IMG/VR virus record: IMGVR_UViG_2541047897_000006
Strand: one strand, 5' to 3'
DNA: 9,974 bases
Source: a virus
Lineage: Duplodnaviria; Heunggongvirae; Uroviricota; Caudoviricetes
In this document: positions 1 through 9,974 of the stretch, one piece after another
Layout: each line of letters begins with the position of its first letter
How positions within the stretch are numbered: position 1 is the stretch's first letter
Made by a program: the position numbers and the translations under genes
The notes under the pieces: model-generated
What the model saw: only the letters and a program-made list of their open reading frames with translations
Databases searched by the model: none
Told to the model about the DNA's origin: nothing

Positions 1-237
1 ATGATGTCTATAAATGAAGTTGTTAAACAGGACTGGCACCCCGCGCATGTTGTCGCGGCGGTGCATGTAAAAGGTTTTACTTTACGCTCTCTGTCCATTG
101 AAGCCGGTTTAAACCAGGATTCTTTAAAGAATGCCCTGTACCGCAAATGCCCAAAATATGAGCGCATTATTGCCAATGCTATTGGCGTTGCGCCGGAGGA
201 GATCTGGCCCAGCCGTTACGCTCGTAAGGTGGCATAA
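1..237 (+). CDS. ner: Ner-like DNA-binding early regulator (Ner/Nlp family), D108-type
   Basis: 78-aa ORF with motifs DWHPAHVVAA, IIANAIGV and EEIWPSRY, which are characteristic of Mu/D108 Ner and E. coli Nlp. It sits immediately upstream of transposase A, and its TAA stop at 235-237 is followed by the A start at 240. The ORF begins at window position 1, so its RBS and true start cannot be checked. Confidence 0.85.
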   Translation: MMSINEVVKQDWHPAHVVAAVHVKGFTLRSLSIEAGLNQDSLKNALYRKCPKYERIIANAIGVAPEEIWPSRYARKVA

Positions 238-239
238 AA

Positions 240-2333
240 ATGTTTGTGTCAGTTAATGAGCTTGTAGGGCTACCAGGTATGCCGGGAACTGCGCAAGGGG
301 TGCGGTATTCCATAAGGAAACTGGCCTCATCTGAGCATTTCAGGCGCAAACGTGCGGGTTCAAAAACCATTGAATACAGCATCGACTGCCTCCCTCCGGT
401 TACACAACGGGCGTTACGTGAGCGTCATGTAGCTCAACTGATGGCAACCGCCCCGCAGGAGATAACTACCCAGCCTCCTGTAAAGCGTGAACGCAAACAA
501 AATGTTGTACAGCCTGTTGAGGCATATCGCGGTTCGCCACAATTGGTAGAAGAACGTCTGAATGCTCTTACGGAAAATCAACGTAAAGTTGCAGAAGCGC
601 GCATTGCTCTTGTCTGTGAAGTTCTACGAATTAGCCAGGAGCCGGGATTCAGTTGTGCCAGCGCTATACGTTTTATTGTGTCGCGGTTAGCGCAGGGTAA
701 CTTGGAAGAACGTCTGGAATCTTTGGTCATTACTGCTAATGCCCGTAAAGGGAAAGAGCGAACTCTGAGCGCAATTACGCTCAAACGTTGGATAGCTGCG
801 TTTAACAAAGCACAGAATGCCGCAGAACGACTGCTGTTACTGGCACCAGGAAAGCGCGACGAAATAAAACCGGAAGAAATTAGCTGGCTGCCTGAATTTC
901 TGGCGCAGTATCGTCAGGCTAACGGCAGGCCTATGTCAGAAGCCTACGAGGATTTTGTTGCTGATTGGCAGCGTCGCCATGCGGACGAACCATACATGCT
1001 GGAGGTGATGCCTTCCTATGATGTTGTCCGGTATGCCATGAAAAAACTGCCGGAAGTGGTGAAACAAAAAGGGCGCGTTACCGGCAGTGAATACCGTCAG
1101 CTTGAAGGATTCACCCGCCGCGACTGGACAGCTATGCCGGTGAATTATGTCTGGATTGGTGACGGTCACGGTATGAAGCTGAAATGTGCACATCCTGTTC
1201 ACGGGCGTCCATTTTCACCGGAAGTTACGTTTGTGATCGACGGTGGAACCCGGTTTGTGGTTGGCTGGAGTCTTGATCTTGCAGAGAACGTGTTCGCTGT
1301 TGCCGGGGCGATACAACACGGCATTCGCAATCACGGAAAACCATTCCTGTATTACTCGGATAATGGTTCCGGTGAAACGGCAGATATGCTGGATAAAGAG
1401 ATCGTCGGGATTCTGCCCCGCCTGGGGATTAACCACCCTACCGGTATTGCGGGAAATCCGCAGGGACGCGGCATTATTGAGCGCCTGAACCGGACGTTAC
1501 CGATGCGTATAGCAAGGAGGTATCGCACCTATTTCGGCAAGGGGGCTGACCGGGAATCGTTGCGAGTACTTAATCGTGATCTGCGTTCAGCGTTTAATGC
1601 CCTGCAACAGGACAAGCCACTGAGCGCCCGTCAGAAAGCCGCAATGCGCGAGCTGCCGTCCTGGTCAGAACTGATTGAGGCTATCCGTGAGGGGGTGGAG
1701 TGGTACAACAACCGCCCACATTCTGAATTGCCGATGAAACCAAATGGAAAACATTACAGCCCGGCAGAGTTCAGAAAAAAACGCTTAGCGGAAGAAGACA
1801 CTGAAATTGAGTGGCTGAGTGATATTGAGCTGCGTGACATGTTCCGCCCGATGGTGGAGCGTCCGGTAAGACGCTGCGAAATCCAGTGGCTGAACAATAT
1901 TTACTACGCGCCAGAGCTGCGTGATGAACATGGCCGCAAGGTACTTATCAGCTATGACATTCATGATGCCGAGCGAATTACGGTACGCCGTAAGGACGGT
2001 AGCTTTATCTGTGAGGCGATATGGAACGGCAATAAACGCGCAGCCTTTCCTGTTACGGCTGAATATCACAAACAACAGCAGCGTATTAAAGGAATGCGCA
2101 AGCGTGCTGAGGAAAAAATACGTGATGCTGAGGATGAAGGTATTCAGGTTATTGAACAAAAAACGACAGAACCCTGGCTGGATAATGTTTATCGCCCTGT
2201 TGGTAATGTGGTGACCGTTCAGCCGTTGAGGTGTGAGGAAGTGCATGATGATGAATACGAAACTGAGCGTGATGAATATCTGAATCATTCGCTGGATATT
2301 CTGGAACAGAACAGACGTAAAAAAGCCATTTAA
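240..2333 (+). CDS. A: DDE transposase A (MuA family)
   Basis: 697-aa ORF with RBS AAGGTGG 7 nt upstream. Candidate DDE residues lie in YVWIGDGHGM, LYYSDNGSGE and RGIIERLNR. The C-terminus ends in RRKKAI, which matches the MuA ClpX-recognition tail as I recall it. The first ~60 aa are homologous to, but diverged from, the Mu A N-terminus I remember, consistent with a D108-type enhancer/end-binding domain. Confidence 0.95.
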   Translation: MFVSVNELVGLPGMPGTAQGVRYSIRKLASSEHFRRKRAGSKTIEYSIDCLPPVTQRALRERHVAQLMATAPQEITTQPPVKRERKQNVVQPVEAYRGSPQLVEERLNALTENQRKVAEARIALVCEVLRISQEPGFSCASAIRFIVSRLAQGNLEERLESLVITANARKGKERTLSAITLKRWIAAFNKAQNAAERLLLLAPGKRDEIKPEEISWLPEFLAQYRQANGRPMSEAYEDFVADWQRRHADEPYMLEVMPSYDVVRYAMKKLPEVVKQKGRVTGSEYRQLEGFTRRDWTAMPVNYVWIGDGHGMKLKCAHPVHGRPFSPEVTFVIDGGTRFVVGWSLDLAENVFAVAGAIQHGIRNHGKPFLYYSDNGSGETADMLDKEIVGILPRLGINHPTGIAGNPQGRGIIERLNRTLPMRIARRYRTYFGKGADRESLRVLNRDLRSAFNALQQDKPLSARQKAAMRELPSWSELIEAIREGVEWYNNRPHSELPMKPNGKHYSPAEFRKKRLAEEDTEIEWLSDIELRDMFRPMVERPVRRCEIQWLNNIYYAPELRDEHGRKVLISYDIHDAERITVRRKDGSFICEAIWNGNKRAAFPVTAEYHKQQQRIKGMRKRAEEKIRDAEDEGIQVIEQKTTEPWLDNVYRPVGNVVTVQPLRCEEVHDDEYETERDEYLNHSLDILEQNRRKKAI

Positions 2334-2371
2334 TTAACGTTTAAACAAAATTTAATTACGAGGTTATTCAG

Positions 2372-3310
2372 ATGAATATTTCCGATATTCGCGCAGGACT
2401 GCGCACGCTTGTAGAAAATGAAGAAACCACCTTTAAACAAATTGCTCTTGAGAGCGGACTTTCTACCGGAACTATCAGTAGTTTTATCAATGATAAGTAC
2501 AACGGGGATAACGAGCGTGTTTCACAAATTCTGCAACGCTGGCTGGAAAAATATCATGCAGTTGCAGAACTACCTGAACCGCCCCGCTTTGTGGAAACGC
2601 AGACGGTAAAACAAATCTGGACAAGTATGCGTTTTGCCAGCCTGACTGAAAGTATTGCTGTTGTATGTGGCAATCCTGGTGTGGGCAAAACCGAAGCGGC
2701 CCGTGAATATCGCCGCACCAATAACAACGTCTGGATGATCACCATTACGCCATCCTGTGCCAGCGTTCTGGAATGTCTTACTGAACTGGCGTTTGAGCTG
2801 GGAATGAATGACGCACCACGCCGTAAAGGGCCACTCTCTCGCGCCCTGCGACGTCGCCTTGAAGGTACACAGGGGCTGGTTATCATCGACGAAGCTGATC
2901 ATCTTGGTGCCGAAGTTCTGGAAGAACTCCGCCTGTTACAGGAATCAACCCGCACTGGCCTTGTGCTGATGGGAAATCACCGGGTTTATTCAAATATGAC
3001 GGGGGGTAACAGAACGGTTGAATTTGCCCGTCTGTTTTCCCGTATTGCAAAGCGCACTGCAATTAATAAAACCAAAAAAGCCGATGTAAAAGCTATTGCG
3101 GATGCCTGGCAGATTAACGGCGAAAATGAACTGGAGTTATTACAGCAGATTGCGCAGAAACCAGGTGCGCTTCGCATTCTGAATCATTCACTTCGCCTTG
3201 CCGCCATGACGGCTCACGGTAAAGGTGAGCGTGTTAACGAAGATTATCTGCGTCAGGCTTTCCGTGAATTAGACCTGGACGTTGATATTTCAACGCTGCT
3301 GCGTAATTAA
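2372..3310 (+). CDS. B: Transposition ATPase / target-DNA activator B (MuB family, AAA+)
   Basis: 312-aa ORF, the same length as Mu B. Walker A motif GNPGVGKT and Walker B motif LVIIDEADHL are present. It lies directly downstream of A with a GAGG RBS. Confidence 0.95.
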   Translation: MNISDIRAGLRTLVENEETTFKQIALESGLSTGTISSFINDKYNGDNERVSQILQRWLEKYHAVAELPEPPRFVETQTVKQIWTSMRFASLTESIAVVCGNPGVGKTEAAREYRRTNNNVWMITITPSCASVLECLTELAFELGMNDAPRRKGPLSRALRRRLEGTQGLVIIDEADHLGAEVLEELRLLQESTRTGLVLMGNHRVYSNMTGGNRTVEFARLFSRIAKRTAINKTKKADVKAIADAWQINGENELELLQQIAQKPGALRILNHSLRLAAMTAHGKGERVNEDYLRQAFRELDLDVDISTLLRN

Positions 3311-3325
3311 GAAGGAGAAGAAATT

Positions 3326-3553
3326 ATGATGGCCCGAAATATAAAAATGGCAACGGATGCGCAGAACTGGTTACAGGCGCGCGGGAGTCATGTAAATGAA
3401 TCATATCTCGGCGTGGCGCGTCCGATTCTTGAAATCACTTACCCACCGGTGGAACTGGTAAAAAGCGCGGTCAGAATTATGGAGCATAAGTCCGGGGTGG
3501 CCCGTTCTGTATGGACGGCCCGTCTTAATGGTTGCCAGATTATCTGGAGATAA
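3326..3553 (+). CDS. kil: Small early protein, probable Kil (host-killing) by position
   Basis: 75-aa ORF with a strong AAGGAG RBS 8 nt upstream. It is the first gene after B, which is where kil (about 74 aa) maps in Mu. The sequence has no diagnostic motif, so the assignment is positional only. Confidence 0.45.
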
Positions 3554-3555
3554 CG

Positions 3556-3786
3556 ATGTGTATTAAAGCTGAAAAATATATTGAATGGGTTAAACACTGT
3601 CAGTGCCACGGGGTGCCGCTGACGACATATAAATGCCCCGGATGTGGTGAACAGATTATGACGCAATGCTCACCCGAAAAGGAAATTCGGGATTCCCTGA
3701 CATGTTGTCCGTGGTGCAGCGCGGTTTTCTTTAAGCAGGTAAAAGGCGCGAAGGTAAAAGCCAGCGCAGTTATTCAGAATCAATAA
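3556..3786 (+). CDS. Cys-rich small protein, putative zinc ribbon (function unknown)
   Basis: The ATG at 3556 is preceded by GGAGA and sits 2 nt after the upstream stop; the ORF track extends the frame to 3532 but the RBS favours 3556. The protein contains HCQCH, CPGCG and CCPWC, with CxxC pairs about 20 residues apart. Confidence 0.65.
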   Translation: MCIKAEKYIEWVKHCQCHGVPLTTYKCPGCGEQIMTQCSPEKEIRDSLTCCPWCSAVFFKQVKGAKVKASAVIQNQ

Positions 3787-3797
3787 GGAGAAACAAA

Positions 3798-4067
3798 ATG
3801 GCAAAGGTTATCTTTGAGTTTACATGGCTGGAAAGTAGTGACGGTTGCAATGGGCGCAGAGAAGTTCTGGATGCAAAAGCATGTCTTGCAGATATCTCGC
3901 CAACGGAAAATACCGGGCCTCATGATTTACTGGCAAATATCGTCCTGACTATGGCTCCTGAAATTATTAAAAAGGCCAAAGATGAGATGCTGACCACTAT
4001 GAAGAAAGTGGGTATGGAAGCTGAATGTGATTTAGTACCACATCCGGTGAATGCGGTTAAACATTAA
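3798..4067 (+). CDS. Hypothetical early protein (89 aa)
   Basis: AAGGAG RBS with 7-nt spacing. The ORF is tightly packed in the + strand early operon. I recognise no motif. Confidence 0.65.
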   Translation: MAKVIFEFTWLESSDGCNGRREVLDAKACLADISPTENTGPHDLLANIVLTMAPEIIKKAKDEMLTTMKKVGMEAECDLVPHPVNAVKH

Positions 4068-4087
4068 TTCGCAAAGGAACGCTGACA

Positions 4088-4507
4088 ATGAACGTCAAAA
4101 TCCGAAATGAAATTCAGGCATTAATCCGAATTCAGGAACGCAATAACAACGGTGGTGAATTACGCGAGTTTATTTGCGCCCGAAAAGTTGATGATTGTGG
4201 TGAAAAGACTTACCTGATTGCTTTCGACCATTACAGCATCTGTGCGCGTTATTGCGGCGAAAGCATATCCCGCGCCATTGCATTTGGCGGTGCGTTCAAC
4301 GTGGATTTATGGGAGTACGTCATGGACCGGGAATACATCTGCGCATCAGACCCTGAAGCCCGTGAAATGTGGCAGCGTATCTGGCGCGATTACCGGTTAA
4401 TGGCAAAAGGCTGGGCGCGCAGCTGTTATTCCTCGCTTGCCCTGAAAGCGGTTCAGTTATCGCTGCGGCATATTCCGGCATCACTGCGCGAGCCTCTGTT
4501 GTACTGA
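4088..4507 (+). CDS. Hypothetical early protein (139 aa), possible Cys cluster
   Basis: AAAGGAA RBS with 7-nt spacing. The stop is immediately followed by the next ORF's start. Cysteines in FICARKVDDCGEKT...SICARYCGES could form a metal site, but this is uncertain. Confidence 0.65.
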   Translation: MNVKIRNEIQALIRIQERNNNGGELREFICARKVDDCGEKTYLIAFDHYSICARYCGESISRAIAFGGAFNVDLWEYVMDREYICASDPEAREMWQRIWRDYRLMAKGWARSCYSSLALKAVQLSLRHIPASLREPLLY

Positions 4508-4807
4508 ATGGTAGCTGACATGAAGTGTAATCGTAAGCGCTGGTCACGCGAAGACCGGGAATTTATCGAGGCCAACGTCGGGAAAATGACCGTTGAAGAA
4601 ATGGCGGAAAAACTGAAAGTCGCCACAACCGCCCTCCGGGCACATGCCAGAAGGCACGGAATATCATTGTGTGCATACCGAATCAGTGAACACGACAAAT
4701 ATTTGTGTCGTGAGCTTTATAAGGAAGGGCTGGCTATTCATGTCATTGCCCGAAAGATGGAATTAAGCAATCGAGCTGTATCCAGCATTGTATACAGCGG
4801 ATATTAA
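4508..4807 (+). CDS. Hypothetical small protein with two helix-turn-helix-like segments (putative DNA-binding)
   Basis: 99-aa ORF abutting the upstream stop (TGAATG). Two internal segments (MTVEEMAEKLKVATTALRAHARRHGI and LAIHVIARKMELSNRAVSSIVYSGY) have an HTH-like hydrophobic/charged pattern. The start could be ATG 4508 or ATG 4520; neither has a strong RBS. Confidence 0.6.
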   Translation: MVADMKCNRKRWSREDREFIEANVGKMTVEEMAEKLKVATTALRAHARRHGISLCAYRISEHDKYLCRELYKEGLAIHVIARKMELSNRAVSSIVYSGY

Positions 4808-4826
4808 TTAACAGGAGCTTTAATTT

Positions 4827-5351
4827 ATGGCTAAACCAGCAAAACGTATCAAAAGTGCCGCAGCGGCTTATGTGCCACAAAACCGCGATGCGGTGATTAC
4901 CGATATTAAACGCATCGGGGATTTACAGCGCGAAGCATCACGTCTGGAAACGGAAATGAATGATGCCATCGCGGAAATTACGGAGAAATTTGCAGCCCGG
5001 ATTGCACCGATTAAAACCGATATTGAAACCCTTTCAAAAGGCGTTCAGGGATGGTGTGAAGCGAACCGCGACGAACTGACAAACGGCGGCAAAGTGAAGA
5101 CGGCGAATCTTGTCACCGGTGATGTATCGTGGCGGGTCCGTCCACCCTCAGTAAGTATTCGTGGTATGGATGCAGTGATGGAAACGCTGGAGCGTCTTGG
5201 CCTGCAACGCTTTATTCGCACGAAGCAGGAAATCAACAAGGAGGCGATTTTACTGGAACCAAAAGCCGTCGCAGGTGTTGCCGGAATTACGGTTAAATCA
5301 GGCATTGAAGATTTTTCTATTATTCCGTTTGAACAGGAAGCCGGTATTTAA
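4827..5351 (+). CDS. gam: Host-nuclease inhibitor Gam (Mu Gam, Ku-like DNA-end-binding protein)
   Basis: 174-aa ORF with an AGGAG RBS 9 nt upstream. The protein (MAKPAKRIKSAAAAYVPQNRDAVITDIKR...) matches phage Mu Gam as I recall it, in both length and sequence. Confidence 0.93.
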   Translation: MAKPAKRIKSAAAAYVPQNRDAVITDIKRIGDLQREASRLETEMNDAIAEITEKFAARIAPIKTDIETLSKGVQGWCEANRDELTNGGKVKTANLVTGDVSWRVRPPSVSIRGMDAVMETLERLGLQRFIRTKQEINKEAILLEPKAVAGVAGITVKSGIEDFSIIPFEQEAGI

Positions 5352-5448
5352 TACCACCATTAATATTTAATTAATTCACATTCGTTTAATTATGGCGCGA
5401 TGCGTCAGGGGACTACTCGCGCCTTAATCAGAACCGGAGAGAATGAAA

Positions 5449-5997
5449 ATGACAGCATGTGCTTATTTTAAACTGAGTGACACAGCCGCTAACGCTTATA
5501 CGATTCGCTGGCTGAAAGACGTTTCTGTTAAGCGTGGTGAGATTATTGCGTCATTACAGCAATCAGTGAAAGCAAGTGGTGTGTCTTTGTCTGGTGACAA
5601 AGGGCCTGAAAGGGTTACGCGTGTCTGGTTTAACCGTTTACCACCGGAAGGATGGGAGATTAAATCAAGGACACTTTTCATTGGTGATATTCAGTTATGG
5701 GGCGCAATGCCGGATATGACAATACCGGCAGGCCGTGAGTACGGGAAGCTCATCCGGGACTGTGAAAATCAGCTCGAAAAACACCCGGATTTTCCGGGCT
5801 GGCTGTGCAATGAACTTAACGTGGCTACCGACGTTGACCTGTTTGACATCAGGTCCGTGTGGAAAATGCACCACAGCCGTGACGGATTCAGCATTTTGTT
5901 TGCAGTGTACCTTCTGGCTGGCGAAGTGAAGGGACCGGTTCCCGCCGAATGCCAGCGCATTAAACATTCTGAATTTGTGGCGCTGACGGAGGAATAA
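5449..5997 (+). CDS. Hypothetical early protein (about 182 aa)
   Basis: The frame opens at ATG 5443, but the GGAGAG RBS at 5436-5441 is correctly spaced (7 nt) only for the in-frame ATG at 5449. It is the first gene after the 91-bp gam-distal intergenic gap. I recognise no motif. Confidence 0.65.
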   Translation: MTACAYFKLSDTAANAYTIRWLKDVSVKRGEIIASLQQSVKASGVSLSGDKGPERVTRVWFNRLPPEGWEIKSRTLFIGDIQLWGAMPDMTIPAGREYGKLIRDCENQLEKHPDFPGWLCNELNVATDVDLFDIRSVWKMHHSRDGFSILFAVYLLAGEVKGPVPAECQRIKHSEFVALTEE

Positions 5998-6000
5998 CCG

Positions 6001-6531
6001 GTGATTGATGCAAAAGTTCTGAATGGTGTCAGCACATTATTACGGGCTTACGGGCGTCTGACCTGCGGGGTTCTGGCTGAAAAAATGCAGATGCCATCCT
6101 CCGCAATGGTGTACTTCCTGCGTGATGCGGTTGATGCCGGAATGCTGACTGAACTTAATGGTTTTTACGACGTACCGCGTCCCCGTACAGAGCAGCCTGT
6201 AAGACGAAACGCAACTGAGCAGCCTGCTGTTGATGATGCCGCGTGGTGTTCCTTCCGCCGCTCATTGCCCTGGCTAGAAGGCAATGCCATTCCGGCGCTG
6301 GCAAAAGAATTTGCAACAGGCGTACTGACCTGCGAGTCGGTTTACATCGTTGCGGAAGTGGATGACGAAATGTGCAAACAGGGAATGCCCCGTTTTGTGA
6401 TGGCTTATATCGATATCCGGCTGGGGCGTTTTATTTGTGGTTCCAGTAGCTGGAATATCACCGACCACGTCCTGCGCTATCTCATTCTTGATTTCTCAAC
6501 GGCTCCCGAAGCAGCACAGGAGGTGGCGTGA
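6001..6531 (+). CDS. Hypothetical early protein (176 aa), GTG start, possible N-terminal winged-helix
   Basis: GTG at 6001 is preceded by GGAGGA at 5988-5993 and is the only in-frame start near the 5' end. The N-terminal segment STLLRAYGRLTCGVLAEKMQMPSSAMVYFLRDAVDAGML resembles a winged-helix DNA-binding fold (weak inference). The stop overlaps the next start. Confidence 0.6.
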   Translation: MIDAKVLNGVSTLLRAYGRLTCGVLAEKMQMPSSAMVYFLRDAVDAGMLTELNGFYDVPRPRTEQPVRRNATEQPAVDDAAWCSFRRSLPWLEGNAIPALAKEFATGVLTCESVYIVAEVDDEMCKQGMPRFVMAYIDIRLGRFICGSSSWNITDHVLRYLILDFSTAPEAAQEVA

Positions 6532-7061
6532 TGTTTTTTAAAACGTCAAATCCCGCAGCACTGCTGGCGTGGGAGCAGTTTATGGCGGACTGCCTGAAAC
6601 TACGCGAAGAAGCCCGCCATCTTGATAAGGTTCTGGGTTGTGGTTGCCGGTCAGTATTCAGCACAGGTATTGGTGGGCGTTATTTTCATGGTGTGAACTT
6701 TCCGGGGAATGAGCGCCCTTTCTCGCGGGAGCTGTGGACCGTACAACGGCCCGCATCAGGTAACAGTTGCAGGCCCAGAACTTCGCGGATACCTGTTCAT
6801 CTCAGGGAGCAGGCAAAAGAGCTGGCGAAAATATGGCAGGAGAATATTCCGGTCACTTATGCCCGCACAGATGCTCTTTTACCCGCACTGGGACTGGATT
6901 TCAGCGCAACAATATTCGGACCTCTCCAGTGGTTCCGTGTTGGTGATGTGATTTACGTCATGACGGGGATGACACCCGCACAAGGCCGCATGACTGAAAT
7001 CCTTTCTGACGAATTTATCCGGGCGCAAAAACAGGCGGAGGTAAACAATGGAAAACAATGA
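6531..7061 (+). CDS. Hypothetical early protein (about 176 aa)
   Basis: AGGAGG RBS at 6518-6523. ATG 6531 shares a nucleotide with the upstream TGA stop (TGATG coupling); the ORF track starts one codon earlier at GTG 6528. I recognise no motif. Confidence 0.65.
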   Translation: MFFKTSNPAALLAWEQFMADCLKLREEARHLDKVLGCGCRSVFSTGIGGRYFHGVNFPGNERPFSRELWTVQRPASGNSCRPRTSRIPVHLREQAKELAKIWQENIPVTYARTDALLPALGLDFSATIFGPLQWFRVGDVIYVMTGMTPAQGRMTEILSDEFIRAQKQAEVNNGKQ

Positions 7062-7230
7062 AACATCGTATTCGTGGCTGGGGGTATTCACCACGGTGAA
7101 ACAGGAATGCCAGACCTGCGGTAATGAATCCCCTGAATATCTGAAAGAGTGCCCTCATTGTGGCGGGCAGAAATGCAACCACTGCGATATGGGCGATGAC
7201 ACGGCGTGCATGAATTGTGAAGGTGAATAA
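7048..7230 (+). CDS. Cys-rich mini-protein with four CxxC motifs (putative zinc ribbon)
   Basis: 60-aa ORF with a GGAGG RBS 7 nt upstream. It contains CQTC, CPHC, CNHC and CMNC. Its 5' end overlaps the upstream ORF by 14 nt in another frame. Confidence 0.6.
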   Translation: MENNETSYSWLGVFTTVKQECQTCGNESPEYLKECPHCGGQKCNHCDMGDDTACMNCEGE

Positions 7231-7231
7231 T

Positions 7232-7534
7232 ATGAATAATGAAACTAAATTTACTCCCCTTAATATTGATAACGTCATGGCTGAAAAAGGGATGCTGGAA
7301 CGTGTTCGCGCTATCGTTGAATATGGTATTAAGCATGAACTCACCGCCAGAGAAGTCCGTGACATTATCAACCGCGAAATGAATCGTCTGGAAACAGTAG
7401 TGGCACTGCAAAATGAAACAGCCCGCGAGGAGTACATCCGCCGCAGGCTGGGGTTATCAGACCAGGATATTGTTACTGACGCTCATGTGTTTGAGGCTTT
7501 TGAGATCCGTCAGCATCTGGGCCTTACGAACTGA
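7232..7534 (+). CDS. Hypothetical early protein (about 100 aa)
   Basis: ATG 7232 is preceded by GAAGGTGA with 5-nt spacing; the ORF track alternative is GTG 7217. It starts 1 nt after the upstream stop. I recognise no motif. Confidence 0.6.
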   Translation: MNNETKFTPLNIDNVMAEKGMLERVRAIVEYGIKHELTAREVRDIINREMNRLETVVALQNETAREEYIRRRLGLSDQDIVTDAHVFEAFEIRQHLGLTN

Positions 7535-7545
7535 TGTGTAAATTC

Positions 7546-7567
7546 AGGCGGTGTTGCAGCACCGCCT
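7546..7567 (+). promoter_or_regulatory. GC-rich hairpin in the 51-bp gap upstream of gemA (possible attenuator or RNA stability/processing element)
   Basis: AGGCGGTG-ttgcag-CACCGCCT forms an 8-bp stem with a 6-nt loop, followed by CTTTCC and then the gemA RBS GGAGGT. The T-tract is weak, so it is not a classic strong intrinsic terminator. Confidence 0.3.
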
Positions 7568-7585
7568 CTTTCCGGAGGTACGATC

Positions 7586-8137
7586 ATGAATCGCACATCC
7601 CTGATTAAATTAATCCATGTCGCCCGTCGGGAGCTACAACTCGACGACGACACTTACCGCGCTTTTCTGATGCAGAAAACGGGCAAAATCAGTTGCCGCG
7701 AGCTGACGGTTACGCAACTGGAACAGGTGCTCAATGCCATGAAAGAACGCGGCTTTAAGAAGCAGAATAAACACCCACGCCGTCGGTTTAAGGGGCATGT
7801 CACGCCCCGTGAGAAGGTGTATAAAATCTGGCAGCAGATGGCAGAAGACGGTTTTATTACCGATGGTGGTGATGTGGCGCTGGACAGATATGTTCAGCGC
7901 CTGACAGCGAAACGTAATGGCGGACAGGGTGTTTCCACGCTGGCGTGGTGCCACGGAGAATCGTTGCAGGTTGTGCTTGAAACACTCAAGCAGTGGCACA
8001 TCCGCTGTATTCGTGAAGCCTTTTCCCGTCACGGGCTTCCGTTGCCGGTCAGTCCGTCCGGGCGTGAACTGCGCGGCTATGATGCCATGACGGCGGCTTA
8101 TGCCCATGCCAGAAAGACACGGAGGATGGCACAATGA
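7586..8137 (+). CDS. gemA: GemA-like protein (Mu gp16 family)
   Basis: 183-aa ORF with a GGAGGT RBS. It lies immediately upstream of mor and overlaps it (ATGA), as gemA does in Mu. The call rests on position and size; I cannot search the sequence. Confidence 0.75.
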   Translation: MNRTSLIKLIHVARRELQLDDDTYRAFLMQKTGKISCRELTVTQLEQVLNAMKERGFKKQNKHPRRRFKGHVTPREKVYKIWQQMAEDGFITDGGDVALDRYVQRLTAKRNGGQGVSTLAWCHGESLQVVLETLKQWHIRCIREAFSRHGLPLPVSPSGRELRGYDAMTAAYAHARKTRRMAQ

Positions 8138-8523
8138 CGGAAGATTTATTTGGTGATTTGCAGGATGACACCATTCTGGCACATCTTGACAATCCCGCAG
8201 AGGATACGTCACGCTTTCCGGCACTGCTGGCGGAGCTGAACGATTTACTGCGCGGGGAATTGTCCCGGCTGGGTGTTGATCCTGCCCATTCACTGGAGAT
8301 TGTTGTGGCTATCTGTAAGCATCTGGGCGGTGGTCAGGTCTACATTCCACGCGGTCAGGTTCTGGACTCGCTGATTCGGGATTTGCGTATCTGGAATGAT
8401 TTTAACGGTCGCAACGTCAGCGAACTGACCACCCGTTATGGTGTCACTTTCAACACGGTTTACAAGGCTATTCGCCGGATGCGACGGCTGAAATACCGCC
8501 AGTACCAGCCCTCACTTCTGTAA
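8134..8523 (+). CDS. mor: Middle operon regulator Mor (transcription activator of Pm)
   Basis: 129-aa ORF with a GGAGGA RBS 7 nt upstream. The protein (MTEDLFGDLQDDTILAHLDNPAED...) matches Mu Mor as I recall it. Its C-terminal half is a paralogue of the C protein downstream: compare GGGQVYIPRG...IWNDFNGRNVSEL with GGRQFYIPCG...LYCQFNGRNMEEL. Confidence 0.9.
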   Translation: MTEDLFGDLQDDTILAHLDNPAEDTSRFPALLAELNDLLRGELSRLGVDPAHSLEIVVAICKHLGGGQVYIPRGQVLDSLIRDLRIWNDFNGRNVSELTTRYGVTFNTVYKAIRRMRRLKYRQYQPSLL

Positions 8524-8528
8524 ACAGT

Positions 8529-8553
8529 AAAGCCGGTTAATCCGGCTTTTTTT
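8529..8553 (+). terminator. Rho-independent terminator at the end of the early operon
   Basis: AAAGCCGG-ttaat-CCGGCTTT stem-loop followed by a run of seven T residues, 6 nt after the mor stop codon. Confidence 0.8.
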
Positions 8554-8559
8554 ACGTCC

Positions 8560-8640
8560 TCAATATCCTGTGATGAATAACCGTACCGGGGGAAATCATC
8601 ATGGGTAAAGGCTGGAATGCATCCTTTCATCTTGGCAGAC
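8560..8640 (+). promoter_or_regulatory. Probable middle promoter Pm with Mor-binding dyad (position approximate)
   Basis: An imperfect dyad, TGATGAATAA...N...AAATCATCA, spans about 8571-8601 just downstream of the early terminator. In Mu, Mor binds a dyad upstream of Pm, which drives C. I cannot place the -10 element or the +1 from sequence. Confidence 0.4.
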
Positions 8641-8941
8641 GTGAGCGGCTGTGTCAGGAGGTTTTGCACCGTGTCGCCGGTGGGCCACGGCCTGCGCCCC
8701 GCGACTATACCGGTCATGATGGCACCCACGGAAGTTATTACATGAAAGGATGGCAGTCGGTTGATATGCCGGAAATTCTTCACCACTGTCAACGTTATAA
8801 GGAAAAATATTGTGTACAGAAAATTCAGTGATGAATGTTTCGGGCCATTCGCGCTGCTCACCGCAATAAAAGTGATCGCCCTGGTGGTTCTGATAAGCAT
8901 CAGTGCCGTGGTGTCTTTCTGTCTGTTAACCGGGGGAAAAT

Positions 8942-9364
8942 ATGCAGCATGATTTATTTGAACACGATCCGGCAATTCGCCAGTTAATCGGGCATATTGA
9001 TAACATCCCGGCCCCGGAACTGGAATCACGCTGGCCCCGTTCGGTGGTTGATCTGATTGATGTTCTGGAAAACGAACTGAAACGCCAGAACGTCAGCAAT
9101 CCCCGTGAGCTTGCCCGTAAACAGGCCGTTGCCCTGTCCTGTTTTCTGGGCGGACGGCAGTTTTATATCCCCTGCGGCGATACTATCCTGACCGCGTTAC
9201 GCGACGATTTGCTTTACTGCCAGTTCAATGGTCGTAACATGGAAGAACTGCGTCGCCAGTACCGCCTGTCCCAGCCGCAGATCTACCAGATTATTGCCCG
9301 CCAGAGAAAGCTGCATACACGGCGTCATCAGCCTGATCTGTTCTCACCTGAAAGCCAGAAATAA
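8942..9364 (+). CDS. C: Late transcription activator C
   Basis: 140-aa ORF whose sequence (MQHDLFEHDPAIRQLIGHIDN...) matches Mu C as I recall it, and which is paralogous to Mor. It is followed by a hairpin terminator and then lys. Confidence 0.9.
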   Translation: MQHDLFEHDPAIRQLIGHIDNIPAPELESRWPRSVVDLIDVLENELKRQNVSNPRELARKQAVALSCFLGGRQFYIPCGDTILTALRDDLLYCQFNGRNMEELRRQYRLSQPQIYQIIARQRKLHTRRHQPDLFSPESQK

Positions 9365-9386
9365 CCGGCATCCTGCCGGTTATTTC
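9361..9386 (+). terminator. Probable terminator of the middle (C) transcript
   Basis: ATAACCGGCA-tcc-TGCCGGTTAT forms a perfect 10-bp stem with a 3-nt loop and includes the C stop codon. It is followed by TTCC, a short U-tract, so efficiency is uncertain. Confidence 0.55.
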
Positions 9387-9455
9387 CTGTCACCATAATC
9401 CCGCACCTGCCATCTGATTTTTTAGACTGCCATCAGAGCATTTTTTCAGGGAAGC
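9387..9455 (+). promoter_or_regulatory. Probable C-dependent late promoter Plys
   Basis: A 70-bp gap separates the C terminator from lys. It contains a -10-like TAGACT at 9423-9428 and no convincing -35, which is typical of activator-dependent Mu late promoters. The position is inferred, not mapped. Confidence 0.4.
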
Positions 9456-9458
9456 ATG

Positions 9459-9974
9459 ATGGCGGGGATACCAAAAAAACTGAAAGCCGCACTGCTGGCG
9501 GCAACGATTGCCGGTGGCAGTGTGGGTGGTTATCAGGAAATGACCCGTCAGTCTCTGATCCATCTGGAAAATATCGCTTATATGCCTTACCGCGATATTG
9601 CCGGTGTGCTTACGGTCTGTGTGGGACATACCGGGCCGGATATCGAAATGCGCCGTTACAGCCATGCGGAGTGTATGGCTCTCCTCGACAGTGATTTAAA
9701 ACCGGTTTATGCGGCAATCGATCGTCTTGTCAGGGTGCCGCTGACGCCATATCAGAAAACGGCGCTGGCAACGTTTATTTTCAACACCGGTGTTACCGCA
9801 TTCAGTAAATCAACGCTGCTGAAAAAACTCAATGCCGGTGATTACGCCGGAGCGCGTGACCAGATGGCCCGCTGGGTGTTTGCCGCAGGCCATAAATGGA
9901 AAGGACTGATGAACCGTCGCGAAGTGGAAATGGCAATCTGGAATATCAGGGGGGCGGATGACCTTCGCCAGTAA
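9459..9974 (+). CDS. lys: Endolysin Lys (SAR-type lysozyme)
   Basis: 171 aa from ATG 9459, where the GGGAAG RBS spacing is better than for the ORF-track start at 9456. The N-terminus LKAALLAATIAGGSVGGY is a Gly/Ala-rich weakly hydrophobic segment typical of a signal-anchor-release domain. A catalytic E...D...T spacing is visible in ENIAYMPYRDIAGVLT. The sequence matches Mu Lys as I recall it, and the TAA stop is the last codon of the window. Confidence 0.9.
   Translation: MAGIPKKLKAALLAATIAGGSVGGYQEMTRQSLIHLENIAYMPYRDIAGVLTVCVGHTGPDIEMRRYSHAECMALLDSDLKPVYAAIDRLVRVPLTPYQKTALATFIFNTGVTAFSKSTLLKKLNAGDYAGARDQMARWVFAAGHKWKGLMNRREVEMAIWNIRGADDLRQ

Follow-up and report, generated by a model that had tools for sequence, protein, structure and literature searches.

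The window, a stretch of viral DNA 9,974 nucleotides long, carries five tightly packed plus-strand open reading frames (ORFs) of 75, 76, 89, 139 and 99 aa, which fill positions 3326 to 4807, as the ORF list and the sequence both bear out. They are anchored upstream by the transposition ATPase gene B (2372..3310, plus strand), which is 99-100% identical to B of Mu and D108. The downstream anchor is gam (4827..5351, plus strand), with matches to Pfam PF07352 Phage_Mu_Gam (E 4e-42) and phrog_491. By megablast, the window is 98.9% identical to Mu_3F6 and 93-98% identical to Mu, D108 and Yersinia Mu-like phages. Judged by this similarity, it is a phage or prophage of the Mu family, a relative of Escherichia virus Mu_3F6. 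A preliminary description of the same DNA had placed the ORFs in the B-to-gam interval of Mu, within its semi-essential early region. This placement holds, and the interval is where that region begins.

The first ORF is kil (Mu gp5; 3326..3553), which encodes 75 aa, or 74 aa from a second ATG at 3329. It begins 16 nt downstream of the stop codon of B, an arrangement common to close relatives. On the same plus strand follow gp6 (Mu E5; 3556..3786), which is 76 aa long from its ATG and 84 aa long in the ORF list, where it begins at an upstream TTG at 3532, and gp7 (the Mu E6 slot; 3798..4067), an acidic protein of 89 aa with a pI of 5.3. Next come gp8 (Mu E7; 4088..4507), with 139 aa, and gp9 (Mu E8; 4508..4807), a basic protein (pI 9.4) of 99 aa, or of 95 aa from an alternative ATG at 4520. 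The gaps between each stop codon and the next start, from kil through to gam, are 2, 11, 20, 0 and 19 nt.

The preliminary description treated these ORFs as uncatalogued and credited only the first with a positional assignment. Neither statement stands. The genes are the long-catalogued gp5-gp9 of Mu, and named positional orthologues of all five, Mup05-Mup09 (formerly kil and E5-E8), exist in Mu, D108 and SfMu. Since the five ORFs are the known kil, gp6, gp7, gp8 and gp9, the result is a rediscovery of the Mu semi-essential early region and nothing new. With high probability, the interval belongs to a transposable phage of the Mu family and is the promoter-proximal part of its semi-essential early region, holding five small accessory genes in the order kil-gp6-gp7-gp8-gp9.

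Clear Shine-Dalgarno motifs precede kil (AAGGAG, 3312-3317), gp6 (GGAG) and gp7 (AAGGAG), and a moderate one precedes gp8 (AAGGAA). The sequence before gp9 has no such motif, and the ATG of gp9 follows the stop codon of gp8 without a gap (TGAATG). The strong ribosome-binding sites ascribed earlier to the whole set are thus present for four of the five ORFs, gp9 being the exception.

ORFs this short could be chance open frames, or some or all of them could be decaying remnants in a defective prophage. The lack of a confident structure for gp8 and the occurrence of frameshifted copies in databases (P0024) would agree with such an origin. Selection speaks against it: the median dN/dS against distinct homologues is 0.14 for kil, 0.24 for gp6, 0.35 for gp7, 0.17 for gp8 and 0.13 for gp9, compared with 0.09 and 0.05 for the flanking genes B and gam. 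Purifying selection acts on all five ORFs. Moreover, each has a PHROG family match (E 1e-28 to 1e-96), and the ORFs are kept in viable phages, namely Mu, D108, SfMu and the Yersinia phages. The dN/dS values lead to the rejection of chance ORFs, and an origin by chance or decay is so improbable as to be effectively refuted. The exact sequences of the five proteins are found again on many public contigs.

The statement that the proteins have no recognisable enzymatic motifs is borne out for all five, in which neither transmembrane segments nor enzymatic domains were found. Promoter-like and terminator-like sites are not in excess within the region, and an Rfam search returned no match. In Mu, the early transcript spans ner to C (PMC3820752). 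Together these three observations argue for a single operon, in which kil, gp6, gp7, gp8 and gp9 would share one long early transcript with ner, A, B and gam.

The gene content of the interval can be followed across relatives in an architecture table of 83 Mu-like loci. The most persistent gene is kil, present in 70 of the 83 and located immediately after B in close relatives; gp9 is present in 61. Only 27 of these loci carry gp6, as two alleles about 78% identical. In Mu-like relatives with a B protein about 80% identical, a small protein whose PHROG bears the annotation “host nuclease inhibitor” lies in the B-gam interval. The content is modular: kil and gp9 persist, gp6 and gp8 come and go, and the body of gp7 is exchanged as a cassette.

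The exchange of gp7 is visible at the DNA level. Identity to Mu is 36-52% over positions 3800-4050 and 96-100% on both sides, and junction alignments put one boundary of the swap behind about codon 8 and the other at the stop codon. The gp7 position is therefore a cassette-swap slot, in which the coding body is exchanged between conserved junctions. The window protein shares 28% identity with gp7 of Mu and 40% with that of D108. It matches phrog_2230 (E 6e-36) and does not reach phrog_10252 at E 0.01 or better, while Mu gp7 is a member of phrog_10252 and matches phrog_2230 no better than E 0.009. By these sequence criteria, the window allele groups with the D108-type family and not with the Mu protein, known as Gnarl2. 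Of the 47 complete E. coli genomes with this region, 19 carry the window allele. Pfam, NCBIfam and PADLOC scans and a PDB sequence search found nothing for gp7.

Gnarl2 (Mu Mup07/E6, NP_050611) emerged from a functional screen as a host-sensitising accessory gene that alters the O-antigen (PMC12373910; Silas et al., Nat Commun 2025). It shifts O-antigen bands downward and sensitises ECOR strains to phage T5 (PMC12373910). In Mu itself, the slot is thus occupied by an accessory gene that scored in a functional screen (PMC12373910), and to this extent the preliminary description is right.

A second gene with a phenotype is kil. Its product matches phrog_2743, “Kil”, over its full length (E 4e-43) and is 99% identical to Mup05, the Kil protein of Mu. 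Expression of Mu kil kills E. coli, and the cells become spherical (Waggoner 1989, as related in PMC3961180). With this near identity and the phenotype as PMC3961180 relates it, the view of kil as a host-killing function is upheld. Scans with Pfam, NCBIfam and PADLOC found nothing for the gene itself; homologues 81-97% identical carry the precomputed Pfam assignment PF26843.1, which the local Pfam scan did not return for the window protein. One database record of a member of the Kil cluster bears the label “Protein cim”.

Structure prediction, proposed in the preliminary description as a check, succeeded for Kil, whose AF2 model is confident (pLDDT 94.3), and failed for gp8, whose model (pLDDT 38.7) is unusable. 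The modelled Kil fold bears a weak resemblance to a nucleotidyltransferase core, in shape only and without the catalytic residues. In an alignment of 40 Kil sequences, only L16, P40, G69 and W74 are invariant. Conserved catalytic acidic residues of the pattern [DE]x[DE] are absent from this alignment, where positions 36 (E/T/D/Q/R) and 38 (T/D/E/A) vary, and the hG[GS] motif is not fully conserved. Foldseek returned no significant match to the model in PDB or BFVD. Searching PDB with the Kil profile gave only designed helical repeats (E about 0.004), which were judged spurious. Kil may then be a compact alpha/beta binding protein with a degenerate nucleotidyltransferase-like core that lacks catalytic carboxylates. 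It probably binds a host factor of the cell envelope or of elongation, and this binding would produce the spherical-cell killing reported for Mu kil.

The profile searches, likewise suggested as a check, assigned all five ORFs to PHROG families, but in Pfam and NCBIfam they yielded only sub-threshold matches, to zinc ribbons for gp6 and to helix-turn-helix (HTH) domains for gp9. The gp6 protein is 100% identical to Mup06 and matches phrog_3786 (E 1e-40). It has the pattern C-P-G-C ... C-C-P-W-C, with C-P-W-C 18 residues after C-P-G-C, that is, two CxxC knuckles at the spacing of a ribbon. A relative in another Mu-like locus (L066) retains CPCC...CPEC. Scores stay below the curated cut-offs for TIGR02605 FmdB (18 vs 31.3 bits), NF047912 (16.8 vs 37) and Pfam Zn_ribbon_ACC (15 vs 24.5), and further sub-threshold models are the zinc ribbons ECs_2282 and RpoP. 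The weak PDB matches from a single-sequence search are zinc ribbons without exception, none of them significant, and proteins identical to gp6 are labelled RPC12/RpoP in IMG. From its sequence pattern, gp6 is assigned to the zinc-ribbon fold class and to no named family within it. It could serve as a zinc-ribbon adaptor for a protein or a nucleic acid.

The largest of the five proteins, gp8, matches phrog_3690 (E 4e-96) and has no match in Pfam, NCBIfam, PADLOC or PDB. A profile search of 1.84 billion representatives gave 11 matches, all of them members of this family or fragments; two further, remote homologues are 105-113 aa long. Outside Mu-like phages, the search brought up no distant family. 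P0024, at first sight a homologue with 45% identity, was rejected as a frameshifted copy. As far as these searches reach, gp8 is an orphan confined to the Mu lineage, without a recognisable domain, and would act as a Mu-specific protein.

The last gene, gp9, matches phrog_323, “transcriptional regulator, D5-like” (E 1.9e-28). Its HTH matches in Pfam and NCBIfam all lie below the gathering scores, the best being HTH_Tnp_1 (20.3 vs 24.1 bits); other sub-threshold HTH matches are to sigma-70 region 4, Cbp1 and PDB 2lvs. Neither the single sequence nor a profile of gp9 gave a significant match in PDB. Among PADLOC models, it has only weak HTH-type matches (E 0.003-0.02). The protein contains two HTH-like repeats, and a relative (L057) contains three. 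Across homologues 45-87% identical, the C-terminal motif LCRELYKEGLxIxxIAxKMELS is invariant. A possible paralogy of gp9 with Mor/C was rejected (hhalign P 0.2). Because of its tandem HTH, gp9 is more likely a DNA binder or regulator than an inhibitor, and the motif suggests a tandem-HTH DNA-binding protein. Such a protein would bind DNA sequence-specifically through its two HTH units and regulate genes of the phage or the host.

These properties bear on the suggestion that the interval holds host-takeover or anti-defence cargo. The suggestion is supported in part: it suits kil, and gp7 by position, and it is less apt for gp9 with its tandem HTH. In its full form, it would have every one of the five proteins inhibit a host process or an immune system. 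The killing of the host by kil (PMC3961180) agrees with this, as does the screen result for Mu gp7, an accessory gene that scored for counter-defence or host sensitisation (PMC12373910). So do the presence, absence and cassette variation of gp6, gp7 and gp8, typical of accessory genes, the “host nuclease inhibitor” PHROG in the same interval of relatives, and the adjoining gam, itself a nuclease inhibitor. For gp9, however, the conserved tandem HTH, a dN/dS of 0.13 and a wide distribution are better explained by a regulator. Pfam, NCBIfam, PADLOC, PDB and profile searches found nothing that links gp6 or gp8 to defence or takeover, nor any similarity of the two to characterised inhibitors, and the defence-system models of PADLOC matched none of kil, gp6, gp7 and gp8. 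In addition, the Gnarl2 effect is exerted at the cell surface and is no help to the carrier phage's own entry. That all five genes are such cargo is possible rather than probable.

Another explanation is that the ORFs other than kil serve the phage's own early programme and account for unassigned genetic functions of the semi-essential region, for example cim, the control of immunity, or arm, amplified replication. They would then act on phage DNA, regulators or the transpososome and not on host defences. The DNA-binding motifs of gp9 point in this direction, and so does the zinc ribbon of gp6, of a kind common in nucleic-acid-binding proteins; the cim label in the Kil cluster would also fit. 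Yet gp6 and gp8 are missing from many otherwise similar Mu-like phages and so are not needed for a core programme, the whole region is by definition dispensable, and no relation between gp9 and the Mor/C activators could be detected (hhalign P 0.2). An own-programme role for these genes is accordingly doubtful.

A more specific proposal can be built on the semi-essential early region with its five accessory genes. The gp7 position would be a dedicated swap slot for one fast-evolving effector superfamily that includes Gnarl2, and the window would hold a third specificity class, directed at a different host surface or defence target. Its conserved junctions may be, at one end, the ribosome-binding site together with roughly eight initial codons and, at the other end, the ribosome-binding site of gp8. 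Kil, in the same proposal, would be a catalytically dead protein of nucleotidyltransferase fold that poisons the machinery of cell elongation, and gp8 a Mu-specific inhibitor with a new fold. As a whole, the proposal is speculative and on balance unlikely.

Mu is a textbook phage, and among its semi-essential early genes phenotypes exist only for kil, from genetics, and for Mu gp7, from the 2025 screen that described Gnarl2. A literature search found no mechanism for Mu kil, gp6, gp8 or gp9, no link to MreB, and no follow-up on the target of Gnarl2. No new element was discovered here, and the targets for testing have been sharpened. A confident structure model of Kil with a conserved surface is now to hand. 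The gp7 swap cassette is precisely bounded, with at least three allele classes, for one of which a phenotype is reported. The gp9 protein may be an unrecognised early regulator with a tandem HTH. Should the alleles of gp7 prove to differ in host specificity, the slot would offer a compact natural system in which to study the remodelling of lysogen O-antigen by temperate phages.

Several known systems offer comparisons for these genes. With Mu, D108, SfMu and Mu_3F6, the region shares gene order, gene lengths and flanks, with B upstream and gam downstream. Identity to the Mu proteins is 99% for kil, 100% for gp6, 95% for gp8 and 97% for gp9; to those of Mu_3F6, it is 99%, 99%, 99% and 98%, respectively. 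The gp7 protein is a different allele from those of Mu and D108 and is identical to gp7 of Mu_3F6.

The Kil proteins of lambda and Rac have their name in common with Mu kil, and they too are products of an early phage gene that is lethal to the host on expression. In sequence, they show no significant similarity to Mu kil (PMC3961180). The outcome also differs: the Kil proteins of lambda and Rac act through FtsZ and make cells filament, while cells expressing Mu kil become spherical, which implies a block of elongation. From the difference in both phenotype and sequence, the label “septation inhibition” that PHROG gives to the Mu Kil family is apparently a transferred name. The likeness of Kil to minimal or degenerate nucleotidyltransferase-fold proteins, such as RsfS/Iojap and the cores of the RelA/SpoT small alarmone synthetases, is one of shape only. 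For gp9, the comparison is with tandem-HTH DNA binders (archaeal Cbp1, PDB 2lvs), sigma-70 region 4 and the HTH of transposases and resolvases, all of them weak matches below the curated thresholds.

The closest comparison for gp7 is Gnarl2 itself. The two proteins differ in PHROG, phrog_10252 for Gnarl2 and phrog_2230 for the window gp7, and the family HMMs of the window/D108 type and of the Mu type do not retrieve each other. They are alike in other respects. Both are small soluble proteins without enzymatic motifs, both lie in the slot between gp6 and gp8, and Gnarl2 is 87 aa and the window gp7 89 aa long. They share the N-terminus MAKVI-x-E, their first 7 residues, and a C-terminal His. 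In hhalign, the window and Mu types align with P 7e-5 to 6e-6 in global mode, the local alignment covering residues 1-13 only. A third family, MAKLIIE...KAH, follows kil directly in phages with a B of only 53% identity; it aligns both with the window/D108 type (81% probability, P 1.2e-5) and with the Mu type (P 3e-4). A combined profile reaches the Mu-type gp7 with a global P of 6e-6, a score also reached by one of 100 column shuffles. These alignments lend weak support to homology between the window gp7 and Gnarl2.

The window gp7 might even be a functional orthologue of Gnarl2, which would shorten or alter the O-antigen of the lysogen or the infected cell and so exclude superinfection or prevent re-adsorption of progeny. 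Only tentatively can this be entertained. The shared slot, the nearly equal size, the common terminal residues, the profile links, weak yet above the controls, and the documented phenotype (PMC12373910) all agree with it. Against this, the identity is 28%, the PHROGs differ, the family HMMs fail to find each other, and much of the similarity signal comes from N-terminal residues beside the recombination junction. Given this identity and the different PHROG, the Gnarl2 phenotype is not simply transferable to the window gp7. Within the swap slot, gp7 would be a fast-evolving host-interaction effector, in the same slot as Mu Gnarl2 and probably of the same superfamily, and the window allele may have a specificity of its own.

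The preliminary description took the five small ORFs between B, the transposition ATPase gene, and gam as candidate host-takeover or anti-defence cargo. This reading is partly supported. The first gene, kil, has a host-killing function, gp7 sits in a slot demonstrated to hold accessory genes, and the interval of relatives includes genes of the nuclease-inhibitor type; gp9, however, looks regulatory. New here are a confident model of Kil, the exact boundaries of the gp7 cassette and its allele classes, with a tenuous link to the Mu accessory protein Gnarl2, and the demonstration of gp8 as a lineage-restricted orphan.

The packing of the region is borne out by the ORF list and the sequence. Five plus-strand ORFs fill 3326-4807: kil (3326-3553, 75 aa), gp6 (3556-3786, 76 aa from its ATG), gp7 (3798-4067, 89 aa), gp8 (4088-4507, 139 aa), and gp9 (4508-4807, 99 aa, or 95 aa from an ATG at 4520). 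The flanking genes are B, with its end at 3310, and gam, with its start at 4827; the spacers between each stop and the next start, from kil through gam, are 2, 11, 20, 0, and 19 nt. The ribosome-binding sites had all been called strong; a Shine-Dalgarno motif is clear upstream of kil, gp6, and gp7 and moderate upstream of gp8, but none is present in the sequence upstream of gp9. The gp9 ATG directly adjoins the gp8 stop codon (TGAATG), and translational coupling of the two genes is suggested. The semi-essential early region is largely uncharacterised and is transcribed from Pe on a long early transcript (PMC3820752). Promoter-like and terminator-like sites show no excess within 3200-5500, and the window contains no Rfam family, which is consistent with a single operon.

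The closest match of the interval is Escherichia virus Mu_3F6 (98.9% identity). Its identity is 93-98% with Mu, D108, PhiR68_1, and a number of Mu-like phages of Yersinia. In these records the annotation from B to gam reads kil/Mup05, Mup06 (E5), Mup07 (E6), Mup08 (E7), and Mup09 (E8). The earlier view that a position can be assigned to the first ORF alone is thus wrong: all five are long-catalogued Mu genes.

Several features indicate that the five are real genes. Every ORF matches a PHROG family (E 1e-28 to 1e-96), and identical proteins occur on very many public contigs, almost always under the name “hypothetical protein”. Nei-Gojobori median dN/dS values, taken against distinct ungapped homologues out of 80 Mu-like viral contigs, are 0.14 for kil, 0.24 for gp6, 0.35 for gp7, 0.17 for gp8, and 0.13 for gp9, with 0.09 for B and 0.05 for gam on the flanks. 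None of the five proteins contains a transmembrane-type hydrophobic stretch. The 90%-identity clusters of a large protein collection group gp7 with gp8 and gp9 with Gam, presumably because some assemblies have genes called as fusions or read-throughs.

To follow the interval across Mu-like phages, ORFs downstream of B were clustered in 83 sequences (the window, Mu, Mu_3F6, D108, and 80 viral contigs) whose B identity ranges from 47% to 100%. The most persistent gene is kil, found at 70 of the 83 loci and mostly directly after B. Next come gp9 (61 loci), gp7-like genes (40), gp8 (38), and gp6 (27). There are two gp6 alleles, about 78% identical, and one whole subgroup is without the gene; several phages keep gp9 but are without gp8. 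Phages of the subgroup whose B is about 80% identical often have an 85-100 aa phrog_1518 protein between kil and gp9. This family (f9; L043:3528 and relatives) matches phrog_1518 at E 9e-36 and is annotated “host nuclease inhibitor”, which places takeover-type cargo in the interval of relatives. The interval is thus a modular accessory array, in line with the preliminary description.

Kil, which shares 99% identity with its Mu counterpart, matches phrog_2743 (E 4e-43). A profile search yielded 96 relatives from Escherichia, Salmonella, Shigella, Vibrio, and Shewanella, all with a precomputed Pfam assignment to PF26843.1; a Pfam scan of the window Kil itself returned no family. An AlphaFold2 model built from a 40-sequence alignment (pLDDT 94.3, pTM 0.80) has a helix at 2-18, strands at 22-27 and 34-38, a short helix at 42-46, and strands at 49-55, 58-67, and 70-74. 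Searched with Foldseek, this model had no significant match: the best PDB hit is at E 0.28, and the best BFVD hit, at E 5.6e-3, is uncharacterised. Only L16, P40, G69, and W74 are conserved in the alignment, with I37, E53, and G57 nearly invariant, and an acidic catalytic pair is absent from it. Model and alignment are read as pointing to a small binding protein whose resemblance to a nucleotidyltransferase is at most one of degenerate shape.

According to Waggoner 1989, as cited in PMC3961180, expression of Mu kil gives spherical E. coli cells, which implies a block in elongation, and the gene has no sequence relation to the Kil proteins of lambda and Rac. Literature searches on the host target turned up nothing newer. 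The Mu-type families phrog_2743, phrog_6381, and phrog_2679 carry the label “Kil protein for bacterial septation inhibition”. Given the spherical cells and the lack of sequence relation to lambda Kil, this label looks like a borrowed, name-based transfer. In its source record, a 68-aa protein of the Kil cluster bears the name “Protein cim”. Mu-like prophages of Vibrio and Shewanella have longer homologues, of 105-108 aa (L074:4151-4471, L076, L080, and L083; P0038, P0039, P0064, and others), that share a conserved C-terminal tail, LNPY(A/S)PELI(A/S)xWPxNF, which the enterobacterial 75-aa Kil is without.

The gp6 protein has nine cysteines, including C-P-G-C followed 18 residues on by C-P-W-C. 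Its matches to zinc-ribbon models (FmdB-type, ECs_2282, YnfU, and RpoP) each fall below threshold, its weak PDB matches are all zinc ribbons, and identical proteins are named RPC12/RpoP in IMG. A zinc-ribbon fold class is clear from these signatures, but gp6 falls in no named family.

The gp8 protein matches phrog_3690 (E 4e-96), with no match in Pfam, NCBIfam, PADLOC, or the PDB. A word-seeded search found only Enterobacterales relatives at at least 75% identity, plus one frameshifted copy. That copy, P0024 (149 aa), is the only apparent 45%-identity homologue, and was rejected as such: stretches identical to gp8 are interspersed with unrelated ones. When 1.84 billion representatives were searched exhaustively with a profile, 11 proteins came back, all family members or fragments save two remote homologues of 105-113 aa, also in phrog_3690; one relative, L041, has a similar short form just downstream of B. 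These searches indicate a genuine Mu-lineage orphan. The AlphaFold2 model is unusable (pLDDT 38.7), and gp8 is read as a soluble protein, probably helical.

A transcriptional regulator family, phrog_323 (“D5-like”), is matched by gp9 at E 1.9e-28, and sub-threshold helix-turn-helix (HTH) matches include HTH_Tnp_1, sigma-70 region 4, Cbp1, and PDB 2lvs. Its alignment contains two repeats, W-x-x-x-(D/E)...GK.T...A..L at the N-terminus and LCRELYKEGLxIxxIAxKMELS at the C-terminus, the latter invariant among homologues at 45-87% identity. The protein is basic (pI 9.4), widely kept, and strongly constrained, and has no detectable relation to Mor/C. Its predicted role is most likely sequence-specific DNA binding, which argues against all five ORFs being inhibitors. 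At L057:6804-7283 and L065, a 160-aa form has the N-terminal HTH repeat duplicated, giving three repeats.

Other variation lies nearby. A 184-aa plus-strand ORF at 5443-5997 (phrog_2260), between gam and the Mup11 homologue, is missing from Mu, D108, and Mu_3F6 and found in SfMu, where it is annotated “DUF5420 family protein”, and in some Yersinia Mu-like phages. It marks a further accessory slot of the insertion/deletion type, next to the kil-gp9 interval on its downstream side. In L039-L058 and L065 (B about 80% identical), tblastn with Mu Gam found nothing within up to 6 kb of flank. There gp9 is followed by a conserved phrog_846 protein (about 205 aa, function not assigned), whose family also follows kil in the group with B at about 50% identity; this protein may stand in functionally for Gam or may simply be another early gene. 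Farther downstream, 8134-8523 and 8942-9364 (both plus strand) encode paralogous Mor/C-type activators, 40% identical and both in phrog_532. About 420 nt separates the two, as with mor and C in Mu. Coding density is lower between them, and a 189-aa antisense ORF at 8460-9029 is probably spurious.

The most informative of the five ORFs is gp7. DNA identity to Mu falls to 36-52% across 3800-4050 and is 96-100% on either side. The upstream junction lies just past about codon 8 (ATGGCAAARGTNAT...), and the downstream junction at the stop codon, before the conserved gp8 ribosome-binding site; the coding body has thus been exchanged as a cassette. The window allele is not rare: of 5,426 complete E. 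coli genomes, 47 have the kil-gp6 region, and 19 of these carry it.

In Mu this position is held by NP_050611/Mup07, which is gnarl2, and the window gp7 occupies the Gnarl2 slot. In a phage accessory-gene screen, gnarl2 shifted O-antigen bands down and raised T5 infection by as much as 1e5-1e6-fold in ECOR1 and ECOR22; that study did not identify a direct target (PMC12373910 and preprint). This phenotype cannot simply be carried over to the window gp7, whose identity is 28% with Mu gp7 and 40% with D108 gp7.

Gnarl2 belongs to phrog_10252, whereas the window and D108 proteins belong to phrog_2230, which Mu gp7 reaches at E 0.009 only. HMMs of the window-type and Mu-type families do not find each other, and their local profile-profile alignment covers residues 1-13 only. 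A bridging family, with proteins of 89-92 aa that start with MAKLIIE and end in KAH, lies directly after kil in phages with B only 53% identical, so the shared N-terminus is a feature of the protein and not just a recombination flank. In hhalign comparisons this family matches the window/D108 type with a probability of 81% (P 1.2e-5) and the Mu type at P 3e-4, against P values of 0.02-0.9 for unrelated control families. The combined profile matches the Mu type at a global P of 6e-6, a score reached by 1 of 100 column shuffles that kept the first eight columns. Tenuous as this link is, the window gp7 is probably a member of the same fast-evolving superfamily as Gnarl2.

Follow-up and report, generated by a model that had tools for sequence, protein, structure and literature searches.

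By its sequence, the open reading frame (ORF) that directly follows kil in the DNA analysed here (a stretch of 9,974 nucleotides, hereafter the window) is gene 6 of a Mu-type transposable phage, which is catalogued and has no function in annotation. We regard it as nearly certain that this identity holds and, jointly, that the anatomy of its product, gp6, is that of a zinc ribbon with a single four-cysteine (C4) site. The gene itself is already known and not new, and its status as a real, conserved protein-coding gene of the early (Pe) operon is strongly supported, because conservation at the protein level extends over 198 cluster representatives.

Gene 6 and its surroundings

The gp6 ORF lies on the + strand, where it starts with an ATG at 3556 and stops with a TAA at 3784-3786, and its 76-residue translation is MCIKAEKYIEWVKHCQCHGVPLTTYKCPGCGEQIMTQCSPEKEIRDSLTCCPWCSAVFFKQVKGAKVKASAVIQNQ. 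The protein contains nine cysteines, at positions 2, 15, 17, 27, 30, 38, 50, 51, and 54, and two histidines, at positions 14 and 18. With the cysteine content of the 14 other + strand ORFs in the window as background (1.6%), the probability of at least nine cysteines in 76 residues is 4.6e-6. The three motifs by which a preliminary description had recognized a Cys-rich 76-residue protein, namely HCQCH, CPGC, and CCPWC, were all located where it had placed them, and its placement of the ORF right after kil was borne out by the PHROG assignment of the upstream gene (Table 1) and by a gap of 2 nt between the kil stop codon (TAA, 3551-3553) and the gp6 start codon. This adjacency of kil and gp6, with the same 2-nt gap, is constant in Mu-type phages. 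Since the Shine-Dalgarno sequence of gp6 falls within the end of kil and the stop and start codons adjoin, the arrangement suggests that translation of gp6 is coupled to that of kil.

Table 1. Features of gp6 and its flanks, in positions of the window
Feature	Position	Strand	Remarks
kil	3326..3553	+	upstream gene, same early operon; PHROG 2743 'Kil', E=4e-43; annotation in Mu, D108, and SfMu
GGAG Shine-Dalgarno sequence of gp6	3546..3549	+	6 nt 5' of the ATG, within the kil 3' end; direct reading
gp6 coding sequence (Mu gene 6/Mup06, formerly E5)	3556..3786	+	76 aa + stop; ORF list, identity to NP_050610
N-terminal α-helix, residues 3-17, with Y8 and aromatic 11	3562..3606	+	predicted, AlphaFold model
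HCQCH (H14 C15 Q16 C17 H18)	3595..3609	+	C-terminal end of the predicted helix; Mu-lineage specific
105-nt hypervariable patch, codons 14-49	3596..3700	+	separates the two gp6 alleles
First zinc knuckle, C27-P-G-C30	3634..3645	+	predicted site; loop between strands 22-26 and 33-37
E43-x-W45-D46-S/T47 acidic/aromatic motif	3682..3696	+	start of strand 3
CCPWC, residues 50-54	3703..3717	+	
Second zinc knuckle, C51-P-W-C54	3706..3717	+	predicted site; loop between strands 44-50 and 57-63
gp7	3798..4067	+	downstream gene; AGGAG ribosome-binding site overlaps the gp6 stop codon

The window comes from a Mu-type transposable phage, of which it is the left (early) end, with a gene order from the left of ner, A, B, kil, small ORFs, gam, gemA, mor, C, and lys; gp6 lies between B/kil and gam within the early operon of Mu. 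The Mu Pe transcript accounts for early expression, and the timing of gp6 rests on this established knowledge; a promoter and terminator scan of positions 3200-4200 returned no + strand signal above chance. At the protein level, gp6 of the window is 100% identical to gp6 of phage Mu (Mup06, NP_050610, formerly E5), which is the founder of Pfam family PF26833 (Phage_Mu_gp6), lies at the same place between kil and gp7, and is annotated in its record as 'hypothetical'. Moreover, gp6 matches PHROG 3786, a family without assigned function, at E=1.1e-40 over residues 1-76, and PF26833 is precomputed on a 99%-identical cluster representative as well as on all other close homologues. The DNA around gp6 is 99.8% identical to that of Escherichia virus Mu_3F6; relative to Mu, gp6 itself differs at three nucleotides, all of them synonymous, and the window carries a gp7 allele that differs from that of Mu. 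The gp6 ORF was present in 38 of 5426 complete E. coli genomes, most of which leave it unannotated by PGAP, and the Mu-type allele is unchanged in natural E. coli isolates.

Scans of gp6 with NCBIfam and with a Pfam release without the PF26833 model gave generic zinc-ribbon matches only, all of them sub-threshold, and PADLOC models did not match Mu gp6, with two homologues alone reaching E ~0.04, a chance level. A search of the literature on Mup06/Mu gp6, its family, and the semi-essential region found no functional study of gp6 or its homologues. The earlier remark that no characterized zinc-ribbon protein occupies this position in Mu is thus correct as to function, whereas the gene as such is catalogued, both as Mu gp6/Mup06 and as PF26833.

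Conserved residues and predicted fold

An exhaustive profile search of a library of 1.84 billion proteins identified 198 cluster representatives of the gp6 family at E<=1e-3, mostly 70-100 residues long, and 132 of them were aligned to derive the conservation figures given here. Two CxxC knuckles, separated by 20 residues, are conserved throughout the family in the pattern of a zinc ribbon: the first contains Cys27 (92%), Pro28 (98%), and Cys30 (98%), and the second contains Cys51 (99%), Pro52 (94%), and Cys54 (100%). The distance of about 20 residues that had been estimated between the knuckles is exact when counted between Cys30 and Cys51. Among the other residues, Tyr8 (81%) and an aromatic residue at position 11 (88%) are kept in the helix, Thr36 (80%) and Lys60 (86%) are kept elsewhere, and the acidic/aromatic motif comprises Glu43 (51%, or 68% when any acidic residue is counted), Trp45 (73%), Asp46 (89%), and Ser or Thr at position 47 (95%). 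Position 45 is an arginine (CGG) in Mu and in the window and a tryptophan in D108, SfMu, and PhiR68_1; further, one Salmonella cluster has a tyrosine in place of Cys30. In view of these two substitutions, some prophage copies of gp6 may be impaired.

The remaining cysteines and both histidines, namely Cys2, His14, Cys15, Cys17, His18, Cys38, and Cys50, showed no conservation in the aligned family. In the SfMu/PhiR68_1 allele, RVQNN stands at the position of HCQCH of Mu gp6, and the gp6 relative P0002 is without Cys2, Cys17, and Cys38. Moreover, 108 of the 132 aligned members contain only four or five cysteines, so that Mu gp6, with nine, is an outlier. Because no more than four cysteines are conserved, a single C4 metal site of the form CPxC-(20 residues)-CPxC, made by Cys27, Cys30, Cys51, and Cys54, is strongly supported as the predicted metal site of the family, and the same alignment strongly supports the view that the other five cysteines and two histidines are a peculiarity of the Mu lineage. 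The preliminary description had read the nine cysteines as several knuckles of one zinc-ribbon fold and had made their conservation across homologues one of its deciding points. Four of the nine, those of CPGC and CPWC, are kept and fit that fold; the other five are not kept, and the multiple-knuckle reading is not supported, given seven unconserved Cys/His positions and an HCQCH segment that is helical in the model and becomes RVQNN in SfMu and PhiR68_1.

We predicted the structure of gp6 with AlphaFold using an alignment of 112 diverse sequences, for which the best model had a pLDDT of 93.4 and a pTM of 0.78 and all five models exceeded a pLDDT of 91. With eight sequences, the models were inconsistent, the best having a pLDDT of 89 and the others of 42-62. 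In the model, strands comprise residues 22-26, 33-37, 44-50, 57-63, and 66-71; the loop of each of the first two hairpins holds one of the conserved cysteine pairs, as in a zinc ribbon, and the knuckles sit at the tips of β-hairpins that pack into a small antiparallel sheet. The model thus strongly supports gp6 as a one-domain mini-protein in which an N-terminal helix would pack on a five-stranded zinc ribbon.

A profile sequence search of the PDB gave nothing below E=0.2, a Foldseek search of the PDB with the model gave nothing below E=0.49, and a structure search of BFVD returned uncharacterized phage proteins only, all of them family members; no solved or characterized relative of gp6 was found in the PDB sequence and structure searches. 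The FmdB-type zinc ribbon (TIGR02605, CxxC_CxxC_SSSS; PHROG 1076) has CxxC pairs of similar spacing and weakly matches residues 19-66 of gp6; membership of gp6 in that family was rejected, since the match scores 18 bits against a cut-off of 31.3. The C4 regulators of the P2 Ogr/P4 Delta and TraR/DksA types are encoded by temperate phages, are ∼70 residues long, and have one C4 zinc site, which is N-terminal in Ogr and accompanied by a coiled coil in TraR/DksA, and Mu middle and late transcription uses Mor and C. While gp6 resembles Ogr, Delta, and TraR in size and in having one C4 site, its topology is different; there is no profile match, and we rejected a relationship with Ogr or TraR/DksA. 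The LysW/ArgW amino-group carrier, the delta subunit of sarcosine oxidase, MasE of (1-methylalkyl)succinate synthase, and the ZitP zinc finger provide a comparison set of small stand-alone zinc ribbons that clamp onto larger partners.

Alleles and distribution of the gp6 family

Two gp6 alleles occur among the Mu-like phages, one in Mu, D108, 3F6, and the window and the other in SfMu and PhiR68_1. Between the window and PhiR68_1, 35 of the 37 nucleotide differences in gp6 fall within the hypervariable patch, which extends from the end of the helix through the first knuckle to the E-x-W-D-S strand; over the same 742 nt, a single difference lies in kil and six lie in gp7, and the flanks are 98-99.6% identical. 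Between alleles, gp6 is ∼84% identical in nucleotides, with a dS of 0.36 and a dN/dS of 0.41 (range 0.3-0.5). The corresponding values over all pairs are an identity of 97-99.6% with a dN/dS of 0.08-0.2 (one outlier, 0.47) for B, and an identity of 96.5-100% with a dS of 0-0.15 (0-0.1 for pairs with the window) and a dN/dS of 0-0.14 for kil. Because dS in gp6 is raised together with dN, and dN/dS is below 1, the patch looks like an exchanged allele or cassette rather than proven diversifying selection. The patch does single out residues 14-49 as the part of gp6 that is allowed, or driven, to differ. The downstream gene gp7 has three alleles, and all four combinations of gp6 and gp7 alleles are represented among Mu, SfMu, PhiR68_1, and the window, from which we argue that gp6 and gp7 work independently.

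The sequenced phages that have a member of the family are those of the Mu group, Chi-like phages of Salmonella (gene 72), the Serratia phage Smarc5, and several genera of Pseudomonas phages. These homologues are always annotated 'hypothetical' and always lie in strings of small same-strand ORFs, as in Chi, Smarc5, SS2019XI, and KPP25; in the Chi-like and Pseudomonas phages the strings are early gene arrays. Metagenomic phage contigs present the homologue in the same small-ORF setting. One such contig, a Mu-like prophage, encodes DUF3164, GemA, and Mor close to the homologue; in another, four NinX paralogues and a DNA methylase adjoin the gp6 homologue. NinX was observed near a gp6 homologue in two unrelated loci.

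A profile scan of genome contigs with an alignment of close gp6 homologues gave no match. The scan of bacterial genomes with the gp6 family found members in Martelella (alphaproteobacteria), in Achromobacter and Rhodocyclus (betaproteobacteria), and in Vreelandella, Pseudomonas, Rudaea, and Yersinia (gammaproteobacteria). Three of these seven loci, those of Martelella, Rhodocyclus, and Rudaea, are Mu-like prophages whose transposases are 30-43% identical to Mu A or to the L007 transposase. In all three, the gp6 homologue lies downstream of B: directly so in Rudaea, at ∼0.5 kb in Martelella, and at ∼2.2 kb in Rhodocyclus. An early-gene placement was therefore found both in the Mu early operon and in three distant Mu-like prophages.

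Homologues are also present on plasmids, namely on conjugative plasmids of the P. syringae group (MOBP/MPF_T), on P. aeruginosa plasmids of ∼50 kb, and on the MOBF megaplasmid pSTY. Here, the gene resides in long one-directional strings of small ORFs, after ParA, the SOS-response-associated peptidase SRAP, or a PapB/FocB-like regulator, the last of which is upstream of the homologue in two lineages. Two P. aeruginosa plasmids encode, on the same strand as the gp6 homologue, a DNA cytosine methylase together with acrF3/acrF or acrF1, the anti-CRISPR (acr) genes lying ∼6 kb downstream of the homologue. In pSTY, a divergent umuDC is found at the edge of the gp6-bearing string; a UmuC homologue lies just downstream in another plasmid and in one chromosomal island, and umuDC, SRAP, or a methylase flanks the gp6-bearing strings of other plasmids. 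One copy from a P. aeruginosa plasmid shares 68% identity with gp41 of the Casjensviridae phage SS2019XI; the gene thus passes from one kind of mobile element to another.

When the ORFs neighbouring gp6 at 13-14 loci were compared all against all by BLAST, gp6 itself was the only protein common across the phage groups, and the comparison found no conserved neighbour of gp6 across these groups. Fusions of gp6 provided no consistent clue: a dATP/dGTP pyrophosphohydrolase is the fusion partner in one member, and the extensions seen in other members belong to no known family.

The leading-region anti-defence islands of conjugative plasmids are bounded by oriT and umuCD, and ∼10% of leading-region families carry phage annotations (PMC11541004). 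The gp6-bearing plasmid layout is similar to these islands in that (i) gp6 is small, autonomous, and among the first genes to be expressed, and its strings of small ORFs, all on one strand, have methylases, acr genes, and SRAP in their vicinity, (ii) umuDC is found at the edge of a gp6 string, and (iii) gp6 is common to phages and plasmids. However, gp6 has no sequence or fold match to any known anti-defence protein, and neither Mu nor any other phage examined carries a known anti-defence gene adjacent to gp6. The likeness of layout is a resemblance only, and the association with anti-defence genes is circumstantial, the acr genes being ∼6 kb away.

Proposed role and alternatives

We propose that gp6 would act alone, without a conserved phage partner, as a small adaptor produced in the first minutes after DNA entry. 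Its zinc site would serve only to hold the fold, and the face formed by residues 14-49 (from the helix end across the first knuckle to the E-x-W-D-S/T strand) would contact a host macromolecule, most likely a protein. This contact would aid the establishment of incoming mobile DNA, either by countering host defence or by modulating the DNA-damage/repair response, and gp6 would be dispensable for growth of Mu in laboratory K-12, as is the rest of the semi-essential (SE) region. The SE region can be deleted and contains 14 ORFs, which are mostly unassigned (PMC3325207). The presumed laboratory dispensability of gp6 fits this semi-essential status, and gp6 might be one of the classical, never-assigned semi-essential functions (arm, cim).

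We hold these parts with different degrees of confidence. That gp6 is a host-directed stand-alone adaptor is a plausible reading that falls somewhat short of even chances; that its role is specifically counter-defence is tentative and rather doubtful. The explanation as a whole, blended over its parts, we judge to be evenly balanced. A broader proposal, speculative and to be doubted to a similar degree as the counter-defence role, is that PF26833 would be a 'first-in' establishment or counter-defence factor common to phage early operons and plasmid leading-region islands of alpha-, beta-, and gammaproteobacteria, with a zinc-stabilized scaffold bearing the fast-changing face 14-49, which would set the host protein or immune-system target.

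Among the alternatives, the one that survives best, and which we nevertheless consider unlikely, is a nucleic-acid-binding zinc ribbon that would act as an early regulator of transcription or translation or as a factor on incoming or transposing DNA. Nucleic-acid binding is common among zinc ribbons, and the weak, sub-threshold profile matches of gp6 include TFIIB, Top1, FmdB, and archaeal ribosomal zinc ribbons. Moreover, the net charge of Mu gp6 is +4, most family members have basic residues at positions 14, 16, and 60, and genes of DNA metabolism (B, Gam, RdgC, methylases, umuDC, and SRAP) are frequent neighbours. Net charge in the family, however, clusters around 0 with extremes of -8 and +12, and many members are acidic. 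The best-kept residues apart from the cysteines (Glu43, Trp45, and Asp46) are acidic or aromatic, no match to a DNA- or RNA-binding family reaches threshold, and no solved homologue was found. In view of this distribution of charge and of the acidic or aromatic character of the conserved non-cysteine residues, we somewhat favour a protein rather than nucleic acid as the target.

Less likely again is a second centre, metal-binding or redox-sensitive, in gp6 of the Mu allele; it would be formed by His14, Cys15, Cys17, and His18 with Cys2, Cys38, or Cys50, and Mu gp6 would then have two sites, as the preliminary description implies. The nine cysteines and two histidines within 76 residues, the placement of His14, Cys15, Cys17, and His18 on consecutive turns at the end of the modelled helix, and the unchanged state of the Mu-type allele in natural E. 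coli isolates would all accommodate such a site. None of its residues is kept in the family, though, where four to five cysteines are the rule (108 of 132 members), and they are lost even in close relatives, both in SfMu/PhiR68_1 with RVQNN and in P0002; at most, a second site would be an extra feature of a single allele and would not underlie what the family does.

It is highly improbable that gp6 is an accessory protein or chaperone of a phage neighbour, that is, a modulator of Kil or gp7. In Mu-type phages gp6 always lies directly 3' of kil, 2 nt away, and a host-killing activity of the SE region has been attributed to kil or to unassigned ORFs there (PMC3325207). Neither a Kil nor a gp7 homologue, however, is found near gp6 in Chi-like, Pseudomonas, or metagenomic phages, in plasmids, or in the distant Mu-like prophages; the gp6 and gp7 alleles reassort freely, and kil is nearly invariant while gp6 has two alleles.

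A relationship to RpoP/RPC12 or Elf1 has a very small chance of being correct. It derives from automatic JGI/IMG names ('DNA-directed RNA polymerase subunit RPC12/RpoP' and 'transcription elongation factor Elf1') and from the fact that gp6, RpoP/RPC12, and Elf1 alike are small C4 zinc ribbons, whereas gp6 matches neither Pfam family even at E<=1, and such proteins belong to archaeal and eukaryotic polymerases, which are absent from the hosts concerned. With no Pfam or solved-structure match, we take these labels to be generic zinc-ribbon misnomers, and the relationship is effectively refuted. That the ORF is no gene and arose by chance, as its shortness and its omission by PGAP from most E. 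coli genomes that carry it might imply, is refuted by conservation and has next to no probability, given 198 homologous clusters with the same motif pattern down to ∼25% identity, purifying selection (dN/dS 0.3-0.5 between alleles), a good Shine-Dalgarno sequence, tight packing in the operon, and a confident structure prediction.

As it stands, the identification of gp6 is the rediscovery of an annotated hypothetical gene in a much-studied phage, which by itself adds little. What our analyses add is that gp6 is predicted to have one C4 zinc site rather than several, that it exists as two alleles differing in a 105-nt patch, that it is kept downstream of B in Mu-like prophages of three proteobacterial classes, and that it is also present in non-transposable phages and in plasmid regions resembling anti-defence islands. 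If the proposed role is true, one of the roughly ten orphan ORFs in the Mu semi-essential region would gain a function, and a widespread family would join the factors that mobile DNA uses to settle in a new cell.

Mosaicism of the left end and probable cassette exchange at gp6-gp7

In our megablast comparisons, only the Yersinia phages vB_YpM_5 and vB_YpM_6 matched the window over its full length. For the remaining records of the listing (H77-H84), among them Mu_3F6, Mu, and SfMu, the matches begin at about position 2243, with none over 1-2242. This argues that ner, together with the greater part of transposase gene A, is present as an allele other than that of Mu, and we regard the window as a mosaic.

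Outside gp6-gp7, the early operon is 97-99% identical among Mu-like phages. In these phages gp7 exists in three or more strongly divergent alleles, shared by (i) the window, Mu_3F6, and PhiR68_1, by (ii) Mu and SfMu, and carried by (iii) D108, and their common residues are limited to the first approximately five plus a few others. The two alleles of gp6 and those of gp7 reassort freely, so gp6-gp7 appears to be a local hot spot at which cassettes are exchanged.

Coordinates of the features discussed (window unless another source is named)
Source	Feature	Coordinates	Note
Window	gp6 codon 45	3688-3690	CGG
Window	gp7	3798-4067	
Window	Upstream ORF	6528-7061	
Window	Cys-rich mini-ORF	7048-7230 (+)	60 aa; 8 Cys as four CxxC pairs
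Window	Downstream ORF	7217-7534	
D108 (L003)	gene 6	1757-1987	73 aa
Phage vB_Pae-SS2019XI (L012)	gp41	3486-3725	
P. aeruginosa plasmid (L018)	gp6-type gene	7001-7243	
Metagenomic phage (L006)	NinX-family genes	8266-9831	four tandem paralogues
Plasmid pSTY (L021)	NinX-family gene	8029-8442	one copy
Pseudomonas ceruminis (L023)	NinX-family gene	7519-7929	

Sequence variation and annotation of gp6

Residue 45 of gp6, which falls within the best-conserved non-Cys motif (E-x-W-D-S/T), is Arg in Mu, Mu_3F6, and the window; it is Trp in 73% of the family, as well as in D108, SfMu, and PhiR68_1. Natural E. coli isolates carry gp6 DNA that is 100% identical and hence encodes Arg45, so this residue is not a laboratory artefact. 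In D108, a stop codon replaces Gln74 and leaves gp6 three residues shorter, so the C-terminal QNQ appears dispensable. Moreover, a Salmonella cluster of 74 member sequences (P0005) has a Tyr in place of the predicted zinc ligand Cys30, a substitution that suggests decay of gp6 in some prophages.

Most of the complete RefSeq (PGAP) E. coli genomes with a Mu-like prophage (H85-H109) have no annotated feature at the gp6 ORF, although the gene is annotated in the phage records; a small conserved gene is thus systematically missed in bacterial annotation.

A second Cys-rich mini-ORF

The window contains a further Cys-rich mini-ORF, which overlaps both the 3' end of the ORF upstream and the start of the ORF downstream. 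Its CxxC pairs read CQTC, CPHC, CNHC, and CMNC. Judged from the sequence, its cysteines would be enough for two zinc sites, and its profile matches are weak, being limited to LapB-rubredoxin and DnaJ-CXXCXGXG (E about 1e-3).

Neighbours, fusion, and transfer of gp6 homologues

NinX-family genes lie near gp6 homologues in unrelated elements: directly 3' of the homologue in the metagenomic phage and approximately 0.8 kb downstream of it in pSTY, whose copy recurs in identical form in P. ceruminis. The two families may be recurrently associated. The only gp6 fusion partner with a known family is the dATP/dGTP pyrophosphohydrolase domain (PF04447, E=1e-22) of P0086, a metagenomic protein of 237 aa with a C-terminal gp6 domain, which we read as a natural fusion but which could also be a gene-calling merge of two neighbouring genes. 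Further, the P. aeruginosa plasmid gene is 68% identical to gp41 of vB_Pae-SS2019XI, a Pseudomonas phage of the Casjensviridae, and this level of identity indicates that this small gp6-type gene has been exchanged between phages and plasmids within a single host genus.

Follow-up and report, generated by a model that had tools for sequence, protein, structure and literature searches.

The gap after gam in the early operon of a Muvirus

The DNA analysed here (the window, 9,974 nt in full) is the left, early end of a Muvirus. Between positions 4800 and 6100 it is 97.6% identical to Yersinia phage vB_YpM_Tongde by nucleotide comparison, and its gam gene shares 96–98% nucleotide identity with the gam genes of Mu and Tongde (96% for Mu). 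In Mu itself, the early transcript starts at Pe and ends after mor. In the window, the stop codon of gam (TAA, 5349-5351) is followed by a gap of 91 nt (5352-5442) that extends up to the first ATG of the next open reading frame (ORF). The Shine–Dalgarno (SD) sequence of this ORF stands 3 nt from the first ATG (5443) and 9 nt from a second one (5449); since the second ATG is better spaced and is the start annotated in Tongde, the untranslated stretch is probably 97 nt long. The features of the region are as follows.

4827-5351, + strand: gam, host-nuclease inhibitor, final gene of the conserved early block (Pfam Phage_Mu_Gam, E = 4e-42)
5352-5393, + strand: G-depleted AT-rich tract, presumably single-stranded in the mRNA (15 A, 19 T, 7 C, 1 G)
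5366-5371, + strand: distal TTTAAT box (recognized by eye in an anchored listing of variants, not quantified)
5385-5390, + strand: proximal TTTAAT box, 3 nt before the stem
5394-5423, + strand: imperfect GC hairpin (fold, inverted repeat and covariance-model match)
5424-5431, + strand: conserved 3' flank TTAATCAG (alignments; family consensus GAAWYCAG)
5436-5439, + strand: SD sequence GGAG of the first accessory gene, 12 nt past the stem (from the sequence)
5443-5997, + strand: first accessory gene, SfMu gp11 homolog (65% identity to SfMu gp11)
6001-6531, + strand: Mu gp11 homolog (Pfam Gp11_C, E = 3e-38); in Mu this gene directly follows the element
7586-8137, + strand: GemA (Pfam)
8134-8523, + strand: Mor (Pfam Mor, E = 4e-33)
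8529-8549, + strand: intrinsic terminator after mor, the sole strong + strand terminator-like site downstream of the element

The product of ORF 5443-5997 matched no Pfam family. SfMu gp11 is labelled DUF5420 in RefSeq.

The original prediction had singled out the gap after gam as the largest of the early operon, and the listing of ORFs and gaps bears this out, as no other gap of the operon is longer on the + strand. Its description as an AT-rich tract followed by a bulged GC hairpin without a U-tract was also confirmed, in sequence and in coordinates (the AT-rich string quoted there lies at 5360-5393). However, the accompanying statement that all other early junctions measure 0–25 bp does not hold, since A and B are separated by 38 bp (2334-2371) and gemA is preceded by 51 bp (7535-7585). 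The gap before gemA also holds a GC hairpin of the non-terminator type, a few nucleotides 5' of the ribosome-binding site (RBS), both in the window and in Mu.

The AT content of the tract is 81%, compared with 40–57% GC (mostly near 50%) in the 300-nt bins of the window. It is the sole 42-nt stretch with at most one G in the 9974 nt (mean, 11.4 G per 42 nt), and it runs against the positive GC skew seen in most of the window. The outer stem of the hairpin is formed by GGCGCGA (5394-5400) and TCGCGCC (5417-5423), with 16 nt between the arms; a 3 × 3 internal loop leads to an inner stem, GTC (5404-5406) with GAC (5411-5413), which is closed by the loop AGGG (5407-5410). A repeat finder extended the arms to 12 nt (5389-5400 and 5417-5428, 92% complementary). 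In isolation the hairpin folds with −16.2 kcal/mol (z = −3.19), a value equalled by 1 of 200 shuffled sequences, whereas the surrounding 121-nt region is unexceptional (z = −1.04).

Conservation of the element and exchange of its neighbours

This element is not a chance feature: it lies far beyond chance because it is conserved in dozens of diverged relatives and because the composition of its tract is unique in the window. Homologous copies occupy the same place in Mu, D108, SfMu and Yersinia Mu-like phages. The gam-gp11 gap of Mu measures 98 bp. Across these phages the gap is nearly invariant from the gam stop codon to a few bases past the hairpin; the homology between Mu and the window ends just past the 3' flank, with divergence from about 5432. 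Among complete Escherichia coli genomes, 321 of 5426 contain a match, with a median of one place per genome having any (maximum 4), and the match lay under or beside an annotated Gam gene in 40 of the 40 rows listed, that is, for at least 40 of the E. coli matches. A sliding identity profile of the window against the diverged O157-type Mu-like prophages, covering gam, the gap and the next gene, reached 80–90% at 5388-5417 as against ∼45–80%, mostly near 60%, in gam; scores above that of the element were confined to the final 50 nt of the downstream gene.

Retrieval guided by Gam, from one genome per species and from IMG/VR, yielded further homologous copies in prophages of Kluyvera and of Aeromonas piscicola as well as on numerous viral contigs. 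Twenty-four representatives served to build a covariance model, which matched the window at 5380-5437 (57.1 bits, E about 1e-13) and gave 41 + strand matches in 100 sources, one per positive locus and directly after gam; the Mu genome contains a single copy, at 6354-6411. The element is thus found once per genome, always on the transcribed strand and at the same junction. Its absence is also common: at 57 of the 107 unique gam loci no gap follows gam, so the element is dispensable for the Mu lifestyle. Where non-homologous lineages have a genuine gap of at least 45 nt, 9 of 12 carry an unrelated, significantly stable hairpin (z < −2.7), a count that we curated from 19 rows classed as 'other' after seven rows with a gap of 40 had been excluded as artefacts of the ORF finder. 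No adjacent U-run was seen at the unrelated post-gam hairpins that were inspected.

The hairpin itself is present in 40 of 40 unique variants, at the same start position, with folding energies between −8 and −28 kcal/mol (−14 or lower in all but one). Its five basal pairs are kept in 31–32 of the 32 unique hairpins of the GGCG type. Basal pair 5 is CG in 26 of them, TA in five and TG in one, a compensatory change from CG to UA with a UG intermediate. As the other four basal pairs are essentially invariant, they are uninformative on covariation either way, and double changes are confined to this one pair. Above the basal stem there is an internal loop or bulge, then a short inner stem of varying register and a G-rich apex, YC-R-GGGG, in whose G-run single changes are tolerated at each position (GGAG, GGTG, GAGG and GGGA). 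In a clade represented by locus L142, a homologous 5' half pairs with a different and longer 3' arm (14–15 bp), which points to selection for pairing and not for a half-site. In the model-fitted alignment 74.6% of the cells were paired, compared with 32–51% when the partners were slid, and double-change cells numbered 18 against 11.5 expected, a modest excess reached by 4 of 500 shuffles. The sense strand folded slightly better than the antisense strand in 18 of 28 cases (P = 0.014, for sequences that are not independent of each other). The mismatches in the basal stem (two cells of the G.U type and two of the A.C type) are uninformative as to strand, and the AU pairs flanking the stem from below are not consistently maintained across the variants. 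The original prediction had asked whether the hairpin is conserved with compensatory changes in related phages: conservation stands, together with one covarying pair and the re-pairing of the L142-type hairpins; covariation as a whole is thin.

Conservation also extends to sequence. Copies ranging from those of E. coli to those of Aeromonas share the apex YC-R-GGGG and the flank GAAWYCAG. For a passive stem-loop, the sequence conservation of the 5' half of the stem with its apex (GCGTCAGGG) and of the 3' flank is higher than necessary, which hints at a specific partner. On the 5' side, the tract measures ∼30–50 nt in 29 variants and consists of 78% A+T, 17% C and 5% G, with more C than G in 28 of the 29; such a strand-asymmetric depletion of G indicates RNA rather than duplex DNA. 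A TTWAAW word stands 2–3 nt 5' of the stem in most variants, positions T7, T8, A10 and T12 of this proximal box being at least 90% conserved (alignment A2), and words resembling TTTAAT, TTTAAA or TTTGAT lie ∼9–13 nt upstream of it in several families (by eye, not quantified). On the 3' side, a purine-rich AGG/GGA stretch that we read as an SD sequence follows the hairpin by ∼5–20 nt in the families listed (by eye).

The genes on either side of the element change from phage to phage. A pattern scan of IMG/VR returned 98 matches. In 82 of them gam lies on the same strand, the alignment to Gam ending 30–49 nt before the stem in 81 and ∼260 nt before it in one; the others comprise one match cut by the end of its contig, five GC-rich chance matches and 10 genuine copies that follow a different gene. 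Four of these 10 were examined and belong to Mu-like phages (ner, A, B and small genes) in which the preceding gene encodes a 205-aa protein; that of locus L188 is a DUF3164 protein (Pfam, E = 7e-87). Klebsiella phage Kp4866-3 matches the DUF3164 stretch of L188 and carries the element, which follows gam in the Bcepmuvirus Escherichia phage PhiKM; the element was absent from the Mu-like phages of Shewanella and Vibrio with DUF3164. On the downstream side, at least eight unrelated families supply the first gene in the phages that bear the element, among them DUF5420-like genes, Mu gp11, an 88-aa, a ∼165-aa and a Cys-rich 64-aa protein, and a homologous pair of 174 aa (L145 and L146). Relative to Mu, the DUF5420-like gene of the window is an insertion between the last conserved CAG of the element (5429-5431) and the RBS of gp11. 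As judged from these alignments, recombination joints flank the element on both sides and the element itself is retained; sequence comparison thus places it as the border between the core early genes and swappable accessory genes. The original prediction, which saw in the gap a possible site setting apart a downstream block of five genes, understated its position: what follows this fixed border is an exchangeable cargo region that ends with gemA-mor.

Comparison with known regulatory elements

As had been predicted, the gap is not an intrinsic terminator. It has a GC-rich stem-loop at a gene end in common with such signals, but the stem is broken by an internal loop, no U-run (at least five U in 8 nt) follows it in any family, and no terminator-like site was found in the gap. 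The tails after the stem are A-rich or mixed in all the variants listed, for example CUUAAUCAG, CUGAAACAG and CGAAUUCAG. A terminator acting on the minus strand was also considered and rejected: the tail is A-rich except in Aeromonas, and there is no U-run.

Rfam 15 contained no family near its gathering score at the element. At E ≤ 1 the window had a sole match, at 2245-2284, to the model of an unrelated snoRNA, which scored 19 bits where the gathering score is 40; neither tRNA nor tmRNA was found. An ATG ORF of 11 codons at 5392-5427 (MARCVRGLLAP) was discarded because its frame is not conserved (by eye): a 1-nt indel shifts it in the O157-type, in Mu it extends to 21 codons, and the Kluyvera-type has no such ATG. 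A CsrA site was rejected since about half of the variants have an apex without GGA (e.g. CAGGGGUU, CAGGGCUU and CGUGGGCUU). An RNase III site, for which a mostly continuous helix of ∼20 bp is expected, does not fit hairpins of 8–12 pairs in 29–30 nt (GGCG type) or of 14–15 pairs (L142 type), both interrupted by internal loops or bulges. A REP sequence or other dispersed host palindrome is incompatible with a median of one place per E. coli genome, where many copies would be expected. A long-range clamp between the tract and the downstream SD sequence appeared in single minimum free energy folds only; the region scores z = −1.04 and its lower stem is not consistently paired, and the clamp was dropped. 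An operator for Com was set aside because the com-mom leader of Mu is dissimilar and the Mu genome has no second model copy. Resemblances to a DnaA box or to MuA end sites (TTCAC..CGAA) were in the wrong orientation or not conserved (by eye). The site bound by Mor consists of 5-bp inverted repeats with a 6-bp spacer (PMC4390567), a geometry that the hairpin does not fit. As for published descriptions, the full-text literature searched contained neither a description of the gap nor RNA ends or half-lives for it, an earlier mention being possible in the older Mu literature, such as the 1986 gam sequence paper; the HnrS paper mentions the Mu-like prophage Sp18 only as lost from a mutant (PMC13502914).

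Two further elements share part of the layout. Operons with horizontally exchanged genes can carry the ops (JUMPStart) element; it is read by RfaH and has the consensus GGCGGTAGnnTG. The element described here also lies inside a long operon with such genes, and the 5' arm of the Kluyvera-type, GGCGC-TAGCGTC, fits 10 of 12 ops positions (by eye). However, in the ops core GGCGGTAG, positions 5–7 (G, T and A) are those read by RfaH, and the corresponding positions vary or differ among the 32 unique hairpins (C-GAT, C-TC, C-TT and T-CA). The resemblance is limited to GGCG...GCGT, and ops was rejected. The other is the lambda nutR/tR1 region, with boxA, boxB and rutA/rutB; the consensus of boxA, which lies upstream of the boxB hairpin, is CGCUCUUA or GCUCUUUAACAA. 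As in lambda, an early gene is followed by a first long untranslated stretch, which the element occupies, with a G-poor tract interrupted by a GC hairpin, upstream of genes that decide the next developmental step. Unlike in lambda, there is no conserved boxA, the apex is unlike boxB, the AU content of the tract is far above that of a typical rut site, ahead of mor no downstream terminator is predicted, and no N-like protein was found among the eight window proteins scanned. A lambda-type nut site was discarded by inspection, a boxA-like CUCUUUAA being present in L151 and L153 only, and the window having UUCGUUUAA. The put sites of HK022 have two hairpins, against one here.

The closest known kinds are, by analogy, intercistronic stem-loops for mRNA processing and stability and, in layout, the lambda cro-nutR-tR1 arrangement. 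The former include the RNase E processing site of papBA, the 5' stem-loop of ompA and the REP stabilisers of malE-malF. Like these, the element is a stable hairpin without a U-tract in a polycistronic transcript, adjoining an AU-rich single strand; it lies between genes that plausibly need different expression, and its proposed action in cis would be independent of its neighbours. Unlike REP sequences it is single-copy, phage-specific and not a dispersed repeat, and unlike the processing and stability stem-loops in general its sequence, and not its shape alone, is conserved across genera. That the element is real and widely conserved is clear, and its general type is familiar; it does not demonstrably belong to any named family.

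Possible roles in the early transcript

On the basis of the observed anatomy and conservation, we tentatively propose that the gap is a cis-acting RNA punctuation element of the early transcript, with an entry site for RNase E in the tract and a protective stem-loop behind it. Cleavage, protection and differential stability are inferred here by analogy with what is generally known of RNase E and of stem-loop stabilisers. The preferred substrates of RNase E are AU-rich single strands beside stem-loops, and stem-loops at 5' or 3' termini are known stabilisers of mRNA; the element presents an AU-rich segment adjoining a stable stem-loop on the transcribed strand. The tract would be entered and cut by RNase E, and after cleavage the stem-loop would lie within a few nucleotides of the new 5' end, where it could shield the distal mRNA (accessory genes, gemA and mor) from 5'-end-dependent decay. 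In molecules that are uncleaved or trimmed from the 3' end, the same stem might stop 3' exonucleases from running back into gam. In this manner, the amount and the lifetime of the mRNA would be uncoupled between the transposition-kil-gam block and the cargo-gemA-mor block. We propose that such an element works independently of its neighbours and therefore persists while the flanking genes are exchanged, and that, being conserved, it may double as a homology patch for gene exchange. An action at the RNA level is favoured by the depletion of G on the sense strand, the compensated or re-paired stem, the fixed orientation, the position in the longest untranslated stretch and the independence from the neighbours. 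The RNase processing site offered by the original prediction would agree with all of the observations, namely the features of the sense strand, the conserved stem-loop, the missing U-tract and the placement at a module border. Rho, ribosomal protein S1 or Hfq could make use of a G-poor tract just as well.

Several other readings were weighed against this one. Control of elongation is possible but doubtful. The element could be a loading site for Rho that attenuates cargo-gemA-mor, its tract being split by the hairpin as in lambda cro-nutR-tR1, where a hairpin lies between rutA and rutB; or it could be a nut- or put-like site that makes the polymerase resistant to termination, so that any swapped-in cargo is crossed and the essential mor is still reached. 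Consistent with it are the excess of C over G (28 of 29 variants, 5% G), an untranslated stretch of ∼90 nt that no other in the operon exceeds, and the location ahead of a hypervariable region through which transcription has to pass on its way to mor, the first + strand terminator lying at 8529; so are the sequence conservation of the 5' half of the stem and its flanks, expected of a site read by the polymerase or by a factor, and the boxA-like word of L151 and L153. However, this word is not conserved across families and the apex of the single hairpin is unlike the boxB pentaloops. A rut site is typically C-rich, G-poor and unstructured over ∼70–80 nt, whereas the tract has 17% C, spans 30–50 nt and is interrupted by a hairpin, and ribosomes should shield the RNA from Rho because the next RBS lies within ∼10–25 nt. 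Comparison with Pfam revealed no N-like antiterminator among the eight proteins, a scan outside which small early ORFs such as 3326-4807 fall, and no special need for antitermination is evident since the cargo genes are tightly packed in the window and probably translationally coupled. An operator for a partner acting in trans is unlikely. Such a partner, either a protein (of the phage or the host) or a host sRNA that pairs with the G-rich apex, would adjust the initiation of translation of the first cargo gene or the decay of its mRNA; in a variant of this reading, a ribosome standby or insulator module would provide any inserted cassette with a defined RBS context. Such a reading would explain why YC-R-GGGG and GAAWYCAG are conserved from E. 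coli to Aeromonas, which a passive hairpin does not. In every family listed, a purine-rich SD-like stretch follows the end of the stem by a few to ∼20 nt (by eye), and the hairpin before gemA has the same position relative to its RBS. Against a partner in trans, the regulated gene differs from phage to phage, which makes gene-specific control unlikely, single changes are tolerated throughout the G-run of the loop, and the GGA required by CsrA is missing in about half of the variants. The element might also be a dedicated recognition site that is read either in the early RNA as it emerges or within the transcription bubble (a nut/put-like processive antitermination or anti-Rho module, or the operator of a phage or host RNA-binding factor), which we regard as distinctly improbable; it would be kept at the entrance of the cargo so that any cargo could be carried without cutting off the essential gemA-mor.

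Readings at the level of DNA fare less well. A homology patch for recombination of the cargo, an AT-rich site for H-NS, IHF or Fis, or a palindrome bound by a dimer would agree with the mosaic joints on both sides and with a tract of 81% AT in a window of mostly ∼50% GC, and palindromic protein-binding sites in DNA also keep symmetric changes, as a dimer site would. The original prediction had included a site for a nucleoid protein, and the window does hold a decamer, TCGTTTAATT (5382-5391), that fits the high-affinity motif of H-NS, tCG(t/a)T(a/t)AATT; however, it is not kept in Mu, which has TCTTTTAATT, or in the O157- and Kluyvera-types and other families. Duplex binding leaves the strand-asymmetric depletion of G unexplained, the L142-type keeps its 5' half and re-pairs with a new 3' arm, and a recombination patch accounts for the clustering of joints but not for the conservation of the patch itself. 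We hold a function at the DNA level to be very unlikely. An internal sigma-70 promoter, which the original prediction had offered after noting several promoter-like hexamers and which would drive the accessory block independently of Pe, is highly improbable. The DNA is AT-rich, with TAATAT (5361-5366) and AATTAT (5388-5393), and a position ahead of cargo genes recalls morons. However, the several promoter-like hexamers are not borne out, TAATAT being the one TAnnnT hexamer found in the tract (by eye), and neither the gap nor any of 77 unique variants contained a + strand pair of −35 and −10 hexamers at 9 of 12 positions (spacing of 16–18 bp, with A2 and T6 in the −10). Matches at 8 of 12 occurred on the + strand in only seven of the 77 variants, scattered from −26 to −1, and on the minus strand in the Mu-type only. 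The conserved TTTAAT box does not have the near-invariant A at −10 position 2, and transcription starting 7 nt after it would begin within the conserved stem and truncate it. A constitutive promoter here would moreover transcribe gemA-mor in lysogens, because there is no + strand terminator between 5443 and 8523 (the first lies at 8529).

Mu is a classical model phage, yet its gam-gp11 stretch is without annotation in the GenBank/RefSeq records examined, and no Rfam family covers it. The element is a candidate new RNA family and a reliable landmark for the cargo region in the Mu-like prophages that carry it. Kept from E. coli to Aeromonas while both of its neighbours are replaced, this non-coding element marks the fixed block for transposition and replication off from the exchangeable genes. 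If it serves as a signal for punctuation or elongation at the RNA level, this would account for expression of the cargo and of gemA-mor being set independently of that of the transposase, and it would be a portable insulator part; if it is a dedicated recognition site, it would be the first control point at the level of elongation or RNA to be described for the early operon of Mu.

The first accessory gene

The first gene after gam and its element (the G-poor, AT-rich tract and GC hairpin directly 3' of gam), at 5443-5997, is DUF5420-like and is inserted, relative to Mu, between the gam element and the gp11 homolog. Its last ∼50 nt (5950-5997) share 93-97% identity with the O157-type prophages, a diverged Mu-like group, whereas elsewhere the O157-type and window proteins match at only ∼36% of positions. 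This difference suggests a second recombination joint at the 3' end of the gene, overlapping the gp11 RBS (GAGGAATAA).

At the other end of the gene, two ATG codons lie in one frame at 5443 and 5449 (ATGAAAATG). ATG 5449 is the likelier start, because the Shine-Dalgarno GGAG (5436-5439) is spaced 9 nt from it versus 3 nt from ATG 5443. The second ATG is annotated as the start in the closely related Yersinia phage Tongde, and the first in SfMu.

Other junctions and composition of the window

A hairpin arranged like the gam element, the second of this kind in the window, precedes gemA, and short words of the element recur at the A-B junction.

7546-7567, in gap 7535-7585: GC hairpin without a U-run, before the gemA start at 7586
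2334-2371: A-B junction gap, 38 bp, 76% AT

The pre-gemA hairpin (GGCGGTG-TTGCAG-CACCGCC) is followed by TCTTTCC and the Shine-Dalgarno GGAGG, placing the gemA RBS just 3' of it. It folds at -18 kcal/mol with a z of only -1.96, and a near-identical copy is present in Mu (8192-8213). The A-B gap contains TTTAAA/TTTAAT words and, at its end just 5' of the B start, ATTCAG; the gam element has the same words, which may be a coincidence of AT-rich DNA. As a mirror image to the G-poor post-gam tract, 7210-7251 is the only stretch in the window with no more than one C per 42 nt (at least 78% AT); it lies within or near the overlap of genes 7048-7230 and 7217-7534.

Hairpins after gam in relatives

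In Escherichia phage PhiKM (locus L268), a minus-strand 'hypothetical protein' (1814-2035) has been annotated over the gam element and the start of a plus-strand zinc-finger-like gene, probably in error. Other hairpins follow gam in two groups of collected loci.

About 30-70 nt after gam: L142-type clade (IMG/VR contigs L142, L145-L147, L149-L153, L157)
10-15 nt after gam: separate conserved hairpin family (L042, L116, L119, L123, L134)

The L142-type clade, whose nearest isolates, judged by gam, share only ∼65% identity, retains the element's 5' half (GG[CT]ATGCCTGCCGGGGCTTCGTGCAC), paired with a different, longer 3' arm in a stem (GCCTGC-C-GGG/CCC-GCAGGC) of 14-15 bp and -21 to -27 kcal/mol. 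The second family, which includes Nitrosomonas (L042), has stems such as GATGGCG/CGCCATC and a TTAAAnCTAG loop. Its sequence is unrelated to that of the enterobacterial gam element, and this hairpin appears to be an analogue of it at the same post-gam junction.

What the first reader, a model, noticed from the sequence alone, without database searches (positions are those of the whole stretch)
5449..7534. Five translationally coupled ORFs between gam and the gemA hairpin form a distinct sub-module of unknown function
The stop/start junctions are 3 nt apart (5997/6001), a TGATG overlap (6531), a 14-nt overlap (7048) and a 1-nt gap (7230/7232). That implies coupled translation and fixed stoichiometry, as in a multi-protein system. 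None has a recognisable catalytic motif. One is a possible winged-helix protein and one is a zinc ribbon. The module is bracketed by the structured gap after gam and the hairpin before gemA. This is the segment most likely to hold an undescribed function, although Mu genetics places several unassigned non-essential functions here.
Basis: inference. Interest (0 to 1): 0.5.

Follow-up and report, generated by a model that had tools for sequence, protein, structure and literature searches.

The report
Mu early accessory genes, not a cassette
The five tightly packed genes are real, but four are the long-known uncharacterised genes gp11-gp14 of phage Mu and the fifth is a DUF5420 gene also found in phage SfMu, and related phages carry them in many different combinations, so they are a variable stretch of separately exchangeable accessory genes and not one five-protein machine.

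Summary
Five ORFs lie at 5443/5449-7534 with the stated junctions, each has its own Shine-Dalgarno sequence, and all are under purifying selection.

The window is a Mu-type phage early operon. ORF2-5 are Mu gp11, gp12, gp13 and gp14 (85-99% aa identity). ORF1 is a DUF5420-type gene like SfMu gp11.

- 44 Gam-anchored relatives show 10 different presence/absence patterns of the five genes.
- Only 3 of the 44 have all five, and 6 have none.
- The closest phage overall, Yersinia vB_YpM_5, lacks ORF1 and carries two other genes here.
- Tight or overlapping junctions also occur elsewhere in the operon and persist whichever gene follows. A run of four is expected by chance (P=0.41).

Some linkage remains. 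gp12 always follows gp11, gp12 is followed by gp13 in the E. coli clade, and ORF1 is always followed by gp11 in Mu-likes.

New points:
- ORF1/DUF5420 and gp12 are distant paralogues (hhalign E=1.6e-5; 0 of 100 shuffles reach the score).
- gp12 gives a confident model with no solved structural relative.
- gp11 has an N-terminal winged helix.
- The variable stretch starts at a post-gam element that is conserved in 47 of 47 loci.

Function stays unknown. The most likely reading is independent early host-interference genes.

The parts
5352..5442 (+). Conserved non-coding element after gam: an AT-rich stretch, then the stem-loop GGCGCGA...TCGCGCC at 5394-5423. It is the left boundary of the variable stretch.
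   Evidence: The motif is present at a fixed offset (41-42 nt after the gam stop) in 47 of 47 loci, whichever gene follows. RNA fold -20.1 kcal/mol, z = -1.8. No T-run follows and there is no Rfam match.
5449..5997 (+). ORF1, 182-184 aa (alternative start at 5443). A DUF5420-type protein, the counterpart of SfMu gp11. Absent from Mu and D108.
   Evidence: phrog_2260, E=2.4e-38. 65% identical to SfMu gp11, which is annotated DUF5420. Members of its 90% cluster are named DUF5420 by NCBI. The profile search finds only 15 clusters, several carrying PF17457. dN/dS 0.30-0.67. Present in 10 of 44 close relatives.
6001..6531 (+). Homologue of Mu gp11 (formerly E10-E12), 176 aa, GTG start. N-terminal winged helix, disordered Pro/Arg linker, C-terminal Gp11_C beta domain.
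6531..7061 (+). Homologue of Mu gp12 (E13), 176 aa, basic (pI 9.2). A distant paralogue of ORF1/DUF5420.
7048..7230 (+). Homologue of Mu gp13 (E14), 60 aa, acidic. Four CxxC pairs, consistent with a double zinc ribbon.
   Evidence: 93% identical to Mu gp13. phrog_5584. Only sub-threshold zinc-ribbon and DnaJ-CXXCXGXG Pfam hits. In L061, L064, L068 and L094 the same 57 residues form the C-terminus of a larger protein with an unrelated N-terminal domain (phrog_6418).
7232..7534 (+). Homologue of Mu gp14 (E15), 100 aa, acidic.
   Evidence: 99% identical to Mu gp14. phrog_6075. Relatives carry alleles of 37-99% identity to the window's protein (D108 37%, L054/L070 38%, L053/L058 44%, L077 and L090-L093 70-72%), or a different about 102-aa gene at the same junction.
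7547..7566 (+). Hairpin GGCGGTGT-TGCA-GCACCGCC, 20 nt upstream of the gemA ATG. It is the right boundary of the stretch in Mu-type gemA alleles.
   Evidence: Conserved in the window, Mu, L069 and L072. Found 20-22 nt before gemA in 26 of 47 loci. -18 kcal/mol, z = -2.3. It lies inside the region that the Mu record AF083977 annotates as 'semi-early promoter'. It does not qualify as a terminator in the scan.

Best explanation
The block is the variable accessory part of the semi-essential early region of a Mu-type transposable phage. It is a string of small genes co-transcribed in the long early (Pe) operon. Each gene is a separately exchangeable unit, and together they do not form a five-protein system.

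Shown here:
- Four of the genes are Mu gp11-gp14 and the fifth is a DUF5420 gene.
- Their content turns over by insertion, deletion and replacement at gene boundaries. The turnover happens between a post-gam element that is conserved in every locus examined and, in Mu-type alleles, a conserved hairpin before gemA.
- The short or overlapping stop/start junctions are kept whichever gene comes next.

Inferred from this: the junctions keep ribosomes and transcription flowing through a compact polycistronic message towards gemA and mor. They do not set protein ratios.

A looser core does exist. gp11 (winged helix plus Gp11_C domain) is the common element. It is accompanied optionally by one to three members of a single small superfamily (ORF1/DUF5420 upstream, gp12 downstream) and by the zinc-ribbon protein gp13.

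Inferred function, about 45% likely: the products are early host-interference or counter-defence proteins that bind host or DNA-associated targets, acting separately or in small subsets.
For: Identity and context:
- Mu, SfMu and D108 annotations and tblastn identities.
- The literature describes the semi-essential region as poorly conserved small genes of unknown function (PMC3820752; PMC8705779; PMC4406740).

Mosaicism:
- 26 gene arrangements in 47 intervals, and 10 presence patterns of the five genes in 44.
- The closest overall relative, vB_YpM_5 (95.6% identity over 94% of the window), still differs here: no ORF1, plus a 102-aa gene and reverse-strand gp15.
- L053 is a clean deletion of gp12 that keeps the gp13 overlap start.
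- In L078, L080 and L092 a different small ORF overlaps the gp11 stop by 8 nt.
- gp13 is followed after 1 nt by either gp14 or the 102-aa gene, and both begin with the same first codons.

Boundaries: the post-gam motif is present in 47 of 47 loci and the pre-gemA hairpin in 26 of 47.

Junctions are not special: 8 of 15 are tight and P(run of 4 or more) = 0.41.

Core: divergent Salmonella and E. coli Mu-likes keep DUF5420-like(s)-gp11-gp12 with the 1-nt gp11/gp12 overlap, but have no gp13 or gp14.

Paralogy of ORF1 and gp12. This is consistent with the gp12 model's best viral fold matches, which are unnamed proteins of 182 and 194 aa.

Hints towards host interference:
- Early operon position next to the RecBCD antagonist Gam.
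- A distant DUF5420 gene sits beside ERF-YqaJ-SSB in a lambdoid-type prophage.
- gp11, gp13 and gp14 are acidic.
- ORF1 and gp14 have higher dN/dS than gam or gemA.
- No match to known defence-system models.
Against: - When present, the five genes always keep the same order.
- gp12 was never seen without gp11 directly upstream (19 of 19).
- gp12 was never seen without gp13 downstream in the E. coli clade.
- ORF1 was never seen without gp11 in Mu-likes (11 of 11). Some physical or functional partnerships are therefore likely.
- The loci come from prophage and metagenome collections of unknown redundancy, and some arrangements may be decaying prophages.
- No experiment or homology assigns any biochemical activity, so the host-interference function rests on context only.
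- The classical Mu functions arm and cim, which map somewhere in this region, could instead account for some of these genes (own knowledge; listed in PMC4553209).
Confidence: 0.7

Rival explanations
1. One reading: the five proteins are subunits of one multi-protein system, and translational coupling fixes their stoichiometry.
For: Four consecutive junctions of 3 nt or less, or overlapping. The gene order is constant when the genes are present. All five occur together in L072, L089 and, with a disrupted gp12, SfMu.
Against: All five are present in only 3 of 44 close relatives, and 10 presence patterns occur. Mu itself, a fully viable phage, lacks ORF1. Many relatives carry gp11 alone. DUF5420 occurs without any of the others in unrelated prophages. 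Each gene has its own SD. Equally tight junctions occur with other partners and elsewhere in the operon.
Confidence: 0.05
2. A smaller real system: gp11 is a hub that works together with DUF5420/gp12-superfamily paralogues (ORF1, gp12), with gp13 as a zinc-ribbon partner of gp12. gp14 is unrelated cargo.
For: gp12 is always preceded by gp11, with a conserved 1-nt overlap even at 55-65% identity. ORF1 is always followed by gp11 in Mu-likes. The Jaccard index for gp12-gp13 is 0.73, the highest of all pairs. ORF1 and gp12 are paralogues that flank gp11. The gp13 domain occurs fused to another protein, so it behaves as a partner module.
Against: 15 of 38 gp11-bearing loci have neither ORF1 nor gp12. 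Distant DUF5420 genes lack a neighbouring Gp11_C protein. Salmonella Mu-likes have gp11-gp12 without gp13. L053 has gp13 without gp12. No interaction data exist.
Confidence: 0.2
3. The genes encode the classical, unassigned Mu semi-essential functions that boost transposition and replication or modulate immunity (arm, cim), acting on Mu DNA and not on host defences.
For: These functions are listed for the B-C interval without gene assignment (PMC4553209). gp11 has a nucleic-acid-binding type fold. The genes are co-expressed with A, B and gam in the early operon.
Against: Functions that help the conserved transposition machinery should be conserved with it, yet the genes are absent from most Mu-like phages outside the Enterobacteriaceae and from many close relatives. 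The gp11 recognition helix is acidic, not basic (sequence).
Confidence: 0.1

Closest known systems
Bacteriophage Mu genes gp11, gp12, gp13 and gp14 (formerly E10-12, E13, E14, E15) in the semi-essential early region
   Same: Same position between gam and gemA, same order and same junction types. 85%, 98%, 93% and 99% amino-acid identity.
   Different: The window has an extra DUF5420 gene before gp11. It lacks the 226-nt segment with reverse-strand gp15/Mu_54 between gp14 and gemA.
Shigella phage SfMu gp11 (DUF5420 family protein) and the IMG/VR contig IMGVR_UViG_2850808358_000012 (L072)
   Same: A DUF5420 gene directly after the post-gam element and 3 nt before gp11. L072 has all five genes at 91-99% identity.
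   Different: SfMu's copy is only 65% identical. SfMu has an additional 102-aa gene between gp13 and gp14, and its gp12 is disrupted or unannotated. L072 retains the gp15 segment.
Variable accessory ('moron' or hotspot) stretches of temperate-phage early operons, for example the lambda pL region downstream of the recombination genes
   Same: Small, non-essential, fast-turnover genes co-transcribed with recombination and anti-nuclease functions. Exchange happens at gene boundaries between conserved flanks. One distant DUF5420 gene lies beside ERF-YqaJ-SSB in such a prophage.
   Different: No sequence homology to characterised lambda accessory genes was found. This comparison rests on organisation and is from general knowledge, not a test.

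Membership tests
Mu semi-essential early region genes gp11-gp14 | Sequence homology to Mu gp11, gp12, gp13 and gp14 | tested here: met
   tblastn 85%, 98%, 93% and 99% identity at full coverage. PHROG families with E from 1e-101 to 5e-42.
Mu semi-essential early region genes gp11-gp14 | Position and order between gam and gemA on the early-operon strand | tested here: met
   gam 4827-5351 (PF07352), gemA 7586-8137 (PF06252), mor 8134-8523 (PF08765). Same order as the Mu annotation.
Pfam PF25754 Gp11_C | Score above the gathering cut-off | tested here: met
   130.7 bits against a cut-off of 27, residues 90-166.
Pfam PF26885 Phage_Mu_Gp12 | Match to the family model | tested here: inconclusive
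   The model is absent from the local Pfam copy, so ORF3 gave no hit. All 55 homologues found, down to 54% identity, carry a precomputed PF26885 hit.
Pfam PF17457 DUF5420 | Match of ORF1 to the family model | tested here: inconclusive
   The direct scan gave no hit even at E<=10. However, NCBI names cluster members DUF5420. ORF1 is 24% identical (E=4e-7) to a PF17457-carrying Salmonella protein and 36% identical to its tandem paralogue. The ORF1 profile retrieves PF17457 proteins.
Operon-encoded multi-protein system of fixed composition | Components co-occur across related genomes | tested here: not met
   10 presence patterns. All five present in 3 of 44 loci. Pairwise Jaccard indices range from 0.13 to 0.73.
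Operon-encoded multi-protein system of fixed composition | Stop/start overlap or near-abutment specific to the component genes | tested here: not met
   The junctions are tight, but so are 4 other junctions of the operon. P(run of 4 or more) = 0.41. The same junctions serve other downstream genes.
Operon-encoded multi-protein system of fixed composition | Physical interaction of the products | not testable with these tools
   No multimer prediction or experimental data were available.
Winged helix-turn-helix fold (gp11 N-terminus) | Three helices plus a beta-hairpin wing, superposable on known domains | tested here: met
Zinc ribbon (gp13) | Paired CxxC knuckles; match to zinc-ribbon models | tested here: inconclusive
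   Four CxxC pairs are present (C21/24, C35/38, C43/46, C53/56) and conserved in relatives. The Pfam hits Zn_ribbon_LapB (19 bits) and DnaJ_CXXCXGXG (18.7 bits) are below their cut-offs.
Lar restriction-alleviation family (considered for gp13) | Score above the family cut-off | tested here: not met
   TIGR03655: 14.7 bits against a cut-off of 39.6. PF14354: 7.3 bits against 28.6.
Known anti-phage defence systems (PADLOC) | Match to any component model | tested here: not met
   No hits for ORF1, gp11, gp12 or gp14. Only noise (E>0.05) for gp13.

The most novel reading that the evidence does not exclude
gp11 and the DUF5420/gp12 superfamily, a tiny phage-restricted family with a confidently predicted fold that has no solved relative, form an undescribed host-interference or counter-defence module. 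In this reading the paralogue number (0-3 copies around gp11) and the optional zinc-ribbon partner gp13 tune target specificity in an arms race.
Probability: 0.15. Interest if true: 0.55.

Novelty: already known. Interest (0 to 1): 0.27.

Why it matters
The Mu semi-essential region has been known for decades to hold unassigned functions, so this locus is not a discovery in itself.

What the analysis adds is practical. The five genes should not be studied as one unit. The natural variants already amount to a set of deletions and swaps, which suggests the minimal sets to test:
- gp11 alone
- gp11 with gp12 and gp13
- ORF1 with gp11

Linking DUF5420 to the Mu gp12 family merges two 'unknown' families into one. 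It also points to a fold with no solved relative, which would be a reasonable target for structure determination and for anti-defence screens.

Tried and rejected
- **Family scans.** Pfam, NCBIfam, PHROGs and PADLOC scans of all five proteins gave only Gp11_C, unknown-function PHROGs and sub-threshold zinc-ribbon noise.
- **PDB sequence search.** Searches with ORF1, gp11 and gp12 found nothing meaningful.
- **Rfam.** A scan of the whole window found nothing.
- **Promoter and terminator scan.** Counts in the region were no higher than in shuffles. Neither flanking hairpin qualifies as an intrinsic terminator.
- **First paralogy test.** hhalign with a shallow ORF1 alignment gave E=0.047, but 10 of 200 shuffles scored as well, so it was rejected as evidence. 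Only the broader DUF5420 alignment gave a significant result.
- **Programmed frameshift joining gp12 to gp13.** Considered and rejected. gp13 is in the +1 frame, there is no canonical slippery site, and gp13 has its own GGAGG and ATG. The 231/252-aa 'fusion' in other phages has an unrelated N-terminal domain.
- **Literature.** Searches for functional work on these genes found none. One search was wasted on mouse 'Mup' genes.
- **afdb50 fold library.** It was unavailable, so the identity of the two best viral fold matches (A0A7G8Z7V2, A0A6G5YHC7) could not be established.
- **Single-protein locus scans.** Scans with gp11 and ORF1 only re-found the Gam-anchored contigs.
Full report
**What the window is.** The 9974-base window is the left (early) end of a Mu-type transposable phage. 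In order it holds ner, the transposase A, B, several small early genes, gam (4827-5351, PF07352), the five ORFs of the finding, gemA (7586-8137, PF06252), mor (8134-8523, PF08765), C and the start of the endolysin gene. Megablast of 5300-7700 hits Mu, D108, SfMu and the Yersinia Mu-like phages at 89-95% identity, but only SfMu covers the whole stretch. Over the whole window the closest phage is Yersinia vB_YpM_5/6, with 94% coverage and 95.6% identity.

**Check of the observation.** The five ORFs and their junctions are exactly as described:
- TAA 5995-5997 followed by GTG 6001.
- TGATG at 6529-6533.
- A 14-nt overlap at 7048-7061.
- TAA ending at 7230 followed by ATG 7232.

ORF1 can start at 5443 or 5449, and the GGAG at 5437-5440 favours 5449. 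Each ORF has its own Shine-Dalgarno sequence. Pairwise dN/dS against relatives at several divergence levels is 0.08-0.67 for all five, so they are genuine protein-coding genes. ORF1 (0.30-0.67) and gp14 (0.19-0.42) evolve faster than gam (0.14 or less).

The two flanking stem-loops exist, at 5394-5423 and 7547-7566. They are only modestly more stable than shuffled sequence (z = -1.8 and -2.3), and neither scores as an intrinsic terminator.

**Identity of the genes.** ORF2-5 are the Mu genes gp11 (formerly E10-E12), gp12 (E13), gp13 (E14) and gp14 (E15), at 85%, 98%, 93% and 99% amino-acid identity. All are annotated 'hypothetical protein' in Mu, D108 and SfMu. ORF1 has no counterpart in Mu or D108. 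It is 65% identical to SfMu gp11, which RefSeq calls a DUF5420 family protein. The SfMu paper already notes that its ORF11 and ORF14 are absent from Mu and D108 (PMC4406740). The literature at hand describes the Mu semi-essential region as largely uncharacterised and poorly conserved (PMC3820752; PMC8705779; PMC4553209). I found no functional study of any of these five genes.

**Do the five travel as a cassette?** I anchored on Gam, which is neutral with respect to the five genes. This fetched 47 loci from GTDB genomes and 80 from IMG/VR, which I searched with all window proteins.

Among 44 non-redundant-by-record complete gam-gemA intervals with Gam at 85% identity or more, the presence counts are:

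| Gene | Loci with it (of 44) |
|---|---|
| ORF1 | 10 |
| gp11 | 38 |
| gp12 | 16 |
| gp13 | 22 |
| gp14 | 21 |

- Ten different presence patterns occur. All five genes are present in 3 loci, gp11 alone in 9, and none in 6.
- The interval length ranges from 1.0 to 2.8 kb.
- When the other genes found in the interval are also clustered, 47 intervals give 26 arrangements. These other genes include a 100-131-aa family (102 aa in SfMu), a small ORF after gp14, a reverse-strand DUF2513-like gene and several others.
- vB_YpM_5 is near-identical to the window elsewhere, yet here it has gp11-gp12-gp13, a 102-aa gene, gp14 and reverse-strand gp15, and no ORF1.
- None of the 5426 complete E. coli genomes carries the window's arrangement at more than 83% coverage.
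- In Mu-likes with Gam below 80% identity, only a gp11-like protein is detectable, in 5 loci. No DUF5420 or gp12 is detectable by HMM search.

**Are the junctions special?** Within this operon, 8 of 15 junctions are 3 nt or less or overlap, including ner/A, gp8/gp9 and gemA/mor. A run of four or more arises in 41% of random orderings. More telling, the junctions are kept with different partners:
- In L078, L080 and L092 a different small ORF overlaps the gp11 stop by 8 nt.
- In L053 gp12 has been deleted cleanly, so that gp11 runs into the last codons of gp12 and the overlapping gp13 start is preserved.
- gp13 is followed after 1 nt by either gp14 or the 102-aa gene, and both begin with the same first codons.

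Tight packing is therefore a property of the operon and of exchange at gene boundaries. It is not evidence of stoichiometric coupling among these five.

**What is a unit?** The left boundary is a non-coding element of about 90 nt after gam. Its stem-loop motif is present at a fixed offset in 47 of 47 loci, whichever gene follows. The hairpin 20-22 nt before gemA is present in 26 of 47 loci (those that also carry the 95-100% gemA allele) and lies within what the Mu record calls a semi-early promoter.

Inside it, some links survive:
- gp12 is always directly preceded by gp11 (19 of 19).
- In the E. coli clade gp12 is always followed by gp13. This pair has the highest pairwise Jaccard index, 0.73.
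- ORF1 is always followed by gp11 (11 of 11).
- Divergent Salmonella and E. coli Mu-like prophages keep the order 'one or two DUF5420-like genes, gp11, gp12', with the same 1-nt gp11/gp12 overlap. Two of them have DUF3164 in place of Gam. None has gp13 or gp14.

**The proteins.**
- **gp13.** This is a 60-residue acidic protein with four CxxC pairs. Zinc-ribbon and DnaJ-type Pfam models match only below their cut-offs, and the Lar match is noise. In four loci the same domain is the C-terminus of a larger protein with an unrelated N-terminal domain that also exists on its own, so gp13 behaves as a portable module.
- **gp14.** This is a 100-residue acidic protein with several divergent alleles.
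- No protein matches a PADLOC defence model.

**ORF1 and gp12 are paralogues.** ORF1, its Salmonella relatives and bona fide PF17457 proteins share a C-terminal ...IK[HK]SE[FY][IV]ALTEE motif and an N-terminal YFK motif. gp12 shows FFK at the N-terminus and ...EILSDEF... near the C-terminus.

A first profile comparison with a shallow ORF1 alignment was not significant: E=0.047, and 10 of 200 column shuffles scored as well. An exhaustive profile search then showed the DUF5420 superfamily to be very small, with 15 clusters at E of 1e-3 or less among 1.84 billion representatives. With these diverse members aligned, hhalign against the gp12 profile gave 79% probability, E=1.6e-5 and 157 co-linear columns. 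Column-shuffled controls averaged 13.3 +/- 2.7 with a maximum of 20.3, against the real score of 38.7 (0 of 100 shuffles reached it).

The best viral fold matches of the gp12 model are unnamed proteins of 194 and 182 residues at 22-23% identity and TM 0.75-0.81. That is the size of DUF5420 proteins, but I could not establish what they are. Distant DUF5420 genes lie in non-Mu contexts without any Gp11_C neighbour. One sits directly after ERF-YqaJ-SSB in an integrase-bearing prophage, and the others lie among small unknown early-type ORFs.

**Most likely explanation.** The block is the variable accessory portion of the Mu semi-essential early region: independently exchangeable small genes riding in the early operon. 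The compact junctions maintain translation and transcription through to gemA and mor (inferred). A loose core consists of gp11 with optional DUF5420/gp12-superfamily paralogues and the gp13 zinc ribbon.

The function is not established. Several features point the same way:
- early expression;
- the position next to the RecBCD antagonist Gam, and next to recombination genes in another phage type;
- rapid turnover and paralogue expansion;
- acidic small products;
- relatively relaxed constraint on ORF1 and gp14.

On that basis I consider host-interference or counter-defence roles the most likely (about 45%). Auxiliary roles in Mu replication or immunity (the classical arm and cim functions) come next.

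**Rivals.** The five-subunit system is effectively refuted (5%). A smaller gp11-centred system remains plausible (20%).

**Verdict.** The feature is already known as Mu gp11-gp14 plus a DUF5420 gene, in a region known to be variable and of unknown function. Interest is low to moderate. The useful by-products are the DUF5420-gp12 relationship, the gp12 fold with no solved relative, and the map of natural gene combinations.

Noticed in passing
window 5352-5442: The intergenic element after gam is present in 47 of 47 Mu-like loci at a fixed offset, regardless of the downstream gene. It consists of an AT-rich stretch followed by the stem-loop GGCGCGA-N16-TCGCGCC at 5394-5423. It is not a terminator and has no Rfam match. 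It may be an RNA processing or stabilising site, or a recombination anchor.
   Followed up: partly
window 7534-7547, compared with Mu 7958-8183 (L001 about 3185-3410): The window and L069 lack a 226-nt segment that Mu and L072 carry between gp14 and gemA. That segment holds the reverse-strand gene gp15 (with its own SD), the small ORF Mu_54 and the 5' half of the region annotated as 'semi-early promoter'. The indel is flanked by TGAT microhomology.
   Followed up: partly
window 1-2333: ner and the transposase A gene are not Mu-like at the DNA level: Mu and SfMu align only from position 2243 onward. The 697-aa transposase is 99% identical to that of Yersinia phages vB_YpM_5/6, and the next-best matches are 79% (Mu-like phage inserts in two Stx-converting phages), 57-58% (vB_YpM_Tongde, a Klebsiella phage) and 47% or less for the remaining listed phages. 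The DNA match to Mu resumes about 90 nt before the end of A, which suggests that the last ~30 codons and B are Mu-type; the protein tail itself was not compared. This is a mosaic joint inside the transposition module.
   Followed up: partly
window 8524-8941: Mu has E18, E19 and gp20 between mor and C. The window has only 418 nt there. They include a strong terminator-like hairpin right after mor (8529-8549, followed by TTTTT) and a 76-aa + strand ORF (8601-8831), the same length as SfMu gp19.
   Followed up: no
L078, L080, L092 and L077, directly after gp11 (e.g. L078 about 6357 onward): A small ORF starts 5 nt before the gp11 stop (ATGATTAAG...). It encodes MIKSIGFVLLVGTCG..., a signal-peptide or lipoprotein-like N-terminus. 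It is a possible membrane or exclusion protein occupying the gp12 position.
   Followed up: no
L061, L064, L068 and L094 (e.g. L064 7090-7848 and 8123-8539 on the - strand): The gp13 zinc-ribbon sequence is fused to the C-terminus of a protein whose N-terminal domain also exists alone in other loci (129-140 aa). The same loci carry a reverse-strand 138-aa DUF2513-like gene just upstream of gemA.
   Followed up: partly
L002 (SfMu NC_027382) 2733-3246: The SfMu reference has an unannotated gap where tblastn finds a gp12 homologue (96% identity over 88% of its length). The SfMu paper states that Mu gp12 has no SfMu homologue. This is probably a disrupted or mis-annotated gene.
   Followed up: no
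L134 and L136 (Salmonella Mu-like prophages): Gam is replaced at the same position by a DUF3164 protein (212 aa), while the DUF5420-gp11-gp12 order downstream is kept. L134 has two tandem DUF5420-type paralogues (183 and 192 aa).
   Followed up: partly

Follow-up and report, generated by a model that had tools for sequence, protein, structure and literature searches.

An orthologue of phage Mu gp13 (E14) and the acidic eight-cysteine domain that it shares with proteins of other mobile elements

What is the small cysteine-rich protein encoded at positions 7048–7230 (+ strand) of the window, the 9,974-nucleotide stretch of phage DNA analysed here, and what might it do? The ORF runs from an ATG at 7048 to a TAA at 7228–7230, and its product, MENNETSYSWLGVFTTVKQECQTCGNESPEYLKECPHCGGQKCNHCDMGDDTACMNCEGE, is 60 residues long (6.7 kDa), with 11 acidic residues against 3 basic ones and a pI of 4.4. 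The ORF list and the sequence agree with the sequence-only reading in finding a 60-residue ORF that contains the motifs CQTC, CPHC, CNHC and CMNC. These four knuckles lie at residues 21–24 (7108–7119), 35–38 (7150–7161), 43–46 (7174–7185) and 54–57 (7207–7218), and together they make up an eight-cysteine core at 7108–7218, all on the + strand. That reading had not recognised the ORF as gp13 (E14) of phage Mu.

The window covers the early region of a Mu-like phage (96.9% nucleotide identity to Mu across 1.3 kb), and protein similarity and gene order identify ORF 7048–7230 as the orthologue of gp13 of bacteriophage Mu (formerly E14; GP13_BPMU in UniProt), a gene of the “semi-essential” early region. 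Its product is 93% identical to Mu gp13 (AAF01090.1, “previously called E14”) over 60 of 60 residues, and it falls into the Mu gp13 group, PHROG 5584, along its whole length (E = 4.7e-42, positions 1–60 of 60). The order of genes is also that of Mu, with gp13 between the E13/gp12 slot and E15/gp14, and with gemA (Pfam E = 1.5e-31 for ORF 7586–8137) and mor downstream; in Mu the gene belongs to the early (Pe) transcription unit. The two versions are alike in length, position, ribosome-binding site and both overlaps, and differ by four substitutions, one of which places Q22 in knuckle 1 where Mu and almost all relatives have proline. An identical protein sequence has already been deposited as an E. 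coli hypothetical protein, and Mu gp13/E14 itself has been carried as hypothetical in annotation since 1991. The functions of the Mu SE-region genes have been called “largely unknown” (PMC3820752), and although Mu is a model phage, most of its semi-essential early genes are without an assigned function (PMC3820752, PMC4553209); no publication on gp13/E14, its accessions or its CDMGDD motif came up in our full-text literature search, the “gp13” of a phage-trigger screen being that of T7 and not of Mu. As a gene the ORF is unremarkable, and the family to which it belongs is uncharacterised.

The 177-aa gp12/E13-like neighbour upstream (6528–7061, +; PHROG 2314, E = 4.9e-80) ends at a TGA at 7059–7061, so that ORF 7048–7230, in the +1 frame relative to it, overlaps it by 14 nt (7048–7061). 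On the other side a single base (7231) separates the stop codon from the ATG at 7232–7234 of the 100-aa gp14/E15-like gene (7232–7534, +; PHROG 6075, E = 4.5e-54). The ORF list gives an earlier in-frame GTG at 7217 for this downstream ORF, and the Mu annotation (AF083977) starts it at the ATG equivalent to 7232. The overlap and the near-contiguity proposed earlier are thus both present, but the suggestion that translation is “probably coupled” goes too far. A Shine-Dalgarno sequence, GGAGG, can be read at 7037–7041 (+) within the 3' end of the upstream gene, with a 6-nt spacer to the ATG at 7048, and the Mu annotation has a ribosome-binding site at the equivalent position (7460–7465). Because the ORF has this strong signal of its own, coupling is possible but not required for its translation. 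A second, SD-like sequence, AAGGTG, can be read for the downstream gene inside the last codons of gp13 (7220–7225, +), and Mu likewise has an annotated site ahead of gp14 (7644–7647).

ORF 7048–7230, which has a consensus ribosome-binding site of its own, evolves under strong purifying selection and is a genuine protein-coding gene. Against a diverged orthologue (L005), 111 nt of the core show 14.5 synonymous and 5.5 non-synonymous changes, with dS saturated, dN at 0.06 and a ratio of 0.02; although 20 of these 111 nt differ, the core protein is 90% identical. Across all comparisons with a defined ratio, dN/dS lies between 0.02 and 0.66, the diverged relatives giving 0.02–0.20 and higher values appearing only where 2–5 nt differ. 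When the window was shuffled 300 times, an open frame with at least four CxxC motifs within 44 aa was never found on either strand, while the real window has exactly one, namely this ORF.

The sequence-only reading regarded two unrelated zinc-ribbon mini-proteins in one early operon as unusual and as a sign of repeated acquisition, a suggestion for which we find no support. In Mu, D108, SfMu and Yersinia Mu-like phages alike, a gp13 homologue stands at the same position ahead of the gp14 counterpart, and thus gp13 is not a recent addition to the window; moreover, its family occurs in the packed early arrays of many unrelated phages. Nor are small Cys4 proteins unusual in Mu, which has another in the 62-aa Com, a translational activator (PMC6483171). 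That the two mini-proteins of the window are unrelated did hold when they were compared. The other protein (3556–3786, +; PHROG 3786, FmdB-like) has 76 residues with a single CPGC...CPWC ribbon, and a shared fold with gp13 was rejected, as BLASTP gives E = 0.028 on a 19-aa CPxCG stretch, hhalign gives a probability of 14.5% over 9 columns, and the two are opposite in charge (pI 8.6, basic, versus 4.4, acidic). Kinship of gp13 with Com was rejected as well (hhalign probability 1.2%). Com and the 3556–3786 protein have a single ribbon each and are, like gp13, small cysteine-knuckle proteins of the same kind of phage.

The C-terminal unit of gp13 characterises a so far unnamed family, whose members occur in the early-gene arrays of phages and in other mobile elements of β- and γ-proteobacteria. 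The conserved part spans residues 19–60 and follows the pattern C-x2-CG-x9-29-CPxCG-x2-KC-x2-CDMGDD[VT]-x-C-x2-C, followed by an acidic tail, which in the window is EGE (7219–7227, +). The family signature, DMGDD, lies between knuckles 3 and 4 (7186–7200, +); DMGDD[VT] is present in most of 167 signature proteins, and in alignment A3 conservation of D47 and G49 is 90% or higher. About 200 relatives were found. Profile searches returned 167 matches at E ≤ 1e-3 among 1.84 billion representatives and 310 clusters among 5.8 billion. None of these clusters has a functional name, the label Elf1 that JGI gives to one of them being incidental, and only two come with a precomputed Pfam entry, in both cases a generic zinc ribbon or a DUF. 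The cysteines are conserved, as a check proposed with the original description had asked: 199 of 209 relatives retain every one of the four knuckles, and all eight cysteines are present in a homologue from a lytic Klebsiella phage that is only 47% identical. Where the pattern is incomplete it is knuckle 1 that is affected, nine of the ten remaining relatives retaining knuckles 2–4 and one only knuckles 3–4; among these ten is a C21S variant that occurs on 35 contigs.

Members of the family are nearly always standalone proteins of 45–70 aa; otherwise the domain forms the C-terminal module of a larger protein, and in 156 of 167 members no more than 12 residues follow the last cysteine. The N-terminal 18 residues of gp13 (7048–7101, +) are variable and appear dispensable, as judged from short homologues, from fusions and from an AlphaFold2 (AF2) pLDDT of about 60: homologues of 46 and 47 aa begin just ahead of the first cysteine, and in fusion proteins of 231 aa gp13 homology starts at codon ~7. 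Extensions at the N-terminus include one (P0026) whose Phage_ProQ_C_like match falls just short of the threshold, at 26.6 bits versus 27, one with an N-terminus that looks HTH-like by eye (P0051) and two that contain an extra zinc ribbon (P0206 and P0207). The contexts are early or accessory gene arrays of Mu-like phages, a lytic Klebsiella phage, lambdoid prophages, uncultured phages and one Thauera island, and a degenerate DNA pattern for KCxxCDMGDD matches only 15 species-representative genomes, all β- or γ-proteobacterial. The domain lies outside all families of Pfam, NCBIfam, PADLOC and the PDB, and searches of the curated libraries (Pfam, NCBIfam, PADLOC) with gp13 returned no match above threshold. 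Thus, gp13 is not a Mu-specific filler ORF but the representative of a sharply defined acidic eight-cysteine domain that recurs, standalone and fused, in the early regions of unrelated phages. A CDMGDD-type signature would be useful for annotating hundreds of “hypothetical” mini-proteins, and gp13 is a cheap target for functional work in E. coli.

What kind of fold do the eight cysteines hold together? With an alignment of 69 diverse core sequences, AF2 reaches a pLDDT of 78.5 overall and of about 90 for residues 21–50, and predicts strands at 32–34 and 41–43, around knuckle 2; with ten close homologues the pLDDT was 48 and the model unusable. The spacing of the knuckles, Cx2C-x(9-29)-Cx2C-x4-Cx2C-x7-Cx2C, fits what we take to be the cross-brace pattern of PHD, FYVE and RING domains, and Foldseek lists are headed by PHD, FYVE, GATA and RING entries, none of them significant (E ≥ 0.3, TM ≤ 0.52). 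PHD, FYVE and RING are, however, eukaryotic and giant-virus families with different conserved residues. In comparison with classic zinc ribbons and the N-terminal zinc finger of RadA/Sms, residues 20–39 of gp13 (CxxCG-x10-CPxCG) align, the RadA finger at E = 0.007 with the A2 profile, but the second half, KCxxCDMGDDxxCxxC, has no counterpart there, and the gp13 domain is acidic and not attached to an enzyme. Kinship with RadA zinc fingers or with the gyrase inhibitor YacG (E ~ 0.2) was dropped, as the alignment is limited to the generic first ribbon.

To call the arrangement “textbook” zinc binding, as had been done, is an overstatement. [quoted passage not shown] The archaeal proteins of this type (DUF1610, HVO_2753, “Zn-ribbon RNA-binding protein involved in translation”) resemble gp13 in their size of about 60 aa, their four CxxC knuckles and a similar spacing. 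They differ from it in that knuckles 3 and 4 of gp13 are not C(P)XCG, in their pI (6.7 for HVO_2753, PMC10716476 Table 4, versus 4.4) and in their occurrence on archaeal chromosomes rather than in bacterial mobile elements. DUF1610 (PF07754) has no match in gp13 at E ≤ 1, and only knuckles 1 and 2 are of the form CxxCG.

The explanation that we favour, and consider probable, is that this Mu gp13 orthologue is a genuine gene for a metal-stabilised, acidic protein-binding module. The functional part would be the C-terminal ~40 residues, in which the eight cysteines would hold one or two metal ions, most likely zinc, and so fold the mini-domain; its first two knuckles share the pattern CxxCG...CPxCGxxK with rubredoxins and zinc ribbons. 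The mean charge is −4.3 for the core and −3.1 for the tail, each being negative in 96% of 167 members, and an acidity so marked and so uniform in both parts makes it unlikely that the domain binds nucleic acids. It could instead be a rigid, negatively charged surface for protein contacts, possibly an inhibitor or adaptor that docks early in infection on a basic, possibly DNA-binding, host or phage protein, and in fused versions it could tether the N-terminal domain to such a target. More speculatively, and with considerable doubt on our part, this Cys8 “CDMGDD” mini-domain may be a hitherto unrecognised, widely exchanged counter-defence or host-takeover module. It would be a rigid, metal-knotted and highly acidic plug, similar to a DNA mimic, that inhibits some basic host protein which handles DNA, for instance in restriction or repair, as a nuclease or in the nucleoid, and phages would use it alone or fused to other effector domains. 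Among models of anti-defence and defence proteins, the best PADLOC match is at E = 0.054, and Lar (TIGR03655) scores 14.7 bits against a cutoff of 39.6. Mu gp13 would, if this reading is true, be the experimentally tractable founding member of such modules, and if the domain inhibits a host protein it would be a new fold among small phage effectors; if it does not, it would be one more small zinc-ribbon-like protein.

The neighbours of gp13 suggest another reading, which we regard as rather unlikely but which is compatible with an acidic protein-binding module and does not exclude it. Here gp13 would be one half of a two-gene unit, either a detachable C-terminal domain or an obligate partner of the protein in the gp12 slot or of gp14, with overlaps ensuring co-translation in stoichiometric amounts. 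Start/stop overlaps with both flanking genes are indeed present at most loci, natural in-frame fusions of 231–234 aa join the domain to an unrelated upstream-slot protein in Mu-like prophages (P0241, P0248, P0254 and phrog_6418), and its predominantly C-terminal position is consistent with such an arrangement. Furthermore, gp13 is consistently accompanied by gp14 in the Mu-like contexts that were compared, while the upstream gene changes: a gp14 homologue lies next to the gp13 relative in L005 and is visible in the neighbour sequence of L049, and at other Mu-like loci an ORF of about 100 aa occupies the slot. Against this, the upstream partner itself varies among Mu-like phages, being gp12, a gp11 homologue, a 110-aa protein, a 174-aa protein or absent altogether; in Yersinia phage vB_YpM_23, the gp11 homologue replaces gp12 with the same 14-nt overlap with gp13 retained. 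In addition, most of the family is standalone, gp13 has its own strong SD, and gp14 homologues were not found in the non-Mu contexts scanned. In about ten distinct contexts of this kind no conserved partner was seen and most neighbours have no Pfam match, the only recognisable ones being a DUF2800/PD-(D/E)XK exonuclease (Kpn BU9) and an Rv2179c-like exonuclease (lambdoid prophages). As neighbours outside Mu-like phages are unconserved and mostly unannotated, guilt by association yields no target; a PDB sequence search with gp12 and gp14 gave no significant match either.

It is less probable still that gp13 is a nucleic-acid-binding regulator, be it a Com-like translational activator or a protein like archaeal aS21/DUF1610, with the knuckles as an RNA- or DNA-binding surface. 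The precedent of Com in Mu speaks for this, as do the ProQ-like and HTH-like N-termini mentioned above. Moreover, the only solved proteins that a PDB profile search aligned across all four knuckles (9o17_AZ, E = 0.06; 6sw9_C, 0.44; 6ydh_A, 0.83) are HVO_2753 and archaeal chains that their depositors call RNA-binding and involved in translation. These E-values are, however, not significant, and the comparisons with Com and PF07754 gave nothing in its favour. Judged by charge, direct binding of nucleic acid by the domain is unlikely, the protein being strongly acidic even before the charge of metal-bound thiolates is counted, with K42 the only conserved basic residue.

That gp13 is a redox or iron protein, whether with rubredoxin-like Fe(Cys)4 centres or as a zinc/thiol-disulfide chaperone module of the DnaJ kind, is very unlikely. 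Knuckles 1 and 2 do have what we take to be the rubredoxin form, CxxCG...CPxCGxxK, but their 10-residue linker is far shorter than the one that rubredoxin presumably has. The top Pfam matches, Zn_ribbon_LapB (“rubredoxin metal binding domain”, E = 0.0011) and DnaJ_CXXCXGXG (E = 0.0021), are both well under threshold, the DnaJ central domain (PF00684) at 18.7 against 32.7 bits, and none of the four knuckles (CQTCGNES, CPHCGGQK, CNHCDMGD and CMNCEGE) has the CxxCxGxG repeat. The gene contexts give no hint of redox chemistry. In favour of this reading, the metal bound by several haloarchaeal C(P)XCG mini-proteins is not zinc (PMC11241148 Table 3).

Finally, that the ORF is non-functional, with cysteines that arose by chance or merely reflect coding in an overlapping or antisense frame, as the 140-aa ORF that spans the region on the minus strand (7015–7437) might suggest, is effectively refuted by the purifying selection on the sense frame, by the shuffled windows and by the hundreds of relatives in unrelated genomic contexts that retain its cysteines. 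The 1991 Mu record includes this antisense ORF as “putative”, and one diverged relative likewise has an open frame of this kind on the opposite strand.

The ORF at 7048-7230 (+) is the orthologue of Mu gp13, previously E14, a gene that is annotated already but uncharacterised; as a feature of the window it is ordinary. Its reading frame, ATG 7048 to TAA 7228-7230, specifies 60 aa with four CxxC knuckles: CQTC (residues 21-24), CPHC (35-38), CNHC (43-46) and CMNC (54-57). The product is 93% identical to Mu gp13, and the gene order is that of Mu, with E13/gp12 upstream and E15/gp14, then gemA and mor, downstream. The Mu record for AAF01090.1 reads "hypothetical protein, previously called E14", E14 being found in the 1991 left-end record M64097; UniProt lists the Mu protein as GP13_BPMU, "Uncharacterized protein gp13", PHROG 5584 ("unknown function") matches end to end (E=4.7e-42), and NCBI already has an E. 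coli hypothetical protein identical to that of the window. Our full-text literature search found no study of gp13/E14, and reviews of the region call the functions of the semi-essential early genes "largely unknown" (PMC3820752). Codon 22 (7111-7113) encodes Gln, giving CQTC, while Mu and nearly all relatives have Pro (CPTC).

The ORF shares 14 nt with the upstream gene (6528-7061), and its stop falls a single base short of ATG 7232 of the next gene; the SD-like AAGGTG of that gene is within the final codons of gp13. From this geometry, translational coupling of gp13 to its neighbours is plausible but not required. The sequence-only reading had given coordinates, motifs, overlap and gap accurately, and its label "zinc-ribbon mini-protein" is reasonable for what is a putative metal binder.

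Our analysis adds a well-defined family of acidic eight-cysteine (Cys8) domains, as yet without a name, of which Mu gp13 is a tractable member. Close homologues are few (11 clusters at 90% identity) and come from E. coli, Salmonella and metagenome or sequencing-run assemblies, with Shigella and Yersinia phage homologues found by a phage-collection search. Profile searches reached further, with 167 matches among 1.84 billion cluster representatives and 310 clusters matched among 5.8 billion. None of the 310 has a functional name, one bearing the incidental JGI label Elf1, and just two have a precomputed Pfam entry, in both cases a generic zinc-ribbon or DUF. The signature is C-x2-CG-x(9-29)-CPxCG-x2-KC-x2-CDMGDD[V/T]-x-C-x2-C, followed by an acidic tail. 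Of 209 proteins with knuckles 3 and 4 plus the D-x-G motif, 199 keep the full set of knuckles; in nine the first is not intact, and one retains just knuckles 3 and 4. The cysteine pattern that had been picked out for comparison among related phages is thus essentially conserved, with knuckle 1, the least constrained of the four, as the caveat. Knuckles 1 and 2 are joined by a loop of variable length (9-29 residues), all other spacings being constant. A natural gp13 variant of E. coli and Salmonella prophages, present on 35 contigs (P0244), has the first knuckle broken by C21S.

The Cys8 core behaves as a modular C-terminal unit that is acidic family-wide: of the 167 proteins with the stricter full signature, 156 have the domain at the C-terminus, and net charge is negative in 96% for the core and in 96% for the tail. 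Close homologues show the first 18 residues of gp13 to be dispensable: natural short forms of 46 and 47 aa begin just ahead of the first Cys, and in natural fusions of 231-234 aa gp13 homology begins at about codon 7. Some E. coli Mu-like prophages (IMG/VR L027, L029-L031) encode a different upstream protein, of 174 aa, that continues in frame into gp13 from about this codon (P0241, P0248, P0254; phrog_6418); because several sequence variants occur on several contigs, these fusions are not sequencing errors. In another subfamily (P0026, P0042, P0069, P0070), the Cys8 domain is fused to an N-terminal region of ~110 aa, which in P0026 scores 26.6 bits against Pfam Phage_ProQ_C_like, just below the threshold of 27; P0042 has no Pfam match, and P0069 and P0070 were placed here by eye. 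A degenerate DNA pattern for KCxxCDMGDD matched just 15 species-representative genomes, all beta- or gammaproteobacteria, which fits a gene carried on mobile elements.

No curated family covers the Cys8 domain. The Pfam matches (Zn_ribbon_LapB, DnaJ_CXXCXGXG, DZR, Zn_Ribbon_1) span only residues ~10-42, all below gathering thresholds, and NCBIfam and PADLOC gave no meaningful match. PDB sequence profiles match the first ribbon only, with the RadA zinc finger (E=0.007) ahead of LysW, bL32 and rubrerythrin (E ~0.04-0.2). AF2 gave a poor model from a shallow alignment (pLDDT 48); with 69 diverse sequences, pLDDT reached ~90 at residues 21-50, with just two short strands, 32-34 and 41-43. Despite this confident core, no recognisable fold class emerged from the model and Foldseek, whose top matches, to PHD, FYVE, GATA and RING domains, are non-significant. 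The fold would therefore be one of two kinds, a tandem unit resembling zinc ribbons or a cross-braced unit with two metals.

We propose that the cysteines hold one or two metal ions, folding a 40-residue unit. Because of its charge (11 D+E versus 3 K+R and a pI of 4.4 in the window protein), the unit would bind protein, not nucleic acid, and its role early in infection may be that of inhibitor or adaptor, with a basic DNA-handling protein as possible target.

Compatible with this protein-binding model is a role for gp13 as obligate subunit of a neighbour, which we regard as a lesser possibility. In the Mu-like phages compared, the next gene after gp13 is a gp14 homologue or a similar ORF of ~100 aa, and no conserved partner gene was found across the non-Mu contexts compared. 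The gp14-like product (7232-7534) has no Pfam or PDB relative, its weak matches to pesticin and TPR-like repeats being non-significant. The upstream slot varies: it holds gp12 in the window and a 110-aa protein in a Stx1-phage-associated Mu-like element, while in Yersinia phage vB_YpM_23 (L004, 963-1692) gp12 is absent and a gp11 homologue overlaps gp13 by 14 nt, as gp12 does in the window. That gp11 homologue carries the last ~10 residues of gp12 (…EQAEANNGKQ); with the retained overlap, this puts a recombination junction immediately 5' of the gp13 SD. The gp13-gp14 pair stays together in the Mu-like contexts compared, even with a changed upstream gene.

Outside Mu-like phages, the gene lies within tightly packed arrays of small early genes. 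In a lytic Klebsiella phage its neighbours are a DUF2800/PD-(D/E)XK exonuclease and a gp2.5-like SSB; in one uncultured phage it lies between DnaB and a Rad52/5'-3' exonuclease/NinG module; in lambdoid prophages it stands directly 5' of an Rv2179c-like exonuclease and the integrase; a Thauera island with RdgC, DUF3268 and DUF1173 carries another, and on three further uncultured-phage contigs the arrays are mainly of unannotated genes. That nuclease and recombination genes recur nearby is no more than suggestive.

That gp13 is instead an RNA- or DNA-binding regulator seems improbable. Among the PDB profile alignments, only those to archaeal DUF1610/HVO_2753-type "Zn-ribbon RNA-binding" proteins extend over all eight cysteines, and these are non-significant (E 0.06-0.83). 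A redox or iron protein is more doubtful still. That the ORF is not a gene at all can be practically dismissed, as its sense-frame dN/dS is 0.02-0.20 across diverged relatives, higher values (in a total range of 0.02-0.66) occurring only where 2-5 nt differ.

The ORF is a real early gene, conserved and under selection, with its own SD, a consensus GGAGG (7037-7041) 6 nt 5' of ATG 7048. No open frame in 300 window shuffles had four CxxC within 44 residues. Over a 37-codon core shared with a diverged Mu-like orthologue (L005), 20 of 111 nt differ, 14.5 synonymously and 5.5 non-synonymously (dS saturated, dN 0.06, ratio 0.02). An antisense ORF of 140 aa (7015-7437, minus strand) spans gp13 and gp14; a comparable one of 142 aa is open in L005, with 48% identity, about equal to that of sense gp14, and the 1991 Mu record has a shorter "putative" antisense ORF (E-82) inside the same stretch. 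Between the window and L005 the sense core protein is 90% identical although one fifth of the nucleotides differ; this and the sense-frame dN/dS indicate that selection acts on the sense frame, which argues against the antisense ORF, for its gp13 part only.

The other cysteine mini-protein of the window (3556-3786, 76 aa) is unrelated to gp13 in sequence and profile comparison and in charge, as had been supposed. The further suggestion that two such proteins are unusual and reflect repeated acquisition is not supported: Mu, D108, SfMu and Yersinia Mu-like phages all have gp13 in this place, ahead of a gp14 homologue; Mu has Com as well; and the early regions of many phages contain such mini-proteins. 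The 3556-3786 protein belongs to PHROG 3786, is basic (pI 8.6) and has weak, below-threshold FmdB-type and ECs_2282-type zinc-ribbon matches; in ORF calling it extends to TTG 3532.

The window is the left (early) end of a Mu-like transposable phage. By protein length, Mu gene order and, in part, recognition of the sequences, we take its genes to be ner (1-237), A (240-2333), B (2372-3310), gam (4827-5351), mor (8134-8523), C (8942-9364) and lys (from 9456). The Pfam scan behind the names covers only a Gp11_C-domain protein (6001-6531) and GemA (7586-8137). At the nucleotide level, 6400-7700 has 96.9% identity with Mu (AF083977); for SfMu, D108 and Yersinia Mu-like phages the figure is 95%. The gp14-gemA gap (7534-7586) is 51 nt, where Mu (AF083977, 7957-8233) has ~224 nt more, including ORF Mu_54 (7960-8127) and an annotated "semi-early promoter" (8151-8217). 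The mor-C gap (8523-8942) is only ~420 nt, with lys directly after C, whereas the Mu annotation places E18, E19 and gp20 immediately 3' of mor (the compared Mu stretch stops before C); the middle region is therefore arranged unlike that of Mu. A 189-aa minus-strand ORF (8460-9029) bridges this gap.

What the first reader, a model, noticed from the sequence alone, without database searches (positions are those of the whole stretch)
8554..8941. About 390-nt region between the early terminator and C: Mor-site dyad, a duplicated ACCGGGGGAAA motif before two ATGs, and a leader ORF encoding a single-TM peptide
First, the dyad TGATGA...TCATCA lies just after the terminator, where a Mor site is expected. 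Second, the 11-mer ACCGGGGGAAA occurs at 8585-8595 and again at 8929-8939, each time 5-6 nt upstream of an ATG (the 76-aa ORF at 8601 and C at 8942). An 11-mer repeat alone can arise by chance in 10 kb, but the identical placement before start codons is notable. Third, the frame 8761-8952 has an internal GTG at 8809 preceded by AAGGA and would encode about 47 aa containing a clear hydrophobic helix (FALLTAIKVIALVVLISISAVVSFCLL); it ends overlapping the C start. A small membrane peptide co-translated ahead of C is not a described Mu function as far as I know.
Basis: partly seen in the sequence, partly recalled or inferred. Interest (0 to 1): 0.45.

Follow-up and report, generated by a model that had tools for sequence, protein, structure and literature searches.

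The report
Phage Mu middle-operon leader region
This stretch is the well-studied start of the phage Mu "middle operon" (promoter Pm, genes 18 and 20, and the ribosome site of gene C) in an SfMu-like E. coli prophage.

Summary
The window is a Mu-like prophage, 97.8% identical to SfMu.

- **Mor site.** It is not TGATGA…TCATCA. Published numbering puts Pm +1 at 8577 and the Mor dyad at 8526-8541, inside the early terminator.
- **The 11-mer.** Both copies hold the G5 Shine-Dalgarno sequences of gp18 and C. Copy 1 is 10/11 in Mu and absent in GH108-type relatives. Forty-five 11-mer pairs occur in the window.
- **The two ORFs.** The 76-aa ORF is Mu gp18 (PF26867). The TM peptide is Mu gp20, an annotated, dispensable middle-gene membrane protein. 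It starts at GTG 8812, not 8809. Here it carries a 2-nt deletion that gives 46 aa and an overlap with C.
- **gp19.** It is absent, as in SfMu.

**New lead.** The dyad is the core of a 10-bp stem (8567-8576 / 8596-8605) that pairs the promoter's discriminator with the gp18 AUG. Equivalent, covarying stems occur in 23 of 24 leader types of Mor-type promoters, and at Mu Plys and PI. Because +1 lies just 3' of the 5' arm, only read-through RNA can fold. I infer IS10-like insulation of translation. This is untested.

The parts
8134..8523 (+). mor, the activator of the middle promoter and last gene of the early operon
   Evidence: 129 aa, 99% identical to Mu Mor. Annotated in Mu and SfMu at the homologous place.
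8526..8541 (.). Mor-binding imperfect dyad AGTAA-AGCCGG-TTAAT (-51..-36 of Pm)
   Evidence: Published wild-type -57..-52 = GTAAAC = 8520-8525. The dyad is at -51..-36, as 5-bp repeats around a G/C-rich hexamer. The sequence is identical to Mu.
8529..8553 (+). Early-operon intrinsic terminator (hairpin 8529-8549, T-run 8547-8553), overlapping the Mor site
   Evidence: Terminator scan. Terminator feature 9179-9200 in AF083977, which equals 8532-8553.
8564..8569 (+). Pm -10 hexamer TATCCT (-13..-8). There is no -35.
   Evidence: The position follows from +1. The same column holds a -10-like hexamer in all 70 related leaders and in the four Mu late promoters. The sigma-70 scan finds no full promoter here.
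8577..8577 (+). Pm transcription start (+1, A)
   Evidence: Derived from published Pm numbering (Table 3 of PMC4390567). Consistent with the AF083977 promoter feature ending at +10.
8567..8576 (+). 5' arm CCUGUGAUGA of the start-spanning hairpin.
   Evidence: Folds. Covariation in relatives.
8596..8605 (+). 3' arm UCAUCAUGGG of the hairpin.
   Evidence: Unpaired probability of the AUG is 0.77 in Pm RNA and 0.014 in read-through RNA.
8585..8595 (+). 11-mer copy 1. It holds the gp18 Shine-Dalgarno sequence (GGGGG, 8588-8592) and lies in the hairpin loop.
   Evidence: RBS annotated at the same place in AF083977. Variants in relatives.
8601..8831 (+). gp18 (E18) homologue, 76 aa, function unknown
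   Evidence: phrog_2121, E = 7.9e-37. Homologues carry PF26867 Phage_Mu_gp18. 36 invariant columns. pN/pS 0.05-0.23.
8812..8952 (+). gp20 homologue, a single-TM peptide. GTG start, SD AAGGA 8799-8803. This is the 46-aa allele, caused by a 2-nt deletion near 8913/8914. It overlaps gp18 by 20 nt and C by 11 nt.
   Evidence: phrog_19823, E = 2.7e-27. Alignment to Mu and SfMu. The identical allele occurs in six complete E. coli genomes.
8929..8939 (+). 11-mer copy 2. It holds the Shine-Dalgarno sequence of C (GGGGG, 8932-8936).
   Evidence: RBS annotated in AF083977.
8942..9364 (+). C, the activator of late transcription and last gene of the middle operon
   Evidence: 140 aa, 98.6% identical to Mu C.
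9428..9464 (+). The same design at the late promoter Plys. The 5' arm UGCCAUCA (9428-9435) lies just 3' of the -10 hexamer TAGACT (9423-9428). Inferred +1 is 9436. The 3' arm UGAUGGCG (9457-9464) lies over the lys start codons.
   Evidence: Fold. +1 was inferred by aligning the four annotated Mu late promoters on their -10 hexamers and on the C dyad at -43.5.

Best explanation
**Shown, by identity to characterised Mu sequence.** Window 8516-8941 is the 5' part of the Mu-type middle operon in an SfMu-like E. coli prophage.
- Mor binds the dyad at 8526-8541, which is embedded in the early terminator.
- Together with sigma-70 RNA polymerase and the -10 hexamer TATCCT, it starts the middle transcript at A8577.
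- That transcript encodes gp18, gp20 and C, in that order.
- Mu's gp19 is missing, as in SfMu.
- The duplicated 11-mer is the G5 Shine-Dalgarno region of gp18 and of C.
- The 'leader TM peptide' is Mu gp20. In this lineage it has a frameshifted tail that runs 11 nt into C.

**Inferred.**
- The 5' arm is the promoter's own discriminator and the end of its -10 hexamer.
- The 3' arm covers the gp18 start codon.
- Pm transcripts begin one base after the 5' arm, so they cannot form the stem and have an open leader.
- RNA that reads through the early terminator contains both arms, and its gp18 AUG is sequestered.
- I propose that this insulates translation of the middle operon from early read-through, and, through coupling or Rho polarity, premature C synthesis as well. 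IS10 and IS50 protect their transposase genes from outside transcription in the same way.
For: **Identity of the parts**
- 97-98% DNA identity to SfMu, Mu and D108, with matching annotation.
- Sequence identical to Mu from 8500 to 8591.
- Published Pm numbering.
- HMM hits for gp18 and gp20.
- gp20 is kept at 39 aa, with an ATG or GTG start, in three different upstream contexts.
- Literature describes genes 19 and 20 as dispensable middle-gene membrane proteins.

**Hairpin in the window**
- In the 141-nt read-through RNA the MFE keeps the terminator hairpin plus the 10-bp stem, z = -2.08. RNA starting at +1 has z = +1.26.
- AUG accessibility is 0.77 in Pm RNA and 0.014 in read-through RNA. Reversing the 5' arm restores it to 0.57.

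**Hairpin in relatives**
- A scan for the terminator/Mor-dyad element gave 150 sites, 70 unique leaders and 24 leader types.
- In 23 of 24 types the MFE hairpin's 5' arm starts at -9..-7.
- In 22 of 24 types at least 5 of the 7 discriminator bases are paired. Fisher-combined shuffle p = 1.6e-5.
- The arms differ completely between lineages. Each 5' arm pairs far better with its own leader than with other lineages' leaders (-9.6 against -5.2 kcal/mol). The cognate partner ranks first in 13 of 24, and 0 of 20,000 permutations reach the observed mean.
- In the E. coli GH108-type relative the stem also swallows the SD (dG -22.9 kcal/mol, z = -2.7).
- The natural variant TCATTAT keeps the pair as G.U.

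**Same geometry at C-dependent Mu promoters**
- Plys in this window.
- PI: z = -3.3 for read-through RNA and +1.0 for RNA from +1.
Against: - There is no experimental evidence for the hairpin's function.
- Taken alone, the window's stem is modest: a 6-bp perfect core at chance density, and z = -0.7 in a 69-nt context.
- Start sites in the relatives are inferred from Mu geometry, not mapped.
- In many relatives the 3' arm abuts the SD rather than covering it. The mean accessibility effect is moderate: 0.58 falls to 0.45, against 0.53 with the arm reversed.
- The 24 leader types are not phylogenetically independent.
- The same design at PI, where read-through from another late operon should be harmless, fits the 'premature expression' rationale poorly.
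- The amount of read-through past the early terminator is unknown.
- I could not read the 1989-1996 primary papers, so the dyad may already have been noted there.
Confidence: 0.6

Rival explanations
1. TGATGA…TCATCA is the Mor operator, the 11-mer is a shared regulatory signal for two start codons, and the TM peptide is an undescribed leader peptide controlling C.
For: The dyad lies just after the terminator. Both 11-mers precede ATGs. The ORF ends inside C.
Against: - The Mor dyad is experimentally placed at -51..-36, which is 8526-8541.
- Its sequence is replaced by unrelated arms in relatives that keep the Mor site.
- The 11-mer varies or is absent in relatives.
- gp20 is annotated in Mu, D108, SfMu and PhiR68_1, and is dispensable.
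Confidence: 0.03
2. The conserved start-spanning inverted repeat is real, but it acts at a level other than translational insulation. Possibilities are a DNA-level element that helps activator-dependent open-complex formation or promoter escape, a processing or stability determinant of read-through RNA, or a pause or roadblock for incoming polymerases.
For: - The 5' arm always coincides with the discriminator, and the discriminator is often GGGA/GGAA-like.
- The design also occurs at PI, where blocking translation of read-through RNA has no obvious benefit.
- In many relatives the 3' arm stops just before the SD.
- Middle transcription requires DNA replication.
Against: - Arms with unrelated sequences but preserved complementarity argue for base pairing rather than protein or RNAP sequence recognition.
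- The 3' arm is always tied to the translation start region. It covers the AUG at Pm and Plys, the SD in L004 and L032, and the spacer complement of the start codon in others.
- No U-tract follows the stems, so they are not terminators.
Confidence: 0.25
3. The two 11-mers are a recombination scar or duplication that marks the ends of a mobile, non-essential gp18-gp20 cassette inserted between Pm and C.
For: - The copies flank exactly the dispensable genes.
- Cassette content varies between relatives: gp18-19-20, gp18-20, or GH108-gp18-20.
- This pair is the best match among gene-start leaders.
Against: - None of 41 E. coli genomes with this prophage type has Pm fused directly to C.
- The variation lies inside the cassette (gp19 present or absent, GH108 present or absent), not at the repeats.
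- Copy 1 is absent where GH108 is first.
- In 14 loci from other genera gp18 belongs to a Mor-driven GH108 operon that has no C at all. C, not gp18, therefore looks like the newcomer.
- 11-mer repeats are common in the window.
Confidence: 0.07
4. In this lineage gp20 is a decaying gene. The 2-nt deletion and the dense substitutions mark loss of function, and the overlap with C is incidental.
For: - The frameshift replaces the last 5 codons and adds 7.
- There are 11-12 substitutions within about 70 nt, against about 2% elsewhere.
- gp20 is dispensable in Mu.
- pN/pS is about 0.3, on few sites.
- PGAP does not call the ORF.
Against: - The start codon, SD and the whole TM segment are intact. Hydrophobicity is slightly higher than in Mu.
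- The change affects only the extreme C-terminus.
- The allele is identical in six independent complete genomes.
- Half of the substitutions are synonymous.
Confidence: 0.25

Closest known systems
Bacteriophage Mu middle operon: Pm, genes 18 (E18), 19 (E19), 20 and C (AF083977; Howe laboratory work on Pm and Mor)
   Same: - Same gene order and the same promoter. The sequence is identical from 8500 to 8591, including the Mor dyad, the UP subsite GTAAAC, the -10 hexamer and +1.
- gp18 is 92% identical, C 98.6% and Mor 99%.
   Different: - gp19, the 120-aa 4-TM protein, is absent.
- gp18 has a different C-terminus, 76 aa against 72 aa.
- gp20 starts with GTG behind AAGGA and has a frameshifted 46-aa form.
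- Copy 1 of the 11-mer is exact here but 10/11 in Mu.
Shigella phage SfMu orf19/orf20 (KP010268). The same arrangement is found in Yersinia phage Tongde and in Escherichia phage PhiR68_1.
   Same: Same gp19-less arrangement, the same GTG start for gp20, and both 11-mers exact. Identity is 97.8% over 1.4 kb.
   Different: SfMu gp20 is 39 aa and stops 12 nt before C. The window allele has the 2-nt deletion and a patch of substitutions. This allele is shared with six E. coli genomes.
IS10 / IS50 'protection from outside activation', that is, fold-back inhibition of read-through transcripts. Cited from my own knowledge: Davis, Simons & Kleckner 1985; Krebs & Reznikoff 1986; Schulz & Reznikoff 1991.
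   Same: An inverted repeat has its 5' arm upstream of the element's own transcription start and its 3' arm over the translation start. Only externally initiated RNA can fold, and the authentic transcript is open.
   Different: - Here the protected unit is an activator-dependent phage operon placed directly behind a terminator.
- The 5' arm is the promoter's discriminator and -10 end.
- The function is inferred from sequence and covariation only. For IS10 and IS50 it was shown genetically.
Mu late promoters Plys and PI (C-dependent)
   Same: Same architecture. The activator dyad is centred at -43.5 behind a terminator, there is a -10 hexamer without a -35, and there is a start-spanning stem whose 3' arm reaches the first gene's translation start.
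   Different: The activator is C rather than Mor, and the arm sequences are different. For PI, blocking read-through translation has no obvious timing benefit.

Membership tests
Mu Pm-type Mor-dependent promoter | 16-bp imperfect dyad (5-bp repeats, G/C-rich hexamer spacer) centred at -43.5 | tested here: met
   AGTAA-AGCCGG-TTAAT at 8526-8541, which is -51..-36 with +1 at 8577. Identical to Mu.
Mu Pm-type Mor-dependent promoter | Recognisable -10 hexamer, no -35 hexamer, and a proximal UP subsite at -57..-52 | tested here: met
   TATCCT at -13..-8. GTAAAC at 8520-8525. The sigma-70 consensus scan finds no complete promoter here.
Mu Pm-type Mor-dependent promoter | Transcription from +1 depends on Mor | not testable with these tools
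   mor is present upstream and is 99% identical to Mu Mor. Activity was not measured.
Relatives that keep the Mor dyad have unrelated sequences at this place.
Phage_Mu_gp18 (PF26867 / phrog_2121) | Profile match over the whole protein, with conserved residues | tested here: met
   phrog_2121, E = 7.9e-37, residues 1-73. All homologues carry PF26867. 36 invariant columns. The local Pfam copy gave no hit.
Mu gp20 (phrog_19823) | Profile match and a single hydrophobic TM segment | tested here: met
   E = 2.7e-27 over residues 1-39. 19-residue Kyte-Doolittle mean of 2.96. Mu gp20 is annotated as a 1-TM protein, N-in C-out.
Mu gp20 (phrog_19823) | 39 aa, with the stop codon 12 nt upstream of the C start | tested here: not met
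   This allele is 46 aa and stops 8 nt after the C ATG, because of a 2-nt deletion. All 14 other relatives examined have 39 aa.
Mu gp20 (phrog_19823) | Made as a membrane protein during the middle phase | not testable with these tools
   The only evidence is conservation of the frame and start codon in three upstream contexts, plus literature on Mu.
Fold-back inhibition of read-through transcripts (IS10/IS50 kind) | Inverted repeat with its 5' arm upstream of the unit's own +1 and its 3' arm over the translation initiation region | tested here: met
   Arms at 8567-8576 and 8596-8605, +1 at 8577, AUG at 8601.
Fold-back inhibition of read-through transcripts (IS10/IS50 kind) | Pairing is under selection (covariation) | tested here: met
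   Cognate against non-cognate arm test: -9.6 against -5.2 kcal/mol, with 0 of 20,000 permutations reaching the observed mean. The 5' arm starts at -9..-7 in 23 of 24 leader types.
Fold-back inhibition of read-through transcripts (IS10/IS50 kind) | Read-through RNA exists and is translated less well than promoter-initiated RNA | not testable with these tools
   Only predicted accessibility is available: 0.014 against 0.77 for the AUG.

The most novel reading that the evidence does not exclude
Mor/C-family-dependent promoters of Mu-like phages carry a built-in 'anti-start' element. The non-transcribed promoter core (spacer, -10 end and discriminator, about -22..-1) is kept complementary to the ribosome-binding region of the first downstream gene. 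RNA entering from the upstream operon through the leaky terminator is therefore translationally silent, and probably Rho-sensitive. Only activator-initiated transcripts are expressed. This would be a general, sequence-independent design rule that sharpens the early, middle and late cascade. It is seen here at Pm/gp18 and Plys/lys, at Mu PI, and in 23 of 24 leader types from other Enterobacteriaceae phages.
Probability: 0.4. Interest if true: 0.55.

Novelty: new member of a known kind. Interest (0 to 1): 0.33.

Why it matters
- **Annotation.** The region needs no new genes or operators.
- **Mu biology.** If the hairpin inference holds, it adds a post-transcriptional layer to a textbook transcriptional cascade. 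It would explain how a phage that puts each activator-dependent promoter directly behind the previous operon's terminator avoids premature expression of C and, in relatives, of the endolysin.
- **Wider use.** It would give a compact way to insulate a promoter that is independent of the actual sequence.
- **Side result.** gp18 is always the gene after a GH108 endolysin in other genera. This gives a first functional context for a protein of unknown function.

Tried and rejected
- **Cassette-less relatives (Pm fused to C).** A chimeric query against 5,426 E. coli genomes gave no single-piece match in the 41 genomes that matched.
- **gp18 structure.** The AlphaFold2 model had mean pLDDT 53, so no fold search was run.
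- **gp18 families.** The local Pfam copy gave no hit. The family is tiny: 8 clusters in the word search and 17 in the full HMM search.
- **Mu gp19 against the multi-TM ORFs at the same position in other genera.** hhalign probability 0.3%, so no detectable homology.
- **gp20 against the 200-aa protein of those relatives.** No similarity.
- **RNA structure around the gp20 and C starts.** No structure stronger than in shuffles.
- **Rfam.** Only a chance-level sroD hit on the terminator, E = 0.34.
- **MAFFT alignment of the leaders.** It did not align the 3' arms. I therefore used anchored folding, shuffles and a cognate/non-cognate duplex test instead of the count of structure pairs.
- **Primary papers from 1989-1996.** Artsimovitch & Howe 1996 and Mathee & Howe 1990 are not held. 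Searches for prior mention of the hairpin found nothing.
- **Extended similarity between the two 11-mer contexts.** The local alignment is just the 11-mer.
Full report
**What the window is.** A megablast of 8100-9500 finds 15 phage records. The closest is Shigella phage SfMu (97.8% over the whole query), followed by Yersinia and Escherichia Mu-like phages. Mu and D108 align at about 97% in two pieces, because they carry an extra ~370 nt. The annotated Mu record (AF083977) lists, in order:
- mor
- the middle promoter Pm, overlapping a terminator
- gene 18
- gene 19, a 4-TM protein
- gene 20, a 39-aa 1-TM protein
- C, and its terminator
- the late promoter Plys and the endolysin gene

SfMu has the same order without gene 19. 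In the window the equivalents are mor 8134-8523, gp18 8601-8831, gp20 8812-8952, C 8942-9364 and lys from 9456. The same 461 nt (8500-8960) occur at 100% identity in six complete E. coli chromosomes, so the window is an E. coli prophage allele and not a sequencing artefact.

**Checking the observations.**
- *Dyad.* The dyad is there: TGATGA 8571-8576 and TCATCA 8596-8601. Perfect 6-bp inverted repeats with a 3-25 nt spacer occur about once per 100 nt in this window.
- *11-mer.* The 11-mer is there twice and only twice. The window also has 45 exact 11-mer direct pairs, against a simulated mean of 17. The gaps to the two ATGs are 5 nt and 2 nt, so the placement is similar but not identical.
- *Gene-start leaders.* Among the 17 gene-start leaders, gp18 and C share the longest word (11 nt; the next best is 8). 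The pair's local alignment is just the 11-mer and is reached by 5 of 2000 shuffles. That means roughly 0.3 such pairs are expected over all 136 pairs.
- *Internal start.* The internal start is GTG 8812, not 8809. AAGGA is at 8799-8803, the product is 46 aa, and the quoted hydrophobic segment is correct.

**Where Mor binds and where transcription starts.** The Howe laboratory papers give three fixed points:
- The Mor site is a 16-bp element with 5-bp inverted repeats around a G/C-rich hexamer, centred at -43.5 (-51..-36). The Mor footprint is -56..-36.
- The wild-type bases -57..-52 are GTAAAC.
- GTAAAC is at 8520-8525. Therefore +1 is A8577, and the Mor dyad is AGTAA-AGCCGG-TTAAT at 8526-8541. 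This overlaps the left arm of the early terminator hairpin (8529-8549, T-run to 8553).

The AF083977 promoter feature ends exactly at +10 on this numbering. The -10 hexamer is TATCCT, 8564-8569. The window is identical to Mu across all of this.

**The two ORFs.**
- *gp18.* The 76-aa ORF matches phrog_2121 at E = 7.9e-37, and its homologues carry Pfam PF26867 'Phage_Mu_gp18'. It is a real protein, with 36 invariant columns across genera and pN/pS of 0.05-0.23. Its function is unknown, and an AlphaFold2 model was too poor to use (pLDDT 53).
- *gp20.* The TM peptide matches phrog_19823 at E = 2.7e-27. It corresponds to Mu gp20, D108 gene 20, SfMu orf20 and PhiR68_1 'Mup20'.
- *What is known about genes 19 and 20.* Chamblee et al. 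2022 describe them as middle genes encoding membrane proteins. [quoted passage not shown] The peptide is therefore described, although its function remains unknown.
- *Conservation of gp20.* In 14 relatives gp20 is always 39 aa. It keeps a start codon (ATG or GTG) in three different upstream contexts: after gp19 in Mu, and two different gp18/gp20 junctions.
- *The window allele.* It differs by a 2-nt deletion near 8913/8914 and by 11-12 substitutions in about 70 nt. The last five codons are replaced, and the ORF runs 11 nt into C. The TM segment is intact. pN/pS is about 0.3, on few sites.

**The 11-mer.** Both copies contain the only plausible Shine-Dalgarno sequence (GGGGG) of gp18 and of C. 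AF083977 annotates ribosome-binding sites at both places.
- Copy 1 is exact in SfMu, D108 and most E. coli prophages. It is ACCGGGGAAAA in Mu and ACCGGGGGAAC in L010.
- Copy 1 is absent in prophages where a GH108 gene precedes gp18.
- Copy 2 varies in L008 and L009.
- No relative among 41 E. coli genomes has Pm joined directly to C, so the repeats do not behave as cassette ends.

I conclude that these are two similar ribosome-binding sites. Common descent or chance cannot be distinguished, and there is no evidence for any function beyond ribosome binding.

**Architecture in relatives.** Among the 41 E. coli genomes with this region, 18 have gp18-gp20, 18 have gp18-gp19-gp20, and 5 have GH108-gp18-gp20. 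In 14 loci from Enterobacter, Pluralibacter, Citrobacter, Raoultella, Trabulsiella, Klebsiella and Serratia the order is as follows:
- mor, sometimes followed by an extra ORF
- the same terminator/Mor-dyad element
- a GH108 endolysin
- gp18
- a multi-TM ORF
- a 200-aa protein
- TraR
- DUF2730

There is no C and no gp20 in these loci. gp18 therefore belongs ancestrally to a Mor-driven lysis/late operon. Mu gp19 is not detectably homologous to the multi-TM ORFs at that position.

**The new lead: a start-spanning hairpin.** I lined up the leaders of these Mor-type promoters by the Mor dyad and the -10 hexamer. Every one has an inverted repeat whose 5' arm begins directly after, or inside the end of, the -10 hexamer. 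The 3' arm lies just before or over the translation start.
- *Data set.* A scan of viral contigs for the terminator/dyad element gave 150 sites, 70 unique leaders and 24 leader types that are less than 80% similar to each other.
- *Position of the 5' arm.* The MFE hairpin's 5' arm starts at -9..-7 in 23 of 24 types. At least 5 of the 7 discriminator bases are paired in 22 of 24, with a Fisher-combined shuffle p of 1.6e-5.
- *Covariation.* The arms are unrelated in sequence between lineages. Examples are AGAAAAGT/ACTTTTCT, GAAGCAG/CTGCTTC, GTCCGTC/GACGGAC, GGGATT/AATCCC and TGATGA/TCATCA. In a test that controls for composition, each 5' arm pairs with its own leader at -9.6 kcal/mol, against -5.2 kcal/mol for other lineages' leaders. 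The cognate partner is the best of 24 in 13 cases, and 0 of 20,000 permutations reach the observed mean.
- *The window.* The stem is 10 bp, CCUGUGAUGA 8567-8576 with UCAUCAUGGG 8596-8605, including two G.U pairs. The SD lies in the 19-nt loop. A natural variant, TCATTAT, keeps pairing as G.U.
- *GH108-type E. coli relative.* The promoter spacer GCCCUC also pairs with the SD GAGGGC (dG -22.9 kcal/mol, z = -2.7).
- *Consequence of the start site.* Because +1 (8577) is the base after the 5' arm, Pm RNA cannot form the stem and is less structured than shuffles (z = +1.26). RNA that reads through the terminator can form it. The predicted unpaired probability of the gp18 AUG is 0.77 in Pm RNA and 0.014 in read-through RNA, and 0.57 when the arm is reversed.
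- *Mu late promoters.* The four annotated Mu late promoters align on their -10 hexamers, with the C dyad at -43.5. This places Plys +1 at window 9436.
  - At Plys, UGCCAUCA 9428-9435 pairs with UGAUGGCG 9457-9464, over the lys start codons.
  - At PI, read-through RNA has z = -3.3 and RNA from +1 has z = +1.0.

**Mechanism proposed, and its status.** The identity of the promoter, start site, genes and ribosome sites is shown by identity to characterised Mu sequence. It is also shown that the complementarity is under selection. The function is inferred. I suggest the stem silences translation of RNA that enters from the upstream operon, so that expression of the middle operon depends on Mor-initiated transcripts. 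In relatives the protected operon is the endolysin operon. This is the logic known for IS10 and IS50 (own knowledge). Untranslated read-through RNA would also be exposed to Rho, which is a further inference.

Weak points:
- The effect size predicted for many relatives is moderate.
- Start sites outside Mu are inferred from geometry.
- PI does not obviously need such protection.
- Read-through levels are unknown.
- I could not read the oldest primary papers. Searches of the held literature found no mention of the hairpin.

**Verdict.** The finding as written is mostly a rediscovery of known Mu features with a wrong assignment of the Mor site. Its dyad observation nevertheless points to a conserved, testable RNA element that I have not found described.

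| Claim | Confidence |
|---|---|
| Annotation of the parts | about 0.95 |
| The stem is a selected element | about 0.85 |
| The proposed function of the stem | about 0.4-0.45 |

Noticed in passing
L004 1949-2509; L005 1949-2509; L007 607-1167: Some E. coli prophages and Yersinia phages vB_YpM_5/6 carry a GH108 endolysin gene (Glyco_hydro_108 + PG_binding_3) between Pm and gp18. They therefore encode two endolysins: GH108 in the middle operon and the gp22-type lysozyme in the late operon.
   Followed up: partly
L013-L026 (for example L013 1417-2228): In 14 loci from seven other enterobacterial genera gp18 always directly follows a GH108 endolysin, downstream of mor. Neither C nor gp20 is present. 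This suggests that Mu's non-essential middle genes are relics of an ancestral Mor-driven lysis/late operon, and that C is a later insertion.
   Followed up: partly
window 8840-8915: There is a patch of 11-12 substitutions plus a 2-nt deletion within gp20, relative to SfMu and Mu, while the flanks differ by about 2%. The allele is identical in six complete E. coli genomes (four dog isolates, one horse, one soil). It looks like a recombination patch from an unsampled relative.
   Followed up: partly
window 8805-8815; L005 2700-2716; L001 1005-1020 and 1378-1390: The gp19-less arrangement has two different junctions: ...AAATATT-GTG in SfMu and the window, and ...AAATACC-ATG in L005 and L007. In all types the downstream ORF's start codon sits in the same register relative to the gp18 end. 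This suggests start-to-start deletions that happened more than once.
   Followed up: no
window 9423-9464; L150 7700-7775: The late promoters Plys (in the window) and PI (Mu) show the same start-spanning hairpin design as Pm. The 5' arm is the discriminator, and the 3' arm lies at the first gene's translation start.
   Followed up: yes
L150 about 25447-25481 (Mu Pmom/com): At Pmom an 8-bp inverted repeat GAATTGAT / ATCAATTC encloses the com SD and AUG. Here the 5' arm is almost entirely downstream of the inferred +1, so the arrangement is different.
   Followed up: no
L017, L022, L046 and others (spacer -22..-15 against the start-codon region): In several lineages the promoter spacer upstream of the -10 hexamer (for example ATGCCTGC) is also complementary to the start-codon region of the first gene (GCAGGCATG). 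This extends the promoter/TIR complementarity beyond the discriminator. The control window -22..-12 showed a weaker but significant cognate effect.
   Followed up: partly
L032 (4002 and 11736), L050, L071, L075: The same terminator/Mor-dyad element occurs twice, about 7.7 kb apart, in single viral contigs. The second copy has a CATACT -10 hexamer and its own covarying hairpin (CCGTCG/CGACGG). This is presumably a second Mor-dependent late promoter.
   Followed up: partly
window 8460-9029, minus strand: A 189-aa ORF covers the whole region on the opposite strand. It has no Pfam or PHROG hit, and its Mu counterparts were only 'putative' in the 1991 record. It is most likely spurious.
   Followed up: partly
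window 6558, 8221, 9489: The 12-13-mer GCACTGCTGGCG(G) occurs three times, in an early gene, in mor and in lys. It illustrates how common exact word repeats are in this window.
   Followed up: no
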